In this document: positions 1 to 34,536 of the stretch, one piece after another
Position numbering within the stretch: position 1 is the first letter of the stretch
How the letters are laid out: each line of letters begins with the position of its first letter
Source of the DNA: Methylococcaceae bacterium
Lineage (GTDB): Bacteria > Pseudomonadota > Gammaproteobacteria > Methylococcales > Methylomonadaceae
DNA length: 34,536 nt
Direction of reading: 5' to 3'
NCBI GenBank assembly: GCA_031970635.1
Contig: DALYHZ010000003.1
Span: 927 to 35,462 of the forward strand
Made by a program: the position numbers and the translations under genes
The notes under the pieces: model-generated
Databases searched by the model: none
What the model was told of the DNA's origin: nothing
What the model saw: only the letters and a program-made list of their open reading frames with translations

Positions 1-108
1 ATGCGATTGTAATCGTCATTTCGGGCTATAATGGCAACTCAAAGCGATGCTTGCGTTTTCTTGCGTCGCGTTACACAGAATTATCAGCAACAGGAAAAAC
101 CACGCGCT

Positions 109-2488
<2,380 letters not shown>

Positions 2489-2490
2489 AA

Positions 2491-3282
2491 ATGATTGCCT
2501 ATCCTGACATTGACCCTGTTGCTGTTTCGCTTGGTGCTGTAAAAATTCACTGGTACGGGATTATGTACCTGATTGGTTTTGCGGCGGTGTATTTTCTGGG
2601 GCAATATCGCGCAAAACAAGCGTGGTCGCCAATCAAACCCGAAGCCATTGAAGATTTAGTGACTTATGGCGCGATGGGCGTGATTTTAGGCGGACGGATT
2701 GGTTATATTTTATTTTATAAATTTGGACAGTTTTTAGAAGATCCATTAGTGCTATTGAAGCTTTGGCAAGGTGGAATGTCATTTCATGGTGGAGTGCTTG
2801 GCGTGTTTATCGCAATGGCATGGTTTGCCAAAAAACAAAACTGCACGCTTTGGCAACTTACAGATTTAATCGCTCCGATTGCGCCAATTGGTTTAGGCGC
2901 GGGGCGGCTTGGAAATTTCATCAATTCCGAACTTTGGGGTAAACCAACAGACGTGCCGTGGGCAATGATTTTTCCAAATGGCGGCGATGTAGCGCGTCAC
3001 CCTTCACAACTTTACGAAGCATTTTTGGAAGGTTTCGTATTATTTGTGATTGTCTGGTTTTATACCCAAAAGCCGCGTCCAACGATGGCGGCAACAGGTT
3101 TAGCTGTGATGTGTTACGGTTGTTTTCGGTTTTTTGTGGAATTTTACCGTTTGCCCGACGCGCATTTGGGTTATCTTGCGTTCGGTTGGGTAACGATGGG
3201 GCAGGTTTTATCAACACCGATGATTTTAATCGGCGCAGGTTTAATGGTTTTTGCGTATAAAAAACATGAAAAACTATCTTGA
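2491..3282 (+). CDS. lgt: Prolipoprotein diacylglyceryl transferase
   Basis: A 263-aa polytopic membrane protein. The N-terminus [34 protein letters not shown] and [12 protein letters not shown] resemble Lgt. It is followed directly by an overlapping thyA, as in the classic lgt-thyA pair. Confidence 0.9.
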
Positions 3283-4099
3283 ATTACTCGAAAAATTATT
3301 AACCGAAGGTACGCAAAAAGGCGACCGCACGGGAAACGGGACGCTTTCAATTTTTGGACATCAAATGCGTTTTGATTTGGCTGATGGATTTCCGCTTATC
3401 ACCACCAAAAAAGTACATTTAAAATCGATTATTCATGAGTTGTTGTGGTTTTTAAACGGCGACACAAATAACAACACGTTAGAGAAAAATGGCGTTTCAA
3501 TTTGGCGTGAATGGGCAGATGAAAATGGTGAATTAGGCGCAATTTATGGCAAACAATGGCGTTCGTGGGAAACACCCAATGGCGAAACCATTGACCAAAT
3601 TTCACAAGTCATCGAACAGTTAAAAACTAATCCAAACAGCCGCCGCATTATTGTTTCAGCGTGGAATGTCGCGGATTTGCCTGACGAAAAAATCAGCCCG
3701 CAAGAAAATGTCAAAAAAGGCAAAATGGCTCTCGCGCCCTGTCATGCGTTTTTTCAGTTTTACGTTGCAAATGGCAAACTTTCTTGCCAACTTTATCAGC
3801 GCAGTTGTGACACGTTTATCGGTGTGCCATTCAACATTGCCAGTTACGCGCTTTTGACGATGATGATTGCCCAGCAATGCGATTTAGAACTTGGCGAATT
3901 TATTTGGACAGGTGGCGATGTGCATTTGTATTTAAATCATCTTGAGCAAGCTAAAACACAGTTGCAACGCACACCGCGTGCTTTGCCAACGATGAAAATT
4001 AAACGCAAACCTGCTTCGATTTTTGATTATGTTTACGACGACTTTGAGTTAATCGGTTACGATGCCGATACACATATCTCTGCACCCATTGCTATTTGA
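3266..4099 (+). CDS. thyA: Thymidylate synthase (ThyA type)
   Basis: From ATG 3266 the product reads [38 protein letters not shown]. It has the catalytic [14 protein letters not shown], plus [21 protein letters not shown] and a C-terminal APIAI. It is nearly collinear with E. coli ThyA and overlaps the lgt stop by 17 nt. Confidence 0.95.
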
Positions 4100-4109
4100 G
4101 AGGTTTGTT

Positions 4110-5135
4110 ATGTTTACTTACCATCGTTTAATTGCATTTTTCCTGCTGTTATTACTCGCTGGTTGTGCGTCTGAACCGGTTATTCGGCCGAGTAAACCTT
4201 ATCCCACTGATACAGGTAAATTACCCAGTTATACGGAAGTCCGTCCCATTGTTGGCGTTTATGCAAATCAACCTGCTGTCACAGCGTTTGTGCAACACAT
4301 GGTACATGACTATGGTTTTTCAGAAGATTATTTGAACAGCCTATTTTCGCAGGCGAATAAATTGGATTCGGTTTTGCGTTTAGAAGTGGATGCGCAAGTT
4401 CCTCCCAAACCCAAATATACAGGTCCGGTTGCGCCTGAACCGCTTATTCCGCCTAAGCCAAAACCTACGCCAGGGTGGTCAAGTTATCGCAAACAATTCA
4501 TGGATGACGCACACATTAACAATGGTGTTGTTTTTTGGCGCGCCAATGCCGAAGCTCTGCAACGTGCAGCGGCAACGTATCATGTTGATCCGGAATATAT
4601 TGTCGGCATTATTGGTGTGGAAACCTATTTCGGACGTAACGTGGGTAAAACCAACACGTTCGACGCGCTCAGTACACTTGCATTTTTTACATTGCGTCGC
4701 GCTGAATATTTCACCAAAGAATTGGAAAACTTTTTACTCATGACCAAAGAAGAAGGTTATGAACCGCGAAATGTTATCGGTTCATGGGCTGGTGCGTTAG
4801 GATTAGGGCAATTTATGCCTAAAAGTTTTCGTAAACTTGCTGTTGATTTTAATGGCGACGGTAAGCGTGATTTATGGAATTCTGTTGATGCCATTGGTAG
4901 CGTTGCCCATTATTTTAGTAGTTCGGGTTGGAAATTTAATGAACCGGTCGCCACGCCTATCAATGGCGATATTGATGCTGAATACATTATTTTGGGAACG
5001 GATACTGGCAATCAATTTTGGGCAATTGGTGACAATTTTAAAACCATCAAAAAATACAACAGCAGTAACAAATATGCGATGGCTGTGCATCAATTGGGAC
5101 AATCGATTAAGCAGCGATATTTAGCAATGAAATAG
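4110..5135 (+). CDS. mltB: Lytic murein transglycosylase B-type lipoprotein
   Basis: ATG 4110 has a GAGAGG SD. There is a lipoprotein signal with lipobox LLLAGC. A Pro/Lys-rich linker is followed by the GIIGVETYFGRN catalytic-Glu motif and GALGLGQFMP, as in MltB/Slt35. Confidence 0.85.
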   Translation: MFTYHRLIAFFLLLLLAGCASEPVIRPSKPYPTDTGKLPSYTEVRPIVGVYANQPAVTAFVQHMVHDYGFSEDYLNSLFSQANKLDSVLRLEVDAQVPPKPKYTGPVAPEPLIPPKPKPTPGWSSYRKQFMDDAHINNGVVFWRANAEALQRAAATYHVDPEYIVGIIGVETYFGRNVGKTNTFDALSTLAFFTLRRAEYFTKELENFLLMTKEEGYEPRNVIGSWAGALGLGQFMPKSFRKLAVDFNGDGKRDLWNSVDAIGSVAHYFSSSGWKFNEPVATPINGDIDAEYIILGTDTGNQFWAIGDNFKTIKKYNSSNKYAMAVHQLGQSIKQRYLAMK

Positions 5136-5178
5136 CGCAGGTATCCTTTTGTGACTTAGTGTGTCGGTGTGTTAAAGT

Positions 5179-5203
5179 TTGCCGCGAACAAATAACGCGG
5201 CAA
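5179..5203 (+). other. Perfect 8-bp inverted repeat TTGCCGCG-N9-CGCGGCAA between mltB and ccp. It could be a weak terminator or an operator.
   Basis: Read directly from the sequence. There is no T-run after the stem, so it is not a canonical intrinsic terminator. Confidence 0.3.
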
Positions 5204-5271
5204 TGTCTGCGTTATTCATAGTTCAATCTAAAAATAAAAATTATATTTTGTACGATTTAGGAGAGTTAAAA

Positions 5272-6276
5272 ATGTTTAAACTTCGTTCATTAGTCACAGC
5301 GTTAGCGTTGGTGGGTTCTATTTCCGTTGCCGGCGCGTGGGAAGCATTGCCGACACAAGCACCAGAGCCTAGCGATAACCCAAGCACTGCTGAAAAAGTA
5401 GAATTAGGCAAAATGCTTTATCACGACCCACGTTTATCTTCGACTGGTACAGTGTCTTGTGCATCTTGCCATAACACAACCTTAGGTGGCGAAGACAACC
5501 GTCCAAATTCAATGGGGGTCAATGGTCAAACCGGCGGACGCAGTGCGCCAACTGTTTGGAATGCCGCATTTAACAAAGTGCAATTCTGGGATGGTCGTGC
5601 CGCAACATTGGAAGCGCAAGCCGCAGGTCCTGTGACCAATCCAATTGAAATGGGCATGAAAAGCTGGGATGACGTAGTGGCACGTTTGAAAGGTATTCCG
5701 GGTTATCAAGCGGCATTTGAAACGGTTTACGGTAAAGATTCCATTTCTAAAGACAATGCAACGAAGGCGATTGCTGCTTATGAACGCACATTGATTACCC
5801 CAAATAGCCCTTACGATAAATACGTTGGTGGTGACAAATCAGCGTTATCAGCACAACAAGTTCGCGGCATGGAAAAAGTCGCTGAACTCGGTTGCACCAG
5901 TTGCCACAGCGGTCCAGCATTTAATGGTGCTGGCACATTCCAAAAATTCCCAATGAACGGCGACAGCTATTTAGAAGCGAAATATCATTTCACTAAAGAC
6001 AAAGGCGTTGCCGAAGTCTCTAAAAAAGCGGATGACGAACATTTCTTCAAAGTGCCAACCTTGCGAAATATTGCTGTGACCGCGCCTTATTTCCATAACG
6101 GTTCAGTTGCAACGTTAGACGAAGCCGTTAGAATCATGGCAAAAGTGCAATTGAATAAAGAGTTGTCAAAAGAGGAAACCGCCGACATCGTCGCATTCTT
6201 AAATGCGTTAACCGGTGAATTCCCTAAACAACACATGCCAAAATTACCTGAAACTGCAGGTAAAACTGTCAATTAA
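5272..6276 (+). CDS. ccp: Di-haem cytochrome c peroxidase (CCP/MauG family), periplasmic
   Basis: ATG 5272 has an AGGAGAG SD. The signal peptide is MFKLRSLVTALALVGSISVAGA. There are two CxxCH haem motifs (CASCHN, CTSCHS). FWDGRA, PVTNPIEMG and KVPTLRNIAVTAPYFHNGS are typical of bacterial CCP. Confidence 0.9.
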   Translation: MFKLRSLVTALALVGSISVAGAWEALPTQAPEPSDNPSTAEKVELGKMLYHDPRLSSTGTVSCASCHNTTLGGEDNRPNSMGVNGQTGGRSAPTVWNAAFNKVQFWDGRAATLEAQAAGPVTNPIEMGMKSWDDVVARLKGIPGYQAAFETVYGKDSISKDNATKAIAAYERTLITPNSPYDKYVGGDKSALSAQQVRGMEKVAELGCTSCHSGPAFNGAGTFQKFPMNGDSYLEAKYHFTKDKGVAEVSKKADDEHFFKVPTLRNIAVTAPYFHNGSVATLDEAVRIMAKVQLNKELSKEETADIVAFLNALTGEFPKQHMPKLPETAGKTVN

Positions 6277-6283
6277 AAAATGT

Positions 6284-6320
6284 AACGGGCGTGTTTGTTA
6301 CGGCAACACGTCCGTTTTTA
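6284..6320 (+). terminator. Rho-independent terminator after ccp
   Basis: Stem AACGGGCGTG (6284-6293) pairs with CACGTCCGTT (6307-6316) with one G-U pair, followed by TTTT. Confidence 0.7.
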
Positions 6321-6415
6321 AGCCAAATTTAGTGTAAAATCATCTCGTCGTTTTAAACGGCAGTTTGTGTTATTTTTTTCAAAGTTGTTTTTATTTTAAT
6401 TATTTGGAGTTATTC

Positions 6416-7018
6416 ATGAGTGTTTTAGTTGGCAAACAAGCCCCAGATTTTACAGTTCCTGCCGTTTTAGGTAATGGCGAAATCGTTGATGCGTTCAGTT
6501 TTTCAGAAGCGACTAAAGGCAAATATGCTGTCGTATTTTTCTACCCATTAGATTTCACATTCGTTTGCCCAAGCGAATTGATTGCGTTAGATCACCGCAT
6601 GGATGAATTCACGAAACGTAATGTTGAAGTCGTTGCTGTGTCTATCGACTCACATTTCACACACAACGCGTGGCGCAACACACCTGTAAATAACGGTGGT
6701 ATTGGCGCAGTAAAATACACCATGGCAGCGGACTTAACACATTCAATTGCCAAAGATTATGACGTAGAAGCGGATGCAGGCGTGGCATACCGTGGTGCGT
6801 TTGTTATCGATACAGCTGGTAAAGTGCGTTCGCAAATTGTGAATGATTTGCCATTAGGTCGTAACATTGATGAATTATTGCGTATTGTTGATGCGTTGCA
6901 ATTCCATGAAGAACATGGCGAAGTTTGCCCAGCAGGTTGGAAAAAAGGTGATGCGGGTATGAATGCAAATCCAGCAGGCGTTGCAGAATACTTAGCGAGC
7001 AATGCTGACAAATTATAA
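6416..7018 (+). CDS. ahpC: Typical 2-Cys peroxiredoxin (AhpC/TsaA family)
   Basis: ATG 6416 has a GGAG SD. The peroxidatic Cys lies in FFYPLDFTFVCPSEL and the resolving Cys in HGEVCPAGW. The product is 200 aa. No ahpF is adjacent. Confidence 0.9.
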   Translation: MSVLVGKQAPDFTVPAVLGNGEIVDAFSFSEATKGKYAVVFFYPLDFTFVCPSELIALDHRMDEFTKRNVEVVAVSIDSHFTHNAWRNTPVNNGGIGAVKYTMAADLTHSIAKDYDVEADAGVAYRGAFVIDTAGKVRSQIVNDLPLGRNIDELLRIVDALQFHEEHGEVCPAGWKKGDAGMNANPAGVAEYLASNADKL

Positions 7019-7034
7019 GTCGAGCTGGTAAAAC

Positions 7035-7075
7035 AAAAGGCGCAAGGTTTTAAAAATCTTGCGCCTTTTGTGTTT
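7035..7075. terminator. Bidirectional rho-independent terminator between convergent ahpC and the 86-aa gene
   Basis: AAAAGGCGCAAG (7035-7046) pairs with CTTGCGCCTTTT (7058-7069). A- and T-runs flank both sides. Confidence 0.8.
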
Positions 7076-7335
7076 TAAGCATTGTCGCGTTTGGCATCAG
7101 CGAGTAATTTTTGACGAACTAATGCCGCGCCAACCGTTGCAATAACCGCTGGCAACGTTGAGGCGACGATACGATTAGTCGTCAGCGCATCGGTGAGCAA
7201 ATGTGCCGCTTCCCACGTTATGCCAAAACCAATCAGACCGACAATCACCCATTTAAACGGTTCTTGATTATGCTCTTTTGCGCTGTAATAAAACCAAACT
7301 AAAATCGCAACGGCTGCAATTTTTGCTAATAACAT
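7075..7335 (-). CDS. Small (86 aa) membrane protein of unknown function
   Basis: There is a strong SD (AAGGAGA, 7340-7346 on the - strand) before ATG 7335. Two to three hydrophobic segments are present (IAAVAILVWFYY, WVIVGLIGFGITW, TLPAVIATVGAALV). I recognise no family. Confidence 0.6.
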   Translation of the reverse strand: MLLAKIAAVAILVWFYYSAKEHNQEPFKWVIVGLIGFGITWEAAHLLTDALTTNRIVASTLPAVIATVGAALVRQKLLADAKRDNA

Positions 7336-7377
7336 TGTTGTCTCCTTTTATTATTTTTATAAGTTTGAAATCATAGC

Positions 7378-8448
7378 ATGACGTTAAAAAAACCGCCCGT
7401 TGAGTTCGATTTTGCCGCTGCTTTATTGACGTGGTTCGATACGCACGGACGAAAAGATTTACCGTGGCAACAGGATAAATCGCCGTATCGCGTGTGGTTA
7501 TCAGAAATCATGTTGCAACAAACGCAAGTCGTGACGGTGATTCCGTATTTTGAAGCGTTTGTTGCTCAATTTCCGACGATTGAAAGTTTAGCCGCCGCAC
7601 CGCTTGATGATGTTTTACAACGTTGGGCAGGGTTAGGTTATTACGCACGAGCCAGAAATTTACACAAAGCCGCGCAAATGATTGTGCAACGCGGTTATTT
7701 TCCCAACTCGTTGCCCGAATTGTTGGAATTATCCGGCATTGGTAAATCGACAGCAGGGGCGATTTTAAGCATTGCTTTTCAAAAATCGCATCCAATTTTA
7801 GATGGCAATGTGAAGCGTGTTTTAACCCGTTTTTACGCGATTTCAGGTTGGACAGGCTTGCGTGAAATTGAAACGAAATTGTGGGAACTGAGTGAAAAGA
7901 TTACGCCTGTGGAACGTTGTGATGATTACACACAGGCGATTATGGATTTAGGTGCGACCCTTTGTACTCGTAGTAAACAGCGTTGTTATGATTGTCCAAT
8001 GTCTGCGGCTTGCGTGGCATTTTCGACTAACACCGTTGCCCATTATCCCTCGCCCAAACCAACTAAAAAATTACCCATTAAGCAAACGTTTTTTCTACTT
8101 ATTCGCAACGAACAGCAAGAAATTTGGTTAGAGCAACGTTCGCTAAAAGGCATTTGGGGTGGTCTTTGGAGTTTGCCAGAAGTTGAAACCATTGAAGACG
8201 CGCAAAATTGGTGTCAGCAAAAAAATTTGACCATTCAACATCAACAATTGTTATTGTCTCAACGCCATACGTTTTCGCATTACCATTTGGATTACACGCC
8301 ACTATGTTTAGAGGTTAAAACGTTAGAAAATTCAAATTTTCACACGCGCGAACAATGGCAAAATCGCGCATTACCGACACCGATTTACACACTTTTAAGA
8401 ACGAATCGAAGCGACGATATTTTCAACTTCACCACCGACGCTCCATAA
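7378..8448 (+). CDS. mutY: A/G-specific adenine DNA glycosylase
   Basis: [24 protein letters not shown], an HhH-GPD region ([15 protein letters not shown]) and a 4Fe-4S cluster loop [17 protein letters not shown] are present. The C-terminal part is NUDIX-like. Confidence 0.9.
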
Positions 8449-8754
8449 TTTTTCCAGTTGATAATGTTCACGCGCTTGTTGTGTCATCGCATGAACAATC
8501 ACATCGCCTAAATCGAGTAACACCCAATCTGAAGTCATATCGCCTTCCATACCAAGCGGGTGAACACCATTTTCTTTTACTTTGGCTTCAACGTAATCGC
8601 ATAAGGCTTTCACTTGGCGATTCGATGTACCGGTGACGACAATCATATAATCGGTAAAACTGGTTTTATCACGCACATCTAAAACCACTATGTCTTGTGC
8701 TTTACGTTCGTTTAATTCGCTTTCAACTAAAGCTAATAATGTCTCTGTTTGCAT
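8395..8754 (-). CDS. rsfS: Ribosomal silencing factor RsfS (Iojap/YbeB)
   Basis: [34 protein letters not shown] and [30 protein letters not shown] are collinear with E. coli RsfS. It lies downstream of nadD, as is usual. Confidence 0.9.
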
Positions 8755-8784
8755 TGTGTTCCTATTTTAAAATCAATCAAAAAA

Positions 8785-9408
8785 TCAGCGTTGATAAAGC
8801 CGATGTTGAATAATGTAATGGATAACCGCGTCTGGTAACAAAAAACGCGGGTTTTGTTGGGCGGTAATCATACCGCGAATTGCGGTTGCAGAAATGGCTA
8901 ATTGCGTAATTTCTTGAAAAAAGAGATGACCAGAACAATGTTCTTTTAAAAGGGCTTTTTCATCAGTCAATTTCGCGGCAAAAAATCGATTAAGTGGATT
9001 ATTTAATTCGGCATTTGGACGAGTAATGACCACGACATGCGCTAGATTAAATAATTCTTGCCAACGAAACCATGTTGTTAATTCATTAAACGCATCGCTA
9101 CCAATAAATAAAAGCAATGGTGTGTTTGGGTAATCATGGCGTAAAGCTGTTAATGTATCGAATGTGTAAGACTTTCCAGCGCGTTGCAGTTCTTGTGCAT
9201 CGACAATGAAATCGGTTTGATTTTGTGTTGCTAATTGCAACATTTCTAGACGTTGCGTTGCTGTTCCTGCTGGTTGTTCACGATGAGCAGGACGAGCGCA
9301 AGGAATTAAACGAACGTGGTCAAGCTCAAATAATTCCTTAAGTTCTAACGCTGAACGCAAATGCCCGTAATGAACGGGGTCGAATGTACCGCCGAAGATG
9401 CCAATCAT
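8785..9408 (-). CDS. nadD: Nicotinate-nucleotide adenylyltransferase
   Basis: The N-terminus IGIFGGTFDPVHYGHL carries the (H/T)xGH nucleotidyltransferase motif. ISATAIR lies near the C-terminus. The gene is in nadD-rsfS synteny. Confidence 0.9.
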   Translation of the reverse strand: MIGIFGGTFDPVHYGHLRSALELKELFELDHVRLIPCARPAHREQPAGTATQRLEMLQLATQNQTDFIVDAQELQRAGKSYTFDTLTALRHDYPNTPLLLFIGSDAFNELTTWFRWQELFNLAHVVVITRPNAELNNPLNRFFAAKLTDEKALLKEHCSGHLFFQEITQLAISATAIRGMITAQQNPRFLLPDAVIHYIIQHRLYQR

Positions 9409-9845
9409 GAGGCGAGTAAATTTTTTGAATACGCTAGCGTGTTATGAACAATTTTAATCAGCTCAGGTGTTAAATCACGCACTTCAGCGAAAACGGATTC
9501 TAATTCATCGTCAATATATTCATGCACAATTTCGTTGCGTAAATCATTTAAATCACGCATCACGTCAATGCTTTCAAATAATTTCCGTTTATGTGCTTTG
9601 TTGATAGTGTCAATTAACGTGCCTTGTGTTTCAAATTCGGCGGCATCAATCGCGCGAAAAACTTTGCGAACTACAAAATCAATTGTGCGTGAAAAACGAC
9701 TACACAAATTTTCGTAATGGTTAATAGTTTCAATATCGAGCAGCGCGTTTAAATCAATTTGCGCCACTTGTTCAAAAGAATAACTAAGCCAAAAAAGTTG
9801 TTTTTCAAGCAATGTGATTTGAGTTTGTAAATTTTCGATGCTCAT
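9405..9845 (-). CDS. HEPN-domain protein (HepT/DUF86- or HI0074-like), the putative toxin of an MNT-HEPN pair
   Basis: It carries the R-x4-H-x-Y motif in LRNEIVHEY near the C-terminus. The protein is 146 aa and looks helical. A 4-nt ATGA overlap links it to the upstream minimal nucleotidyltransferase gene, and another links it to nadD. Confidence 0.7.
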   Translation of the reverse strand: MSIENLQTQITLLEKQLFWLSYSFEQVAQIDLNALLDIETINHYENLCSRFSRTIDFVVRKVFRAIDAAEFETQGTLIDTINKAHKRKLFESIDVMRDLNDLRNEIVHEYIDDELESVFAEVRDLTPELIKIVHNTLAYSKNLLAS

Positions 9846-10126
9846 AAACTTATCGCTGTTGGAAAAATCATTCTGACAAATGGTGTTTCAAGTTCACCCG
9901 AATCTAAAACTAAATCAATTTTTTGTTCACCAAATTTATCGCAAAATTGACGTTTCACTTTTCGCAAAGCAGATTTTGTTAAATGTTTTGAAAAAATTAA
10001 CACGTCAATATCGCCACCTTTTTTACTGTCATCAACGCGACTACCAAATAAAAAGACTTGTGCGTTTTGGTCAAAAGTTTGGATGGCAGATTTCAATGTT
10101 TCGCGTTCTGCGTTCGTTAGTCGCAT
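9842..10126 (-). CDS. Minimal nucleotidyltransferase (MNT/MntA-like), the putative antitoxin
   Basis: This 94-aa protein contains LFGSRVDDSKKGGDIDVLIF, matching the GS-x(n)-D-x-D polymerase-beta-type nucleotidyltransferase motif. It is paired with the HEPN gene. Confidence 0.75.
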   Translation of the reverse strand: MRLTNAERETLKSAIQTFDQNAQVFLFGSRVDDSKKGGDIDVLIFSKHLTKSALRKVKRQFCDKFGEQKIDLVLDSGELETPFVRMIFPTAISL

Positions 10127-10136
10127 GAGTTATCTT

Positions 10137-12221
10137 TTAATTGCTGAACTGCAACTCAGGATAAACTTTTTGCGCCCAATTTATCGCACCATCTCTAGCT
10201 TGTTTCAAAGCAGGTACATCTTCAATCGCATTTATTTTTTTCATAAATTGATGTGTTTTTGCCATATCTTTTGAAAACCGATAAGTGTTTGCATAACAAG
10301 CAACCGCTTTGCGTTCATCTCCACTCAACGCAAACACATCGCCTAAATTCGACCACGCCGCCGCTCTGTCTGGTGCTAACAATAAAGTTGCAATCAACAT
10401 TTGTTGAGCAAGTTCTAAATTTTTTTGTTTCAAATAGGCAAAACCCAAATTGTTGGCAATTTCAACATCGGAAGCATCTAAACGATGAGCTTCAGAAAAT
10501 TTCGCCACCGCGCCATCAATATCTTGTTTGTTTAATAGCGCGTGACCTTCATCGTTAATTTTGCGGGCGGCTTTTTTGTTGCCTTTTTTAGGTTTGGGAG
10601 AAGATTCAATTTTGAGTTTTGCTTCTTGGATTTCAGATTCGTGACCAACGCCGCCATTATCCACAGCGGAATCAAGCATCTGCATTACGGACGATTTTGT
10701 TGCTGACGTATTTTGAACGATGGCTACTGTTTCATTTTTGACAGCGGGAAGTTGTGCGCCCTGTTTTTCTTCGTATTCTTTACCATTGAAAACGTACAGG
10801 CTATTTTTTGCTGGAACAACTTTGTCATTTATTTCTTCAGTTCCTTTTTTTGTTACTAACAAATCAGGGTATTCTTTTTGGCTTTCAATTATGGATATAA
10901 CTCCTTTGTAAGCTGCTTTTTTACTAGAATTATTTTCATCATAAAAACCAGAGTTATCTAATCCAGTTGCTATAGAGCCAATGTAATGCCAATCATTTTT
11001 TGAAAATAAAAATAAATTACTCCAGTTATCTTCCACGCCAAAATGAACATCGCTATTTTCGAGCAAAAATACTGTTTTACTCTCAGAAAGATGTAACGAT
11101 TTAGTCTGTGTAATACTCGGTACATCTCCATAAGCTCCAAACTCTCCAAAATCAGACTGTTTAGACAAAATTTGCCACCAATCTTTTTCCTTTTGGTATG
11201 TTGCTATTCCAATTTTAACTCCACAAGCATGACAATCGTCGAACAGTCCATTTTCAGATGTTTTTGTGAATATGACATGAAAATTGTCGTTTCCATTTTT
11301 AAAGGATTGTTCAAACCAAATTTTGGTGTGACTGTCTTTTGCTAATTCTTTTAAAAATCGAGTACGAAGTACATTTAAATCACGACTACTAAAAAACTCG
11401 TATTTTTCATTGAGAAAACGGTAAGTTTCTTGCGTTTTAGTTTCAGTAACATTGAAAGTAAGGATTAAATCAGGATGTTCATAATTTGTGTTTGTGTGAG
11501 CTTCTGATATTTCGTTATCAAAAATACTCAAATATGAATACTCTTTTTCAACCTGCCATGTATCGCCTTTTTTCACAAAAACAACAGAACTTAATAAAAT
11601 GTTTTCTGGATAACTAACCGAAGTTGAAGTCAGCACAATGTGCTTTGTATTTCCATCTTGCGTAAATTCTTTTGATTCGAGAATTTTTACTGTTCCTGTT
11701 TTACCTGCAAATTTCTCATAATTTTCTAAATTGCTAGGCGGATCGATATTTTCCCAAGATGCCGTTTTTGTATTCGCATCATAATTACTAAACAAAATTT
11801 CAAGAGCTTTGCCATCATCAAAAGCTCCCGTAATCATTCGATTTTCTTCTGCTTTATCACACGCCATTTTGACCAAGGCAGTAACGTCCGAATTATCTGT
11901 TGGCAACGTCAACGTTTCGGAAGCAAACTTTTCTTGGCTTGTACCGTCTTGGCGATATTTCACACCTTCTTCTGCAACGAAACGGCTCTCACAATTCGTG
12001 TCGGCATTTTGAATCACATAACTGTCAGTCAAATCTCTGACCATGTTAAAACTCACCCAGCCGCTACGATCTCGTTTAATTGTGTTGGTGTCGAGGTAAA
12101 ATTTCGCCGCTTTTTTATCCGCGCCAACGGCTGTAAAGCCTGCGAACTTTTCTTCTTGTTTATCGCAAGCGATGAGCATAAACACCAACGACATGGCTAC
12201 TGCAAAAGATTTGAATTTCAT
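10137..12221 (-). CDS. 694-aa lipoprotein of unknown function with C-terminal TPR repeats
   Basis: The lipoprotein signal is MKFKSFAVAMSLVFMLIAC. The N-terminal segment FYLDTNTIKRDRSGWVSFNMV resembles the small adhesin-E-like lipoprotein fold family. About 400 aa of AT-rich unrecognised sequence includes a CHAC motif. A Lys-rich linker is followed by about 3 TPR units (ANNLGFAYLKQKNLELAQQ, AAAWSNLGDVFALSGDERKAV). Confidence 0.6.
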   Translation of the reverse strand: MKFKSFAVAMSLVFMLIACDKQEEKFAGFTAVGADKKAAKFYLDTNTIKRDRSGWVSFNMVRDLTDSYVIQNADTNCESRFVAEEGVKYRQDGTSQEKFASETLTLPTDNSDVTALVKMACDKAEENRMITGAFDDGKALEILFSNYDANTKTASWENIDPPSNLENYEKFAGKTGTVKILESKEFTQDGNTKHIVLTSTSVSYPENILLSSVVFVKKGDTWQVEKEYSYLSIFDNEISEAHTNTNYEHPDLILTFNVTETKTQETYRFLNEKYEFFSSRDLNVLRTRFLKELAKDSHTKIWFEQSFKNGNDNFHVIFTKTSENGLFDDCHACGVKIGIATYQKEKDWWQILSKQSDFGEFGAYGDVPSITQTKSLHLSESKTVFLLENSDVHFGVEDNWSNLFLFSKNDWHYIGSIATGLDNSGFYDENNSSKKAAYKGVISIIESQKEYPDLLVTKKGTEEINDKVVPAKNSLYVFNGKEYEEKQGAQLPAVKNETVAIVQNTSATKSSVMQMLDSAVDNGGVGHESEIQEAKLKIESSPKPKKGNKKAARKINDEGHALLNKQDIDGAVAKFSEAHRLDASDVEIANNLGFAYLKQKNLELAQQMLIATLLLAPDRAAAWSNLGDVFALSGDERKAVACYANTYRFSKDMAKTHQFMKKINAIEDVPALKQARDGAINWAQKVYPELQFSN

Positions 12222-12820
12222 TTTTCTACTTGTCTGGTGTTTCGTTCGATGGCGAGGAGTACGAGAATCAAGCTAAATAAAGCAATCAAGGTCACTGCAC
12301 CAAAAACAAACGCGGCAAAATAGGTTTGTTGCAATCGACGTTCAGCTTTGGCGGAGCGTTCTTCTTCCAATTTCTTAAACTTCAATTGCTTGTACTTGTT
12401 GATTGCGTCAACAAATGGCAGTTTTAACTTGTCGGATTCGGTGACTGTTGCCGCCATTTCGTCGATAAAATTCTGTTGAGCATCGAGCGGCAAAACATCT
12501 AACCAACCGTTAAGCACTTTGATGTTTTCAGGTTCGTTAAAATGCTTTTGTAAAACAAACGGCAATTTCACGGATGGCAGAAGATTTAAGTTTGTTGGTG
12601 ATGGCGAAGAATAGGCTGAAGTTGTATTTTCAACAACGGGCGGTTTTATTGCGTCAGTCACTTCAAAGGCTGTGACTTGGGTATTGATGCCTTTAGAAAA
12701 ATCAACAAACAACATTCCAACAATACCGACGCTAATTAAAATACAGAAAATGATTAGTATGGCAAACACGCGGGTTAAACCAAATAAAAACTTTTTTTCA
12801 AACTTGTCTATAACTTTCAT
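12218..12820 (-). CDS. 200-aa protein with N- and C-terminal transmembrane helices, unknown function
   Basis: TM1 is VFAILIIFCILISVGIVGMLFV and TM2 is FAAFVFGAVTLIALFSLILVLLAI. The region between them is soluble and includes a charged helix, KKLEEERSAKAERRLQ. A 4-nt overlap links it to the 694-aa gene. I recognise no family. Confidence 0.55.
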   Translation of the reverse strand: MKVIDKFEKKFLFGLTRVFAILIIFCILISVGIVGMLFVDFSKGINTQVTAFEVTDAIKPPVVENTTSAYSSPSPTNLNLLPSVKLPFVLQKHFNEPENIKVLNGWLDVLPLDAQQNFIDEMAATVTESDKLKLPFVDAINKYKQLKFKKLEEERSAKAERRLQQTYFAAFVFGAVTLIALFSLILVLLAIERNTRQVEK

Positions 12821-12890
12821 ATTATTTTTCCGCCTTCTTTGGCTTAAAACTATTTGTTATGACACAAAAATCCAAAAGCAATAATCACAA

Positions 12891-14159
12891 CTACGCCCGA
12901 ATATGCCCATCACCCAACACAATATATTTAAGTGATGTTAAGCCTTTCAAGCCAACAGGACCTCTTGCATGTAATTTGTCGGTGCTAATACCAATTTCTG
13001 CGCCCAAACCATATTCAAAACCATCCGCAAAGCGTGTCGAGGCATTCACCATCACCGAACTCGAATCAACTTCACGCAAAAAACGTCGCGCTAATGTGTA
13101 ATCTTCCGTCACAATCGCTTCGGTGTGTTGCGAGCTGTATTGATGAATATGATTCATCGCTTCATCGATGCCGCTTACGATTTTTATCGACAAAATTGGC
13201 GCAAGATATTCGGTATGCCAATCTTCTTCCGTGGCGCGGATGCAATCAGCAAGTAATGAACAGGTTTTTGCACAACCGCGTAATTCAACCCCTTTTGAAT
13301 GATAAATTTTTGCCAATTCAGGTAATACTTTCGGTGCAATATTTTCTGCAACCAGCAATGTTTCCATCGCATTGCAAACGCCGTAGCGGTGTGTTTTCGC
13401 ATTCACAGCGATACGAATGGCTTTGTTTAAATCGGCTTTATCATCAATATAAACATGGCAAATGCCATCTAAATGTTTAATGACTGGAATCGTCGCTTCA
13501 TTGCTAATACGTTCGATTAAACTTTTCCCGCCGCGTGGCACAATTACATCAACAAACTGTTTCATCGTAATCAATTCACCAACTGCCGCGCGGTCTGTGG
13601 TTTCAACAATTTGCACCGCTGCTTCAGGCAATTCGGCTTCAATCAAACCTTGACGCACACACGCCGCAATCGCTTGATTAGAGTGAATCGCCTCCGACCC
13701 GCCACGCAAAATACACGCGTTGCCCGATTTCAAACATAGTGCCGCCGCATCAACGGTAACATTTGGGCGAGATTCATAAATAATCCCAATCACACCAAGC
13801 GGCACACGCATTTGTCCGACTTGAATACCGCTTGGACAATAACTTAAATCGGTGATTTCACCCACTGGGTCAGGCAACGACGCAACTTGAATTAACCCAT
13901 CAATCATGGCGCGAATGCCTTTTGGCGTAAGCGTTAATCTGTCTAACGCGGCATCGTCTAAACCATTTTCTTTACCGGCAATTAAATCTTTTTTGTTTTC
14001 TTCAATTAAATCGTTTTGTTTATCTTGCAACGCATTTGCAATGGCAATTAACGCACGATTTTTATAGTTCGTTTCAACGTGACTTAGGATGCGCGCGGCT
14101 TCTTTGGCTTTTTGTCCTAAGGTTTGCATATAATTTTCAATATTCATTTTCTCATCCAC
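12891..14159 (-). CDS. proA: Gamma-glutamyl phosphate reductase
   Basis: [74 protein letters not shown] and [10 protein letters not shown] are collinear with ProA. The ORF opens at GTG 14159, but the internal ATG 14147 (MNIENYMQ...) is the more likely start. Confidence 0.93.
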
Positions 14160-14160
14160 A

Positions 14161-14673
14161 TTAAAAAATAATCCCTGTCATTTTACATAAAAGCAATCCA
14201 CCACCGGCAAAAATTCCTGCTAAAACATCATCAAGCATAATACCAAAGCCGCCTGTTACATGTTTATCAATCCATTTAATGGGGAACGGTTTCAAAATAT
14301 CAAAGAAACGAAATAGCACAAATCCTAATAAAGCCGCCTGCCAGCTAAACGGTACAAACCATAGCGTAATCAAATAACCGGCAATTTCATCCCAAACAAT
14401 GCCATTAAAATCATGTTCACCAAGCAAATTCGCCGCTTCGTCACAAATTTTAATTCCGATTAACGTCACGATTATTGTAAGCAGGCTGTAAAGCAAAAAT
14501 GGTGTTTGCGCGAATAACAAATACATGGGAATTGCCGCCACTGTGCCACAAGTTCCCGGTGCTTTTTTAACGAGTCCTGAACCAAAACCGAAAGCTAAAA
14601 ATAAAATTGGATTTTTTAAAATTTGAATCAGCGAGAGTTGATTTTTGCCGTAATGCTCAAGAAAAATGTTCAT
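14161..14673 (-). CDS. pgpA: Phosphatidylglycerophosphatase A
   Basis: [31 protein letters not shown] and [13 protein letters not shown] match PgpA. ATG 14673 is preferred over the TTG at 14697. thiL-pgpA synteny is present, and the gene overlaps the thiL stop. Confidence 0.9.
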
Positions 14674-15586
14674 AACCTTTTGCGGTGAATGTTTCAATGT
14701 GACCGGATTTTTTTAAACGTAAGCCTAATTCTGCTTCGATAATACCGATGAGTGTGCAATTTTCAGGAACGCGATGTGCGTGTTGTGTAGGAACGGTAAA
14801 ACATAATTCGTAATCATCACCTGCAATGAGTGGCATAAATGTATCACCTGTCTTTTCAAGGTAATGTTTAACCTCGTCTGAAAGCGGTAATTTTTCCCAT
14901 TCCAAACAGGCACCAACATGACTTTGTTTTAAAATATGTCCTAAATCACTGACTAAACCATCTGAAATATCAATACATGCACTGGCAATGCCGCGTAACG
15001 CTAAACCCGTTTCAATGCGTGGCAATGGCTCGTGAAAACGGAGGAGGGCATTTTCTGCGTTGCAAGCATAGCCTTGTTTCATTTTTAACCCTAATCCCGC
15101 TTCGCCCAATAAGCCAGTCATGTAAATTAAATCACCAACTTGCGCGGTAGAGCGTTTTAATGATTGACCACACGGTACTAATCCCATGGCTTGCACTGTT
15201 AATGTTAAAGCCCCTTTTGTAGTATCGCCGCCAATTAAATCAACGCTATAACGTCGTGCTAAATTTAAAAAACCTTTTGAAAATTCACTTAACCATGCTT
15301 CATTAACATTCGGTAGCGTCAATGCTAATGTAACGGCTAACGGTTTTGCACCCATTGCCGCCAAATCACTTAAATTGACGGCTAATAATTTATGTCCTAA
15401 TTGCGCGGGATTGGCATCGGCGAAAAAATGTACACCTTCAACCATCGTGTCTGTGGTTATGGCAAGTTTGTAGCCATTAGGAATTGACAGCAATGCACAA
15501 TCGTCACCAATCCCTAATTGTGTTTCAGGATTAGGTGACGCAGATGTTTTAAAGAAAGTATCGATTAAAGAAAACTCAGAAAGCAT
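14657..15586 (-). CDS. thiL: Thiamine-monophosphate kinase
   Basis: The product has the PurM/AIR-synthase-like fold. GIGDDCALL, TTDTMVEGVHF, GHKLLAVNLSDLAAMGA, LIGGDTT and ACIDISDGL are typical of ThiL. Confidence 0.9.
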   Translation of the reverse strand: MLSEFSLIDTFFKTSASPNPETQLGIGDDCALLSIPNGYKLAITTDTMVEGVHFFADANPAQLGHKLLAVNLSDLAAMGAKPLAVTLALTLPNVNEAWLSEFSKGFLNLARRYSVDLIGGDTTKGALTLTVQAMGLVPCGQSLKRSTAQVGDLIYMTGLLGEAGLGLKMKQGYACNAENALLRFHEPLPRIETGLALRGIASACIDISDGLVSDLGHILKQSHVGACLEWEKLPLSDEVKHYLEKTGDTFMPLIAGDDYELCFTVPTQHAHRVPENCTLIGIIEAELGLRLKKSGHIETFTAKGYEHFS

Positions 15587-15600
15587 AGAATCCCTGTAAA

Positions 15601-17340
15601 TTAACGAGTTGTGATGCTCATTTCACGTCTGACAACCCTAAAAACACTTTTGCCACGATTTTCTTGCGCTTTCCATGAGACATTGTTAATTTGAACCTCG
15701 CTCCCCGTGTAAACACCAAAGGATGCAATAATCCTTGCGTCTTCAATATTTTTCATATTTGCAATTAACTCTGCTAATTCGGCGCGATACACATCCGCTT
15801 CAATCATTAGCTTACTCAACGTGTGATGCAATTTTTCCAAGGTTTCGTCGTTTCTTTTTTCGGGATGTTTTTCGAGAAATGCCAAAACGGTTTTAATGTC
15901 ATTTTGACTTTTGGTATTTAGCGCAAATGCGTTTTTTATTTCTGCAGCACGTTTTTGAACATAAGGATTCGTACCGACTTGAATGCGTGTTTTCATGCCG
16001 GCACTTGAACCGATAAGCGTGGCTTTTACTAATGCCATTGCCCACGTTATCCCACCGATGACAGCTGATTTTGTTCCTCCCATTTTGCTGCCAATGACGA
16101 TTTTGTTTTGTGCCATTAGATGATTATTCATTGAATGTTTTTCAATCACGATGTCAAGCCCTGCTTCAATGACAAAATTTTCAGCATATCCAATACAGAC
16201 CGAACCGCGTGTAATGATTTTTGCCGCATGTTCTTCGTCTTTTTGAAGTTCTGTTTTGCTATAGCCTTGAAGACCGCCTTTTACAATCACACCGCCGCCC
16301 GCAAGCAATTCGGTATTTCCTGTGACACTTCCTTTAATGACCAAATTTCCCATGCACTCAATTTTTGAATTAAAAACGTTACCGTCGATTGTAATATCTT
16401 CGAGCGCAAATATTTTCATGCCTTCTTTAACATCGCCATTTACGACAACTGAGCCATTAAAACGAATATTTCCTGATAATAAATCGACGCGTTTTACAGT
16501 TAAAACGGGTAGGACAATCATACCATGCGGTACTAAAACCGGTTGCCCTGTAATGGTTGAGATGAGTTGATTTTCATTTTCCGGATTGACGCAAACGCCT
16601 TTTTGATCACCAGAAAAAGGAATCTCTGCTCCCCCAGTGGGTTTGACAATTTTGCCTAAAACATTACGTCCTTCTTCGCCTTTTACAGGAGGGATTCGAT
16701 GAACTAAGACCGCATCTTTATGCACAACGACAATGTCACCTAATTCGCGATAATCAACAATGCCATCTTCGTTTACCAGCGGTTTGCGTTCATGTAATTC
16801 GAGTTCGGGAATTAAATTTACAAATTGTGTATCGACGCCATTGATCGGTTCAAATCCTTGTGCAATAACAAATTCAAAAACCTGTTCTTTTGCTAAAACA
16901 GCTTCAATTTCTTCTGTTGAGACGACACCCCAAACAATCCCTTTTTCTTGTAGTAAATTTTGTATATCAAAAAGTGTAACACGCTTACCGCCGAAATTGG
17001 GAGTTAAGGTCAAATAGGCTTGCATTTGGTCCTCAGAAAGGGTGATTTCACATGTCGCATCACGTTGTTCGCCAATTTCGAATTCAAAACGCTCACTGCT
17101 AGTATTGTGATAGCGATAAATTAAATCGGATACTAAATAATCGTTAATGAATAAATGTGAAAGATGTTTTTTTTCTAAACGATCTTTAACAATTTGTGCA
17201 GATAATTCAATTTTGTCATCGCATGGGACAACAACTGCAAATAATTTGTGACTGTTTGAATTTAATTTGAAATCCAGCCCATTTTCTATTCCATCAATCA
17301 TAATGCAATACCATGTGTTATTTTTATTAAAATTCTTCAT
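15601..17340 (-). CDS. DUF342/FapA-family protein (flagellar assembly protein A-like)
   Basis: The N-terminal part contains LSEDQMQAYLTLTP...LLQEKGIVWGV. It is followed by GEEGRNVLGKIV and a long beta-helix-like stretch (GNIRFNGSVVVNGDVKEGMKIFALEDITIDGNV...GGVIVKGG...). The C-terminus is a coiled coil. This is the standard DUF342 layout. The true start may be the internal Met at 17301. Confidence 0.75.
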   Translation of the reverse strand: MKNFNKNNTWYCIMIDGIENGLDFKLNSNSHKLFAVVVPCDDKIELSAQIVKDRLEKKHLSHLFINDYLVSDLIYRYHNTSSERFEFEIGEQRDATCEITLSEDQMQAYLTLTPNFGGKRVTLFDIQNLLQEKGIVWGVVSTEEIEAVLAKEQVFEFVIAQGFEPINGVDTQFVNLIPELELHERKPLVNEDGIVDYRELGDIVVVHKDAVLVHRIPPVKGEEGRNVLGKIVKPTGGAEIPFSGDQKGVCVNPENENQLISTITGQPVLVPHGMIVLPVLTVKRVDLLSGNIRFNGSVVVNGDVKEGMKIFALEDITIDGNVFNSKIECMGNLVIKGSVTGNTELLAGGGVIVKGGLQGYSKTELQKDEEHAAKIITRGSVCIGYAENFVIEAGLDIVIEKHSMNNHLMAQNKIVIGSKMGGTKSAVIGGITWAMALVKATLIGSSAGMKTRIQVGTNPYVQKRAAEIKNAFALNTKSQNDIKTVLAFLEKHPEKRNDETLEKLHHTLSKLMIEADVYRAELAELIANMKNIEDARIIASFGVYTGSEVQINNVSWKAQENRGKSVFRVVRREMSITTR

Positions 17341-17435
17341 TGTAAGAATTTTTCAATAAATTGTCGGAACTACGTCACAGAAATGGAATTTCAATTCTTT
17401 AACATAAGAAATAATGTTGATAAGGGATTTTTAAT

Positions 17436-17462
17436 TAAAGTTTAGATGGCTTATGCCGATAC
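17436..17462 (+). promoter_or_regulatory. Sigma-28 (FliA)-type promoter TAAAGTTT-N11-GCCGATAC
   Basis: It matches 15/16 positions of the class-3 flagellar promoter consensus TAAAGTTT-N11-GCCGATAA with the exact 11-nt spacer. It is intergenic, correctly oriented and 84 nt upstream of ATG 17547. Confidence 0.75.
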
Positions 17463-17546
17463 CGACAAAGCGGTTCTTTAGCATTTAAAAAGTCCGTCAG
17501 TTAAGGTAGCGAGATTACTTACACTTATCAATTGAGGTAAACGATT

Positions 17547-18179
17547 ATGACAACTTCAACAATTAGTTCGCCAGCAGCATCATTCTTAACGCAAAACATT
17601 CAAAGTGTTAATACACAATCGAAAACGAATAATGATAAAGAGAATTCAGGGGCATTAGGCATTACTGCTATTAACACTGCTGGTTCATTTTTACAAAATG
17701 TTATACAGTCTCTACAAGGTTTGGGCTTAAATGTTTCCGGTGTTGGTAGCACACAAACTGCGGCAGTCACAGGTTCATCCTCTGCAACATCATCGAATAC
17801 AAGTAAAGCCTTGCAAACTTTTTTGTATGATTTATACAAGGTTTTAAATCAGGGGCGTTCTGAACAAACATCCTCTGATAGCACGAGCTCTGATGATTAC
17901 AATAGTTCGCAGGTTGCAAATGTACAAAACACATACAACGACCCTAATGCAAACTTGCAAAATTTAATCAATTCGCTTGGCGATAAAACAAACAGTAACA
18001 CTGGAAAAAATGCCACATTACAAACTGATTTTGCTAATCTTGTCCAATCATTGGGTGGTTCAACGTCGTCTTCAACAACGACTAATTTGCAAAGCTTTTT
18101 AAAACAATTATCAGCAAATACCGGAAATGGTAATTCGCTAGTAGGCGGTTTAGGTTCTCTTTTCTCGGCAGTTGCTTAA
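17547..18179 (+). CDS. Orphan 210-aa Ser/Thr/Asn/Gln-rich protein, a candidate flagellum-co-expressed or exported protein
   Basis: A GAGG SD lies 9 nt upstream. There is no signal peptide, TM segment, Cys, Trp or His. Five amphipathic LQxhhxxL-type segments are separated by S/T/N spacers. A sigma-28 promoter lies upstream and a hairpin downstream. Confidence 0.65.
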   Translation: MTTSTISSPAASFLTQNIQSVNTQSKTNNDKENSGALGITAINTAGSFLQNVIQSLQGLGLNVSGVGSTQTAAVTGSSSATSSNTSKALQTFLYDLYKVLNQGRSEQTSSDSTSSDDYNSSQVANVQNTYNDPNANLQNLINSLGDKTNSNTGKNATLQTDFANLVQSLGGSTSSSTTTNLQSFLKQLSANTGNGNSLVGGLGSLFSAVA

Positions 18180-18192
18180 ATTCACGAAAATT

Positions 18193-18227
18193 AACATCCT
18201 TCCTAAGCTCTCAATTGGAAGGATGTT
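18193..18227 (+). terminator. Perfect 11-bp stem-loop after the 210-aa gene, a probable terminator
   Basis: AACATCCTTCC (18193-18203) pairs with GGAAGGATGTT (18217-18227) around a 13-nt loop. No clear T-run follows the stem. Confidence 0.5.
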
Positions 18228-18305
18228 GATGCACAACAAATAGCTTCTATCTAAAACCACGTTACAATAGGCTACTTTTTAGCCTCTATTCTTCAAAATT
18301 CAACT

Positions 18306-19763
18306 ATGCAATACCGCGATTTACGCGATTTTATTCAGCAACTCGAAAAACAAGGCGAACTCAAACGCACCAATTATCAAGCCGATCCTTATTTAGAAAT
18401 CACCGAAATTTGTGATCGCACGCTCAAGCAACAGGGCGCAGCATTATTGTTTGAACGTCCGAAAGGTTATAACGTGCCGTTGCTTGGCAATTTATTTGGT
18501 ACACCGCACCGCGTCGCAATGGGCATGGGTGCAGATTCACTAAGTGCCTTGCGCGAAATAGGACATTTACTGGCATATCTAAAAGAACCGGAACCGCCTA
18601 AGGGTTTTCGTGACGCTATGGAAAAGATCCCTGTGTTCAAGCAGGTGTTAAATATGTCGCCAAAAATTATAAAAAATCCGCCGTGTCAGGAAAATGTGTT
18701 GCGTGGCGATGAAATAGATTTAGGACGTTATCCGATTCAACATTGCTGGCCAGGTGATGTTGCGCCGCTGATTACTTGGGCATTGGTGATTACCAAAGGT
18801 CCAAATAAAGAGCGGCAGAATATGGGCGTTTATCGGCAACAAGTATTGGGAAAAAATAAAACGATTATGCGCTGGCTTGCACATCGTGGTGGCGCGTTGG
18901 ATTTTAAAGAATGGCAGGACGTACATCCGAATGAACCGTTCCCCGTTACGGTGGTTTTGGGGGCTGACCCTGCGACGATTTTAGCGGCTGTCACGCCTGT
19001 TCCTGATTCGCTTTCAGAATATGCGTTTGCTGGTTTATTGCGCGGCAGTAAAACCGAACTTGCCGATTGTTTGAGTAATAATTTACAAGTGCCTGCCAGT
19101 GCGGAAATTGTTTTAGAAGGTTTTATTTATCCCAATGAAACCGCACCCGAAGGTCCTTATGGCGATCATACCGGTTATTACAACGAAGTAAGTGATTTTC
19201 CAGTATTTACGATTGAAACCATTACTGAGCGTACCAATCCGATTTATCACAGCACTTACACTGGTCGTCCACCTGACGAACCTGCAATTTTAGGCGTGGC
19301 GTTAAACGAAGTGTTTATCCCGATTTTGCAAAAACAGTTTCCTGAAATTATTGATTTCTATTTGCCACCCGAAGGCTGTTCATATCGCATGGCAGTGATT
19401 AGTATGAAAAAACAATATGCCGGTCACGCTAAACGGGTGATGCTCGGAACGTGGTCATTTTTGCGGCAATTCATGTACACAAAATTTGTAATTGTCGTGG
19501 ATGACGATATTAACGTGCGGGATTGGCAGGATGTGATTTGGGCAATTACTACACGCATGGATCCAGCGCGAGATTTAACGATTTTAGAAAATACGCCGAT
19601 TGATTATTTAGATTTTGCCTCGCCTGTTTCGGGATTAGGTTCAAAAGTGGGCTTTGATGCCACGAATAAATGGGCTGGCGAAACCAATCGAGAGTGGGGC
19701 AGAACGATTACCATGTCCCCAGACATTATTCAGCGGGTGAATGAGATTTGGGATATGTTGTAA
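18306..19763 (+). CDS. ubiD: 4-hydroxy-3-polyprenylbenzoate decarboxylase
   Basis: [70 protein letters not shown] and [14 protein letters not shown] are collinear with E. coli UbiD. Confidence 0.95.
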
Positions 19764-19765
19764 TC

Positions 19766-19806
19766 AAAAAAAACGCCCCTTAAAAAGTTAAGGGGCGTTT
19801 TTTATT
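19766..19806. terminator. Bidirectional rho-independent terminator between convergent ubiD and the 1009-aa gene
   Basis: AAAAAACGCCCCTTAA-aaag-TTAAGGGGCGTTTTTT forms a perfect stem flanked by A- and T-runs. Confidence 0.85.
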
Positions 19807-19853
19807 TTAAAGGAAAGTCAATCAAAACGACTCACTTCACCTCAAATGTGAAT

Positions 19854-22800
19854 TTATGCCACAAGCGCAAAGTTCGCCGCAACAAAGTCGCCTGAACTTA
19901 GTGAAGTAACACCTGTTAATGTGACCAAATCCGTGACGGTTGTCGAACTCGCTGCAAGTGTCGTTCCACCTGTAGCCATATTGACTGCTGAGACGTGACC
20001 AAGTGTGCCATCAGACCATACGACGAGAATATCATCATTTGCTGTTACCGCACTTGCAAAGGTCAAGGCTCTTGTACCACCTGTTTCGATTGCGGTTTGA
20101 ACAGCGGCGGCATTGGTAAATGTTGTGCCTACAAGTTCGATAATGTTATTGCCCGCCGCTAGTGTAGTTGCTGCACTCGCAGCCGTTACTGCAAGCGTAG
20201 AACTGGTTGTAACAGCTACGGCATTACCATCTTTTAGTGCAGAGATGTAACCCGTTGTTCCGCTCGTACCAGCATATCCCGTAAGTGAAATGCTTAACAC
20301 GTCACCACCTGTGCCTCTTGTAAAATCGGTAATCACATCAATTCCATTCAAAGTGGTTGCAAGTAGTTTAAATGTGTCAGCACCGCTACCACCCGTTAAA
20401 CTATCAACACCAACACCACCTGTGATCGTATCATTGCCAGAACCACCCGTAATGGTATCTGCTCCCGTACCGCCTGTGATTGATACTGTGCCTGTGCCTG
20501 CATAAGTGACATTATTTGCGTAATCGCCTAATGTTACAGTATCTGCGCCACCGCCACCATTGATAGTCACCACAGCCGCTGCGCCGCTGAAAGTAAGCGC
20601 ATCTACGCCAGAAGTACCTGTGATTGAAGTAAAGCCTGCTGTGCCAAAATCCGCACCTAATGTACCACTCGAAGATGTACCGCCAAAGGCTAACGTTGTA
20701 AAACCTGTAACATGGGCAAAATCACCAGAAACTAGTCCAGATGTTGCTGTGAAACTCAATGTATCGCCTGTATTACCACCACCGTTAATCGTTGCCGCAG
20801 CTAAAATATCTGTGTGATTTGCAACGATCACCGTATCTGCACCAGCCCCTGCAGTGATGCTATCAGCACCACCTGCACCGCTAATGGTATCTGCACCAGA
20901 ACTGCCTGTGATGGTATCTGCTAACGTGCTACTACCTGTGATATTTACAGCTGATTTGCCTGCGGTAATCACCGTTGATGCGGTTAGCCCTGTGACAGTT
21001 CCTGAGGTTTCAATACCTGCAGTGCTTGAAGAAGGTGAACTTCCTATCTTGGTTACATAGCCTTTTGTATCACGAATCCATGAAAGCGCATCTGCACTTA
21101 ATACAGCCACTTGTGTTTGAGTAAATGATTCAAGTTGTCCTGCATCGGTTGCGCTTAATGCCGCAAGTTGTGCAGTTGTAATAGCAGGCACTGCACTAGT
21201 CGTCAAAGAATGAATCGCACCTGTGCTAAGACCAGCTGTTAAACCTTTAAATGTGGCTGGTTTCATTTCGGCAATGACGCTACTGGTTAAAGCTGCGGCT
21301 TGGGTTGATGTTAAACCACCGATTTGAGTTGTTGAGGATGATAAAGATGGAGACTGATCTGCGGTTAATGCTGCAATATGCGCCGTATCAAATCCTAGTA
21401 AGTTTAAACTTTTAACTGCTTTCGGGTCTAGCACAGCAATAGCGGCTGTTGAGAGAGTCGCTGCTTGAGCAGATGATAGTTTAGCAACTTGTGGTTGCAA
21501 TAATGCAGCGGCTTGGTCTGCACCAAAAGAGGGTAATTGACCTGCTGCCGTTGTTGTCAAAACTGCCATTTGATTAGGTGTGAGAGCCGCGATTTGATCT
21601 GCTGACATGGAGGCAAACGCGGCAGCTTTAAGCGAAGGCACAGCTGCTGTTGTAATGGCTTTTAATGTGGCTGGTTGTAATGCTACAACGTCATCAGAGG
21701 TTAGATTTGCAACTTGTGTTGCAGACAATGCTTTGGCTTGTACTGGGGTTAAAGCCGCCGCTTGATCTGAAGTTAATAGAGCAATTTGTGCTGAATCTAA
21801 ACCAAGAATATTTTTTGCAGTTAAACCAGGAATCGATTGTGGGTCGATAGCAATTAACGATGCTGAGGCAATGGCGTGTACTTGTGCAGATGTTAATGCC
21901 GACATCGCTTGAGGTGTTAATAATGACGCGCCAGTTGAATCGATAGCCGCTATAGATGTTGTGCTTAAATAACCAAATTGTGCAGGTTTTAATGCCGCAA
22001 GTTGCCCATCACCTACCAAATAAGAGAGTGTTAACCCCGCCATATTCGTTTTATTAAAGCCGGCAATTGCGGGAAGACTTAATACGGCTACATCATCTGG
22101 TGTTAATGCCGCCACTTTTGCAGAAGTTAACGCGCCAATTTGTGCGGCTGTAATGGCGGGAGCTTGATCGATAGTAATTGCAGCCAATTGCGCCGTGGTT
22201 AATGCACCAAATGTTTTAGCCGGAAGTGCAGACAAAAATGTGTTGCTTAGTGTTGCCACAATTTCTGTTGGTAACAGCGCTATAGATTTAGAAGAAAACG
22301 AAGCGGCTTGAGTCGTTGTCAAAGCGGCAATTTGATCAGCTGTTAAACCAAGCGCTTGCGCAGAACCAATAGCACCAATTTGGGCAGGCGTTAAAGCGGC
22401 AATTTCGGTTGGCGTTAACAACGCCATACTGTCTGAGGTTAATAAGTTAATTTTTAACCCTGCCAATCCACCAGGTGTTTTTGCAGTGCCAATAGAGAAT
22501 GCGCCTAAGTGATCGCTATCTAGAGCAATCAATTGGCTTTTAGTCAATGCTGTCACTTGATCGGATGTCAATGCTGTGATTTGGGTTGGCGTAAATCCGT
22601 TCAACTGGTCAGTCGTCAACGCTACAATTTCTGCTGTTGTCAAACCTGGAATTGCTTTTGATGAAATGCCTGCTAAAGCTCCGGGATCGATATTTTTCAA
22701 TTGGCTGACGGGCAAAGAAGTGATGTTTTTAACGGTTAATGTTGCTAATAAATCGGCTGTCAATCCTGCCGCTTGCGTTTTTGTCAGCACTGCAAAATCA

Positions 22801-22883
22801 GCACTGGTAAATTTTGCAAACTGGGCGGGTGTAACTGTACTAATATCTGTTGTTGCAGCAAGTGCAAATGTTGCGGTAGCCAT
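19854..22883 (-). CDS. 1009-aa secreted or surface repeat protein. It has ~65 octapeptide LTxxQIAA repeats, RTX-type Gly/Asp repeats and a type I secretion-type C-terminal domain.
   Basis: A GAGGA SD lies 8 nt before the ATG. There is no signal peptide and no Cys. The RTX-type block is GGTGADTITGGSGNDTITGGVGVDSLTGGSGADTF, followed by GIDVITDFTRGTGGDVLSISL and a ~180-aa tail, as in T1SS substrates. Confidence 0.8.
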   Translation of the reverse strand: MATATFALAATTDISTVTPAQFAKFTSADFAVLTKTQAAGLTADLLATLTVKNITSLPVSQLKNIDPGALAGISSKAIPGLTTAEIVALTTDQLNGFTPTQITALTSDQVTALTKSQLIALDSDHLGAFSIGTAKTPGGLAGLKINLLTSDSMALLTPTEIAALTPAQIGAIGSAQALGLTADQIAALTTTQAASFSSKSIALLPTEIVATLSNTFLSALPAKTFGALTTAQLAAITIDQAPAITAAQIGALTSAKVAALTPDDVAVLSLPAIAGFNKTNMAGLTLSYLVGDGQLAALKPAQFGYLSTTSIAAIDSTGASLLTPQAMSALTSAQVHAIASASLIAIDPQSIPGLTAKNILGLDSAQIALLTSDQAAALTPVQAKALSATQVANLTSDDVVALQPATLKAITTAAVPSLKAAAFASMSADQIAALTPNQMAVLTTTAAGQLPSFGADQAAALLQPQVAKLSSAQAATLSTAAIAVLDPKAVKSLNLLGFDTAHIAALTADQSPSLSSSTTQIGGLTSTQAAALTSSVIAEMKPATFKGLTAGLSTGAIHSLTTSAVPAITTAQLAALSATDAGQLESFTQTQVAVLSADALSWIRDTKGYVTKIGSSPSSSTAGIETSGTVTGLTASTVITAGKSAVNITGSSTLADTITGSSGADTISGAGGADSITAGAGADTVIVANHTDILAAATINGGGNTGDTLSFTATSGLVSGDFAHVTGFTTLAFGGTSSSGTLGADFGTAGFTSITGTSGVDALTFSGAAAVVTINGGGGADTVTLGDYANNVTYAGTGTVSITGGTGADTITGGSGNDTITGGVGVDSLTGGSGADTFKLLATTLNGIDVITDFTRGTGGDVLSISLTGYAGTSGTTGYISALKDGNAVAVTTSSTLAVTAASAATTLAAGNNIIELVGTTFTNAAAVQTAIETGGTRALTFASAVTANDDILVVWSDGTLGHVSAVNMATGGTTLAASSTTVTDLVTLTGVTSLSSGDFVAANFALVA
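20375..20925 (-). repeat. Coding RTX-like Gly/Asp-rich nonapeptide repeat region
   Basis: TGSSGADTISGAGGADSITAGAGADTV, INGGGGADTVTLGD and GGTGADTITGGSGNDTITGGVGVDSLTGGSGADTF fit the GGxGxDxUx calcium-binding repeat. Confidence 0.75.
21085..22830 (-). repeat. Coding tandem array of degenerate 24-nt (8-codon) repeats, consensus L-T-x-x-Q-I-A-A
   Basis: Protein residues ~20-600 can be written in a nearly uninterrupted 8-residue register, for example LTPTEIAA LTPAQIGA IGSAQALG LTADQIAA LTTTQAAS FSSKSIAL LPTEIVAT LSNTFLSA LPAKTFGA LTTAQLAA. Confidence 0.8.
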
Positions 22884-22934
22884 TTTTAAATCCTCAATAT
22901 GAAAAATGAAATGTTATGATGCTCGTTCGTGTAT

Positions 22935-22961
22935 GTATCGGCAAAATAAAGCAGATCTTTA
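22935..22961 (-). promoter_or_regulatory. Sigma-28 (FliA)-type promoter TAAAGATC-N11-GCCGATAC (read on the - strand)
   Basis: The reverse complement of 22935-22961 is TAAAGATC tgctttatttt GCCGATAC. This matches 13/16 consensus positions with the exact 11-nt spacer. The -10 octamer is identical to that of the 17436 promoter. It lies 51 nt upstream of ATG 22883. Confidence 0.65.
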
Positions 22962-23104
22962 CTTTTGTTGTTTTCATAAATAGTACGCCACAAACTAAAT
23001 TGAGCGTAAGTATATATAACTTTGAAATTGTTTAACTCTCAAATTGCCAAAAATGTGATAGTTTTCACAGTTTCGATGTTGGTATTAGGAAGTTTATATC
23101 ATCA

Positions 23105-24028
23105 CTAACCAACTTGAATTTCTCTCGTCCAAGAAATTGATACGCGTGGTTCTAACCATTGCTGTAAAAAATCTAAAAAACAACGCACTTTTGCAGATAA
23201 ATATTTACGATGCGGATAAACAGCATGAATATCGAGTGGTGGCAGAGCATAATTTTCTAGCACTGTTTTCAACTTTCCTTTCTCAATGTCACGCCGCACC
23301 ACATAAGTAGCCAAAACAACTAAGCCTAATCCGTTGATTGCCGCTACACGATTAGCTTCTGCAACATTGGATTGCATTCTGCCCGTTACGTTAATAGTTG
23401 TGTAACCAGTGTCAGTTTTAAATTTCCATTTGTCATGCGGCGCACTTGCCCAATTTACTAAGCAGCTATGATTGATTAAATCTTCTGGTGTTTGCGGCAC
23501 GCCATGTTGTGCCAAATAATCTGGCGACCCACAAACAATCATTGACGAACTGGCTAATTTTCGCGCCACCATGCTGGTGTCATCCAAATCGCCCAAATAA
23601 ATCGCAATATCAATACCATCATCAATCAAATCGCCATGACTGCTTTGTAAAATCATTTCGACTGTTAAATCAGGGTATATTTTTAAAAATTCAGCTACTG
23701 CGCGTGTGATATGCGTTGCACCAATAACTGGTGGCGCACTGATTTTTAATGTACCGCGCGGCTCTGTTTGCAAATGCGTAATAGCAGATTCCATGTCTTC
23801 AATATCGAGCAAGACTTGCGAACAGCGTTCTAAATATGACAGTCCCATATCCGTTAGGCTTAAACTGCGGGTCGTACGGTTAAATAAACGAGTTCTTAGA
23901 TCAGCTTCAAGGTGCATGATATGTTTAGTTGCCATCGCGCGAGAAATCCCTAATTCACGTGCGCCACCGACGAAACTGCCGGCTTTCGCGACCCGCTCAA
24001 ACACTTTCATGCTGGTTAATTTGTCCAT
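23105..24028 (-). CDS. LysR-type transcriptional regulator
   Basis: The N-terminal wHTH is MKVFERVAKAGSFVGGARELGISRAMATKHIMHLEADLRTRLFNRTTRSLSLTDMG. It is followed by a ~200-aa co-inducer domain. Confidence 0.9.
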   Translation of the reverse strand: MDKLTSMKVFERVAKAGSFVGGARELGISRAMATKHIMHLEADLRTRLFNRTTRSLSLTDMGLSYLERCSQVLLDIEDMESAITHLQTEPRGTLKISAPPVIGATHITRAVAEFLKIYPDLTVEMILQSSHGDLIDDGIDIAIYLGDLDDTSMVARKLASSSMIVCGSPDYLAQHGVPQTPEDLINHSCLVNWASAPHDKWKFKTDTGYTTINVTGRMQSNVAEANRVAAINGLGLVVLATYVVRRDIEKGKLKTVLENYALPPLDIHAVYPHRKYLSAKVRCFLDFLQQWLEPRVSISWTREIQVG

Positions 24029-24049
24029 TCTTTTTTCTCATATCGTTTT

Positions 24050-24077
24050 TGTAATGGCTTACATTTTTGCCATTACA
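24050..24077. promoter_or_regulatory. Perfect dyad TGTAATGGC-N10-GCCATTACA, a candidate LTTR autoregulatory or operator site
   Basis: A 9-bp perfect inverted repeat lies 22-49 bp upstream of the lysR-type gene start, in the divergent intergenic region. Confidence 0.5.
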
Positions 24078-24155
24078 CCTCATTAAAACTACCTATTGCG
24101 GCTGATTATAACGGATTTTTCATGTAGCCATTATGACGCGAAATTGTATTCCATT

Positions 24156-24177
24156 ACCATTATGCGTGTTCAATGGT
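24156..24177. promoter_or_regulatory. Second dyad ACCATT-N10-AATGGT sharing the CCATT/AATGG half-site
   Basis: Read directly from the sequence. Extra CCATTA copies occur at ~24128 and ~24151. It has the same half-site and the same 10-nt spacer as the 24050 dyad. Confidence 0.4.
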
Positions 24178-24362
24178 TATAATTACAACCAACAGGTTTT
24201 GCGTATCCGGATCCATTATTCAATTTGTTCTAATTCTTTCATATTTAACGCTATTATTTTGATGACACATTTTTTATGTTCTATGCGTAACACGTTATTT
24301 AACAATGTTTTTTTAGCGGTTACTTGCAGTCTTTTCGTTAAGCGTAAGGATTGCGTTCACGC

Positions 24363-27300
24363 ATGAAAAAAAAATCCCGTTTGCTTTCTCGTTTTTTGTT
24401 ACTTTACACCCTTGTTGGGTCAGTGACGGTTGCGGCTGTTATCTTTAAATTGGTTAAAGATGAAGTGCAATCTTCGCGTTATCAAGCACATTATTTATCT
24501 GAAATCAGTAAACAACTTAGCTTTAAACTCGAAAACAAAGCCAGTACCTCAATACGTTATCCCAACCACGGTCCTTACGATCAACGATTAGGTTATACGT
24601 TGCTTTCAGATCAAATCGATCGATTGCAAAAAACGGGATTTGAAATTTCCGCTCAAGCAAGCGCGTCACCAATGATGATGCAATTGATGGATGATTACGG
24701 TTTATTTCCCCTCTATCATGAAAAAAATCAAGCCGGTTTGCGATTAGTCGATGGTGAAAATCAACCCCTATTTGCTGCGGTTTATCCGACGTATGGTTAT
24801 CCGAATTTCGATGCCATTCCACCCGTCGTTTTGCATACATTATTGTTCATTGAAAATAGGGAATTGCTTGACGAAAATCGTAAAAGTGTGAATCCCGCAG
24901 TTGAATGGGAGCGTTTAGGCTTTGCTGTGTTACAAATGATGGCAAAAAAATTAGGCGCAGATATAAATGTTCCCGGTGGTAGCACGTTAGCAACGCAATT
25001 AGAAAAATATCGCCATTCGCCCAACGGTTATACGGAATCAATTGTTGAAAAAGTACGGCAAATGGCAAGTGCGTCAATTCGTGCGTATTTGTTGGGTATC
25101 GACACACGCCAAATGCGCCGGCAAATCGCGTTGGCGTATTTGAATACCATGCCGCTGGCTGCTTCTGAAAAATCCGGCGAAGTTCACGGATTAGGCGATG
25201 GTTTAGTCTCTTGGTTTGGCGCAGACTTTAAAGAAACAAATAAACTCCTTGCTACCGAAGCATTGCAAACATTAACGCCAAGCCCTGAACAAGCCAAAGC
25301 CTATCGCCAAGTTTTAAGTGTTTTATTATCGCAACGTCGTCCGACTTATTTACTTGGTGCAGGTTATGATGCACTGCAATCGTTGACCGACAGCTATTTA
25401 CGATTACTTGCTACGCAAGGCGTTATTTCACCAGCATTACGCGATGCGGCGTTGGCGGTTAAAATCGAACTTGTGCCGAAAACCAGTACGCATTATCTAT
25501 TTGTCACAGAACAAAAAACCCAGAACGTGCTTCGTGCACGTTTAGCACAATTGTTAGGCATTAAAACCAATTACGATTTAGACCGTTTGGATTTAACAGT
25601 AAAAACTACGCTCGACTACGGTATTCAACAAGAAGTTACCGCTGCATTACGAAAACTCAGCGATCCGGCTAATGCTCGTGCGGCAGGTTTATTCGGCGAA
25701 CGCATGTTAAATGCGAACACACAACTAAATTCAATTGTTTACAGTCTGATGTTGTTTGAGCGTAGTGATAAAGGAAATTTATTGCGCGTGCAAACCGATA
25801 ATTATGACCAACCGCTCGATATTAACGAAGGTATTCGTTTGGATTTAGGGTCAACGGCGAAATTACGAACACTCGTGCATTATTTGGAATTGATTGCCGA
25901 AATTTACCAAACTTATCAAGGGCAAACGCCGCAGGTGTTGGCAAAAGTTCAGTTGCATCCGCGTGACTTTTTATCTGCGTGGGTTATTGAGCAACTTCGC
26001 GCCAAACCTAAAATAAGTTTGGAAGATATTTTAAATCAAGCCTTAGAACGTAAGTATTCTGCCAGCCCAGGAGAGTATTTTTATACGGGCGGCGGGATGC
26101 ACCATTTTAATAATTTTAGCGAAGACGATGATTACCGAATTCTGTCGGTACGGGACGCATTGCGAAATTCGGTGAATTTGGTGTTTATTCGCATGATGCG
26201 TGATTTGACGTATCATCATTTATATAAACCCGAAGGCATTGCCCGTTGGCTTGAAAATCCCGATGACGACAAACGCCAAGAATATTTAGCGCGTTTTGCT
26301 GACCGCGAAGGTTTAGTTTATTTACGTCGTTTTTATGCGCGATATAAAGGCAAAAGTACCGACGATAATTTAGAAACACTCACGCAACAAGTGTATCCAA
26401 AACCGTCGCGCTTAACGATGCTTTATGAGGCAATTTATCCCGAACGCGATAGAGCCGCATTAGAAAGTTATTTGAAAGAGCATATTCCAGCGTCTGTGTT
26501 GGCGAACGAAAATATCGATAATTTGTTTTATAAATACACGCCTGATAATTTCGACTTGCAGGACCAAGGCTATATTACCAAAGGGCATCCACTCGAATTG
26601 TGGATGGTGCGCTATTTATCAGAGCATCCGAATGCCACGCGCGATGAAGTAATTGCCGCCAGTTCTGAACAACGTCAAGATGTTTATCGTTGGCTGTTTA
26701 AACATACACATCGTTTCGCGCAACAACGCCGCATTATGACGTTGCTTGAAGATGATGCCTTTAAACAAATTCATGCGGCATGGGAACGTGTCGGTTATCC
26801 GTTCGCGTCGCTCACGCCATCTTATGCAACATCAATTGGTGCGTCAGGAGATAGACCAGCGGCATTAGCAGAATTGATGGGGATTATCAGTAATAACGGT
26901 GTGAGATTGCCGGCGGTGCGTTTTTCAAATTTGCATTACGCGCAATCAACGCCTTACGAAACCATTTTGGATAAAACACTTGAAAGTGGACAACAAGTGT
27001 TAGCACCCGAAGTAGCCCATGCTGCGCGAAGTGCATTATTAGGGGTTGTGGCAAATGGTACGGCGGGAAGTTTGAATGGCGTTTATAAAGATGCGACTGG
27101 CAAACTTTTAGCTGTTGGTGGAAAAACTGGAACAGGCGACCATCGTAAAGAAAAATGGGGCGCAGGTGGACAATTGATTGAATCAAAATTTATCAGTCGT
27201 GCGGCAACGTTTACTTTCTTTTTGGGCGATAAATTTTTTGGCGTAATTACCGCTTATGTTGCAGGTGAAAATGCGGAAAGCTATCACTTTACCAGTTCAT

Positions 27301-27422
27301 TACCGGTTCATATTTTGAAATTTTTAGAACCAACGTTGACACCATTATTAAATAAAGCGGCCAACACACCTGTTCAGTCGATCGTTTCCGTGCCATCTAG
27401 CACACCCGTTGTTGCGCCATAA
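24363..27422 (+). CDS. Atypical class-A penicillin-binding-protein-like protein (divergent GT51 transglycosylase module plus transpeptidase motifs), 1019 aa
   Basis: ATG 24363 has an AAGGA SD. There is an N-terminal TM anchor. GT51-like motifs are FIENRELLD, GGSTLATQLEKY and LAYLNTMPL. Transpeptidase-type motifs are SxxK (GSTAKL), SxN (NSVNL) and KTG (GGKTGTGD). The spacing between these motifs is unusually long. Confidence 0.65.
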   Translation: MKKKSRLLSRFLLLYTLVGSVTVAAVIFKLVKDEVQSSRYQAHYLSEISKQLSFKLENKASTSIRYPNHGPYDQRLGYTLLSDQIDRLQKTGFEISAQASASPMMMQLMDDYGLFPLYHEKNQAGLRLVDGENQPLFAAVYPTYGYPNFDAIPPVVLHTLLFIENRELLDENRKSVNPAVEWERLGFAVLQMMAKKLGADINVPGGSTLATQLEKYRHSPNGYTESIVEKVRQMASASIRAYLLGIDTRQMRRQIALAYLNTMPLAASEKSGEVHGLGDGLVSWFGADFKETNKLLATEALQTLTPSPEQAKAYRQVLSVLLSQRRPTYLLGAGYDALQSLTDSYLRLLATQGVISPALRDAALAVKIELVPKTSTHYLFVTEQKTQNVLRARLAQLLGIKTNYDLDRLDLTVKTTLDYGIQQEVTAALRKLSDPANARAAGLFGERMLNANTQLNSIVYSLMLFERSDKGNLLRVQTDNYDQPLDINEGIRLDLGSTAKLRTLVHYLELIAEIYQTYQGQTPQVLAKVQLHPRDFLSAWVIEQLRAKPKISLEDILNQALERKYSASPGEYFYTGGGMHHFNNFSEDDDYRILSVRDALRNSVNLVFIRMMRDLTYHHLYKPEGIARWLENPDDDKRQEYLARFADREGLVYLRRFYARYKGKSTDDNLETLTQQVYPKPSRLTMLYEAIYPERDRAALESYLKEHIPASVLANENIDNLFYKYTPDNFDLQDQGYITKGHPLELWMVRYLSEHPNATRDEVIAASSEQRQDVYRWLFKHTHRFAQQRRIMTLLEDDAFKQIHAAWERVGYPFASLTPSYATSIGASGDRPAALAELMGIISNNGVRLPAVRFSNLHYAQSTPYETILDKTLESGQQVLAPEVAHAARSALLGVVANGTAGSLNGVYKDATGKLLAVGGKTGTGDHRKEKWGAGGQLIESKFISRAATFTFFLGDKFFGVITAYVAGENAESYHFTSSLPVHILKFLEPTLTPLLNKAANTPVQSIVSVPSSTPVVAP

Positions 27423-27493
27423 TGGGAAAAGCATCGCTTGATTTTTATGTTATGCTACATGCTTGATTTTCTTTCTATTGACCCACGAATTTA

Positions 27494-28126
27494 ATGAGAA
27501 CACGCCTTAAAATTTGCGGTTTTACCGAAGTTGAAACCGCTGTTTATGCCGCGCATTTAGGTGTTGATGCGATTGGTTTAGTTTTTTACGCCAAAAGTCC
27601 GCGTCACGTCACAATTGAAAAAGCCATTGAAATTACAAAAGCTCTGCCACCATTTACCACGGTGGTGGGTTTGTTTGTGAACGCGCCAGAAGCTGAAATC
27701 CGAAACGTGATTGAACAAGTGCCTCTCGATTATTTGCAATTTCACGGCGATGAACCTGCCGCAGACTGCCGTATTTATGGCAAACGTTATATTAAAGCTG
27801 TGAGCATGAAAAAAGGGCTAGATTTTGAAAAACTAAACGCGGAATATTACGACGCAAAAGGCTTGCTTTTAGATGCGTATCATCCTGATGCAAAAGGCGG
27901 CACAGGGACACAATTTGACTGGTCGTTAATTCCTGCAAAACGTCCTATCCCAATTATTTTGGCAGGCGGTTTGACTGTCCAAAACATAAAAAGAGCGATT
28001 CAAATCGCCCATCCTTACGCAGTCGATGTCAGTAGCGGCGTAGAATTAGAAAAAGGCAAAAAAGACATCGTTAAAATGACTGCATTTACACAACAAGTTC
28101 AAGAAGGTGACCGAGAAACACTATGA
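27494..28126 (+). CDS. trpF: Phosphoribosylanthranilate isomerase
   Basis: [41 protein letters not shown] and ILAGGL are present. The gene is monofunctional at 210 aa. Confidence 0.92.
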
Positions 28127-29325
28127 CCGAAAAATATAACATGCCCGACGAGCGGGGACATTTTGGCGCGTATGGCGGCATTTTTGTCGCTGAAACCTTA
28201 ATGCCTGCGATTACGGAATTAAACGCCGCGTATCAACATTATATACACGATGCGGATTTTATCGCGGAACTCGATAAGGATATGCAACATTATGTCGGTC
28301 GTCCGTCACCGCTTTATCACGCTGAACGTTGGAGTGATGCACTCGGCGGAGCGCAAATTTATTTGAAACGTGAAGATTTAAATCACACGGGTTCACACAA
28401 AATCAATAACACCATCGGACAAGCCTTGCTCGCAAAACGCATGGGCAAAACTCGAATCATTGCAGAAACTGGCGCAGGTCAGCATGGCGTTGCAACGGCA
28501 ACCGTCGCGGCGCGATTGGGTTTGGAATGCGTGATTTATATGGGCGCAGTCGATGTAGCGCGTCAATCACTTAATGTTTATCGCATGAAATTACTCGGCG
28601 CAACGGTTGTTGCAGTTGAATCAGGTTCAAAAACCTTGAAAGACGCATTAAACGAAGCGTTGCGCGATTGGGTTACAAACATCGATAACACGTTTTACAT
28701 TATTGGCACAGTTGCAGGGCCTCATCCATATCCTGCAATGGTGCGTGATTTCCAAGCCATTTTAGGACGCGAAGCCAAACAACAATGTTTAGCACAAACT
28801 GGCAAATTGCCGAATGTGTTGGTGGCATGTGTTGGCGGCGGCTCAAATGCAATGGGGCTTTTCTATCCTTTCATTGATGATGCTGACGTAAAAATGATTG
28901 GTGTTGAAGCCGCTGGTGATGGCATTGAAACAGGTCGTCATTCTGCGCCGTTATGCGCTGGCAGACCTGGTGTGTTGCATGGAAACCGTACTTATTTGAT
29001 GTCAGATGATGATGGCGAAATTATTGAAACCCATTCAATTTCGGCTGGTTTAGATTATCCAGGTGTAGGACCTGAACACGCATGGCTGAAAGATTCGGGC
29101 AGAGCGCAATATGTTAATATCACCGATAACGAAGCGTTAGAAGGTTTTTACGCTTTGACGAGAATGGAAGGCATTATTCCCGCGTTAGAATCGAGTCACG
29201 CGATGGCGTACACCTTGAAACTCGCGCCAACCATGAAAAAAGACGAGATTTTGATTGTGAATTTATCGGGGCGCGGCGACAAAGATATGCAAACCATGGC
29301 AAGAAGAGAAGGAATTGAACTATGA
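28123..29325 (+). CDS. trpB: Tryptophan synthase beta chain
   Basis: [18 protein letters not shown], the PLP Lys in [26 protein letters not shown] and GGGSNAMG are present. A 4-nt overlap links it to trpF. Confidence 0.97.
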
Positions 29326-30125
29326 GCCGATTAGCTGGATTATTTGCCGAATTGGCACAAAAAAACCGCAAAGCGTTAATTCCATTTGTAACGGCTGGCG
29401 ACCCGAATCCTGATTTTACTGTGCCATTGATGCACGCAATGGTCGGCGCAGGTGCAGACGTAATTGAATTAGGTGTCCCTTTTTCTGACCCAATGGCTGA
29501 CGGTCCTGTGATTCAACGTGCCAGTGAACGTGCGTTAGCGCATCATCAAAGTTTGCGAACCACGCTGGCAATTGCAAAAGAATTTCGTAAAACAAATGGT
29601 CACACGCCAGTTGTTTTGATGGGGTATTTGAATCCTGTTGAAATCATGGGTTATGAAAAATTTGCCGATGCTGTGAAAGAAGCCGATGTAGACGGCGTTT
29701 TAACCGTTGATTTACCACCCGAAGAAGCTCAAGAATGCACAGAATTATTGAAAGCTCGCGGTGTTGACCCTATTTTCTTGCTTGCGCCAAACAGTTCGGC
29801 TGAACGTGTGCAAAAAATGGATGCTATTGGTAGCGGTTATTTGTATTACGTTTCGCTCAAAGGCGTAACAGGTGCGGGACATTTGGATATTGATGACGTT
29901 GAGAAAAAACTCGCTGAAATTAAAGCCAATACAAAATTACCTGTTGCCATCGGTTTCGGTGTGAAAGATGCTCAAACGGCAAAAACGATTTCAAATTTAG
30001 GCGATGGCGTTGTGGTGGGAAGTACGCTCATTACACAAATCGAAGAAAACCTGCACAATCCCGCGCAAGCAAAACAAGCAATTATTGACTTATTAACCTC
30101 AATGCGTCAGGCAATGGATAACTAA
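29322..30125 (+). CDS. trpA: Tryptophan synthase alpha chain
   Basis: [41 protein letters not shown] and GFGV are present. A 4-nt overlap links it to trpB. Confidence 0.95.
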
Positions 30126-30127
30126 TC

Positions 30128-31048
30128 ATGAGTTGGTTTGAAAAATTACGTCCGTCGATTATTAGAACTGAATCGTCCGGCAAAAAAACGACTGTTCCCG
30201 AAGGGCTTTGGGCAAAATGTCCAAGTTGTAATGCGATTTTGTATAACAGCGAACTTGAAAAAAACGGCAGTGTTTGTCCGAAATGTGATTACCATATGCG
30301 AATTTCCGCACGTACACGTTTAAATTTATTTTTGGATGAAGAAGGACGCGAAGAAATTGGCAAAAATGTCAAACCTGTTGACCCATTAAGATTCAAAGAC
30401 AGTAAAAAATACAAAGACCGCATTTTGCAAGCACAAAAACAAACCAAGGAAAATGACGCATTAGTTGTAATGCGTGGACAAGTGCTTGGACAAGATGTTG
30501 TCGCGGCGGCATTTGACTTCAATTTCATGGGCGGTTCGATGGGGTCTGTGGTTGGTGAAAAATTCGTGCGTGGCGTGAACAAAAGTTTAGAACTGGGCAT
30601 TCCGTTTATCGTCTTCACCGCAAGCGGCGGGGCACGAATGCAAGAATCGTTGTTTTCATTATTCCAAATGGCAAAAACCAGCGCGGCATTAACCAAACTT
30701 TCAGAACGCGGTATTCCGTATATTTCGTTTATGACTGACCCAACAATGGGTGGCGTGTCAGCGAGTTTAGCGATGCTTGGTGATTTGAACGTGGCAGAGC
30801 CAAATGCGTTAATTGGTTTTGCAGGACCTCGCGTAATTGAACAAACAGTGCGGGAAAAATTACCGGAAGGTTTCCAACGCAGTGAATTTTTGCAAGAACA
30901 CGGTGCAATTGACATGATTATTCATCGTCGTGATATTCGTGAAAAAATCGCTAGTATTTTAGGAATGCTTACCGTCAGTAGTTACGTTCCTTCTTCTACA
31001 GTCATTGACGATGAATTCTTAGCTGACGAAATCGAAGACGCAGGCTAA
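30128..31048 (+). CDS. accD: Acetyl-CoA carboxylase carboxyltransferase beta subunit
   Basis: The product starts MSWFEKL. It has the Zn ribbon [26 protein letters not shown], plus [16 protein letters not shown] and SGGARMQE. Confidence 0.95.
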
Positions 31049-31056
31049 AAACAAAA

Positions 31057-32343
31057 ATGAACCGTTTTAATTCTTTAACAGAGTGGCTAACGTGGCAGGA
31101 GAGTTTGCATCCGTTGCCGATTGATTTGGGATTAGAACGAGTGAAACGCGTTTTTGAAACGTTATTGCCAAATTATAAAAATCAAAAACCACCAACGATT
31201 ACAGTTGCTGGCACAAATGGTAAAGGTTCAACGGTTGCGTATTTGCAAGAGTTTTATGTCGCATCAGGTCACAAAGTAGGCGCATACACATCGCCACATA
31301 TTTTGCGCTACAACGAGCGAATTAAAATCGATGGCAAACCGGTTTCTGATGACATTGTTTGCAATGCGTTTGCTCAAATTGATGCCGCACGCGGTGACAC
31401 ATCGCTGAGTTATTTTGAATTTAGCACACTGGCGGCATTACTGATTTTTTCACAAGCTAACGTAGCGGTGCAGATTTTAGAAGTCGGTTTAGGCGGACGC
31501 TTGGATGCGGTAAATATTGTCGATGCCGATATTGCAATCGTGACCAGTATTGCTATCGACCACGTTGAATATCTTGGCAAAACGCGCGAAGAAATTGGTT
31601 TAGAAAAAGCGGGCGTTTTTCGTGAAAATAAACCTGCAATCGTGAGCGATTTAAGACCGCCAGAGTCTTTACTTGATTATGCTTACGAAAATAATGTGCT
31701 GTTGCTTCGATTAGGCGAAACCTTTTTTTACGAAAAACAAGGCGAAACATGGACGTGGCAAGGATTGGCGCAAACGATGTCTGATTTACCTAATCCTGCC
31801 CTGAAAGGTAATCATCAATTTCGCAATGCGTCAGCGGCGATTTTTGCCACGCAATGTTTGGCTGAAAAATTACCTGTAAGTGAATCATCAATAAAAATGG
31901 GGTTGAAAAATGTTCGGTTAGCAGGGCGTTTTCAATTGATTGATGGCGATATTCCTATTCTCTTAGATGTCGGACATAATCCGCAAGCCGTGCAAACGTT
32001 AGTGGATTATTTGGAAGAAAATTTTCCAAATCGCCGCGTTCATGCCATTTTTTCAATGATGAAAGATAAAGACATCACTAGCGTTTTGGATTTAATGAAA
32101 CCTGTTGTTTCAAATTGGTTTTTTGCGCCATTGCCTAAAAATCCACGGGCGGTTTCCGAATCTGCCATGCAAGTGTTATTTAAAGCAAGTCAAATTGAGT
32201 CAGTACAATTTGGTTTTTCAGCGTTTTCAGAAGCCTTCAAAGCGGCTCAAGATCAAGCTCAATCTGGCGATTTGATTTTAGTTTTTGGATCGTTTTTTTT
32301 AGTTTCAGATTGCTGTGTGAATTTAAGAATAGGTGAAAATTAA
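31057..32343 (+). CDS. folC: Bifunctional folylpolyglutamate synthase / dihydrofolate synthase
   Basis: The P-loop VAGTNGKGST, YTSPHILRYNERI, LEVGLGGRLDAVN and accD-folC-dedD synteny support the call. Confidence 0.92.
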   Translation: MNRFNSLTEWLTWQESLHPLPIDLGLERVKRVFETLLPNYKNQKPPTITVAGTNGKGSTVAYLQEFYVASGHKVGAYTSPHILRYNERIKIDGKPVSDDIVCNAFAQIDAARGDTSLSYFEFSTLAALLIFSQANVAVQILEVGLGGRLDAVNIVDADIAIVTSIAIDHVEYLGKTREEIGLEKAGVFRENKPAIVSDLRPPESLLDYAYENNVLLLRLGETFFYEKQGETWTWQGLAQTMSDLPNPALKGNHQFRNASAAIFATQCLAEKLPVSESSIKMGLKNVRLAGRFQLIDGDIPILLDVGHNPQAVQTLVDYLEENFPNRRVHAIFSMMKDKDITSVLDLMKPVVSNWFFAPLPKNPRAVSESAMQVLFKASQIESVQFGFSAFSEAFKAAQDQAQSGDLILVFGSFFLVSDCCVNLRIGEN

Positions 32344-32344
32344 A

Positions 32345-33157
32345 ATGGATCATGAATTAAAACAACGTTTAATTGGGGCATTGGTCGTGACAATTTTATC
32401 GGCAATTTTTATTCCGATGTTGTTTGATGACCCCATCGAAGAAGAGGGGCAAGCGGTAACCACACTTGCATTGCCTTCGGAAAATCAATTTGTTGAAGAA
32501 CCCGCAGTAAAAGCCCCTGCAAGTTCAGAGCAAGTTTTAGCCATTCCACAACCGCAAGCAGAAGTTGCCGCACTTGCACCCGCAACGCCAGCCACACCTG
32601 TTGCTTCAAATGCGTTGCGTCCTGATGAGATGGACGAGACACCGCCTGCACCAAAATTACAACCAAAACCTGCGCCAAAACCAAAAGTTGAAAAACCTGT
32701 TTATTCTGAAACGACTAATTATGGTGTGAATCCACCTGAAGAAGTGGACGATGAACCGCCAATGAAACCGAAGGCAGAAGTAAAAAAAGCAAGTGATAAG
32801 TCGTCCGAAGACGCACTGTTAAAGCAAGTTCGTGCAGCAAAATTACTCGATGACAGCTCCGCGCCTTCCACTGAGGTAAATGCAGCAGAAATTAAAAAAG
32901 TGCTGACACCTGAACAACCTAAGAAAACAGGGCGTTGGTTTATTCAATTAGCCAGTTTGACGAATAAAGCCAAAGCTGAAACCTTGCAAGAAGGTTTAAA
33001 AGCACAAGGGTTACCTGCAACATTGACGACTATTCAAAATGAAAAAGGAACATTTTATCGTTTGCGCGTGGGACCTGAATTAGATGGCAAACACGCGGCG
33101 GCGATGAAAAAGAAAATGGATGAACAAGGTATTACTTCTATTTTAGTTTCTGAATAA
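32345..33157 (+). CDS. dedD: SPOR-domain cell-division protein (DedD-like)
   Basis: There is an N-terminal TM (LIGALVVTILSAIFIPMLF) and a Pro/Ala/Lys-rich linker. The C-terminal SPOR domain is GRWFIQLASLTNKAKAETLQEGLKAQGLPA...FYRLRVGP. Its position between folC and cvpA fits DedD. Confidence 0.8.
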   Translation: MDHELKQRLIGALVVTILSAIFIPMLFDDPIEEEGQAVTTLALPSENQFVEEPAVKAPASSEQVLAIPQPQAEVAALAPATPATPVASNALRPDEMDETPPAPKLQPKPAPKPKVEKPVYSETTNYGVNPPEEVDDEPPMKPKAEVKKASDKSSEDALLKQVRAAKLLDDSSAPSTEVNAAEIKKVLTPEQPKKTGRWFIQLASLTNKAKAETLQEGLKAQGLPATLTTIQNEKGTFYRLRVGPELDGKHAAAMKKKMDEQGITSILVSE

Positions 33158-33161
33158 AACC

Positions 33162-33683
33162 GTGTTTTTTGCTGCCATTGACGCATTCATTTGGGTTGAT
33201 TTTAGTATCGTCAGTTTTATAGGGTTTACGTTGCTTGTTGGCGTAATACGTGGATTTAGTTGTGAGGTTGTTTCGTTATTGTGCTGGGTTATGGGATGTT
33301 GGACGAGTTTGCATTTTTCAATCGAAATTTCGCCAATTTTAGAGCCGTTCATTTTCTTGCCCAGCAAACGATTAGCCGTCACATTCATTAGTTTATTAGT
33401 CATAACCATTTTGGTGGGTAGTTTGTTGCAACATTGGCTTACTACCCGTTTTAAACAAACTTACAATCACACCGCCTTCATGGAACGTTTAGGCGGTTTA
33501 TTTTGTGGACTCATGCAAGGCATAGTCGCAACAACAATTGTTGTGTTACTTGCGGGATTAACTGCTCTGCCGACTAACACATGGTGGCATGAATCCAGTT
33601 TATTACCTTCTTTTCAAATTCTTGCCATCTGGTTGCGTGACCATGTTGCGCCACAAATGGCAAACTATATAACTTATCGTTAA
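33162..33683 (+). CDS. cvpA: Colicin V production membrane protein CvpA
   Basis: GTG start. [23 protein letters not shown] parallels the E. coli CvpA N-terminus. There are four TM segments. It lies directly upstream of purF, as in E. coli. Confidence 0.85.
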
Positions 33684-33715
33684 AATTTCTTTTTCAAAAT
33701 TCAGGTGAAAAAATA

Positions 33716-34057
33716 ATGTGTGGTATTGTTGCTATCGTTTCCCATCAAGCCGTTAACCAAGATTTATATGACGCGCTTACCGTGTTACAGCATCGAGGAC
33801 AAGACGCGGCGGGAATTGTGACTTGTGAAAATGGTCGTCTGCACTTGCGCAAAGATAATGGACTGGCGCGAGATGTTTTCAATAATGACCAAATGATGCG
33901 TTTGCGTGGAAATATGGGCATTGCACATGTGCGTTATCCCACTGCCGGTTGCACCAGTTCAGCCGAAGCGCAACCGTTTTATGTCAATTCGCCATTTGGT
34001 TTAACGCTGGCGCACAATGGCAATTTAACCAATACCGAAGAACTCAAAAAAGCGTTA
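33716..34057 (+). CDS. purF: Amidophosphoribosyltransferase, N-terminal ~113 codons only (homology ends abruptly)
   Basis: MCGIVAIVS...[18 protein letters not shown]...[42 protein letters not shown] is collinear with E. coli PurF up to about residue 110. This ORF is not in the supplied ORF track because it runs off the window without a stop. Confidence 0.9.
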
Positions 34058-34536
34058 GCTCCCTTTACCGAACAAACAGGAATTAAAGTTGTGTATGAGG
34101 GAACGAATGAGTTCGCTACCCTCCTCCCCGTGCGCGTTGACTCCGGGAATGCCCCCGATATTGCCATGTTCCCTCAACCAGGTTTAATGGCTGACTTTGC
34201 TAGGGACGGTAAGTTAGTACCCATTGATACCTTTATGGACAAGACTCAGCTGTCCAATGCTTATGCTCAGGACTGGCTTGACCTAGCTACCGTTGATAGC
34301 AAGATGTACGGCATTTGGTACAGGGCTTTTGTCAAGAGCCTGGTTTGGTATAGTCCGGAAGCGTTTGCAGCTAAGGGTTATAAAATCCCGACCACTTGGG
34401 ATGAAATGATAGCTCTCTCCAACCAGATAGTAGCTGACGGTGGCGTCCCTTGGTGCCTAGGTATGGAAAACGGCAACGCTACAGGCTGGGTGGGTACAGA
34501 CTGGGTGGAAGATATCATGCTCCGTACTGCTGGGCC
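34058..34536 (+). CDS. Internal fragment of a family-1 extracellular solute-binding protein (carbohydrate ABC importer type), fused in frame to purF
   Basis: The translation is [59 protein letters not shown]...[73 protein letters not shown]. This is typical of sugar-binding SBPs. GC content and codon choice (CCC, CTC, AGG, GAC) differ from the rest of the window. Confidence 0.6.

Follow-up and report, generated by a model that had tools for sequence, protein, structure and literature searches.

The window, by which we mean the whole 34.5-kb stretch of MAG sequence analysed here, contains a gene for a 210-aa protein (17547–18179, + strand) that is likely to belong to the flagellar regulon. The protein represents a family that appears, from our searches, to be undescribed and uncurated. 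In our best explanation the gene is expressed late, as part of the flagellar regulon, and its protein leaves the cell through the flagellar type III system to function outside as a helical scaffold; taken as a whole, we regard this reading as evenly poised between right and wrong.

The promoter lies at 17436–17462 on the + strand. Its −35 element, TAAAGTTT (17436–17443), matches the sigma-28 consensus at 8/8 positions and its −10 element, GCCGATAC (17455–17462; consensus GCCGATAA), at 7/8, with a spacer of exactly 11 nt (agatggcttat) between them, giving a combined match of 15/16. The initial annotation had described a near-consensus FliA promoter with this score and spacing, 84 nt from the end of the −10 element to an ATG with a GAGG Shine-Dalgarno sequence, in a 206-bp intergenic gap, and each of these observations was confirmed, the gap being that to the longest FapA ORF. 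The site is the only one with at most one mismatch on either strand of the 34.5 kb, and 0/100 dinucleotide-preserving shuffles yielded any. When up to three mismatches are allowed, the window holds two sites against 0.70 expected, the second of which also precedes a gene. Comparison of the region upstream of the 210-aa gene with those of its 73% and 61% orthologs showed both elements to be invariant (the −10 element of the orthologs reads GCCGACAC), while five spacer positions vary and the upstream gene has been replaced.

A consensus match is by itself no proof of function, and many E. coli FliA sites are bound without a clear regulatory output (PMC4183435). The motif could in principle be a chance match or the site of another sigma factor, with the ORF expressed by other means. 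We consider this highly improbable, given the shuffling result, the retention of both elements while the spacer varies, the presence of the motif before homologues in unrelated contexts and before two neighbouring gene families, and the lack of any sigma-70-type site upstream of the 210-aa gene on the + strand. The sigma-28 reading is strongly backed because the elements are kept in orthologs with a variable spacer and because the motif recurs before distant family members. The promoter therefore appears to be functional, as far as sequence comparison can indicate, and FliA is very probably the sigma factor that uses it. None of the fetched loci contains a flagellin gene, so there is no class-3 promoter of the same lineage for direct comparison, and a literature search on FliA and methanotrophs returned no study of a FliA regulon in these organisms. 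At the level of the lineage, motile gammaproteobacterial methanotrophs of the genera Methylobacter and Methylomicrobium carry motility gene sets (PMC6956133).

With transcription predicted to start 6–9 nt past the −10 element, the 5′ leader would span ~77 nt (17470–17546, + strand). Its 3′ half is conserved in the orthologs, as is the GAGG (17534–17537), which lies 9 nt 5′ of the ATG at 17547. A riboswitch or structured leader was ruled out, there being no Rfam match and an RNA fold z of −0.31. The start codon of the CDS is supported by the conserved N-terminus of the homologues. Directly 3′ of the stop codon, a hairpin with a 14-bp stem (18190–18230, + strand) is the likely transcript end; the region 18180–18300 folds with a minimum free energy of −26.7 kcal/mol (z = −4.66), and 0/200 shuffles fold as well. 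The arrangement suggests a single-gene unit. At 18269–18285 lies a further small hairpin, whose tail is rich in T.

The encoded protein is acidic (pI 4.76) and of strongly biased composition: Ser 37, Thr 26, Asn 26, Gln 17 and Arg 1, with Cys, His and Trp absent. This count bears out the earlier description of a Ser/Thr/Asn/Gln-rich protein with a single Arg. Residues 1–43 (17547–17675) form a predicted disordered N-terminus, with AlphaFold2 pLDDT below 50 for residues 1–41, and are the candidate export signal. The first ~16 residues, including M1, S4 and Q16, are conserved across the family alignments. The first 25 residues (MTTSTISSPAASFLTQNIQSVNTQS) are uncharged, with 16 Ser, Thr, Asn or Gln and no hydrophobic stretch, and no Sec or Tat signal peptide could be read from the N-terminus of the protein or, by charge and composition, from those of the family.

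The remainder (17676–18167) is modelled as six short amphipathic helices joined by disordered Ser/Thr/Asn-rich linkers. The helix blocks reach pLDDT values of 74–88, while the short-form model as a whole is of moderate confidence (pLDDT 62). Five amphipathic segments had been noted from the sequence; they coincide with the helices at residues 44–58, 80–102, 133–145, 154–168 and 177–191, to which the model adds a sixth at 196–207. The helix-block motifs are conserved in the family alignments. Models and alignments together give a common architecture of a ~40-residue disordered, uncharged and conserved N-terminus, two helices, a variable middle, four helices and a conserved C-terminal tip.

Although initially called an orphan, the protein has homologues in 69 representative clusters at 50% identity, distributed over the Methylococcales (Gammaproteobacteria) and the Rhodocyclales, with named hosts that include Methylobacter and Methylomicrobium. 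An initial genome scan with the single window protein as query gave no matches. The companion statement, that no family could be recognised, held in the Pfam, NCBIfam, PDB and fold searches. The window protein matched nothing in Pfam (at E up to 1) or NCBIfam, and scanning 34 family members against Pfam brought up sub-threshold noise only (e.g. E2_bind, PA2169, Pex19 and the FliK domain Flg_hook). The best PDB profile hit had E = 0.046, and Foldseek with the short-form model reached E 7.6 at best. Members of the family are nearly free of Cys and Trp, and share a conserved C-terminus, G-S-x-x-S-x-x-A. Many of them bear His runs (GGHHHHGG) and DxDxDG-like DGDNDGS loops; the acidic loops have been lost from the window protein, which also lacks His.

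Several candidate relationships were also examined. The faint N-terminal likeness to flagellins that had been remarked on found no statistical support: Flagellin_N and Flagellin_C (PF00669 and PF00700) are absent from the Pfam result for the window protein and from the families listed for the 34 scanned members, and in BLASTP against the termini of Salmonella FliC the best match had E = 0.058, which is noise. For the FlgM-like option, neither Pfam nor NCBIfam returned FlgM (PF04316). A FlxA-like identity (PF14282) was rejected for want of a Pfam match and with an hhalign probability of 0.7% between the family and the FlxA-like protein encoded at locus L017, and hhalign detected no homology between the family and the neighbouring EF-hand protein. 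An N-terminal motif common to the family, the EF-hand protein and the FlxA-like protein was dropped, as the regular expression was too loose. The name ‘FliJ’, given by JGI to two homologues, has no Pfam support. Resemblance to harpins (HrpN, HrpZ, Hpa1), which we take to be one of composition only (Cys-free, Ser/Gly/Gln/Asn-rich, with L-x-x-L-L helices), found no counterpart in the Pfam scans of the window protein and the 34 members, where no harpin family appeared.

Across the family, a promoter score of at least 13/16 was found at 11/21 distinct loci (1 of the 11 doubtful), whereas no more than 1.6% of 300-nt background windows reach this score. All scoring sites begin 65–135 nt 5′ of the ATG, and they are comparable to E. 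coli FliA sites bound experimentally at tar, flxA, flgKL and trg (PMC4183435). About half of the members have no sigma-28 site, and flagellar control is therefore not universal in the family. These members lie beside genes for RND efflux, OmpR-type two-component and Spy/CpxP-like (Metal_resist/LTXXQ) proteins, and have in common a different upstream palindrome. Taken with the His runs and DGDNDGS loops, this setting would suit a metal-binding or envelope-stress family in which sigma-28 control is a lineage-specific add-on and the promoter says little about function. We consider this very unlikely. The His-free window protein with its lost acidic loops does not fit such a role, and the spread of sigma-28 sites over the two proteobacterial classes, before short and long forms of the protein alike, argues for an old link and not a recent addition. 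This reading does, however, overlap with our best explanation and is not strictly exclusive of it.

Genomic context further informs the flagellar assignment. The divergent neighbour in the window, a FapA_N and FapA protein by Pfam, is the sole flagellum-linked gene there; fliA is not among the genes of these 34.5 kb. The FapA gene had been offered as a functional argument, which we reject since the adjacency is not kept: an EF-hand gene occupies that place in the orthologs. The same promoter type precedes these EF-hand neighbour genes. Independent backing for a flagellar link comes from three Rhodocyclales genomes (L029, Dechloromonas denitrificans; L031; L032), in which flaG lies 25–29 nt downstream of the family gene. 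In canonical loci flaG comes after flagellin; here, in contrast, it follows the family gene, and neither fliD nor fliS comes after it. At L017, a FlxA-like gene (PF14282, 34.3 bits) adjoins the family gene.

Like the family gene, flaG is a late-class gene with a small product that lacks a signal peptide. FlaG is a filament-length regulator that works at the flagellar export gate and is itself released, presumably via the flagellar export apparatus (PMC11536152). The family is distinct from FlaG, since it gives no PF03646 match. The pairing nevertheless raises the alternative that the 210-aa protein stays in the cytoplasm and regulates late flagellar export or serves as an adaptor for it, either as a FlaG partner or cargo adaptor at the FlhA gate or as an FlgM- or chaperone-like protein. 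Sigma-28 control of the kind that governs flgM and flaG, the tight pairing with a gene whose product acts at the export gate, and the small all-helical protein would all be in keeping with such a role. We nonetheless think it unlikely. No FlgM, FliS, FliJ or FlaG match was obtained, long paralogues carry a leishmanolysin-like peptidase, one genome may hold several paralogues that differ in their regulation (L024, L025), and none of ~20 Methylococcales loci lies within a flagellar gene cluster.

In this last respect the family resembles E. coli flxA and other FliA-dependent non-flagellar genes (modA, ynjH, ves), which are likewise small genes with near-consensus FliA promoters, located outside flagellar clusters and of function not known. 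The flxA site reads TAAAGATT-N11-GCCGATAG (PMC4183435). There is no sequence relationship to FlxA, and the family described here is larger, includes a form with a peptidase and is repeatedly paired with flaG.

A second, weaker sigma-28-like site, TAAAGATC-N11-GCCGATAC (22935–22961, − strand; 13/16), lies 51 nt 5′ of a gene for a 1009-aa ALTTAQ-repeat and RTX protein (19854–22883, − strand; Pfam ALTTAQ_rpt 5e-46, HemolysinCabind 4e-16). Its orthologues or homologues at L004, L007 and L011 are preceded by 15/16 sigma-28 sites and are linked to the family gene, at L011 within the same apparent operon. The ALTTAQ/RTX protein probably belongs to one regulon with the 210-aa gene. Our literature search on ALTTAQ found nothing. 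A partial parallel is FrhA of Vibrio cholerae, a large adhesin whose expression is tied to sigma-28 indirectly, via the sigma-28-dependent cyclase CdgD (PMC6504787); the ALTTAQ/RTX neighbour is likewise a giant repeat protein, but its sigma-28-like site stands directly upstream of the gene.

This linkage, together with the acidic, Cys-free protein and its conserved G-S-x-x-S-x-x-A tip, could also point to type I secretion, with the 210-aa protein a substrate or accessory that travels with the ALTTAQ/RTX giant, the C-terminal tip serving as signal, and sigma-28 only timing the two genes. Such a C-terminal signal is conceivable for the 210-aa protein. As an account of the family, however, type I secretion seems to us quite unlikely: RTX repeats and HemolysinCabind are absent from the family, no type I ABC transporter or membrane-fusion pair adjoins any family gene, an ALTTAQ gene is missing from most family loci, and the flaG pairing would be left unexplained.

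A hint as to where these proteins act comes from a family of ~440-aa paralogues, which also lie downstream of sigma-28 sites. In these, a leishmanolysin-like domain is framed by the N- and C-terminal modules seen in the short form, again with no signal peptide; the window gene has no such insert. H246, E247 and H250 of an HExxH motif, together with H347 and M355, are invariant in the alignment of the long forms. The domain has neither a Pfam match nor a PDB sequence match. It is confidently modelled, and its only significant fold match is 1lml (E = 6e-4, probability 1.00, 244 aligned columns, TM 0.27). We found it in no other architecture. Leishmanolysin-type peptidases normally act outside the cell, and paralogues that carry a leishmanolysin-like domain speak against a role limited to FlgM-like regulation.

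The topology of the long forms is that of the flagellinolysins, in which a variable middle, enclosed by conserved helical modules at the N- and C-termini, has gained an HExxH metallopeptidase (PMC5595980). Here the helices are shorter, the insert is leishmanolysin (M8)-like, and no result suggests assembly into filaments. The end modules are not flagellin domains, given the lack of any Flagellin_N or Flagellin_C match and of BLAST similarity.

Export through the flagellum is our favoured interpretation. The 210-aa gene would be transcribed from the FliA promoter, which would place its expression at a late stage of flagellar assembly, alongside flagellin-class genes. Its N-terminus may be recognised by the flagellar type III export apparatus, making the protein a late, non-structural substrate that needs no Sec or Tat signal. 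Once released, the helical scaffold would act outside the cell, that of the long paralogues bearing the leishmanolysin-like metallopeptidase. The disordered yet conserved N-terminus, the lack of a hydrophobic or positively charged signal, the near-absence of Cys and Trp, and the peptidase paralogues all point to export, and we lean slightly towards the view that the 210-aa protein leaves the cell. The flagellar type III route itself is proposed more tentatively, at somewhat less than even likelihood; no homology to known flagellar export substrates was found.

Comparable proteins are known from Campylobacter, where FlaC, FspA, Cia and Fed proteins are described as co-expressed with late flagellar genes under sigma-28, without a Sec signal and with export information in the N-terminus (PMC2764114, PMC5223770). 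The likeness drawn here is one of regulation and of predicted export, and the hosts are free-living methane or methyl oxidisers, not pathogens. A broader and more doubtful reading would make the family a previously unrecognised class of late flagellar type III substrates. Its helical ends would form a portable cassette for export or display, in which methanotrophs would have gained a leishmanolysin-like peptidase; the FlaG paralogue in Rhodocyclales would control the export gate; and the ALTTAQ/RTX and EF-hand genes would complete a secreted toolkit timed by the flagellum.

In enteric bacteria, Campylobacter, Vibrio and Legionella, sigma-28 is known to control genes that have no part in flagellum construction. 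To our knowledge, almost nothing of the kind has been described in methanotrophs, though these organisms are key to the methane cycle. The present analysis yields a small, testable regulon, made up of three gene families that share a promoter type, and an uncurated protein family found in two proteobacterial classes. It also yields a recurrent partnership with flaG, while the peptidase-carrying variant hints at export through the flagellum. Should export prove wrong, a well-supported annotation would still stand, namely a late flagellar-regulon gene. If export is right, flagellum-mediated enzyme secretion would extend to free-living environmental bacteria, and the family would supply efforts to engineer secretion in methanotrophs with a compact carrier module. 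If the toolkit reading is also right, flagellum-delivered proteolysis would have been invented independently of the flagellinolysins.

The promoter that the initial annotation placed before the 210-aa ORF (17547-18179, +; ATG at 17547) comprises the -35 element TAAAGTTT (17436-17443, +), the 11-nt spacer agatggcttat between 17443 and 17455, and the -10 element GCCGATAC (17455-17462, +), and a GAGG stands ahead of the ATG at 17534-17537 (+). On both strands of the 34.5-kb window no other site comes within one mismatch of TAAAGTTT-N11-GCCGATAA, and such sites were found in 0 of 100 dinucleotide-preserving shuffles. Allowing up to three mismatches gave two sites where 0.70 were expected; the other one (22935-22961, -) lies 51 nt ahead of the next large gene. 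As no sigma-70-type site was detected on the + strand ahead of the ORF and a hairpin with a 14-bp stem (18190-18230, +; z = -4.66) follows the stop codon, the gene is a self-contained unit. Its leader fold is not significant (z = -0.31), and Rfam yielded no match anywhere in the window.

The other genes are ordinary chromosome (gyrB, lgt, thyA, lytic transglycosylase, cytochrome c peroxidase, peroxiredoxin, proA, pgpA, thiL, ubiD, a LysR regulator and PBP1A; GC content ~42%), and only FapA among them is flagellum-linked. The same sequence occurs in contigs of MAG GCA_031970735.1 and in one 219,819-bp ENA contig, and the named members of the 90%-identity cluster containing the window's UbiD are Methylococcales or Methylococcaceae MAGs. 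Domain matches (FapA_N plus FapA) establish the divergent neighbour as annotated; as a clue it falls away, being specific to the window's genome and not conserved in orthologs. Separately, gyrB consists of two ORFs that overlap, one with the ATPase and DNA_gyraseB domains (31-1272, +) and one with the Toprim, insert and C-terminal domains (1226-2488, +), which points to a frameshift near 1226-1272 that may reflect misassembly or a pseudogene. The gene at 9405-9845 (-) and a ~94-aa gene upstream of it (about 9842-10126, -), between nadD and a TPR gene, are likely a HepT-like/nucleotidyltransferase (MNT-type) toxin-antitoxin pair, although neither Pfam match is strong (22.5 bits for HepT-like, whose cut-off is 23.5).

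The sigma-28-type promoter is real, backed by three independent lines, and the original claim is borne out by the site's footprint in orthologs, its recurrence and a local regulon. The stretch TTAAAGTTTA ... TGCCGAyACC stands unchanged upstream of the 73% (locus L007) and 61% (L004) orthologs, where five positions of the 11-nt spacer vary and an EF-hand gene occupies the upstream place that fapA takes in the window. Scored as matches out of 16 to the consensus, related sites precede other family genes: TAAAGATG-N11-GCCGATAA in L018 and L012 (Ca. Methylomicrobium oryzae RS1; 14/16), TAAAGTTT-N11-GCCGATAT in L024 (15/16), TATAG(G/T)TT-N11-GCCGA(C/T)A(A/G) before the long paralogues of L019, L021 and L027 (13-14/16), and, in Rhodocyclales, TCAAGTTC-N11-GCCGATGA in L031 (13/16), TCAAGTTC-N11-GCCGTTGA in L029 (12/16) and TAAAGTTA-N11-GCCGTAAA in L032 (13/16). 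These sites begin 65-135 nt 5' of the ATG. At least 13/16 is reached at 11 of 21 distinct family loci, in unrelated contexts, with one of the 11 (L009) doubtful for its 12-nt spacer and poor -10 element; among background 300-nt windows the figure is 26 of 1606, true sites counted in. A chance origin of the motif is very unlikely.

The family promoters fall within the range of E. coli FliA sites bound in vivo, among them tar (TAAAGTTT-N11-GCCGATAA), flxA (TAAAGATT-N11-GCCGATAG), flgKL (TCAAGTCC-N11-GCCGATAA) and trg, which ends in GCCGATGA (PMC4183435). From the motif, the sigma factor used is very likely FliA. No locus examined contains a flagellin gene, and no fliA was seen in the window. Motility gene sets are present in motile gammaproteobacterial methanotrophs such as Methylobacter, Methylomicrobium and Methylomonas (PMC6956133).

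Of the 14 distinct sites at 14/16 or better in the DNA examined, 12 are correctly oriented and precede only three gene families: the 210-aa family, ALTTAQ/RTX genes (L004, L007, L011) and small EF-hand genes (L004, L007). The window's 1009-aa ALTTAQ-repeat plus RTX protein (19854-22883, -) is the gene behind the 22935-22961 site (13/16); its orthologs in L004 and L007 and its homologue in L011 have sites of 15/16 each (15343-15317, -; 13859-13833, -; 6350-6376, +). The EF-hand genes (134-146 aa, without signal peptide; L004 9331-9735, -; L007 7350-7754, -; L016 3625-4065, +) are divergent from the family gene in L004 and L007, with their own 15/16 site back-to-back with the family promoter, and downstream of it in L016, a distant Methylobacter MAG. 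The window has lost the EF-hand gene and retains a degenerate relic of its promoter, TCCATTTC-N11-TCCGACAA (10/16; 17361-17387, -), which now faces fapA. We also observed that the ALTTAQ gene of L011 stands with a DUF6367 gene and a family member on one strand, all three downstream of its single 15/16 site and adjoining plasmid-type Rep genes (RepL, Rep3). Type I secretion of the 210-aa product together with its ALTTAQ/RTX neighbour is an explanation we consider improbable.

Two flagellar links are independent of the promoter motif. One is flaG (PF03646), which lies 25-29 nt 3' of the family gene on the same strand in Dechloromonas denitrificans CP075187 (L029, 10703-11110), a second complete Dechloromonas-type genome (L031, 10694-11095; che cluster upstream) and a Rhodocyclales MAG (L032, 8722-9126) whose neighbourhood differs from the other two, with HDOD and DUF2802 genes downstream. 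Because neither fliD nor fliS comes after flaG in these three loci, these may be extra paralogues dedicated to the 210-aa family. The other is an FlxA-like gene (PF14282, 34.3 bits) convergent with the family gene in the Methylobacter MAG L017 (3899-4207, -); it has GCCGATAG ~40 nt before its ATG, without a clear -35 element. The flaG gene is transcribed together with late flagellar genes; its product is secreted, presumably through the type III system of the flagellum, and is a competitor of FliS-flagellin at the FlhA gate (PMC11536152). A cytoplasmic role of the product with FlaG at the export gate would also accommodate the flaG pairing, and we regard it as unlikely.

Contrary to what had been supposed, the protein is no orphan: a word-indexed search returned 20 homologues, exhaustive phmmer 69 representative clusters at 50% identity, and a profile search added D. 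denitrificans and Rhodocyclales MAGs. Named carriers include Methylobacter spp., M. svalbardensis, Ca. Methylomicrobium oryzae, Methylococcales and Methylococcaceae MAGs and Novimethylophilus kurashikiensis. All members are annotated 'hypothetical' apart from two JGI entries named 'FliJ', a name without Pfam support. That the protein belongs to no recognised family is upheld by Pfam, NCBIfam, PDB-sequence and fold searches, all without a significant match, and its composition is as first described (S 37, T 26, N 26, Q 17, R 1, C/H/W 0; pI 4.76). The alignment conserves an N-terminus (M-x-x-S-x-I-S-S ... Y-x-T-Q), five L-Q-x-(F/L)-hydrophobic helix motifs and a C-terminal tip (G-S-x-x-S-x-x-A); family-wide, Cys and Trp are nearly missing and the first 25 residues almost without charge. 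AlphaFold2 models residues 1-43 as disordered and then six helices (block pLDDT 74-88; mean pLDDT 62, pTM 0.55). In some members (P0007 and P0008, 270-275 aa) the two-helix module L-Q-T-D-F-x-N-L ... L-Q-x-F-L is duplicated internally, which shows the helices to be repeatable units.

A long form of ~465 aa (L019, L021) contains an insert of ~280 aa with an invariant HExxH between the family N-terminal module (two helices) and C-terminal module (later helices and tip). The three genes inspected are unannotated (L019 4828-6237; L021 4873-6261; L027 10001-11374), and all three have sigma-28-like sites upstream. The insert recurs in 83 clusters, nearly all of 410-480 aa with a few shorter or partial, Methylococcales wherever named, and none with a Pfam domain. 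AlphaFold2 predicts the insert confidently (200 residues at pLDDT >=90) and the first 44 residues as disordered, as in the short form; in the fold search the model matches only leishmanolysin significantly (1lml; E = 6e-4, probability 1.00, over 244 aligned columns). Leishmanolysin-type peptidases work extracellularly or at the cell surface, and the long form has no signal peptide. An insert, here a putative peptidase, flanked by conserved helices at both ends is the topology of flagellinolysins (PMC5595980), whereas the long-form end modules are not flagellin domains. A portable flagellar-export cassette, with an independently captured protease and its own FlaG, is a speculative extension that we hold to be unlikely.

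About half of the family members lack a sigma-28 site and adjoin RND efflux, OmpR-type two-component and Spy/CpxP-like (Metal_resist/LTXXQ) genes; a Spy-like gene lies 45 nt ahead of the family gene in L035. Common to these members is a perfect palindrome, CGGCAA(A)-N2-4-(T)TTGCCG, ~45-55 nt before the ATG (L009, L020, L025, L015, L016, L017, L022) and followed by a AAGGTGAATA ribosome-binding region; it may serve as an operator or form a hairpin in the 5' leader. In L004 and L007, GTAATT-N-AATTAC takes its place. The palindrome-bearing members are of the His-run type, and many members have His runs (GGHHHHGG) and DGDNDGS loops that are absent from the window protein. Since MAG MFD02138.bin.2.64 has both types, L024 with its 15/16 site and L025 with a His run in an RND/two-component context, the family has diverged into paralogues that are regulated differently. 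A role primarily in metal binding or envelope stress, with sigma-28 control wired in secondarily, is compatible with our preferred explanation and seems to us a minor prospect, slighter than type I secretion.

That preferred explanation places the window gene among the late (class-3-type) genes of the flagellar regulon, and such membership is probable. The product has no Sec or Tat signal, and its N-terminus, predicted to be disordered, is uncharged yet conserved. Most plausibly the type III export apparatus of the flagellum would release it outside the cell as a late substrate with no structural part; export from the cell is modestly favoured, and the flagellar type III route is put forward tentatively. 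Outside the cell the helical scaffold would act, carrying a putative metallopeptidase in the paralogues. flxA is likewise a FliA-dependent gene outside the flagellar structure, and in its proposed mode of working the product resembles FlaG and Campylobacter FlaC, FspA and Fed, which are exported by the flagellar system. All membership tests that were run came out negative, which speaks against placing it in any of these families. The regulatory inference for the window gene is solid, the synteny and architecture clues are new, and function and export are proposals. The 210-aa family is best filed as a new, uncurated one among the sigma-28-controlled flagellum-associated accessory proteins.

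Follow-up and report, generated by a model that had tools for sequence, protein, structure and literature searches.

A large ALTTAQ-repeat protein with an RTX region (ALTTAQ-RTX), encoded by a Methylococcales MAG (Methylococcaceae bacterium, a gammaproteobacterial methanotroph), is preceded by what sequence and conservation indicate to be a genuine promoter of the sigma-28 (FliA) type. The gene was called as an open reading frame at 19854..22883 on the minus strand of a 34.5-kb stretch of DNA (the window), and encodes 1009 aa (98 kDa, pI 4.3, no Cys). The reading put forward here, that a FliA-type promoter drives a T1SS-exported, fast-evolving surface rod protein, is considered moderately probable.

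The sigma-28-type promoters of the locus

Sites were scored against the sigma-28 (FliA/SigD) consensus TAAAGTTT-N11-GCCGATAA, comprising 16 positions. Read directly on the minus strand, 22961-22935 is TAAAGATC-N11-GCCGATAC, as originally predicted, and the 13/16 matches are tempered by two mismatches in the -35. The -35 element TAAAGATC (22954..22961) agrees with TAAAGTTT at 6/8 positions with the TAAAG core intact, the -10 element GCCGATAC (22935..22942) agrees with GCCGATAA at 7/8 with the CGA core intact, and the two are separated by exactly 11 nt, tgctttatttt (22953-22943). From the -10 element to the ATG (22883-22881) is 51 nt, and the leader region (22884..22934, minus strand) contains the anticipated strong GAGGA SD at 22895-22891, with TTTAAAA between it and the ATG. 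Transcription would start approximately 7–9 nt past the -10, near 22927. The site is unique within its intergenic region, a 221-nt spacer between lysR and the ALTTAQ-RTX gene (22884-23104) in which no sigma-70-like hexamer pair and no sigma-54-like site was found.

The two sigma-28-type promoters of the window had been judged very unlikely to be random, partly through the rarity of GCCGATA. The heptamer alone is only mildly enriched (6 observed vs 2.66 expected), but the bipartite core is rare, and the non-randomness stands. The strict core TAAAG-N14-GCCGATA has exactly two matches in the window (17436+ and 22936-), both intergenic and correctly oriented, 84 and 51 nt before their respective start codons. 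In the shuffled window it occurred 0.00 times without mismatch and 0.08 times with one, and the ~1.4 Mb covered by 80 gammaproteobacterial ubiD loci of other genomes held a single match, in L047. Among control upstream regions, 1/616 (0.2%) scored at least 14/16. Chance as the origin of the window motif is ruled out by the shuffles, the 80 loci and the upstream controls.

A syntenic ortholog (L085/L169) retains the order lysR-X-ubiD-p210 of the window, with neighbouring LysR, UbiD and PBP proteins that are 98.7%, 98.8% and 96% identical, respectively. Its site, TAAAGATT-N11-GCCGATAA, scores 15/16 and lies 53 nt before the ATG, having been kept although the distal upstream spacer has diverged. 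In L086, likewise a syntenic ortholog, the equivalent position has AAAAGATT-N11-ACCGATTA, 57 nt before the ATG, with the CCGAT core kept. The leader block GAGGATTTAAAAATGGC is invariant in the window, L085 and L086, and recurs in many family members. Three further family clades carry 14-15/16 sites upstream of ALTTAQ family genes: L092, a contig judged to be Methylococcaceae by its AspS cluster, has TAAAGTTT-N11-GTCGATAA twice, L109 has TAAAGTTT-N10-GTCGATAA, and L090 has TTAAGTTT-N11-ACCGATAA. The paralog clades L004a/L087/L102 and L004b/L089 hold only variant sites, with CCG(T/C)TA replacing CCGATA, no convincing sigma-28-type site was found upstream of L084, L101 or L104, and the L096 and L107 members are operonic with an upstream gene. 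Across the family, T[AC]AA-N15-17-[CT]CGAT lies upstream of 6/45 ALTTAQ genes vs 3/314 controls (p = 2e-4). Site uniqueness, ortholog conservation and this recurrence relative to controls all support the original reading of a sigma-28/FliA-type promoter.

The other promoter, at 17436..17462 on the plus strand, is TAAAGTTT-N11-GCCGATAC (15/16) and shares the -10 GCCGATAC as had been claimed, preceding a gene (p210, 17547..18179, plus strand) for a 210-aa, S/T/N/Q-rich, Cys-free protein that gave no match in protein family searches. It is conserved before the L164 homolog (TAAAGTTT-N11-GCCGACAC) and the L167/L168 homologs (TAAAGATG-N11-GCCGATAA), and one p210 homolog with a conserved promoter is 36% identical and resides in a different genomic context. 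The 210-aa protein is 67% identical to its ortholog over the ~160 aa present on that contig, with flanking genes at 96-99%. Judged from these sequences, p210 joins the ALTTAQ-RTX gene as a hypervariable gene of the locus linked to sigma-28.

The same motif could in principle be a regulator site that merely resembles TAAAG-N14-GCCGATA, with transcription by sigma-70, possibly LysR-activated or reading through from lysR; this explanation is considered quite unlikely. The lysR gene lies upstream in the same orientation and is syntenic in the window, L085/L169 and L086, and as no clear terminator-like structure was found in the spacer that follows it, read-through into the ALTTAQ-RTX gene is possible. 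Just upstream of the promoter, a second block, GTTTGTGGCGTACTATT (22979..22995, minus strand; consensus TGTG..GTAG.GTAGTATT), forms a conservation island in the alignment of the window, L085 and L086, and the similar TGTGTAGTAGGATT lies upstream of an L004 paralog; this block may be bound by a regulator or act like an UP element, and would suit this alternative, as would the lack of a canonical CGA -10 in some paralogs. Against this, 22884-23104 offers sigma-70 no hexamer pair, and a chance resemblance is excluded statistically. Moreover, the correctly spaced motif recurs before the L090, L092 and L109 members, none of which has a lysR neighbour, and before the unrelated p210 gene in three contexts, so a gene-specific operator would not fit.

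The ALTTAQ-RTX gene forms a monocistronic unit, closed by a strong bidirectional intrinsic terminator (AAAAAAAACGCCCCTTAAAAAGTTAAGGGGCGTTTTTT, 19766..19808, both strands) common to ubiD (+) and the ALTTAQ-RTX gene (-). The 101-nt intergenic region (19760-19860, minus strand) has a folding energy of -35.5 kcal/mol (z -6.5), its main element being a 16-bp hairpin followed by a U-run.

A predicted helical-screw rod with an RTX beta-roll and a hypervariable tail

The N-terminal two thirds of the protein (aa 1-~620; 21024..22883, minus strand) form an ALTTAQ-repeat domain of about 75 eight-residue units, matching PF20080 in 8 stretches (E 5e-46; 154.4 bits vs a gathering cutoff of 26.4). PF20080 is present in all homologs, which are 37-68% identical and share the same architecture and MATT... 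N-terminus. The AF2 model has pLDDT mostly >90 over residues ~10-600, with helices of 4-6 residues every 8 residues, and confidently predicts an alpha-helical screw rod. By sequence, residues 351-458 match the designed HeliScrew4 (PDB 9ZEM, E 4e-12), and 7QLR, the receptor-binding protein of phage CDHS-1, is among the Foldseek matches; in each, eight-residue units likewise supply short helices that wind about an axis. Unlike HeliScrew4, the ALTTAQ screw is natural, extends over about 600 residues and is part of a large Pfam family. Neither the ALTTAQ domain nor the gene's hypervariability had been noticed in the original prediction, which also termed the protein giant; at 1009 aa it is large, not giant.

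The original description of the remainder of the product as T1SS-type is supported. The RTX calcium-binding beta-roll region (aa ~640-840; 20364..20966, minus strand) matches PF00353 above the gathering score (E 4e-16), with 8 nonapeptides between aa 660 and 839, gives sequence matches to CyaA, AlgE epimerases and serralysin-family proteases (protease C), and is modelled by AF2 as beta strands. It is followed by the expected D-x-I-x-DF-type capping element VITDFTRGTGGDVLSISL and a variable tail of about 170 aa ending ...DLVTLTGVTSLSSGDFVAANFALVA (19857..20363, minus strand), a putative uncleaved T1SS signal. The GGxGxDxUx nonapeptides and capping DxIxDFxxGxD resemble those of serralysin-family proteases, CyaA, AlgE epimerases and Caulobacter RsaA. 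Further features shared with RTX/T1SS substrates are an acidic (pI 4.31), Cys-free composition and the lack of a signal peptide: inspection of the N-terminus MATATFALAATTDISTV showed neither a basic n-region nor a long hydrophobic core, in agreement with the original prediction. An ending of the form ...LTG-x-x-x-L...hydrophobic-A resembles the C-terminus of the S-layer protein RsaA, though the likeness to known T1SS signals is at the level of motif only, and the tail is modelled by AF2 with low confidence. In contrast to such substrates, the protein has no catalytic or known S-layer domain, its N-terminal two thirds being the ALTTAQ rod, and its gene has a sigma-28 promoter and no linked ABC/MFP/OMP genes.

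No Pfam family matched the C-terminal tail, and neither did any Pfam or NCBIfam T1SS-target model. It belongs to the hypervariable part of the protein (22-38% identical to the ortholog), and the evolution of the distal C-terminal half far outpaces that of the rod and of the neighbouring genes. All complete family members nevertheless end in a similar L-x-G-V/T ... hydrophobic-A/V, their tails being otherwise unrelated. Such variability would be expected of a tip exposed at the cell surface, for instance one that acts as an adhesin or is targeted by phages or grazers, and from its sequence the ALTTAQ-RTX protein is probably a secreted surface protein.

In line with the earlier claim, no ABC, MFP or TolC genes were found in the 34.5 kb, and none lies near any of about 20 homologs; specifically, no T1SS genes adjoin the homologs in L004, L086, L087, L091, L092, L096, L107 and L169. 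T1SS genes are often unlinked to the gene of their substrate, and such local absence is compatible with a T1SS substrate. It would also suit export by the flagellar type III apparatus under the same sigma-28 promoter, perhaps for the 210-aa protein too. Sigma-28-dependent secreted proteins that are non-flagellar include Yersinia YplA, Campylobacter FspA/Cia/Fed and Xenorhabdus XlpA/XhlA, of which several, YplA and FspA/Cia among them, leave by flagellar export. The sigma-28-type promoter and the lack of a signal peptide are consistent with this route, as is an N-terminal M-A-T, then T12-D13, invariant across members only 36-49% identical. The S/T/N/Q-rich, Cys-free 210-aa protein has a composition that we take to be like that of flagellar export substrates. 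However, the MATT start may be explained simply by efficient initiation of translation, or by the rod's first turn, the AF2 model being already helical at residues ~14-22. The RTX nonapeptides and capping D-x-I-x-DF motif are, to our knowledge, known only from T1SS substrates, and the T1SS-like ending is kept in all family members despite unrelated tails. In contrast to YplA/FspA-type proteins, the RTX region and putative C-terminal signal point to a T1SS, and flagellar export of the ALTTAQ-RTX protein is considered very unlikely.

A probable link to flagellar assembly

As the promoter is of the late flagellar sigma type, the ALTTAQ-RTX protein is probably made with the flagellum. Sigma-28/FliA polymerase would recognise TAAAGATC-N11-GCCGATAC and start a few bases downstream, yielding an mRNA of ~3.1 kb with a strong GAGGA site that would stop at the terminator common to ubiD. 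In enteric bacteria and Vibrio, FlgM holds FliA inactive until the hook-basal body is complete; if this analogy applies, production of the protein would coincide with that of flagellin, in the motile phase. As expected of the RTX class, it would then be exported C-terminus first through a T1SS encoded elsewhere, and would fold outside the cell upon Ca2+ binding.

The promoter has the features of the sigma-28 class, namely the TAAAG and GCCGATA cores, the 11-nt spacer, the 51 nt to the ATG and conservation in orthologs. Unlike the usual members of that class, it drives a non-flagellar, T1SS-type gene, which sits among housekeeping genes and outside any flagellar or chemotaxis cluster. No fliA, flgM or flagellar structural genes occur in the window or in the other loci examined of the host organism; they are presumed from its taxonomy and the conserved sigma-28 motifs. 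That no flagellar gene was seen in these loci would also be expected if the promoter were read by a sigma-28-family factor uncoupled from flagellar assembly, for example in a non-motile host, which would make the motility link spurious. The FapA-like neighbour highlighted in the original prediction bears on this in both directions: a FapA-family gene (PF03961/PF20250, Pfam) is indeed present in the window, which counts against uncoupling, but the neighbourhood is not kept in the ortholog, and the adjacency is incidental. As far as we know, sigma-28 in Gammaproteobacteria is the flagellar FliA. In addition, clusters of flagellar genes have been documented in a motile Methylococcales methanotroph (PMC6956133), and an uncoupled factor is held to have only a slim chance of being the explanation.

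A more ambitious interpretation, which we regard as unlikely, is that the ALTTAQ-RTX and 210-aa proteins make up a class of late-flagellar (sigma-28) cargo that has so far escaped recognition in methanotrophs. These would be hypervariable surface components on a natural helical-screw rod, made only at flagellum completion, and perhaps flagellum- or pole-associated or exported by the flagellum. If so, the screw fold, said in 2025 to be nearly missing from nature, would scaffold PF20080, a large family of bacterial surface proteins.

Precedents and wider significance

The wiring of an RTX-type protein to the flagellar hierarchy was initially described as unusual, and so it is, but it has a precedent, the closest being FrhA of V. 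cholerae. FrhA is a large surface adhesin of the RTX family, reported in strain O395 to be regulated as class 4 within the flagellar hierarchy, whose expression falls in FlrA, FlrBC and FliA mutants (PMC6890996). The two proteins differ in several respects. FrhA consists of cadherin and Calx-beta repeats, whereas the ALTTAQ-RTX protein has a helical-screw rod. FrhA has an N-terminal module for periplasmic retention, which LapG cleaves; the ALTTAQ-RTX protein has no room for one, its repeats beginning at about residue 11 and the AF2 screw at about residue 14. Neither a LapA/FrhA-type retention module with a LapG site nor any other N-terminal domain was found in it. Lastly, control of FrhA operates at least partly via the diguanylate cyclase CdgD, whereas a canonical sigma-28 motif lies directly upstream of the ALTTAQ-RTX gene. 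The small set of T1SS/RTX surface proteins tied to the flagellar hierarchy would be extended, here apparently by a direct promoter.

The locus is also a hypervariable region in environmentally important methane oxidisers, of a type that influences how cells interact with phages, grazers or surfaces. For the ALTTAQ-repeat family PF20080, on which no paper was found in the searchable literature, these data would provide a first functional handle, in that at least one subfamily would be coupled to the flagellum and would probably be a secreted, fast-evolving surface rod. A recent preprint recorded only one natural example of a helical screw in the PDB (10.64898/2025.12.04.691947); the present findings suggest that alpha-helical screws are a common natural fold.

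Candidate sigma-28 promoters in the window

The gene for the 1009-aa ALTTAQ-RTX protein (19854..22883, - strand) is preceded by a site comprising, on the same strand, a -35 element TAAAGATC (22961-22954), the 11-nt spacer tgctttatttt (22953-22943) and a -10 element GCCGATAC (22942-22935). As originally predicted, the site matches the sigma-28 (FliA) consensus TAAAGTTT-N11-GCCGATAA at 13/16 positions with the exact 11-nt spacer and both cores intact, and the - strand sequence places it 51 nt from the ATG at 22883, which has a GAGGA Shine-Dalgarno sequence (SD; 22895-22891). A second site (17436..17462, + strand; 15/16) lies 84 nt upstream of the gene for p210 (17547..18179, + strand), a Cys-free 210-aa protein rich in S, T, N and Q. 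Both sites are intergenic and correctly oriented. The p210 protein has no Pfam or NCBIfam family match, even at relaxed thresholds, and its composition is one we take to resemble that of flagellar export substrates.

The original prediction that such a pair is unlikely to be random is upheld for the bipartite core. Taken by itself, the heptamer GCCGATA shows only mild enrichment (6 occurrences in the window against 2.66 expected); TAAAG-N14-GCCGATA occurs exactly twice, at 17436 (+) and 22936 (-), with shuffled sequences giving an expectation of 0.00 exact core matches, or 0.08 when one mismatch is allowed. As their spacers are unrelated, the two sites are not copies of a repeat. Across 80 loci of other genomes (~1.4 Mb of gammaproteobacterial ubiD loci), the sole strict match is found in a Chromatiales MAG (L047, 6623-6648).

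A sigma-70 or LysR-activated promoter could be proposed instead, and is improbable: searches of the spacer between lysR and the ALTTAQ-RTX gene revealed no sigma-70-like hexamer pair, and the motif recurs before the unrelated p210 gene in different contexts. A 61%-identical p210 homologue (L164, 3700-4642) keeps TAAAGTTT-N11-GCCGACAC at 83 nt, while a 36%-identical one in a completely different neighbourhood (L167/L168; L167 3700-4765) has TAAAGATG-N11-GCCGATAA at 42 nt. That the bipartite motif accompanies two unrelated genes in different settings points to a sigma-factor site rather than a gene-specific operator. A sigma-54-like site was also absent from the lysR-to-gene spacer. The upstream site came through every in silico test as a putative sigma-28 promoter, from which FliA-RNA polymerase would start transcription just 3' of GCCGATAC, with ALTTAQ-RTX probably being expressed among the late flagellar genes.

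The candidate promoter across ALTTAQ genes

Protein searches returned distant relatives only, the closest named one being 37% identical and having the architecture and MATT... start in common; a metagenome scan using a family alignment yielded 79 loci. The syntenic orthologue, L085, belongs to a species covered more fully by L169, and has the gene order EF-hand, p210, ubiD, ALTTAQ-RTX, lysR and PBP; TAAAGATT-tactttgttat-GCCGATAA (15/16) lies 53 nt 5' of the ATG of the L085 gene. A 60%-identical homologue (L086), with the lysR-X-ubiD order of the window, has AAAAGATT-N11-ACCGATTA at 57 nt. In pairwise and three-way alignments of the window, L085 and L086 upstream regions, the distal spacer is essentially unalignable and four islands are conserved: the -35, the -10, the SD-ATG block, and a TGTG..GTAG.GTAGTATT block ~20-40 nt 5' of the -35 (window 22979-22995, - strand; L085 ~3885-3905; L086 ~5895-5915). 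This last block, also found before a paralogue in the closest species representative (L004), may serve as a binding site for a regulator or as an UP-like element.

Sites are likewise found in other clades of the family, with TAAAGTTT-N10-GTCGATAA (15/16) lying 98 nt from the ATG in L109, TTAAGTTT-N11-ACCGATAA (14/16) 78 nt away in L090, and TAAAATAT-N11-ACCGATGA (12/16) 60 nt away in L091. Of 616 control upstream regions, taken from the remaining ORFs of these loci, one (0.2%) scored at least 14/16 and 1.8% at least 12/16. With a looser pattern, T[AC]AA-N15-17-[CT]CGAT, matches were found for 6/45 ALTTAQ genes versus 3/314 controls (p = 2e-4). In L092, assigned to Methylococcaceae by its AspS cluster, one ALTTAQ-RTX homologue has, upstream, two tandem copies of TAAAGTTT-N11-GTCGATAA (5704-5730 and 5832-5858), 128 nt apart, each 15/16, and 100 and 228 nt from the ATG.

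Conservation of the site is not universal, as L004, with a UbiD 95% identical to that of the window, lacks a canonical site. Its two tandem ALTTAQ-RTX paralogues (1001 and 1076 aa by ORF call; 3472-9814) sit on the other side of ubiD in a rearranged locus, and their upstream regions contain only TAAAxAAT-N11-(A/G)CCGTTA(A/T) variants, in which CCGTTA replaces CCGATA. The paralogue clades L004a/L087/L102 and L004b/L089 have TAAAxAAT-N11-xCCG(T/C)TAx, without the CGA core. Nothing convincing as a sigma-28 site was found upstream in L084, L101 and L104, the P0005/L084 homologue having a lone TCCGATAA with no -35 element. In L096 and L107 the ALTTAQ gene shares an operon with a gene upstream of it; GCCGATAC matches before L096 and L106 were discarded, as they fall inside the preceding coding sequence.

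Among the high-GC distant ALTTAQ members, a convincing TCAAGTTG-N11-GCCGATCC is present only in the orthologue pair L113/L144; L121/L151 have GCCGATAG with the wrong -35 spacing, and the remainder have no sigma-28-like site. The L113 (~1215-1243) and L144 (~1405-1433) sites, which we take to be sigma-28-like and of the TCAAG -35 variety of other Proteobacteria, lie ~100 nt 5' of giant ALTTAQ ORFs (5062 and 4350 aa, respectively, by ORF call) on 70%-GC contigs. With most high-GC distant members lacking a site, no family-wide link is claimed; the putative sigma-28 link holds for a Methylococcales ALTTAQ-RTX subfamily, and is not demonstrated for PF20080 as a whole.

Protein architecture and probable secretion route

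The ALTTAQ-RTX protein (98 kDa, pI 4.3, no Cys, with abundant A, T, L, S and G) consists of ALTTAQ repeats (PF20080, E 5e-46) over approximately its first 620 residues (Pfam; window 21024-22883), followed by RTX nonapeptides (PF00353, E 4e-16), of which eight lie between residues 660 and 839. The predicted nonapeptides were confirmed, and by inspection the N-terminus is not signal-peptide-like, in keeping with the prediction. An AlphaFold2 model built with a 50-sequence alignment has pLDDT mostly >90 over residues ~10-600, with a 4-6-residue helix per 8 residues; the RTX part is modelled as beta and the tail with low confidence. Residues 351-458 match by sequence (E 4e-12) HeliScrew4 (PDB 9ZEM), a de novo 8-mer “alpha-helical screw” for which its authors found only one natural PDB counterpart, 7QLR (2025 preprint, 10.64898/2025.12.04.691947). 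A Foldseek search of the PDB found no structure with a meaningful global match, 7QLR being among otherwise poor hits. Given the modelled helices, the HeliScrew4 match and the 7QLR hit, the ALTTAQ domain is best interpreted as a natural, long helical-screw rod, and, PF20080 being a large Pfam family, this suggests that the fold is common in bacterial proteins. ALTTAQ had no mention in the literature searched.

The RTX part has sequence matches to CyaA, to AlgE epimerases and to proteases of the serralysin family. Every complete family member ends in L-x-G-V/T...hydrophobic-A/V, even where the tails are otherwise unrelated, an ending that fits a putative uncleaved T1SS signal. The C-terminal tail has no Pfam or NCBIfam match at relaxed thresholds, and no curated T1SS-target model in these databases matched the protein. 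Domain searches bore out the absence of ABC, MFP and TolC genes from the window, and no T1SS genes lie next to any homologue examined. At the level of sequence, the protein passes as a putative RTX/T1SS substrate with a candidate C-terminal signal, though linked transporter genes are absent. Its export through the flagellar apparatus, with the sigma-28 promoter kept, is very unlikely. On the T1SS route, the unfolded acidic product would leave C-terminus first via an unlinked system; Ca2+ would fold the RTX roll, then the helical-screw rod, and this would yield a rod-like protein, variable at its tip, that is either displayed on the surface or released.

The nearest precedent is the RTX adhesin FrhA of V. 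cholerae, reported to be under class 4 control in the flagellar hierarchy (PMC6890996); FrhA differs in its repeat scaffold, its LapG-controlled retention module, and control that is at least partly indirect. A demonstrated link to the flagellum, physical or functional, would raise the interest of the ALTTAQ-RTX system.

Locus context and divergence

The window spans a housekeeping region of the chromosome, containing gyrB, lgt, thyA, mltB, mutY, nadD, proA, pgpA, thiL and ubiD, together with a FapA-family gene, a LysR regulator, a class A PBP, trpFBA, accD and folC. Its UbiD belongs to a 90%-identity cluster in which the named members come from MAGs of Methylococcales or Methylococcaceae; among species representatives, Methylococcales STC_14 and a Methylobacter-like MAG are nearest. 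The contig index contained no exact match to the 1009-aa protein; reached via UbiD, identical copies of the locus occur in three metagenome/MAG contigs. It is highly doubtful that a sigma-28 factor reading these sites would be uncoupled from flagella in this lineage, as another methanotroph of the Methylococcales has documented flagellar clusters (PMC6956133) and the window itself contains the FapA-family gene (15601-17340, divergent from p210). The adjacency of that gene, remarked on in the original prediction, is not conserved, since an EF-hand protein gene takes its place in the orthologue (L169 7331-7735). Searches for literature on Methylobacter with RTX proteins and flagella were empty or off-target.

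Between the convergent ubiD and ALTTAQ-RTX genes lies a terminator hairpin with a 16-bp GC-rich stem and A-/T-run flanks (19766-19808); the 101 nt of intergenic DNA around it have a folding energy of -35.5 kcal/mol (z -6.5). As the hairpin separates the two genes, ALTTAQ-RTX is monocistronic, with its own candidate promoter, leader and terminator.

Identity to the orthologue is 98.7% for LysR, 98.8% for UbiD, 96% for PBP, 67.5% for ALTTAQ-RTX and 66.9% for p210 (over the ~160 aa available); with flanking genes at 96-99%, the two sigma-28-linked genes are therefore hypervariable elements of a conserved neighbourhood. Within ALTTAQ-RTX, the rod (aa 1-620) is 77% identical, aa 621-1009 are 37.5% identical, and the last 109 residues 22%. 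We infer that such a pattern would be expected if a tip exposed at the surface were undergoing diversifying selection or allelic replacement; the fastest-changing, C-terminal end would also be the first to emerge through a T1SS. The divergence is mosaic (window 19854-21020 versus L169 10306-11500), the RTX region and tail being 22-38% identical, and this distal-end mosaic looks like cassette replacement or diversifying selection.

Two further features of the window were observed. An adjacent pair of small genes (9405-10126, - strand) resembles a toxin-antitoxin module of the HepT/MNT type, one gene having a weak HepT-like match (PF01934, E 1e-4, just under the gathering score) and the other, in the contig gene table, only weak nucleotidyltransferase matches (PF01909, PF18765). 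In addition, gyrB (31-2488) is present as two overlapping ORFs (31..1272 and 1226..2488) matching, respectively, the N-terminal and the C-terminal half of GyrB (NF011501 positions 4-388 and 396-803), and this split implies a frameshift near 1226-1272, by assembly error or genuine disruption of an essential gene.

What the first reader, a model, noticed from the sequence alone, without database searches (positions are those of the whole stretch)
21085..22830. About 65 strictly phased octapeptide repeats (consensus LTxxQIAA), a repeat class I cannot assign to a known solenoid family
Residues ~20-600 of the 1009-aa protein can be written almost without register breaks in 8-residue units: LTSDSMAL LTPTEIAA LTPAQIGA IGSAQALG LTADQIAA LTTTQAAS FSSKSIAL LPTEIVAT LSNTFLSA LPAKTFGA LTTAQLAA ITIDQAPA ITAAQIGA LTSAKVAA LTPDDVAV ... 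LTSDQAAA LTPVQAKA LSATQVAN LTSDDVVA. Hydrophobic positions 1 and 6 and small residues at 7-8 are conserved. A period of 8 does not fit the heptad, pentapeptide, hexapeptide or RTX nonapeptide repeat classes. At the DNA level the 24-nt units are degenerate, so the array is old and selected rather than a recent expansion. The fold could be a helix-turn solenoid or an unusual fibre. The function is not obvious.
Basis: seen in the sequence. Interest (0 to 1): 0.65.

Follow-up and report, generated by a model that had tools for sequence, protein, structure and literature searches.

The report
ALTTAQ octad repeat rod, RTX protein
The eight-residue repeat is real, but it belongs to a repeat family already listed in Pfam (ALTTAQ, PF20080); it is predicted to form a long rod of tiny helices at the front of a calcium-binding protein that is probably secreted, and the one fresh point is that this natural family matches a fold recently designed in the lab and described as almost absent from nature.

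Summary
The ORF at 19854..22883 (-) encodes a 1009-aa acidic protein with no cysteines. Residues 18-600 show a strong 8-residue period (autocorrelation z=14.5), with consensus L-T-[S/P/T]-[A/D]-Q-[I/V]-A-A. There are 57 complete in-register octads and about 14 register breaks, so the array is not "strictly phased". The repeat is not unassignable: Pfam PF20080 "ALTTAQ repeat" matches at E=5e-46. AlphaFold2 (pLDDT 96.7) gives each octad as a 6-residue helix plus a 2-residue linker. A profile built from natural octads hits one PDB chain only: 9ZEM "HeliScrew4" (E=1e-45), a de novo alpha-helical screw whose authors ask why the fold is not seen frequently in natural proteins. The family has at least 1066 clusters at 50% identity. 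Residues ~640-860 are RTX repeats, followed by a type-I-secretion-like tail; no secretion genes lie in the window. A syntenic ortholog shows strong purifying selection on the array (dN/dS 0.15, 490 residues ungapped), and synonymous sites between units are randomised, so the array is old. Best reading: a rigid helical-screw rod on a probably T1SS-exported RTX protein. It is a new member of a catalogued but experimentally uncharacterised family. Interest is moderate.

The parts
19854..22883 (-). Complete gene: 1009-aa ALTTAQ-repeat / RTX protein (98 kDa, pI 4.3, 0 Cys, Ala 18%, Thr 16%)
   Evidence: ORF list. Composition. Syntenic 1006-aa ortholog at 67% identity in MAG contig CAILJB010000114.
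22891..22895 (-). Shine-Dalgarno-like GAGGA, 7 nt upstream of the ATG
   Evidence: Read directly from the upstream sequence ...ATTGAGGATTTAAAA-ATG. By inspection only.
22833..22883 (-). N-terminal 17 residues (MATATFALAATTDISTV) before the array. There is no basic n-region or long hydrophobic core typical of a Sec signal peptide.
   Evidence: Sequence. Homologs have similar short Thr-rich N-termini that run straight into the array. AF2 pLDDT is low for residues 1-3, and no secondary structure is assigned before residue 14. No signal-peptide predictor was run.
21084..22832 (-). ALTTAQ octad-repeat array, residues 18-600: 57 complete octads plus partial units, about 14 register breaks; predicted alpha-helical-screw solenoid
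   Evidence: Autocorrelation. Phasing. Pfam PF20080 E=5.3e-46. AF2 pLDDT about 90 or higher across the array. dN/dS 0.148 against the ortholog.
21537..22004 (-). Longest unbroken run of octads, residues 294-449 (about 19.5 units); this segment was modelled on its own
   Evidence: Phasing. AF2 mean pLDDT 96.7, pTM 0.88, 18 helices alternating with 2-3-residue linkers. Residues 351-458 align to PDB 9ZEM chain A at E=4.3e-12.
20964..21083 (-). Array end and junction, residues 601-640: conserved motif ...SADALSWIRDTKGYVT... with a longer capping helix (597-606) leading into beta structure
   Evidence: AF2 helix H597-606 followed by strands from residue 610. The motif recurs in P0001, P0002 and P0007 and in the L001 ortholog.
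20304..20963 (-). Gly/Asp-rich RTX region, residues about 641-860, with G-x-G-x-D motifs at 679, 777, 805, 814, 823, 832 and 857; predicted Ca2+-binding beta-roll or parallel beta structure
   Evidence: Pfam PF00353 E=4.2e-16, 59 bits against a cut-off of 23. Motif scan. PDB sequence hits to CyaA RTX blocks, AlgE R-modules and serralysins. AF2 beta strands at pLDDT about 55-85.
19854..20303 (-). C-terminal about 150 residues (861-1009) plus the stop codon: putative uncleaved type I secretion signal region, ending ...GDFVAANFALVA
   Evidence: TIGR03661 'T1SS C-terminal target domain' scores 17.0 bits against a 17.6 cut-off, residues 849-922; this is borderline and below threshold. The acidic residue followed by a hydrophobic tail is seen in the sequence. 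AF2 confidence is below 50 here.

Best explanation
The region encodes an array of ALTTAQ repeats (Pfam PF20080).

How the octad builds the fold. Each octad forms one very short alpha-helix from positions 3-8 (x-x-Q-[I/V]-A-A). Positions 1-2 (Leu-Thr) form the turn. Thr/Ser/Asp at position 2 acts as the helix N-cap, and Pro is frequent at position 3, the first helical residue (N1). Leu1 and Ile/Val6 would stack into a continuous apolar core. Ala7 and Ala8 would allow tight packing, and Gln5 is the most conserved polar position. About 65-70 such helices wind into one long single-chain superhelix, an 'alpha-helical screw' or solenoid rod. The fold is shown only by AlphaFold2 models and by sequence identity to the crystallised design HeliScrew4; there is no structure of a natural member.

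The rest of the protein. The rod is capped by a conserved junction motif. It is followed by an RTX Ca2+-binding beta-roll and a C-terminal tail that resembles a type I secretion signal.

Inferred mechanism. The protein is exported unfolded, C-terminus first, by an unlinked type I secretion system. The RTX part folds on binding extracellular Ca2+. The octad array, whose contacts are all local, then folds unit by unit as it emerges. The result would be a stiff N-terminal rod roughly 20 nm long (rough estimate) on or near the cell surface. In this protein no enzymatic or lectin domain is attached, so its role would be structural: a surface fibre, a spacer, or an adhesin- or lattice-like element. 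In other family members the same array carries proteases, Ig-like, cadherin, lectin or G8 domains.
For: Repeat and family:
- Period 8, z=14.5.
- 57 phased octads with a defined consensus.
- PF20080 at E=5.3e-46, far above the gathering score.

Fold:
- AF2 on residues 294-449 with a 36-sequence alignment gives pLDDT 96.7 and pTM 0.88. The pattern is strictly a 6-residue helix plus a 2-residue linker, with helices starting at octad position 3.
- The full-length model keeps pLDDT around 90 across residues 14-606, with about 62 short helices.
- A profile of 77 natural 40-residue fragments hits PDB 9ZEM (HeliScrew4, 2.2 A crystal structure of an 8-mer helical screw) at E=1.2e-45 over its whole length, and nothing else below E=0.1. 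The single-sequence hit is E=4.3e-12.
- The preprint's rules for the fold match positions 2, 3, 1 and 6 here: S/T/D/N at the N-cap, Pro at N1, apolar core.
- Foldseek's weak best matches are other superhelices of short helices: mesothelin, and 7QLR, the phage CDHS-1 receptor-binding protein, which has three helices per turn and is right-handed.

Selection:
- Against the syntenic ortholog the array has 78.6% amino-acid identity, dN/dS 0.148 at dS 0.91, and no indel over residues 88-577. The C-terminal 300 residues have 35% identity.
- Core positions 1 and 5 are the most conserved (91%, 93%) and positions 3 and 4 the least (72%, 67%).

Secretion:
- PF00353 RTX.
- Seven G-x-G-x-D motifs, no Cys, pI 4.3.
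- No signal-peptide-like N-terminus in this protein or its relatives.
- TIGR03661 scores just below its cut-off.
- Family partners are extracellular-type domains: RTX, Big_5, cadherin, C-type lectin, G8/CEMIP beta-helix, calpain-type protease.
Against: - No natural ALTTAQ structure has been solved.
- 9ZEM is a designed protein. Its sequence was produced by models trained on natural proteins, so it is not independent evidence of convergence. It is still an experimental structure of an ALTTAQ-consensus-like sequence.
- Foldseek did not return 9ZEM, which may be absent from the library (that stops at 2026-04-08). All structural matches have low TM-scores (0.44 or less).
- I could not obtain model coordinates, so handedness, units per turn and rod length are not measured.
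- About 14 register breaks could introduce kinks. The AF2 full-length pTM is only 0.58.
- No T1SS ABC transporter, membrane-fusion or outer-membrane gene lies in the 34.5-kb window or beside the two relatives inspected.
- The T1SS domain model scores below its cut-off.
- The C-terminal 200 residues are modelled with pLDDT below 50.
- The biological role (fibre, spacer or lattice) is inference only.
Confidence: 0.72

Rival explanations
1. It is an S-layer or surface-lattice subunit of the RsaA type. The RTX-like C-terminal half would crystallise with Ca2+ into a 2-D lattice, and the N-terminal helical array would anchor it to the cell envelope. On this reading the array is a specific binding and assembly surface, not a passive rod.
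For: - The size (1009 aa), the lack of Cys, the acidic Ala/Thr/Gly-rich composition and the RTX motifs resemble T1SS-exported S-layer proteins (the comparison with Caulobacter RsaA is from my own knowledge and was not tested).
- The array is the best-conserved part of the protein and its length is fixed: 490 residues ungapped, dN/dS 0.15. That is more constraint than a simple spacer needs.
- The gene sits at a conserved chromosomal position among housekeeping genes in related MAGs.
Against: - No S-layer family model hit in Pfam or NCBIfam.
- No expression or abundance data.
- Surface positions 3 and 4 are the least conserved in the octad, as expected for a structural scaffold.
- Other family members carry enzymes and adhesion domains, which fits a generic stalk.
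Confidence: 0.15
2. The octad region is a low-complexity, largely disordered or conformationally loose Ala/Thr/Leu-rich linker, and the high AlphaFold confidence is an artefact of repetitiveness.
For: - Composition is biased (Ala 21%, Leu 14%, Thr 13% in the array).
- Foldseek finds no solved natural structure with a good TM-score.
- Structure predictors can be over-confident on idealised repeats.
Against: - Position-specific conservation matches a capping-box and apolar-core pattern.
- dN/dS of 0.15 with no indels over 490 residues is atypical for disordered linkers.
- An ALTTAQ-consensus-like sequence, 9ZEM, crystallised as the predicted helical screw and showed an alpha-helical CD spectrum.
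- The family is maintained in at least 1066 clusters at 50% identity, with arrays of up to about 190 units.
Confidence: 0.06
3. It is a leucine-rich-repeat-like or autotransporter-type adhesin. Some databases name homologs 'trimeric autotransporter adhesin' or 'beta strand repeat-containing protein'.
For: - JGI and NCBI names on homologs P0002, P0090, P0018.
- Weak sub-threshold matches to LRR_EndoS (15 bits against 27.9) and to lamprey VLR LRR proteins (E of 0.3 or more).
Against: - The period is 8, not 20-30.
- AF2 predicts helices, not beta strands.
- There is no YadA-type anchor, no passenger or translocator domain and no signal peptide.
- All LRR matches are below threshold.
Confidence: 0.02

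Closest known systems
Pfam PF20080 'ALTTAQ repeat' family
   Same: The array matches the family HMM far above threshold (154 bits against 26.4). All 120 listed homologs carry PF20080 except one. They share the period, the motif and, usually, the N-terminal position.
   Different: The family is only catalogued. I found no paper that mentions it and no solved natural structure. This member combines it with RTX repeats and a T1SS-like tail, and it lies in a Methylococcales-like lineage. Other members carry calpain-type proteases, Big_5, G8, lectin or cadherin domains.
HeliScrew4 (PDB 9ZEM), a de novo 8-mer 'alpha-helical screw' (bioRxiv 10.64898/2025.12.04.691947)
   Same: It has the same octad (LTPEQIAA / LSPDKIAA) and is matched by a profile of natural octads at E=1.2e-45. 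It has the same N-cap, Pro-N1 and apolar-core logic. The AF2 pattern of a 6-residue helix plus a 2-residue linker agrees with it.
   Different: It is designed, 120 residues long, idealised and charged on the surface. The natural array is about 5 times longer, degenerate, Ala/Thr-rich, and interrupted by conserved register breaks. A structural superposition could not be run. The preprint treats the fold as almost absent from nature and does not mention the natural family.
Gp22 receptor-binding protein of C. difficile phage CDHS-1 (PDB 7QLR)
   Same: Its overall plan is similar: an N-terminal right-handed superhelix of many short helices (42 helices, three per turn, 529 residues) followed by a C-terminal metal-binding beta domain. 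It is among the Foldseek matches of the full-length model (rank 9, E=1.8e-3). The HeliScrew preprint cites it as the only natural helical screw in the PDB.
   Different: There is no detectable sequence relationship (absent at E up to 10). Its helices are irregular (4-17 residues) rather than a strict octad. It is a dimer with a helical hairpin crossbar, and its C-terminal domain is a Mg2+-binding beta-sandwich, not an RTX beta-roll. The Foldseek TM-score is very low (0.10-0.15).
RTX-family type I secretion substrates (CyaA RTX blocks, serralysin-type proteases, AlgE R-modules)
   Same: GGxGxD nonapeptide repeats above the Pfam threshold, acidic and Cys-free composition, no N-terminal signal peptide, and a hydrophobic C-terminal tail.
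   Different: No toxin, protease or epimerase domain is present. The passenger is a helical-screw array rather than Ig-like or enzymatic modules. No retention module was detected, and the T1SS C-terminal model is just below its cut-off. No transporter genes are nearby.
Mesothelin (PDB 8CX3/7UED), a compact right-handed solenoid of short helices of ARM/HEAT type
   Same: It is the best Foldseek match of both models (E=2e-3 to 4e-4, prob 1.0). It is also a superhelix built of short helices on an extracellular protein.
   Different: TM-score is 0.44 or lower and rmsd 9-11 A. Mesothelin has irregular 30-40-residue ARM/HEAT-like repeats with disulfides and glycans, not an 8-residue unit. There is no sequence similarity.

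Membership tests
Pfam PF20080 ALTTAQ repeat | Score above the curated gathering threshold of the family HMM | tested here: met
   154.4 bits against a cut-off of 26.4, E=5.3e-46, 15 matched stretches.
Pfam PF20080 ALTTAQ repeat | Tandem motif A-L-T-x-x-Q recurring every 8 residues | tested here: met
   Lag-8 autocorrelation z=14.5. 57 phased units with L1 (38/57), T2 (32/57), Q5 (27/57), A7 (30/57), A8 (26/57).
Alpha-helical screw (HeliScrew class, 8-mer) | One short helix per 8-residue repeat, joined by very short linkers | tested here: met
   In the AF2 models only: 18 helices of 4-6 residues (the last one 13) separated by 2-3 residues over residues 294-449, pLDDT 96.7. About 62 helices over residues 14-606.
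Alpha-helical screw (HeliScrew class, 8-mer) | S/T/D/N at the helix N-cap, frequent Pro at N1, apolar side chains forming the core | tested here: met
   Position 2 is T/S/D in 48 of 57 units and lies just before the helix start. Position 3 is Pro in 13 of 57. Positions 1 and 6 are L/I/F/M/V. The rule is quoted from the preprint.
Alpha-helical screw (HeliScrew class, 8-mer) | Sequence-level match to the crystallised member 9ZEM | tested here: met
   E=4.3e-12 with the window protein. E=1.2e-45 with a profile of natural fragments; it is the only PDB hit below 0.1.
Alpha-helical screw (HeliScrew class, 8-mer) | Tight right-handed superhelix with 2.5-4.0 repeats per turn | not testable with these tools
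No 3-unit sequence super-period was detected in the family.
RTX repeat proteins | Tandem GGxGxD nonapeptides above the PF00353 threshold | tested here: met
   59 bits against 23, E=4.2e-16. Motifs at 679, 777, 805, 814, 823, 832 and 857. PDB sequence hits to CyaA, AlgE and serralysin.
Type I secretion system substrate | Recognisable C-terminal secretion or target domain | tested here: inconclusive
   TIGR03661 scores 17.0 bits against a cut-off of 17.6. The tail ends ...GDFVAANFALVA, an acidic residue followed by hydrophobic residues.
Type I secretion system substrate | No cleavable N-terminal signal peptide; Cys-free and acidic | tested here: met
   The N-terminus MATATFALAATTDISTV has no basic n-region. 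0 Cys, pI 4.3. Homologs are the same. Judged by inspection; no SignalP-type predictor was available.
Type I secretion system substrate | Cognate ABC transporter, membrane-fusion protein and outer-membrane factor encoded in the genome (often adjacent) | tested here: inconclusive
   None in the 34.5-kb window or beside relatives L004 and L006. The rest of the genome is not available, and many substrates are unlinked.
T1SS giant adhesins with an N-terminal retention module (LapA / MpIBP type) | N-terminal retention module and Ig-like extender repeats | tested here: not met
   No retention-module or Ig-like family appears in the NCBIfam or Pfam scans at E up to 1.
Leucine-rich repeat proteins | 20-30-residue LxxLxLxxN repeat with a beta strand per unit | tested here: not met
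   The period is 8. LRR_EndoS scores 15 bits against a cut-off of 27.9. The models are helical.
Trimeric autotransporter adhesins (name attached to some homologs) | Sec signal peptide and C-terminal YadA-like membrane anchor | tested here: not met
   No such domains in the Pfam or NCBIfam scans. No signal peptide by inspection.
ARM/HEAT solenoids (mesothelin-like) | 30-40-residue repeats of 2-3 helices | tested here: not met
   The repeat unit is 8 residues with one helix. Foldseek TM is 0.44 or lower.

The most novel reading that the evidence does not exclude
ALTTAQ arrays would be the natural, widespread form of the 'alpha-helical screw', a fold published in December 2025 as protein 'dark matter' with a single natural example. 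On this reading nature uses it routinely. It occurs in at least a thousand protein clusters, with arrays of up to about 190 units. It serves as a length-defined rigid rod at the N-terminus of signal-peptide-less exported proteins, and its purely local contacts would let it fold unit by unit as it leaves a type I secretion channel. In this lineage the rod is more strongly conserved than the RTX half, so it may be a specific surface-assembly or binding element rather than a spacer.
Probability: 0.45. Interest if true: 0.55.

Novelty: new member of a known kind. Interest (0 to 1): 0.38.

Why it matters
On its own terms the finding is ordinary: the octad is a catalogued Pfam repeat on an RTX protein.

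What is worth passing on is the link between three things that the literature I could search does not connect:
- an unstudied Pfam family (ALTTAQ);
- a crystallised de novo 'HeliScrew', whose authors ask why the fold is not seen frequently in natural proteins;
- a phage receptor-binding protein (7QLR).

If natural ALTTAQ arrays adopt the helical-screw fold, the fold is not rare. Its sequence rules (Thr N-cap, Pro at N1, Leu/Ile core, conserved Gln) can then be read from thousands of natural repeats. It would also give a new class of thin, rigid, length-programmable extracellular rods, of interest for repeat-protein design and for how type I substrates fold during export.

Tried and rejected
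- Tandem Repeats Finder on the DNA found no 24-nt array. This agrees with degenerate DNA, so I used codon-position autocorrelation instead.
- Foldseek of the 156-residue model against the PDB gave no hit at E<=1e-3, and neither 9ZEM nor 7QLR appeared in the listed top 50 matches. 7QLR appeared only weakly with the full-length model. 3Di searches carry little information for arrays of identical short helices, and the library may predate the release of 9ZEM.
- I looked for a 3-unit (24-residue) super-period, suggested by lag 24 exceeding lag 16. Unit-distance identities in the window and across 233 family proteins do not support it.
- LRR and trimeric-autotransporter readings were rejected.
- I looked for T1SS genes in the window and next to relatives and found none.
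- Promoter and terminator scans around the gene gave nothing above the shuffle expectation.
- A literature search for 'ALTTAQ' returned 0 papers. 'PF20080' matched 7 papers, none of them, judging by their titles and abstracts, about protein repeats.
- The source organism was not pinned down beyond 'related to MAGs labelled uncultured proteobacterium / Methylococcales'. I ran no further search on it.

Full report
**Gene and coordinates.** The finding lies inside one ORF on the minus strand, 19854..22883, encoding 1009 aa. A GAGGA Shine-Dalgarno-like motif lies 7 nt upstream of the ATG. The protein is 98 kDa with pI 4.3, no cysteine, and 18% Ala, 16% Thr, 11% Leu.

**Is the repeat real?** Yes.
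- BLOSUM62 autocorrelation over residues 1-620 gives z=14.5 at lag 8, and z=10.7, 11.9, 7.6 and 5.4 at lags 16, 24, 32 and 40, against 200 shuffles. Every other lag has z<3.
- An iterated 8-column profile with a Viterbi path that penalises phase jumps places 57 complete in-register octads between residues 18 and 600. The consensus is L-T-[S/P/T]-[A/D/T]-Q-[I/V/A/L]-A-[A/G].
- The same analysis finds about 14 register breaks or short insertions. The longest unbroken run is residues 294-449.
- The period and consensus are therefore confirmed. 'About 65 strictly phased' units 'almost without register breaks' is an overstatement.

**DNA level.**
- TRF sees no array.
- Lag-24 nucleotide identity is 43.5% against about 28% at other lags. 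It is carried by codon positions 1 and 2, while position 3 is near background.
- Identical residues in adjacent units share a codon at chance level (62 observed, 58.0 expected). The longest exact repeat is 16 nt.

**Family assignment.**
- Pfam-A assigns the region to PF20080 'ALTTAQ repeat' (E=5.3e-46, 154 bits against a 26.4 cut-off, 15 stretches) and residues about 800-840 to PF00353 RTX repeats (E=4.2e-16).
- NCBIfam gives only sub-threshold RTX-type matches, plus the T1SS C-terminal target domain TIGR03661 at 17.0 bits against 17.6.
- The family appears unstudied: no paper in the 8.3-million-paper library contains 'ALTTAQ'.

**Fold.**
- AlphaFold2 on residues 294-449 with a 36-sequence alignment gives mean pLDDT 96.7 and pTM 0.88. 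DSSP shows 18 helices of 4-6 residues (the last one 13) separated by 2-3 residues.
- Mapping onto the octad, the helix covers positions 3-8 and positions 1-2 (Leu-Thr) form the turn.
- The full-length model keeps pLDDT around 90 from residue 14 to 606, with about 62 short helices. It then switches to beta strands (610-850, pLDDT 55-85) and a low-confidence tail.

**Link to the designed HeliScrew.**
- A sequence search of the PDB gives as top hit 9ZEM chain A, 'HeliScrew4' (E=4.3e-12, residues 351-458).
- A profile built only from 77 natural 40-residue fragments of this protein and its homologs hits 9ZEM at E=1.2e-45 along its whole length. It hits no other PDB sequence below E=0.1.
- 9ZEM is a de novo 'alpha-helical screw' built from 8-residue repeats and solved at 2.2 A (bioRxiv 10.64898/2025.12.04.691947). 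The authors describe apolar core packing, Pro at N1, and Ser/Thr/Asp/Asn at the N-cap. These are the features of octad positions 1/6, 3 and 2 here.
[quoted passage not shown]'. The preprint does not mention Pfam or natural homologs.

**Other structural matches.**
- 7QLR is the receptor-binding protein Gp22 of C. difficile phage CDHS-1. It has an N-terminal right-handed superhelix of 42 short helices, three per turn, and a C-terminal Mg2+-binding beta-sandwich.
- Foldseek links my models only weakly to mesothelin (E about 1e-3, TM 0.44 or lower) and to 7QLR (E=1.8e-3).
- 9ZEM is not returned, possibly because the structure library ends in April 2026.
- I could not access coordinates, so superhelical parameters are not measured.

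**Distribution.**
- An exhaustive phmmer of residues 18-600 against 1.84 billion cluster representatives finds 1066 proteins at E<=1e-3, 405 at E<=1e-10 and 57 at E<=1e-30. Many are giant, up to 4525 aa.
- My phasing finds up to 193 octads in one protein.
- In the word-indexed search nearly all hits carry PF20080. Partner domains include RTX, calpain-type Peptidase_C2, Big_5, G8 plus CEMIP beta-helix, a DUF5122 propeller plus SWM_repeat, C-type lectin and cadherin.
- The array usually starts within the first 5-20 residues, with no signal-peptide-like N-terminus. Many C-termini end in short hydrophobic tails.
- A 753-aa protein of an uncultured phage is the best BFVD match (27% identity, rmsd 4.9 A over 123 columns, E=3e-3).

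**Evolution.**
- Five related loci were found in GTDB genomes: MAGs labelled uncultured proteobacterium and Methylococcales.
- L001 is fully syntenic (folC-accD-trpA-trpB-trpF, the 1023-aa transglycosylase-domain protein, lysR, the ALTTAQ gene, ubiD) and encodes a 1006-aa ortholog. L002 shares the same flank.
- The array aligns unit for unit, register breaks included, with no indel over residues 88-577. It has 78.6% identity and dN/dS 0.148 at dS 0.91. Residues 701-1009 have 35% identity and dN/dS 0.32.
- Within the octad, positions 1 (Leu, 91%) and 5 (Gln, 93%) are the most conserved and positions 3-4 the least. The same ranking holds in four more distant relatives.
- This is the signature of a structural repeat under purifying selection on both sequence and length.

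**The rest of the protein and its context.**
- Residues about 641-860 contain seven G-x-G-x-D motifs and match CyaA RTX blocks, AlgE R-modules and serralysins in the PDB.
- The last about 150 residues end in ...GDFVAANFALVA.
- Together with the absence of cysteine, the low pI and the lack of a signal peptide, this points to a type I secretion substrate. This is inference: the T1SS domain model is just below threshold.
- The window contains only housekeeping genes (gyrB, lgt, thyA, mutY, thiL, pgpA, ubiD, trpFBA, accD, folC and others) and a LysR regulator upstream. It has no ABC, membrane-fusion or outer-membrane exporter. None lies beside relatives L004 and L006 either.

**Interpretation.**
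- Shown: the period, the family membership, the RTX repeats, the antiquity of the array and its purifying selection.
- Strongly suggested: the helical-screw solenoid fold, from AF2 plus a crystallised consensus-like design.
- Inferred: export by an unlinked T1SS with Ca2+-driven folding of the RTX part; sequential folding of the array as it emerges; and a structural role as an extracellular rod.
- A rod length of about 20 nm follows if there are about 3 units per turn and about 1 nm rise per turn. That is a rough estimate by analogy with 7QLR and the preprint's 2.5-4 units per turn.
- An S-layer-like assembly role is a live rival, because the array is the most conserved part of the protein.
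- Disorder, LRR and autotransporter readings are rejected.

**Verdict.** This is a new member of a catalogued but unstudied repeat family, not a new repeat class. The modest added value is the unreported link between natural ALTTAQ arrays and the 'HeliScrew' fold, which its authors found in only one natural protein.

Noticed in passing
window 31..2488 (+), break near 1255-1272: gyrB is split into two overlapping ORFs: 31..1272 (ATPase and DNA_gyraseB domains) and 1226..2488 (Toprim, insert and C-terminal domains). Frame 1 reads ...[11 protein letters not shown] and the continuation [13 protein letters not shown] is in another frame. Compared with the E. coli GyrB sequence (recalled from memory), about 9 residues (EAARKAREM-like) seem to be missing and there is one extra base. 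This is a frameshift or small deletion, possibly an assembly error.
   Followed up: partly
window 23105..24028 (-): A LysR-family regulator lies immediately upstream of the ALTTAQ/RTX gene on the same strand. This adjacency is conserved in the syntenic MAG locus L001 (8831..9754) and apparently in L002 (8803..9822). It is a candidate regulator of the gene; this was not tested.
   Followed up: partly
window 24351..27422 (+): A 1023-aa protein with a TTG start in which Pfam recognises only a transglycosylase domain (residues 150-320). About 700 residues remain unassigned. It is conserved at the same position in L001 and L002 (1023 and 1037 aa).
   Followed up: no
L004 8037..9995 and 11393..14665; L002 and L005 (same MAG, KT_bin-2439): Relatives carry more than one ALTTAQ gene. 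L004 has two ALTTAQ ORFs 1.4 kb apart (652 aa without RTX and 1090 aa with RTX; possibly one disrupted gene or a tandem pair). One MAG has two paralogs on different contigs.
   Followed up: partly
family proteins P0010, P0012, P0022, P0054, P0021, P0035, P0008 (C-termini): Non-RTX ALTTAQ proteins (for example those with calpain-type proteases) also lack signal peptides. Several end in similar short tails (…LLAATV, …LVASHV, …LLATPV, …LASVSI, …VLASPS, …LAASHA). This may be a shared C-terminal sorting or secretion signal.
   Followed up: no
BFVD entry A0A6J7X2V1 (uncultured Caudovirales phage, 753 aa): This is the best viral structural match to the octad model (27% identity, rmsd 4.9 A over 123 columns, prob 1.0, E=3e-3). 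It suggests that ALTTAQ-like arrays also occur in phage proteins, in line with the phage receptor-binding protein 7QLR.
   Followed up: no
window 15601..17340 (-): A 579-aa FapA-domain protein (FapA_N plus the FapA beta-solenoid) lies between thiL and a 210-aa ORF with no Pfam match, outside any flagellar cluster in this window.
   Followed up: no
window 22576..22902 (+) and 20560..20817 (+): Antisense ORFs of 108 and 85 aa lie inside the ALTTAQ/RTX gene. They are most likely artefacts of the biased repeat composition.
   Followed up: no

What the first reader, a model, noticed from the sequence alone, without database searches (positions are those of the whole stretch)
34040..34536. In-frame junction inside purF to a GC-richer sugar-binding-protein fragment, a probable chimera at the window end
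The PurF homology (MCGIV...[15 protein letters not shown]) stops after about 113 codons. The open frame continues without a stop as [61 protein letters not shown]..., an internal piece of a family-1 ABC-transporter solute-binding protein that lacks its own start and signal peptide. The switch lies at about 34045-34065. A hand count of line 34141 gives about 53% GC versus roughly 40% for the rest of the window. Codon choice shifts to CCC, CTC, AGG and GAC. The conserved cvpA-purF context ends here. The most economical reading is an assembly or amplification chimera joining DNA from a different organism. A real recombination event that destroyed purF would be remarkable, because purF is normally needed for purine prototrophy.
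Basis: partly seen in the sequence, partly recalled or inferred. Interest (0 to 1): 0.6.

Follow-up and report, generated by a model that had tools for sequence, protein, structure and literature searches.

The report
Assembly chimera at purF contig end
The apparent fusion of the purine gene purF to a sugar-binding protein is an assembly artefact: the last 479 bases of the contig come from a cyanobacterium and were joined at a 21-base word that both genes share, and the methanotroph's purF is intact.

Summary
The ORF at 33716..34534 reads PurF residues 1-114 and then, in frame, an internal piece of a family-1 solute-binding protein (SBP).

- The window end is the end of contig C3 of a 384-contig Methylococcales MAG.
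- Window 34037-34536 is 500/500 identical in DNA to cyanobacterial (Coleofasciculus-like) contigs from four independent records. Those contigs encode a complete 426-aa SBP in a native cyanobacterial neighbourhood.
- An independent 220-kb contig of the same methanotroph population is 4058/4058 identical to window 30000-34057. It then continues as an intact 502-aa purF.
- 59 nt further on, that contig meets the end of the MAG's own contig C15, which carries the rest of purF.
- The joint is GAAGAACTCAAAAAAGCGTTA (34037-34057). It encodes EELKKAL in frame in both genes, which is why no stop codon appears.
- None of 12 same-genus genomes has the fusion.
- Both source sequences occur in one ENA assembly.

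The same MAG has a second chimeric tail (contig C68, bases 1-369) and a local misassembly in gyrB. This scan has found the same kind of artefact in other genomes. It is not a biological feature, so interest is low.

The parts
33162..33683 (+). cvpA (Colicin V production protein), native upstream neighbour of purF
   Evidence: ORF. The same 173-aa protein sits upstream of an intact 502-aa purF in independent assemblies.
33716..34057 (+). Native 5' part of purF, codons 1-114 of 502 (the last 7 codons lie in the shared word)
   Evidence: Matches TIGR01134 positions 1-115. Window 30000-34057 is 100% identical to the independent contig k119_168859. It is 85-94% identical to purF of same-genus genomes up to this point.
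34037..34057 (+). Shared 21-nt word GAAGAACTCAAAAAAGCGTTA (EELKKAL), present in frame in both the native purF and the cyanobacterial SBP gene; this is the mis-join point
   Evidence: Alignments and coordinates. It occurs once in the MAG. It starts at a codon boundary in both genes: purF codon 108 and SBP codon 48.
34058..34536 (+). Foreign tail: internal fragment (residues 55-214 of 426) of a cyanobacterial, Coleofasciculus-like, AglE-type sugar ABC-transporter substrate-binding protein gene, running to the contig end
   Evidence: Positions 34037-34536 are 500/500 identical to L010 (GCA_003505715.1), L011, L012 and L013. The best protein hits are all cyanobacterial. Matches PF01547. GC is 50.7% and the tetranucleotide z-score is -6.5.

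Best explanation
The purF-SBP 'fusion' is an inter-genome chimeric contig end made during assembly of a mixed sample. It is not a gene of the organism.

The native purF of a Methylococcales (methanotroph) population and the sugar-binding-protein gene of a co-occurring filamentous cyanobacterium happen to share the 21-base word GAAGAACTCAAAAAAGCGTTA. In both genes the word is in frame and encodes EELKKAL. At that word the assembly graph led from the methanotroph path onto the cyanobacterial path. Contig C3 therefore ends with 479 foreign bases.

The real continuation of purF is 59 unassembled bases followed by the end of contig C15. Because the shared word is in the same reading frame in both genes, the false join leaves one open frame and looks like a domain fusion. 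In the organism purF is an ordinary intact 502-aa gene downstream of cvpA.

Shown: the two sources, the exact joint, the intact gene in an independent assembly, and the absence of the fusion in relatives. Inferred: that the join was made in silico by a de Bruijn-graph step at k of about 21, and not in vitro.
For: 1. The window end is the end of contig C3, in a 384-contig assembly with 115 N runs.
2. Window 34037-34536 is 500/500 identical to four independent cyanobacterial records. These encode a complete 426-aa SBP next to two ABC permeases, GUN4 and an amylase-family gene. The closest named proteins are from Coleofasciculus and other filamentous cyanobacteria at 80-85% identity.
3. The ENA contig k119_168859 (219.8 kb) is 4058/4058 identical to window 30000-34057. 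It continues as an intact 502-aa purF. The reverse complement of C15 begins 59 nt later at 99.4% identity. TIGR01134 positions 140-431 lie at that end of C15.
4. In 12 of 12 same-genus genomes the DNA homology stops at window 34056/34057. Six of the seven loci read in full carry an intact 502-aa purF, and the seventh is cut off by its contig end at 308 aa. Five of the seven contain the same 21-mer followed by T TTG..., not GCTCCC.
5. The cyanobacterial SBP contig (L012) and the methanotroph contig (L102) both come from the same ENA assembly, ERZ27299534, so the two organisms co-occur.
6. The rest of the 11-kb cyanobacterial locus is absent from the MAG.
7. The tail is the compositionally most deviant contig end in the assembly.
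8. A second chimeric tail (C68:1-369) and a 26-nt local misassembly in gyrB show that this assembly makes such errors.
9. From my own knowledge, 21 is the default smallest k of MEGAHIT and SPAdes/metaSPAdes. Inter-genome chimeras are common in MAGs: 69% of near-complete MEGAHIT MAGs in CAMI benchmarks carried at least one (bioRxiv 10.64898/2026.10.15.759294; see also metaMIC, PMC9661791).
Against: Coverage, split reads and mate pairs across 34037-34058 were therefore not examined. The assembler and k values used for this MAG are unknown to me, so the match between the 21-nt word and an assembler's k is circumstantial. The 59-nt gap between the native end of C3 and the start of C15 is not explained in detail; a coverage gap or a second graph branch is assumed. 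I could not show that the MAG was built from the same sample as ERZ27299534.
Confidence: 0.93

Rival explanations
1. An in-vitro chimeric molecule. Template switching or incomplete extension during library PCR or whole-genome amplification joined a purF fragment to a cyanobacterial SBP fragment at the 21-nt microhomology, and the assembler then faithfully assembled that molecule.
For: Microhomology at the joint is also typical of PCR-mediated recombination (my own knowledge). The native population appears at low depth in other assemblies, with contig names giving cov 3.5-4.0, so a single chimeric read could extend a contig tip.
Against: The foreign-only tail is 479 nt. That is longer than a usual short read, so it must itself be assembled from several cyanobacterial reads. 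The microhomology is exactly 21 nt, a standard k. A second chimeric tail in the same MAG points to a systematic, in-silico cause. Either way the feature is an artefact.
Confidence: 0.05
2. A real recombination event in a (sub)population of the methanotroph. Cyanobacterial DNA was integrated by microhomology-mediated illegitimate recombination into purF, destroying it or creating a fusion protein.
For: The frame is open across the joint and the two organisms co-occur, so DNA uptake is conceivable.
Against: The remainder of purF is present in the same MAG at a contig end that fits the break to within 59 nt. Three independent assemblies of the same species have uninterrupted native sequence across the joint: L102, with L106 from the same contig, at 100% identity, and L103 and L104 at 99.7%. 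L102 and L103 hold the whole 502-aa gene, while L104 ends inside purF. The tail is 100% identical to the donor over 500 nt, and the contig stops inside the foreign gene. None of 12 relatives has the join. The exact junction sequence was not found in the JGI metagenome collection.
Confidence: 0.01
3. Binning contamination: the whole contig belongs to another organism and was wrongly placed in the MAG.
For: CheckM-type contamination of the MAG is 3.1%.
Against: 34 kb of the contig (dnaN-gyrB ... folC-dedD-cvpA-purF') is syntenic with, and 79-91% identical over the cvpA-purF stretch searched to, same-genus Methylococcales genomes. Over the stretches compared it is 99.4-100% identical to a 220-kb contig of the same population. 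Only the last 479 nt are foreign.
Confidence: 0.01

Closest known systems
Inter-genome (interspecies) chimeric contigs or 'inter-genome translocation' misassemblies in short-read de Bruijn-graph metagenome assemblies and MAGs (metaMIC, PMC9661791; DeepMM preprint, bioRxiv 10.64898/2026.10.15.759294)
   Same: There are two sources from different phyla, each about 100% identical to its own reference. The joint is a short exact word of k-mer size. It sits at a contig end, and marker-based quality scores do not see it. It creates a reference-discordant gene annotation.
   Different: Nothing of substance. The only special point is that the shared word is in the same reading frame in both genes and encodes the same heptapeptide, EELKKAL. 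The artefact therefore mimics an in-frame domain fusion instead of giving a truncated gene.
PurF, glutamine amidophosphoribosyltransferase (TIGR01134), in the conserved cvpA-purF arrangement of Gammaproteobacteria
   Same: Codons 1-114 are a normal PurF N-terminal (Ntn glutaminase) part starting MCGIV. The real gene in an independent assembly is 502 aa and full length.
   Different: As deposited, the ORF has only the first 115 profile positions (141 bits against a cut-off of 350). The phosphoribosyltransferase domain lies on another contig.
Cyanobacterial AglE-type alpha-glucoside/sugar ABC-transporter substrate-binding protein (PF01547/PF13416), e.g. Coleofasciculus
   Same: The tail is 100% identical in DNA to such a gene. 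It is 85% identical in protein to a Coleofasciculus protein, and 73-78% to records that sources label as alpha-glucoside-binding proteins.
   Different: Only residues 48-214 of 426 are present. There is no start, no lipoprotein signal and no C-terminal lobe, and it does not belong to this genome.

Membership tests
Inter-genome chimeric contig (misjoin at a shared k-mer) | The two sides of the joint match different organisms at near-100% nucleotide identity | tested here: met
   Left side: 4058/4058 identical to a Methylococcales contig. Right side: 500/500 identical to cyanobacterial contigs.
Inter-genome chimeric contig (misjoin at a shared k-mer) | The joint is an exact short word present in both source sequences, of the size of an assembler k | tested here: met
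   The 21-nt word GAAGAACTCAAAAAAGCGTTA is present in native purF (L102 and five of seven relatives) and in the cyanobacterial SBP gene. The assembler's actual k is unknown.
Inter-genome chimeric contig (misjoin at a shared k-mer) | Independent assemblies of the same population lack the join and continue with native sequence | tested here: met
   L102/L106 (ENA, one contig) and L103 (NCBI MAG) have an intact 502-aa purF. L104 (ENA) also crosses the joint with native sequence but ends inside purF.
Inter-genome chimeric contig (misjoin at a shared k-mer) | Both source organisms are present in the sequenced sample | tested here: inconclusive
   Both occur in ENA assembly ERZ27299534. I could not establish that the window's MAG was built from that sample.
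Inter-genome chimeric contig (misjoin at a shared k-mer) | Read evidence: a change of depth at the joint and no concordant pairs or reads spanning it beyond k | not testable with these tools
Genuine gene fusion or horizontal transfer into purF | The same junction is present in relatives or in independent assemblies, with native sequence resuming beyond the insert | tested here: not met
   None of 12 same-genus genomes has it, and none of the three independent same-species assemblies does. The junction sequence was not found in JGI metagenome contigs. The contig ends inside the foreign piece.
PurF (TIGR01134 equivalog) | A full-length match over the curated cut-off, covering both the glutaminase and the PRTase domains | tested here: not met
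   The ORF as deposited scores 141 bits against a cut-off of 350, covering positions 1-115 only. The real gene, pieced from C3 + 59 nt + C15 as seen in L102, is 502 aa.
Family-1 ABC solute-binding protein (PF01547) | A complete two-lobed domain with an N-terminal export signal | tested here: not met
   Only profile positions 3-164 of 307 are present. The signal/lipobox (LVAC) of the 426-aa source protein lies upstream of the joint and is absent from the window.

The most novel reading that the evidence does not exclude
A rare, real recombinant molecule exists in the natural methanotroph population. On this reading, cyanobacterial DNA was taken up and integrated into purF through the 21-nt microhomology, and the assembler captured this minority variant while the majority allele stayed split over two contigs.
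Probability: 0.01. Interest if true: 0.4.

Novelty: not a real feature. Interest (0 to 1): 0.04.

Why it matters
This matters only for data quality. If the deposited contig is annotated as it stands, it yields a false PurF-SBP fusion protein, an apparent loss of purF (a false purine auxotrophy in metabolic reconstructions) and a false cyanobacterium-to-methanotroph gene transfer.

The case shows that a shared in-frame k-mer can make a chimera look like an open, in-frame domain fusion. It also shows that marker-based quality figures (95% complete, 3% contaminated) do not reveal such joins. The last 479 bases of the contig should be trimmed.

Other oddities in this MAG need checking against independent assemblies before they are interpreted. 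The gyrB 'frame break' and the start of contig C68 are two examples.

Tried and rejected
- The exact 53-nt junction sequence was searched in JGI metagenome contigs and gave 0 hits. This fits a one-off artefact, but it is weak evidence because the source sample may not be in that collection.
- I searched for other SBP_bac_1 genes in the MAG that might be the 'rest' of the tail's gene. C169 and C48 carry native, AT-rich molybdate- and sulfate-type binding proteins unrelated to the tail. Rejected.
- I blasted the whole 11-kb cyanobacterial locus against the MAG. Only the 500-nt tail matches, so no larger cyanobacterial block is hidden in the bin.
- A compositional scan of all contig ends gave several outliers. 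C220 (a Pro/Ala repeat protein), C81 (a repeat protein), C206, C145 and C232 showed no clear switch and were not pursued. C68 was pursued and confirmed as a second chimera.
- A DNA search of C68:1-1500 in 15 same-genus genomes found nothing, because the region is accessory. This was uninformative.
I fetched the gyrB region by a protein look-up instead.
- Whole-contig binning contamination was rejected by synteny and identity with relatives.

Full report
**What is in the sequence**

The window is G000:C3:927-35462, so its last base is the last base of contig C3. The assembly has 384 contigs, 2.64 Mb and 40.6% GC. It is rated 95% complete and 3.1% contaminated, and it has 115 N runs.

The frame that starts with ATG at 33716 stays open to the end of the window (273 aa). 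Residues 1-115 match the PurF equivalog TIGR01134 at positions 1-115 (141 bits; the full-length cut-off is 350). Residues 103-264 match PF01547 SBP_bac_1 at positions 3-164 (75.5 bits; cut-off 26).

The composition shift is also real. The tail 34058-34536 has 50.7% GC, against 41.8% for the rest of the window. GC3 is 0.52 against 0.34. The codons CCC, CTC, AGG and GAC are each enriched 3.5-fold or more relative to the four native genes upstream. On a tetranucleotide likelihood trained on the whole assembly, the last 400 nt of C3 are the most deviant of all 768 contig ends (z = -6.5).

**Where the tail comes from**

I searched the SBP part (residues 112-273) against the large protein collection. 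The best 120 hits listed are full-length or near-full-length SBPs of about 426 aa, and every named one is cyanobacterial. The top hit, P0001, is 100% identical. Named relatives at 80-85% are from Coleofasciculus, Limnofasciculus and Leptolyngbyaceae, and several sources call the family 'alpha-glucoside transport system substrate-binding protein'.

P0001 is encoded on contigs from four independent records: NCBI MAG GCA_003505715.1, two ENA assemblies and a Logan assembly. There it is a complete gene with a lipoprotein-type signal. It is followed by two ABC permease genes and flanked by GUN4, a histidine kinase and an amylase-family gene, which is a native cyanobacterial neighbourhood.

At the DNA level, window 34037-34536 is identical to those contigs at 500 of 500 positions. 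No other part of the 11-kb cyanobacterial locus is in the MAG.

**Where purF continues**

A search of the MAG with TIGR01134 finds profile positions 140-431 at the very end of another contig, C15 (19629-18659, minus strand; contig length 19669). That stretch is interrupted only by a scaffold N run.

The exact CvpA and FolC proteins of the window are also encoded on an independent ENA contig, ERZ27299534:k119_168859 (219.8 kb). On that contig cvpA is followed by an intact 502-aa purF. The contig is identical to window 30000-34057 at 4058 of 4058 positions. The reverse complement of C15 begins 59 nt further on, at 99.4% identity (two mismatches and one gap, which falls at the N run).

The real genome therefore reads C3(...34057) + 59 nt + C15(reverse). 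Two further independent records, NCBI GCA_031970735.1 and ENA ERZ5540423, also cross the joint with native sequence at 99.7% identity. The NCBI record holds the whole 502-aa purF, while the ERZ5540423 contig ends inside the gene.

**The joint**

The native sequence and the cyanobacterial sequence overlap in exactly 21 bases, GAAGAACTCAAAAAAGCGTTA (window 34037-34057).

- In native purF the word is preceded by ...ACCAATACC and followed by TTTGTTGAAGAT... (L102 and relatives).
- In the SBP gene it is preceded by ...GGGAAAGGTGAG and followed by GCTCCCTTTACC....

The word starts at a codon boundary in both genes: purF codon 108 and SBP codon 48. In both it encodes EELKKAL (...[15 protein letters not shown]... 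against ...[17 protein letters not shown]...). This explains why the false join leaves an uninterrupted reading frame.

Twenty-one is the default smallest k of MEGAHIT and SPAdes/metaSPAdes (my own knowledge; the assembler of this MAG is not known to me). Shared 21-mers are expected by chance. With 4^21 = 4.4e12 possible words, a 2.6-Mb genome read on both strands should share about a thousand words with every 10^9 bp of other DNA in the sample. That is an inference from a simple calculation, and real sequence biases raise the number.

**Relatives**

The neighbouring genes place the host in the Methylococcales. The closest records are lake and groundwater MAGs labelled Methylococcales or Methylococcaceae, at 81-84% FolC identity.

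In all 12 same-genus genomes searched, DNA homology to window 33400-34536 stops at query position 657/658, which is window 34056/34057. I read seven of those loci. Six have an intact 502-aa purF, and the seventh is cut off by its contig end at 308 aa. Five carry the same 21-mer. None has the SBP sequence. The 53-nt junction sequence is not in the JGI metagenome contig collection.

**Co-occurrence**

The cyanobacterial SBP contig (L012, k119_337522) and the methanotroph contig (L102, k119_168859) come from the same ENA assembly, ERZ27299534. The two organisms therefore live in the same kind of sample. I could not establish that the MAG itself was built from that sample.

**Mechanism and its rivals**

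The best explanation is an in-silico misjoin. At the shared 21-mer the assembly graph offered the cyanobacterial continuation, and the native continuation was not assembled for 59 nt, probably because of low depth. Contig names in other assemblies of this population show coverage of 3.5-4.0.

An in-vitro chimeric molecule formed by PCR template switching at the microhomology is a minor rival. Three points argue against it: the foreign-only tail is 479 nt long, the overlap is exactly 21 nt, and the same MAG holds a second chimeric tail. On either reading the feature is an artefact.

A real recombination into purF is effectively excluded by four points:
- the rest of the gene is present at a fitting contig end;
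- independent assemblies hold intact genes;
- the tail is 100% identical to the donor;
- no relative has the join.

Whole-contig contamination is excluded because 34 kb of the contig is native.

**Comparison with what is known**

Inter-genome chimeric contigs are a well-described error of short-read metagenome assembly. metaMIC reports inter-genome translocations as the most frequent error type in CAMI data sets and notes that MEGAHIT produces many of them (PMC9661791). [quoted passage not shown] Earlier reports of this scan describe the same artefact on other genomes, with shared words of 19-25 nt. I did not test those reports here, and they do not count as evidence.

**Other errors in the same assembly**

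1. Contig C68 is 100% identical to two independent assemblies from base 370 onwards. Its first 369 bases (GC 0.57-0.73) diverge completely at the point where those assemblies continue as a native 629-aa TonB-dependent receptor. This is a second chimeric tail.
2. It coincides with 26 bases missing relative to the independent 220-kb contig, which encodes an intact 827-aa GyrB. About eight mismatches lie in the next 40 nt, and two other assemblies have contig ends at the same spot. It is a local misassembly, not a split gyrase.

**Verdict**

The feature is not biological. Interest is very low, apart from its use as a flag for curation.

Noticed in passing
G000:C68:1-369 (outside the window; locus L107): This is a second chimeric contig end in the same MAG. 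C68 from base 370 onwards is 100% identical to two independent assemblies (ERZ5540423 NODE_349 and Logan SRR1706142), which continue as a native 629-aa TonB-dependent receptor. The first 369 bases of C68 are unrelated high-GC (0.57-0.73) sequence that reads like an MFS-type membrane protein, again in one open frame with the native gene's 5' part.
   Followed up: yes
window 1261-1300 (gyrB): The apparent gyrB frame break (ORFs 31..1272 and 1226..2488) is a local misassembly. The independent contig k119_168859 has 26 more bases here and an intact 827-aa gyrB. The window also differs at about 8 positions in the following 40 nt. Two other assemblies (L112, L113) have contig ends at window 1287/1290, so this spot is hard to assemble.
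   Followed up: partly
G000:C15:about 18,900-19,100 (locus L108): The C15 part of purF contains a scaffold N run that shifts the frame, so TIGR01134 matches in two pieces (positions 140-329 and 325-431). The assembly holds 115 N runs of 10-100 bases, so other 'frameshifts' in this MAG may be scaffold gaps.
   Followed up: partly
L010:357-9442 (cyanobacterial MAG GCA_003505715.1): The donor locus is an ordinary cyanobacterial sugar-uptake cluster: an SBP and two permeases, with no ATPase gene nearby. On the upstream side lie an amylase-family (CBM48) gene, a HAMP histidine kinase and a small KGG stress protein, and a GUN4 gene lies downstream. A second SBP that is 90% identical (P0002) also exists in the protein collection.
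   Followed up: no
window 32333-33157: The SPOR-domain (DedD-like) gene is called with a 270-aa product in independent assemblies, against the 274-aa GTG ORF listed here. This is only a small start-codon ambiguity.
   Followed up: no
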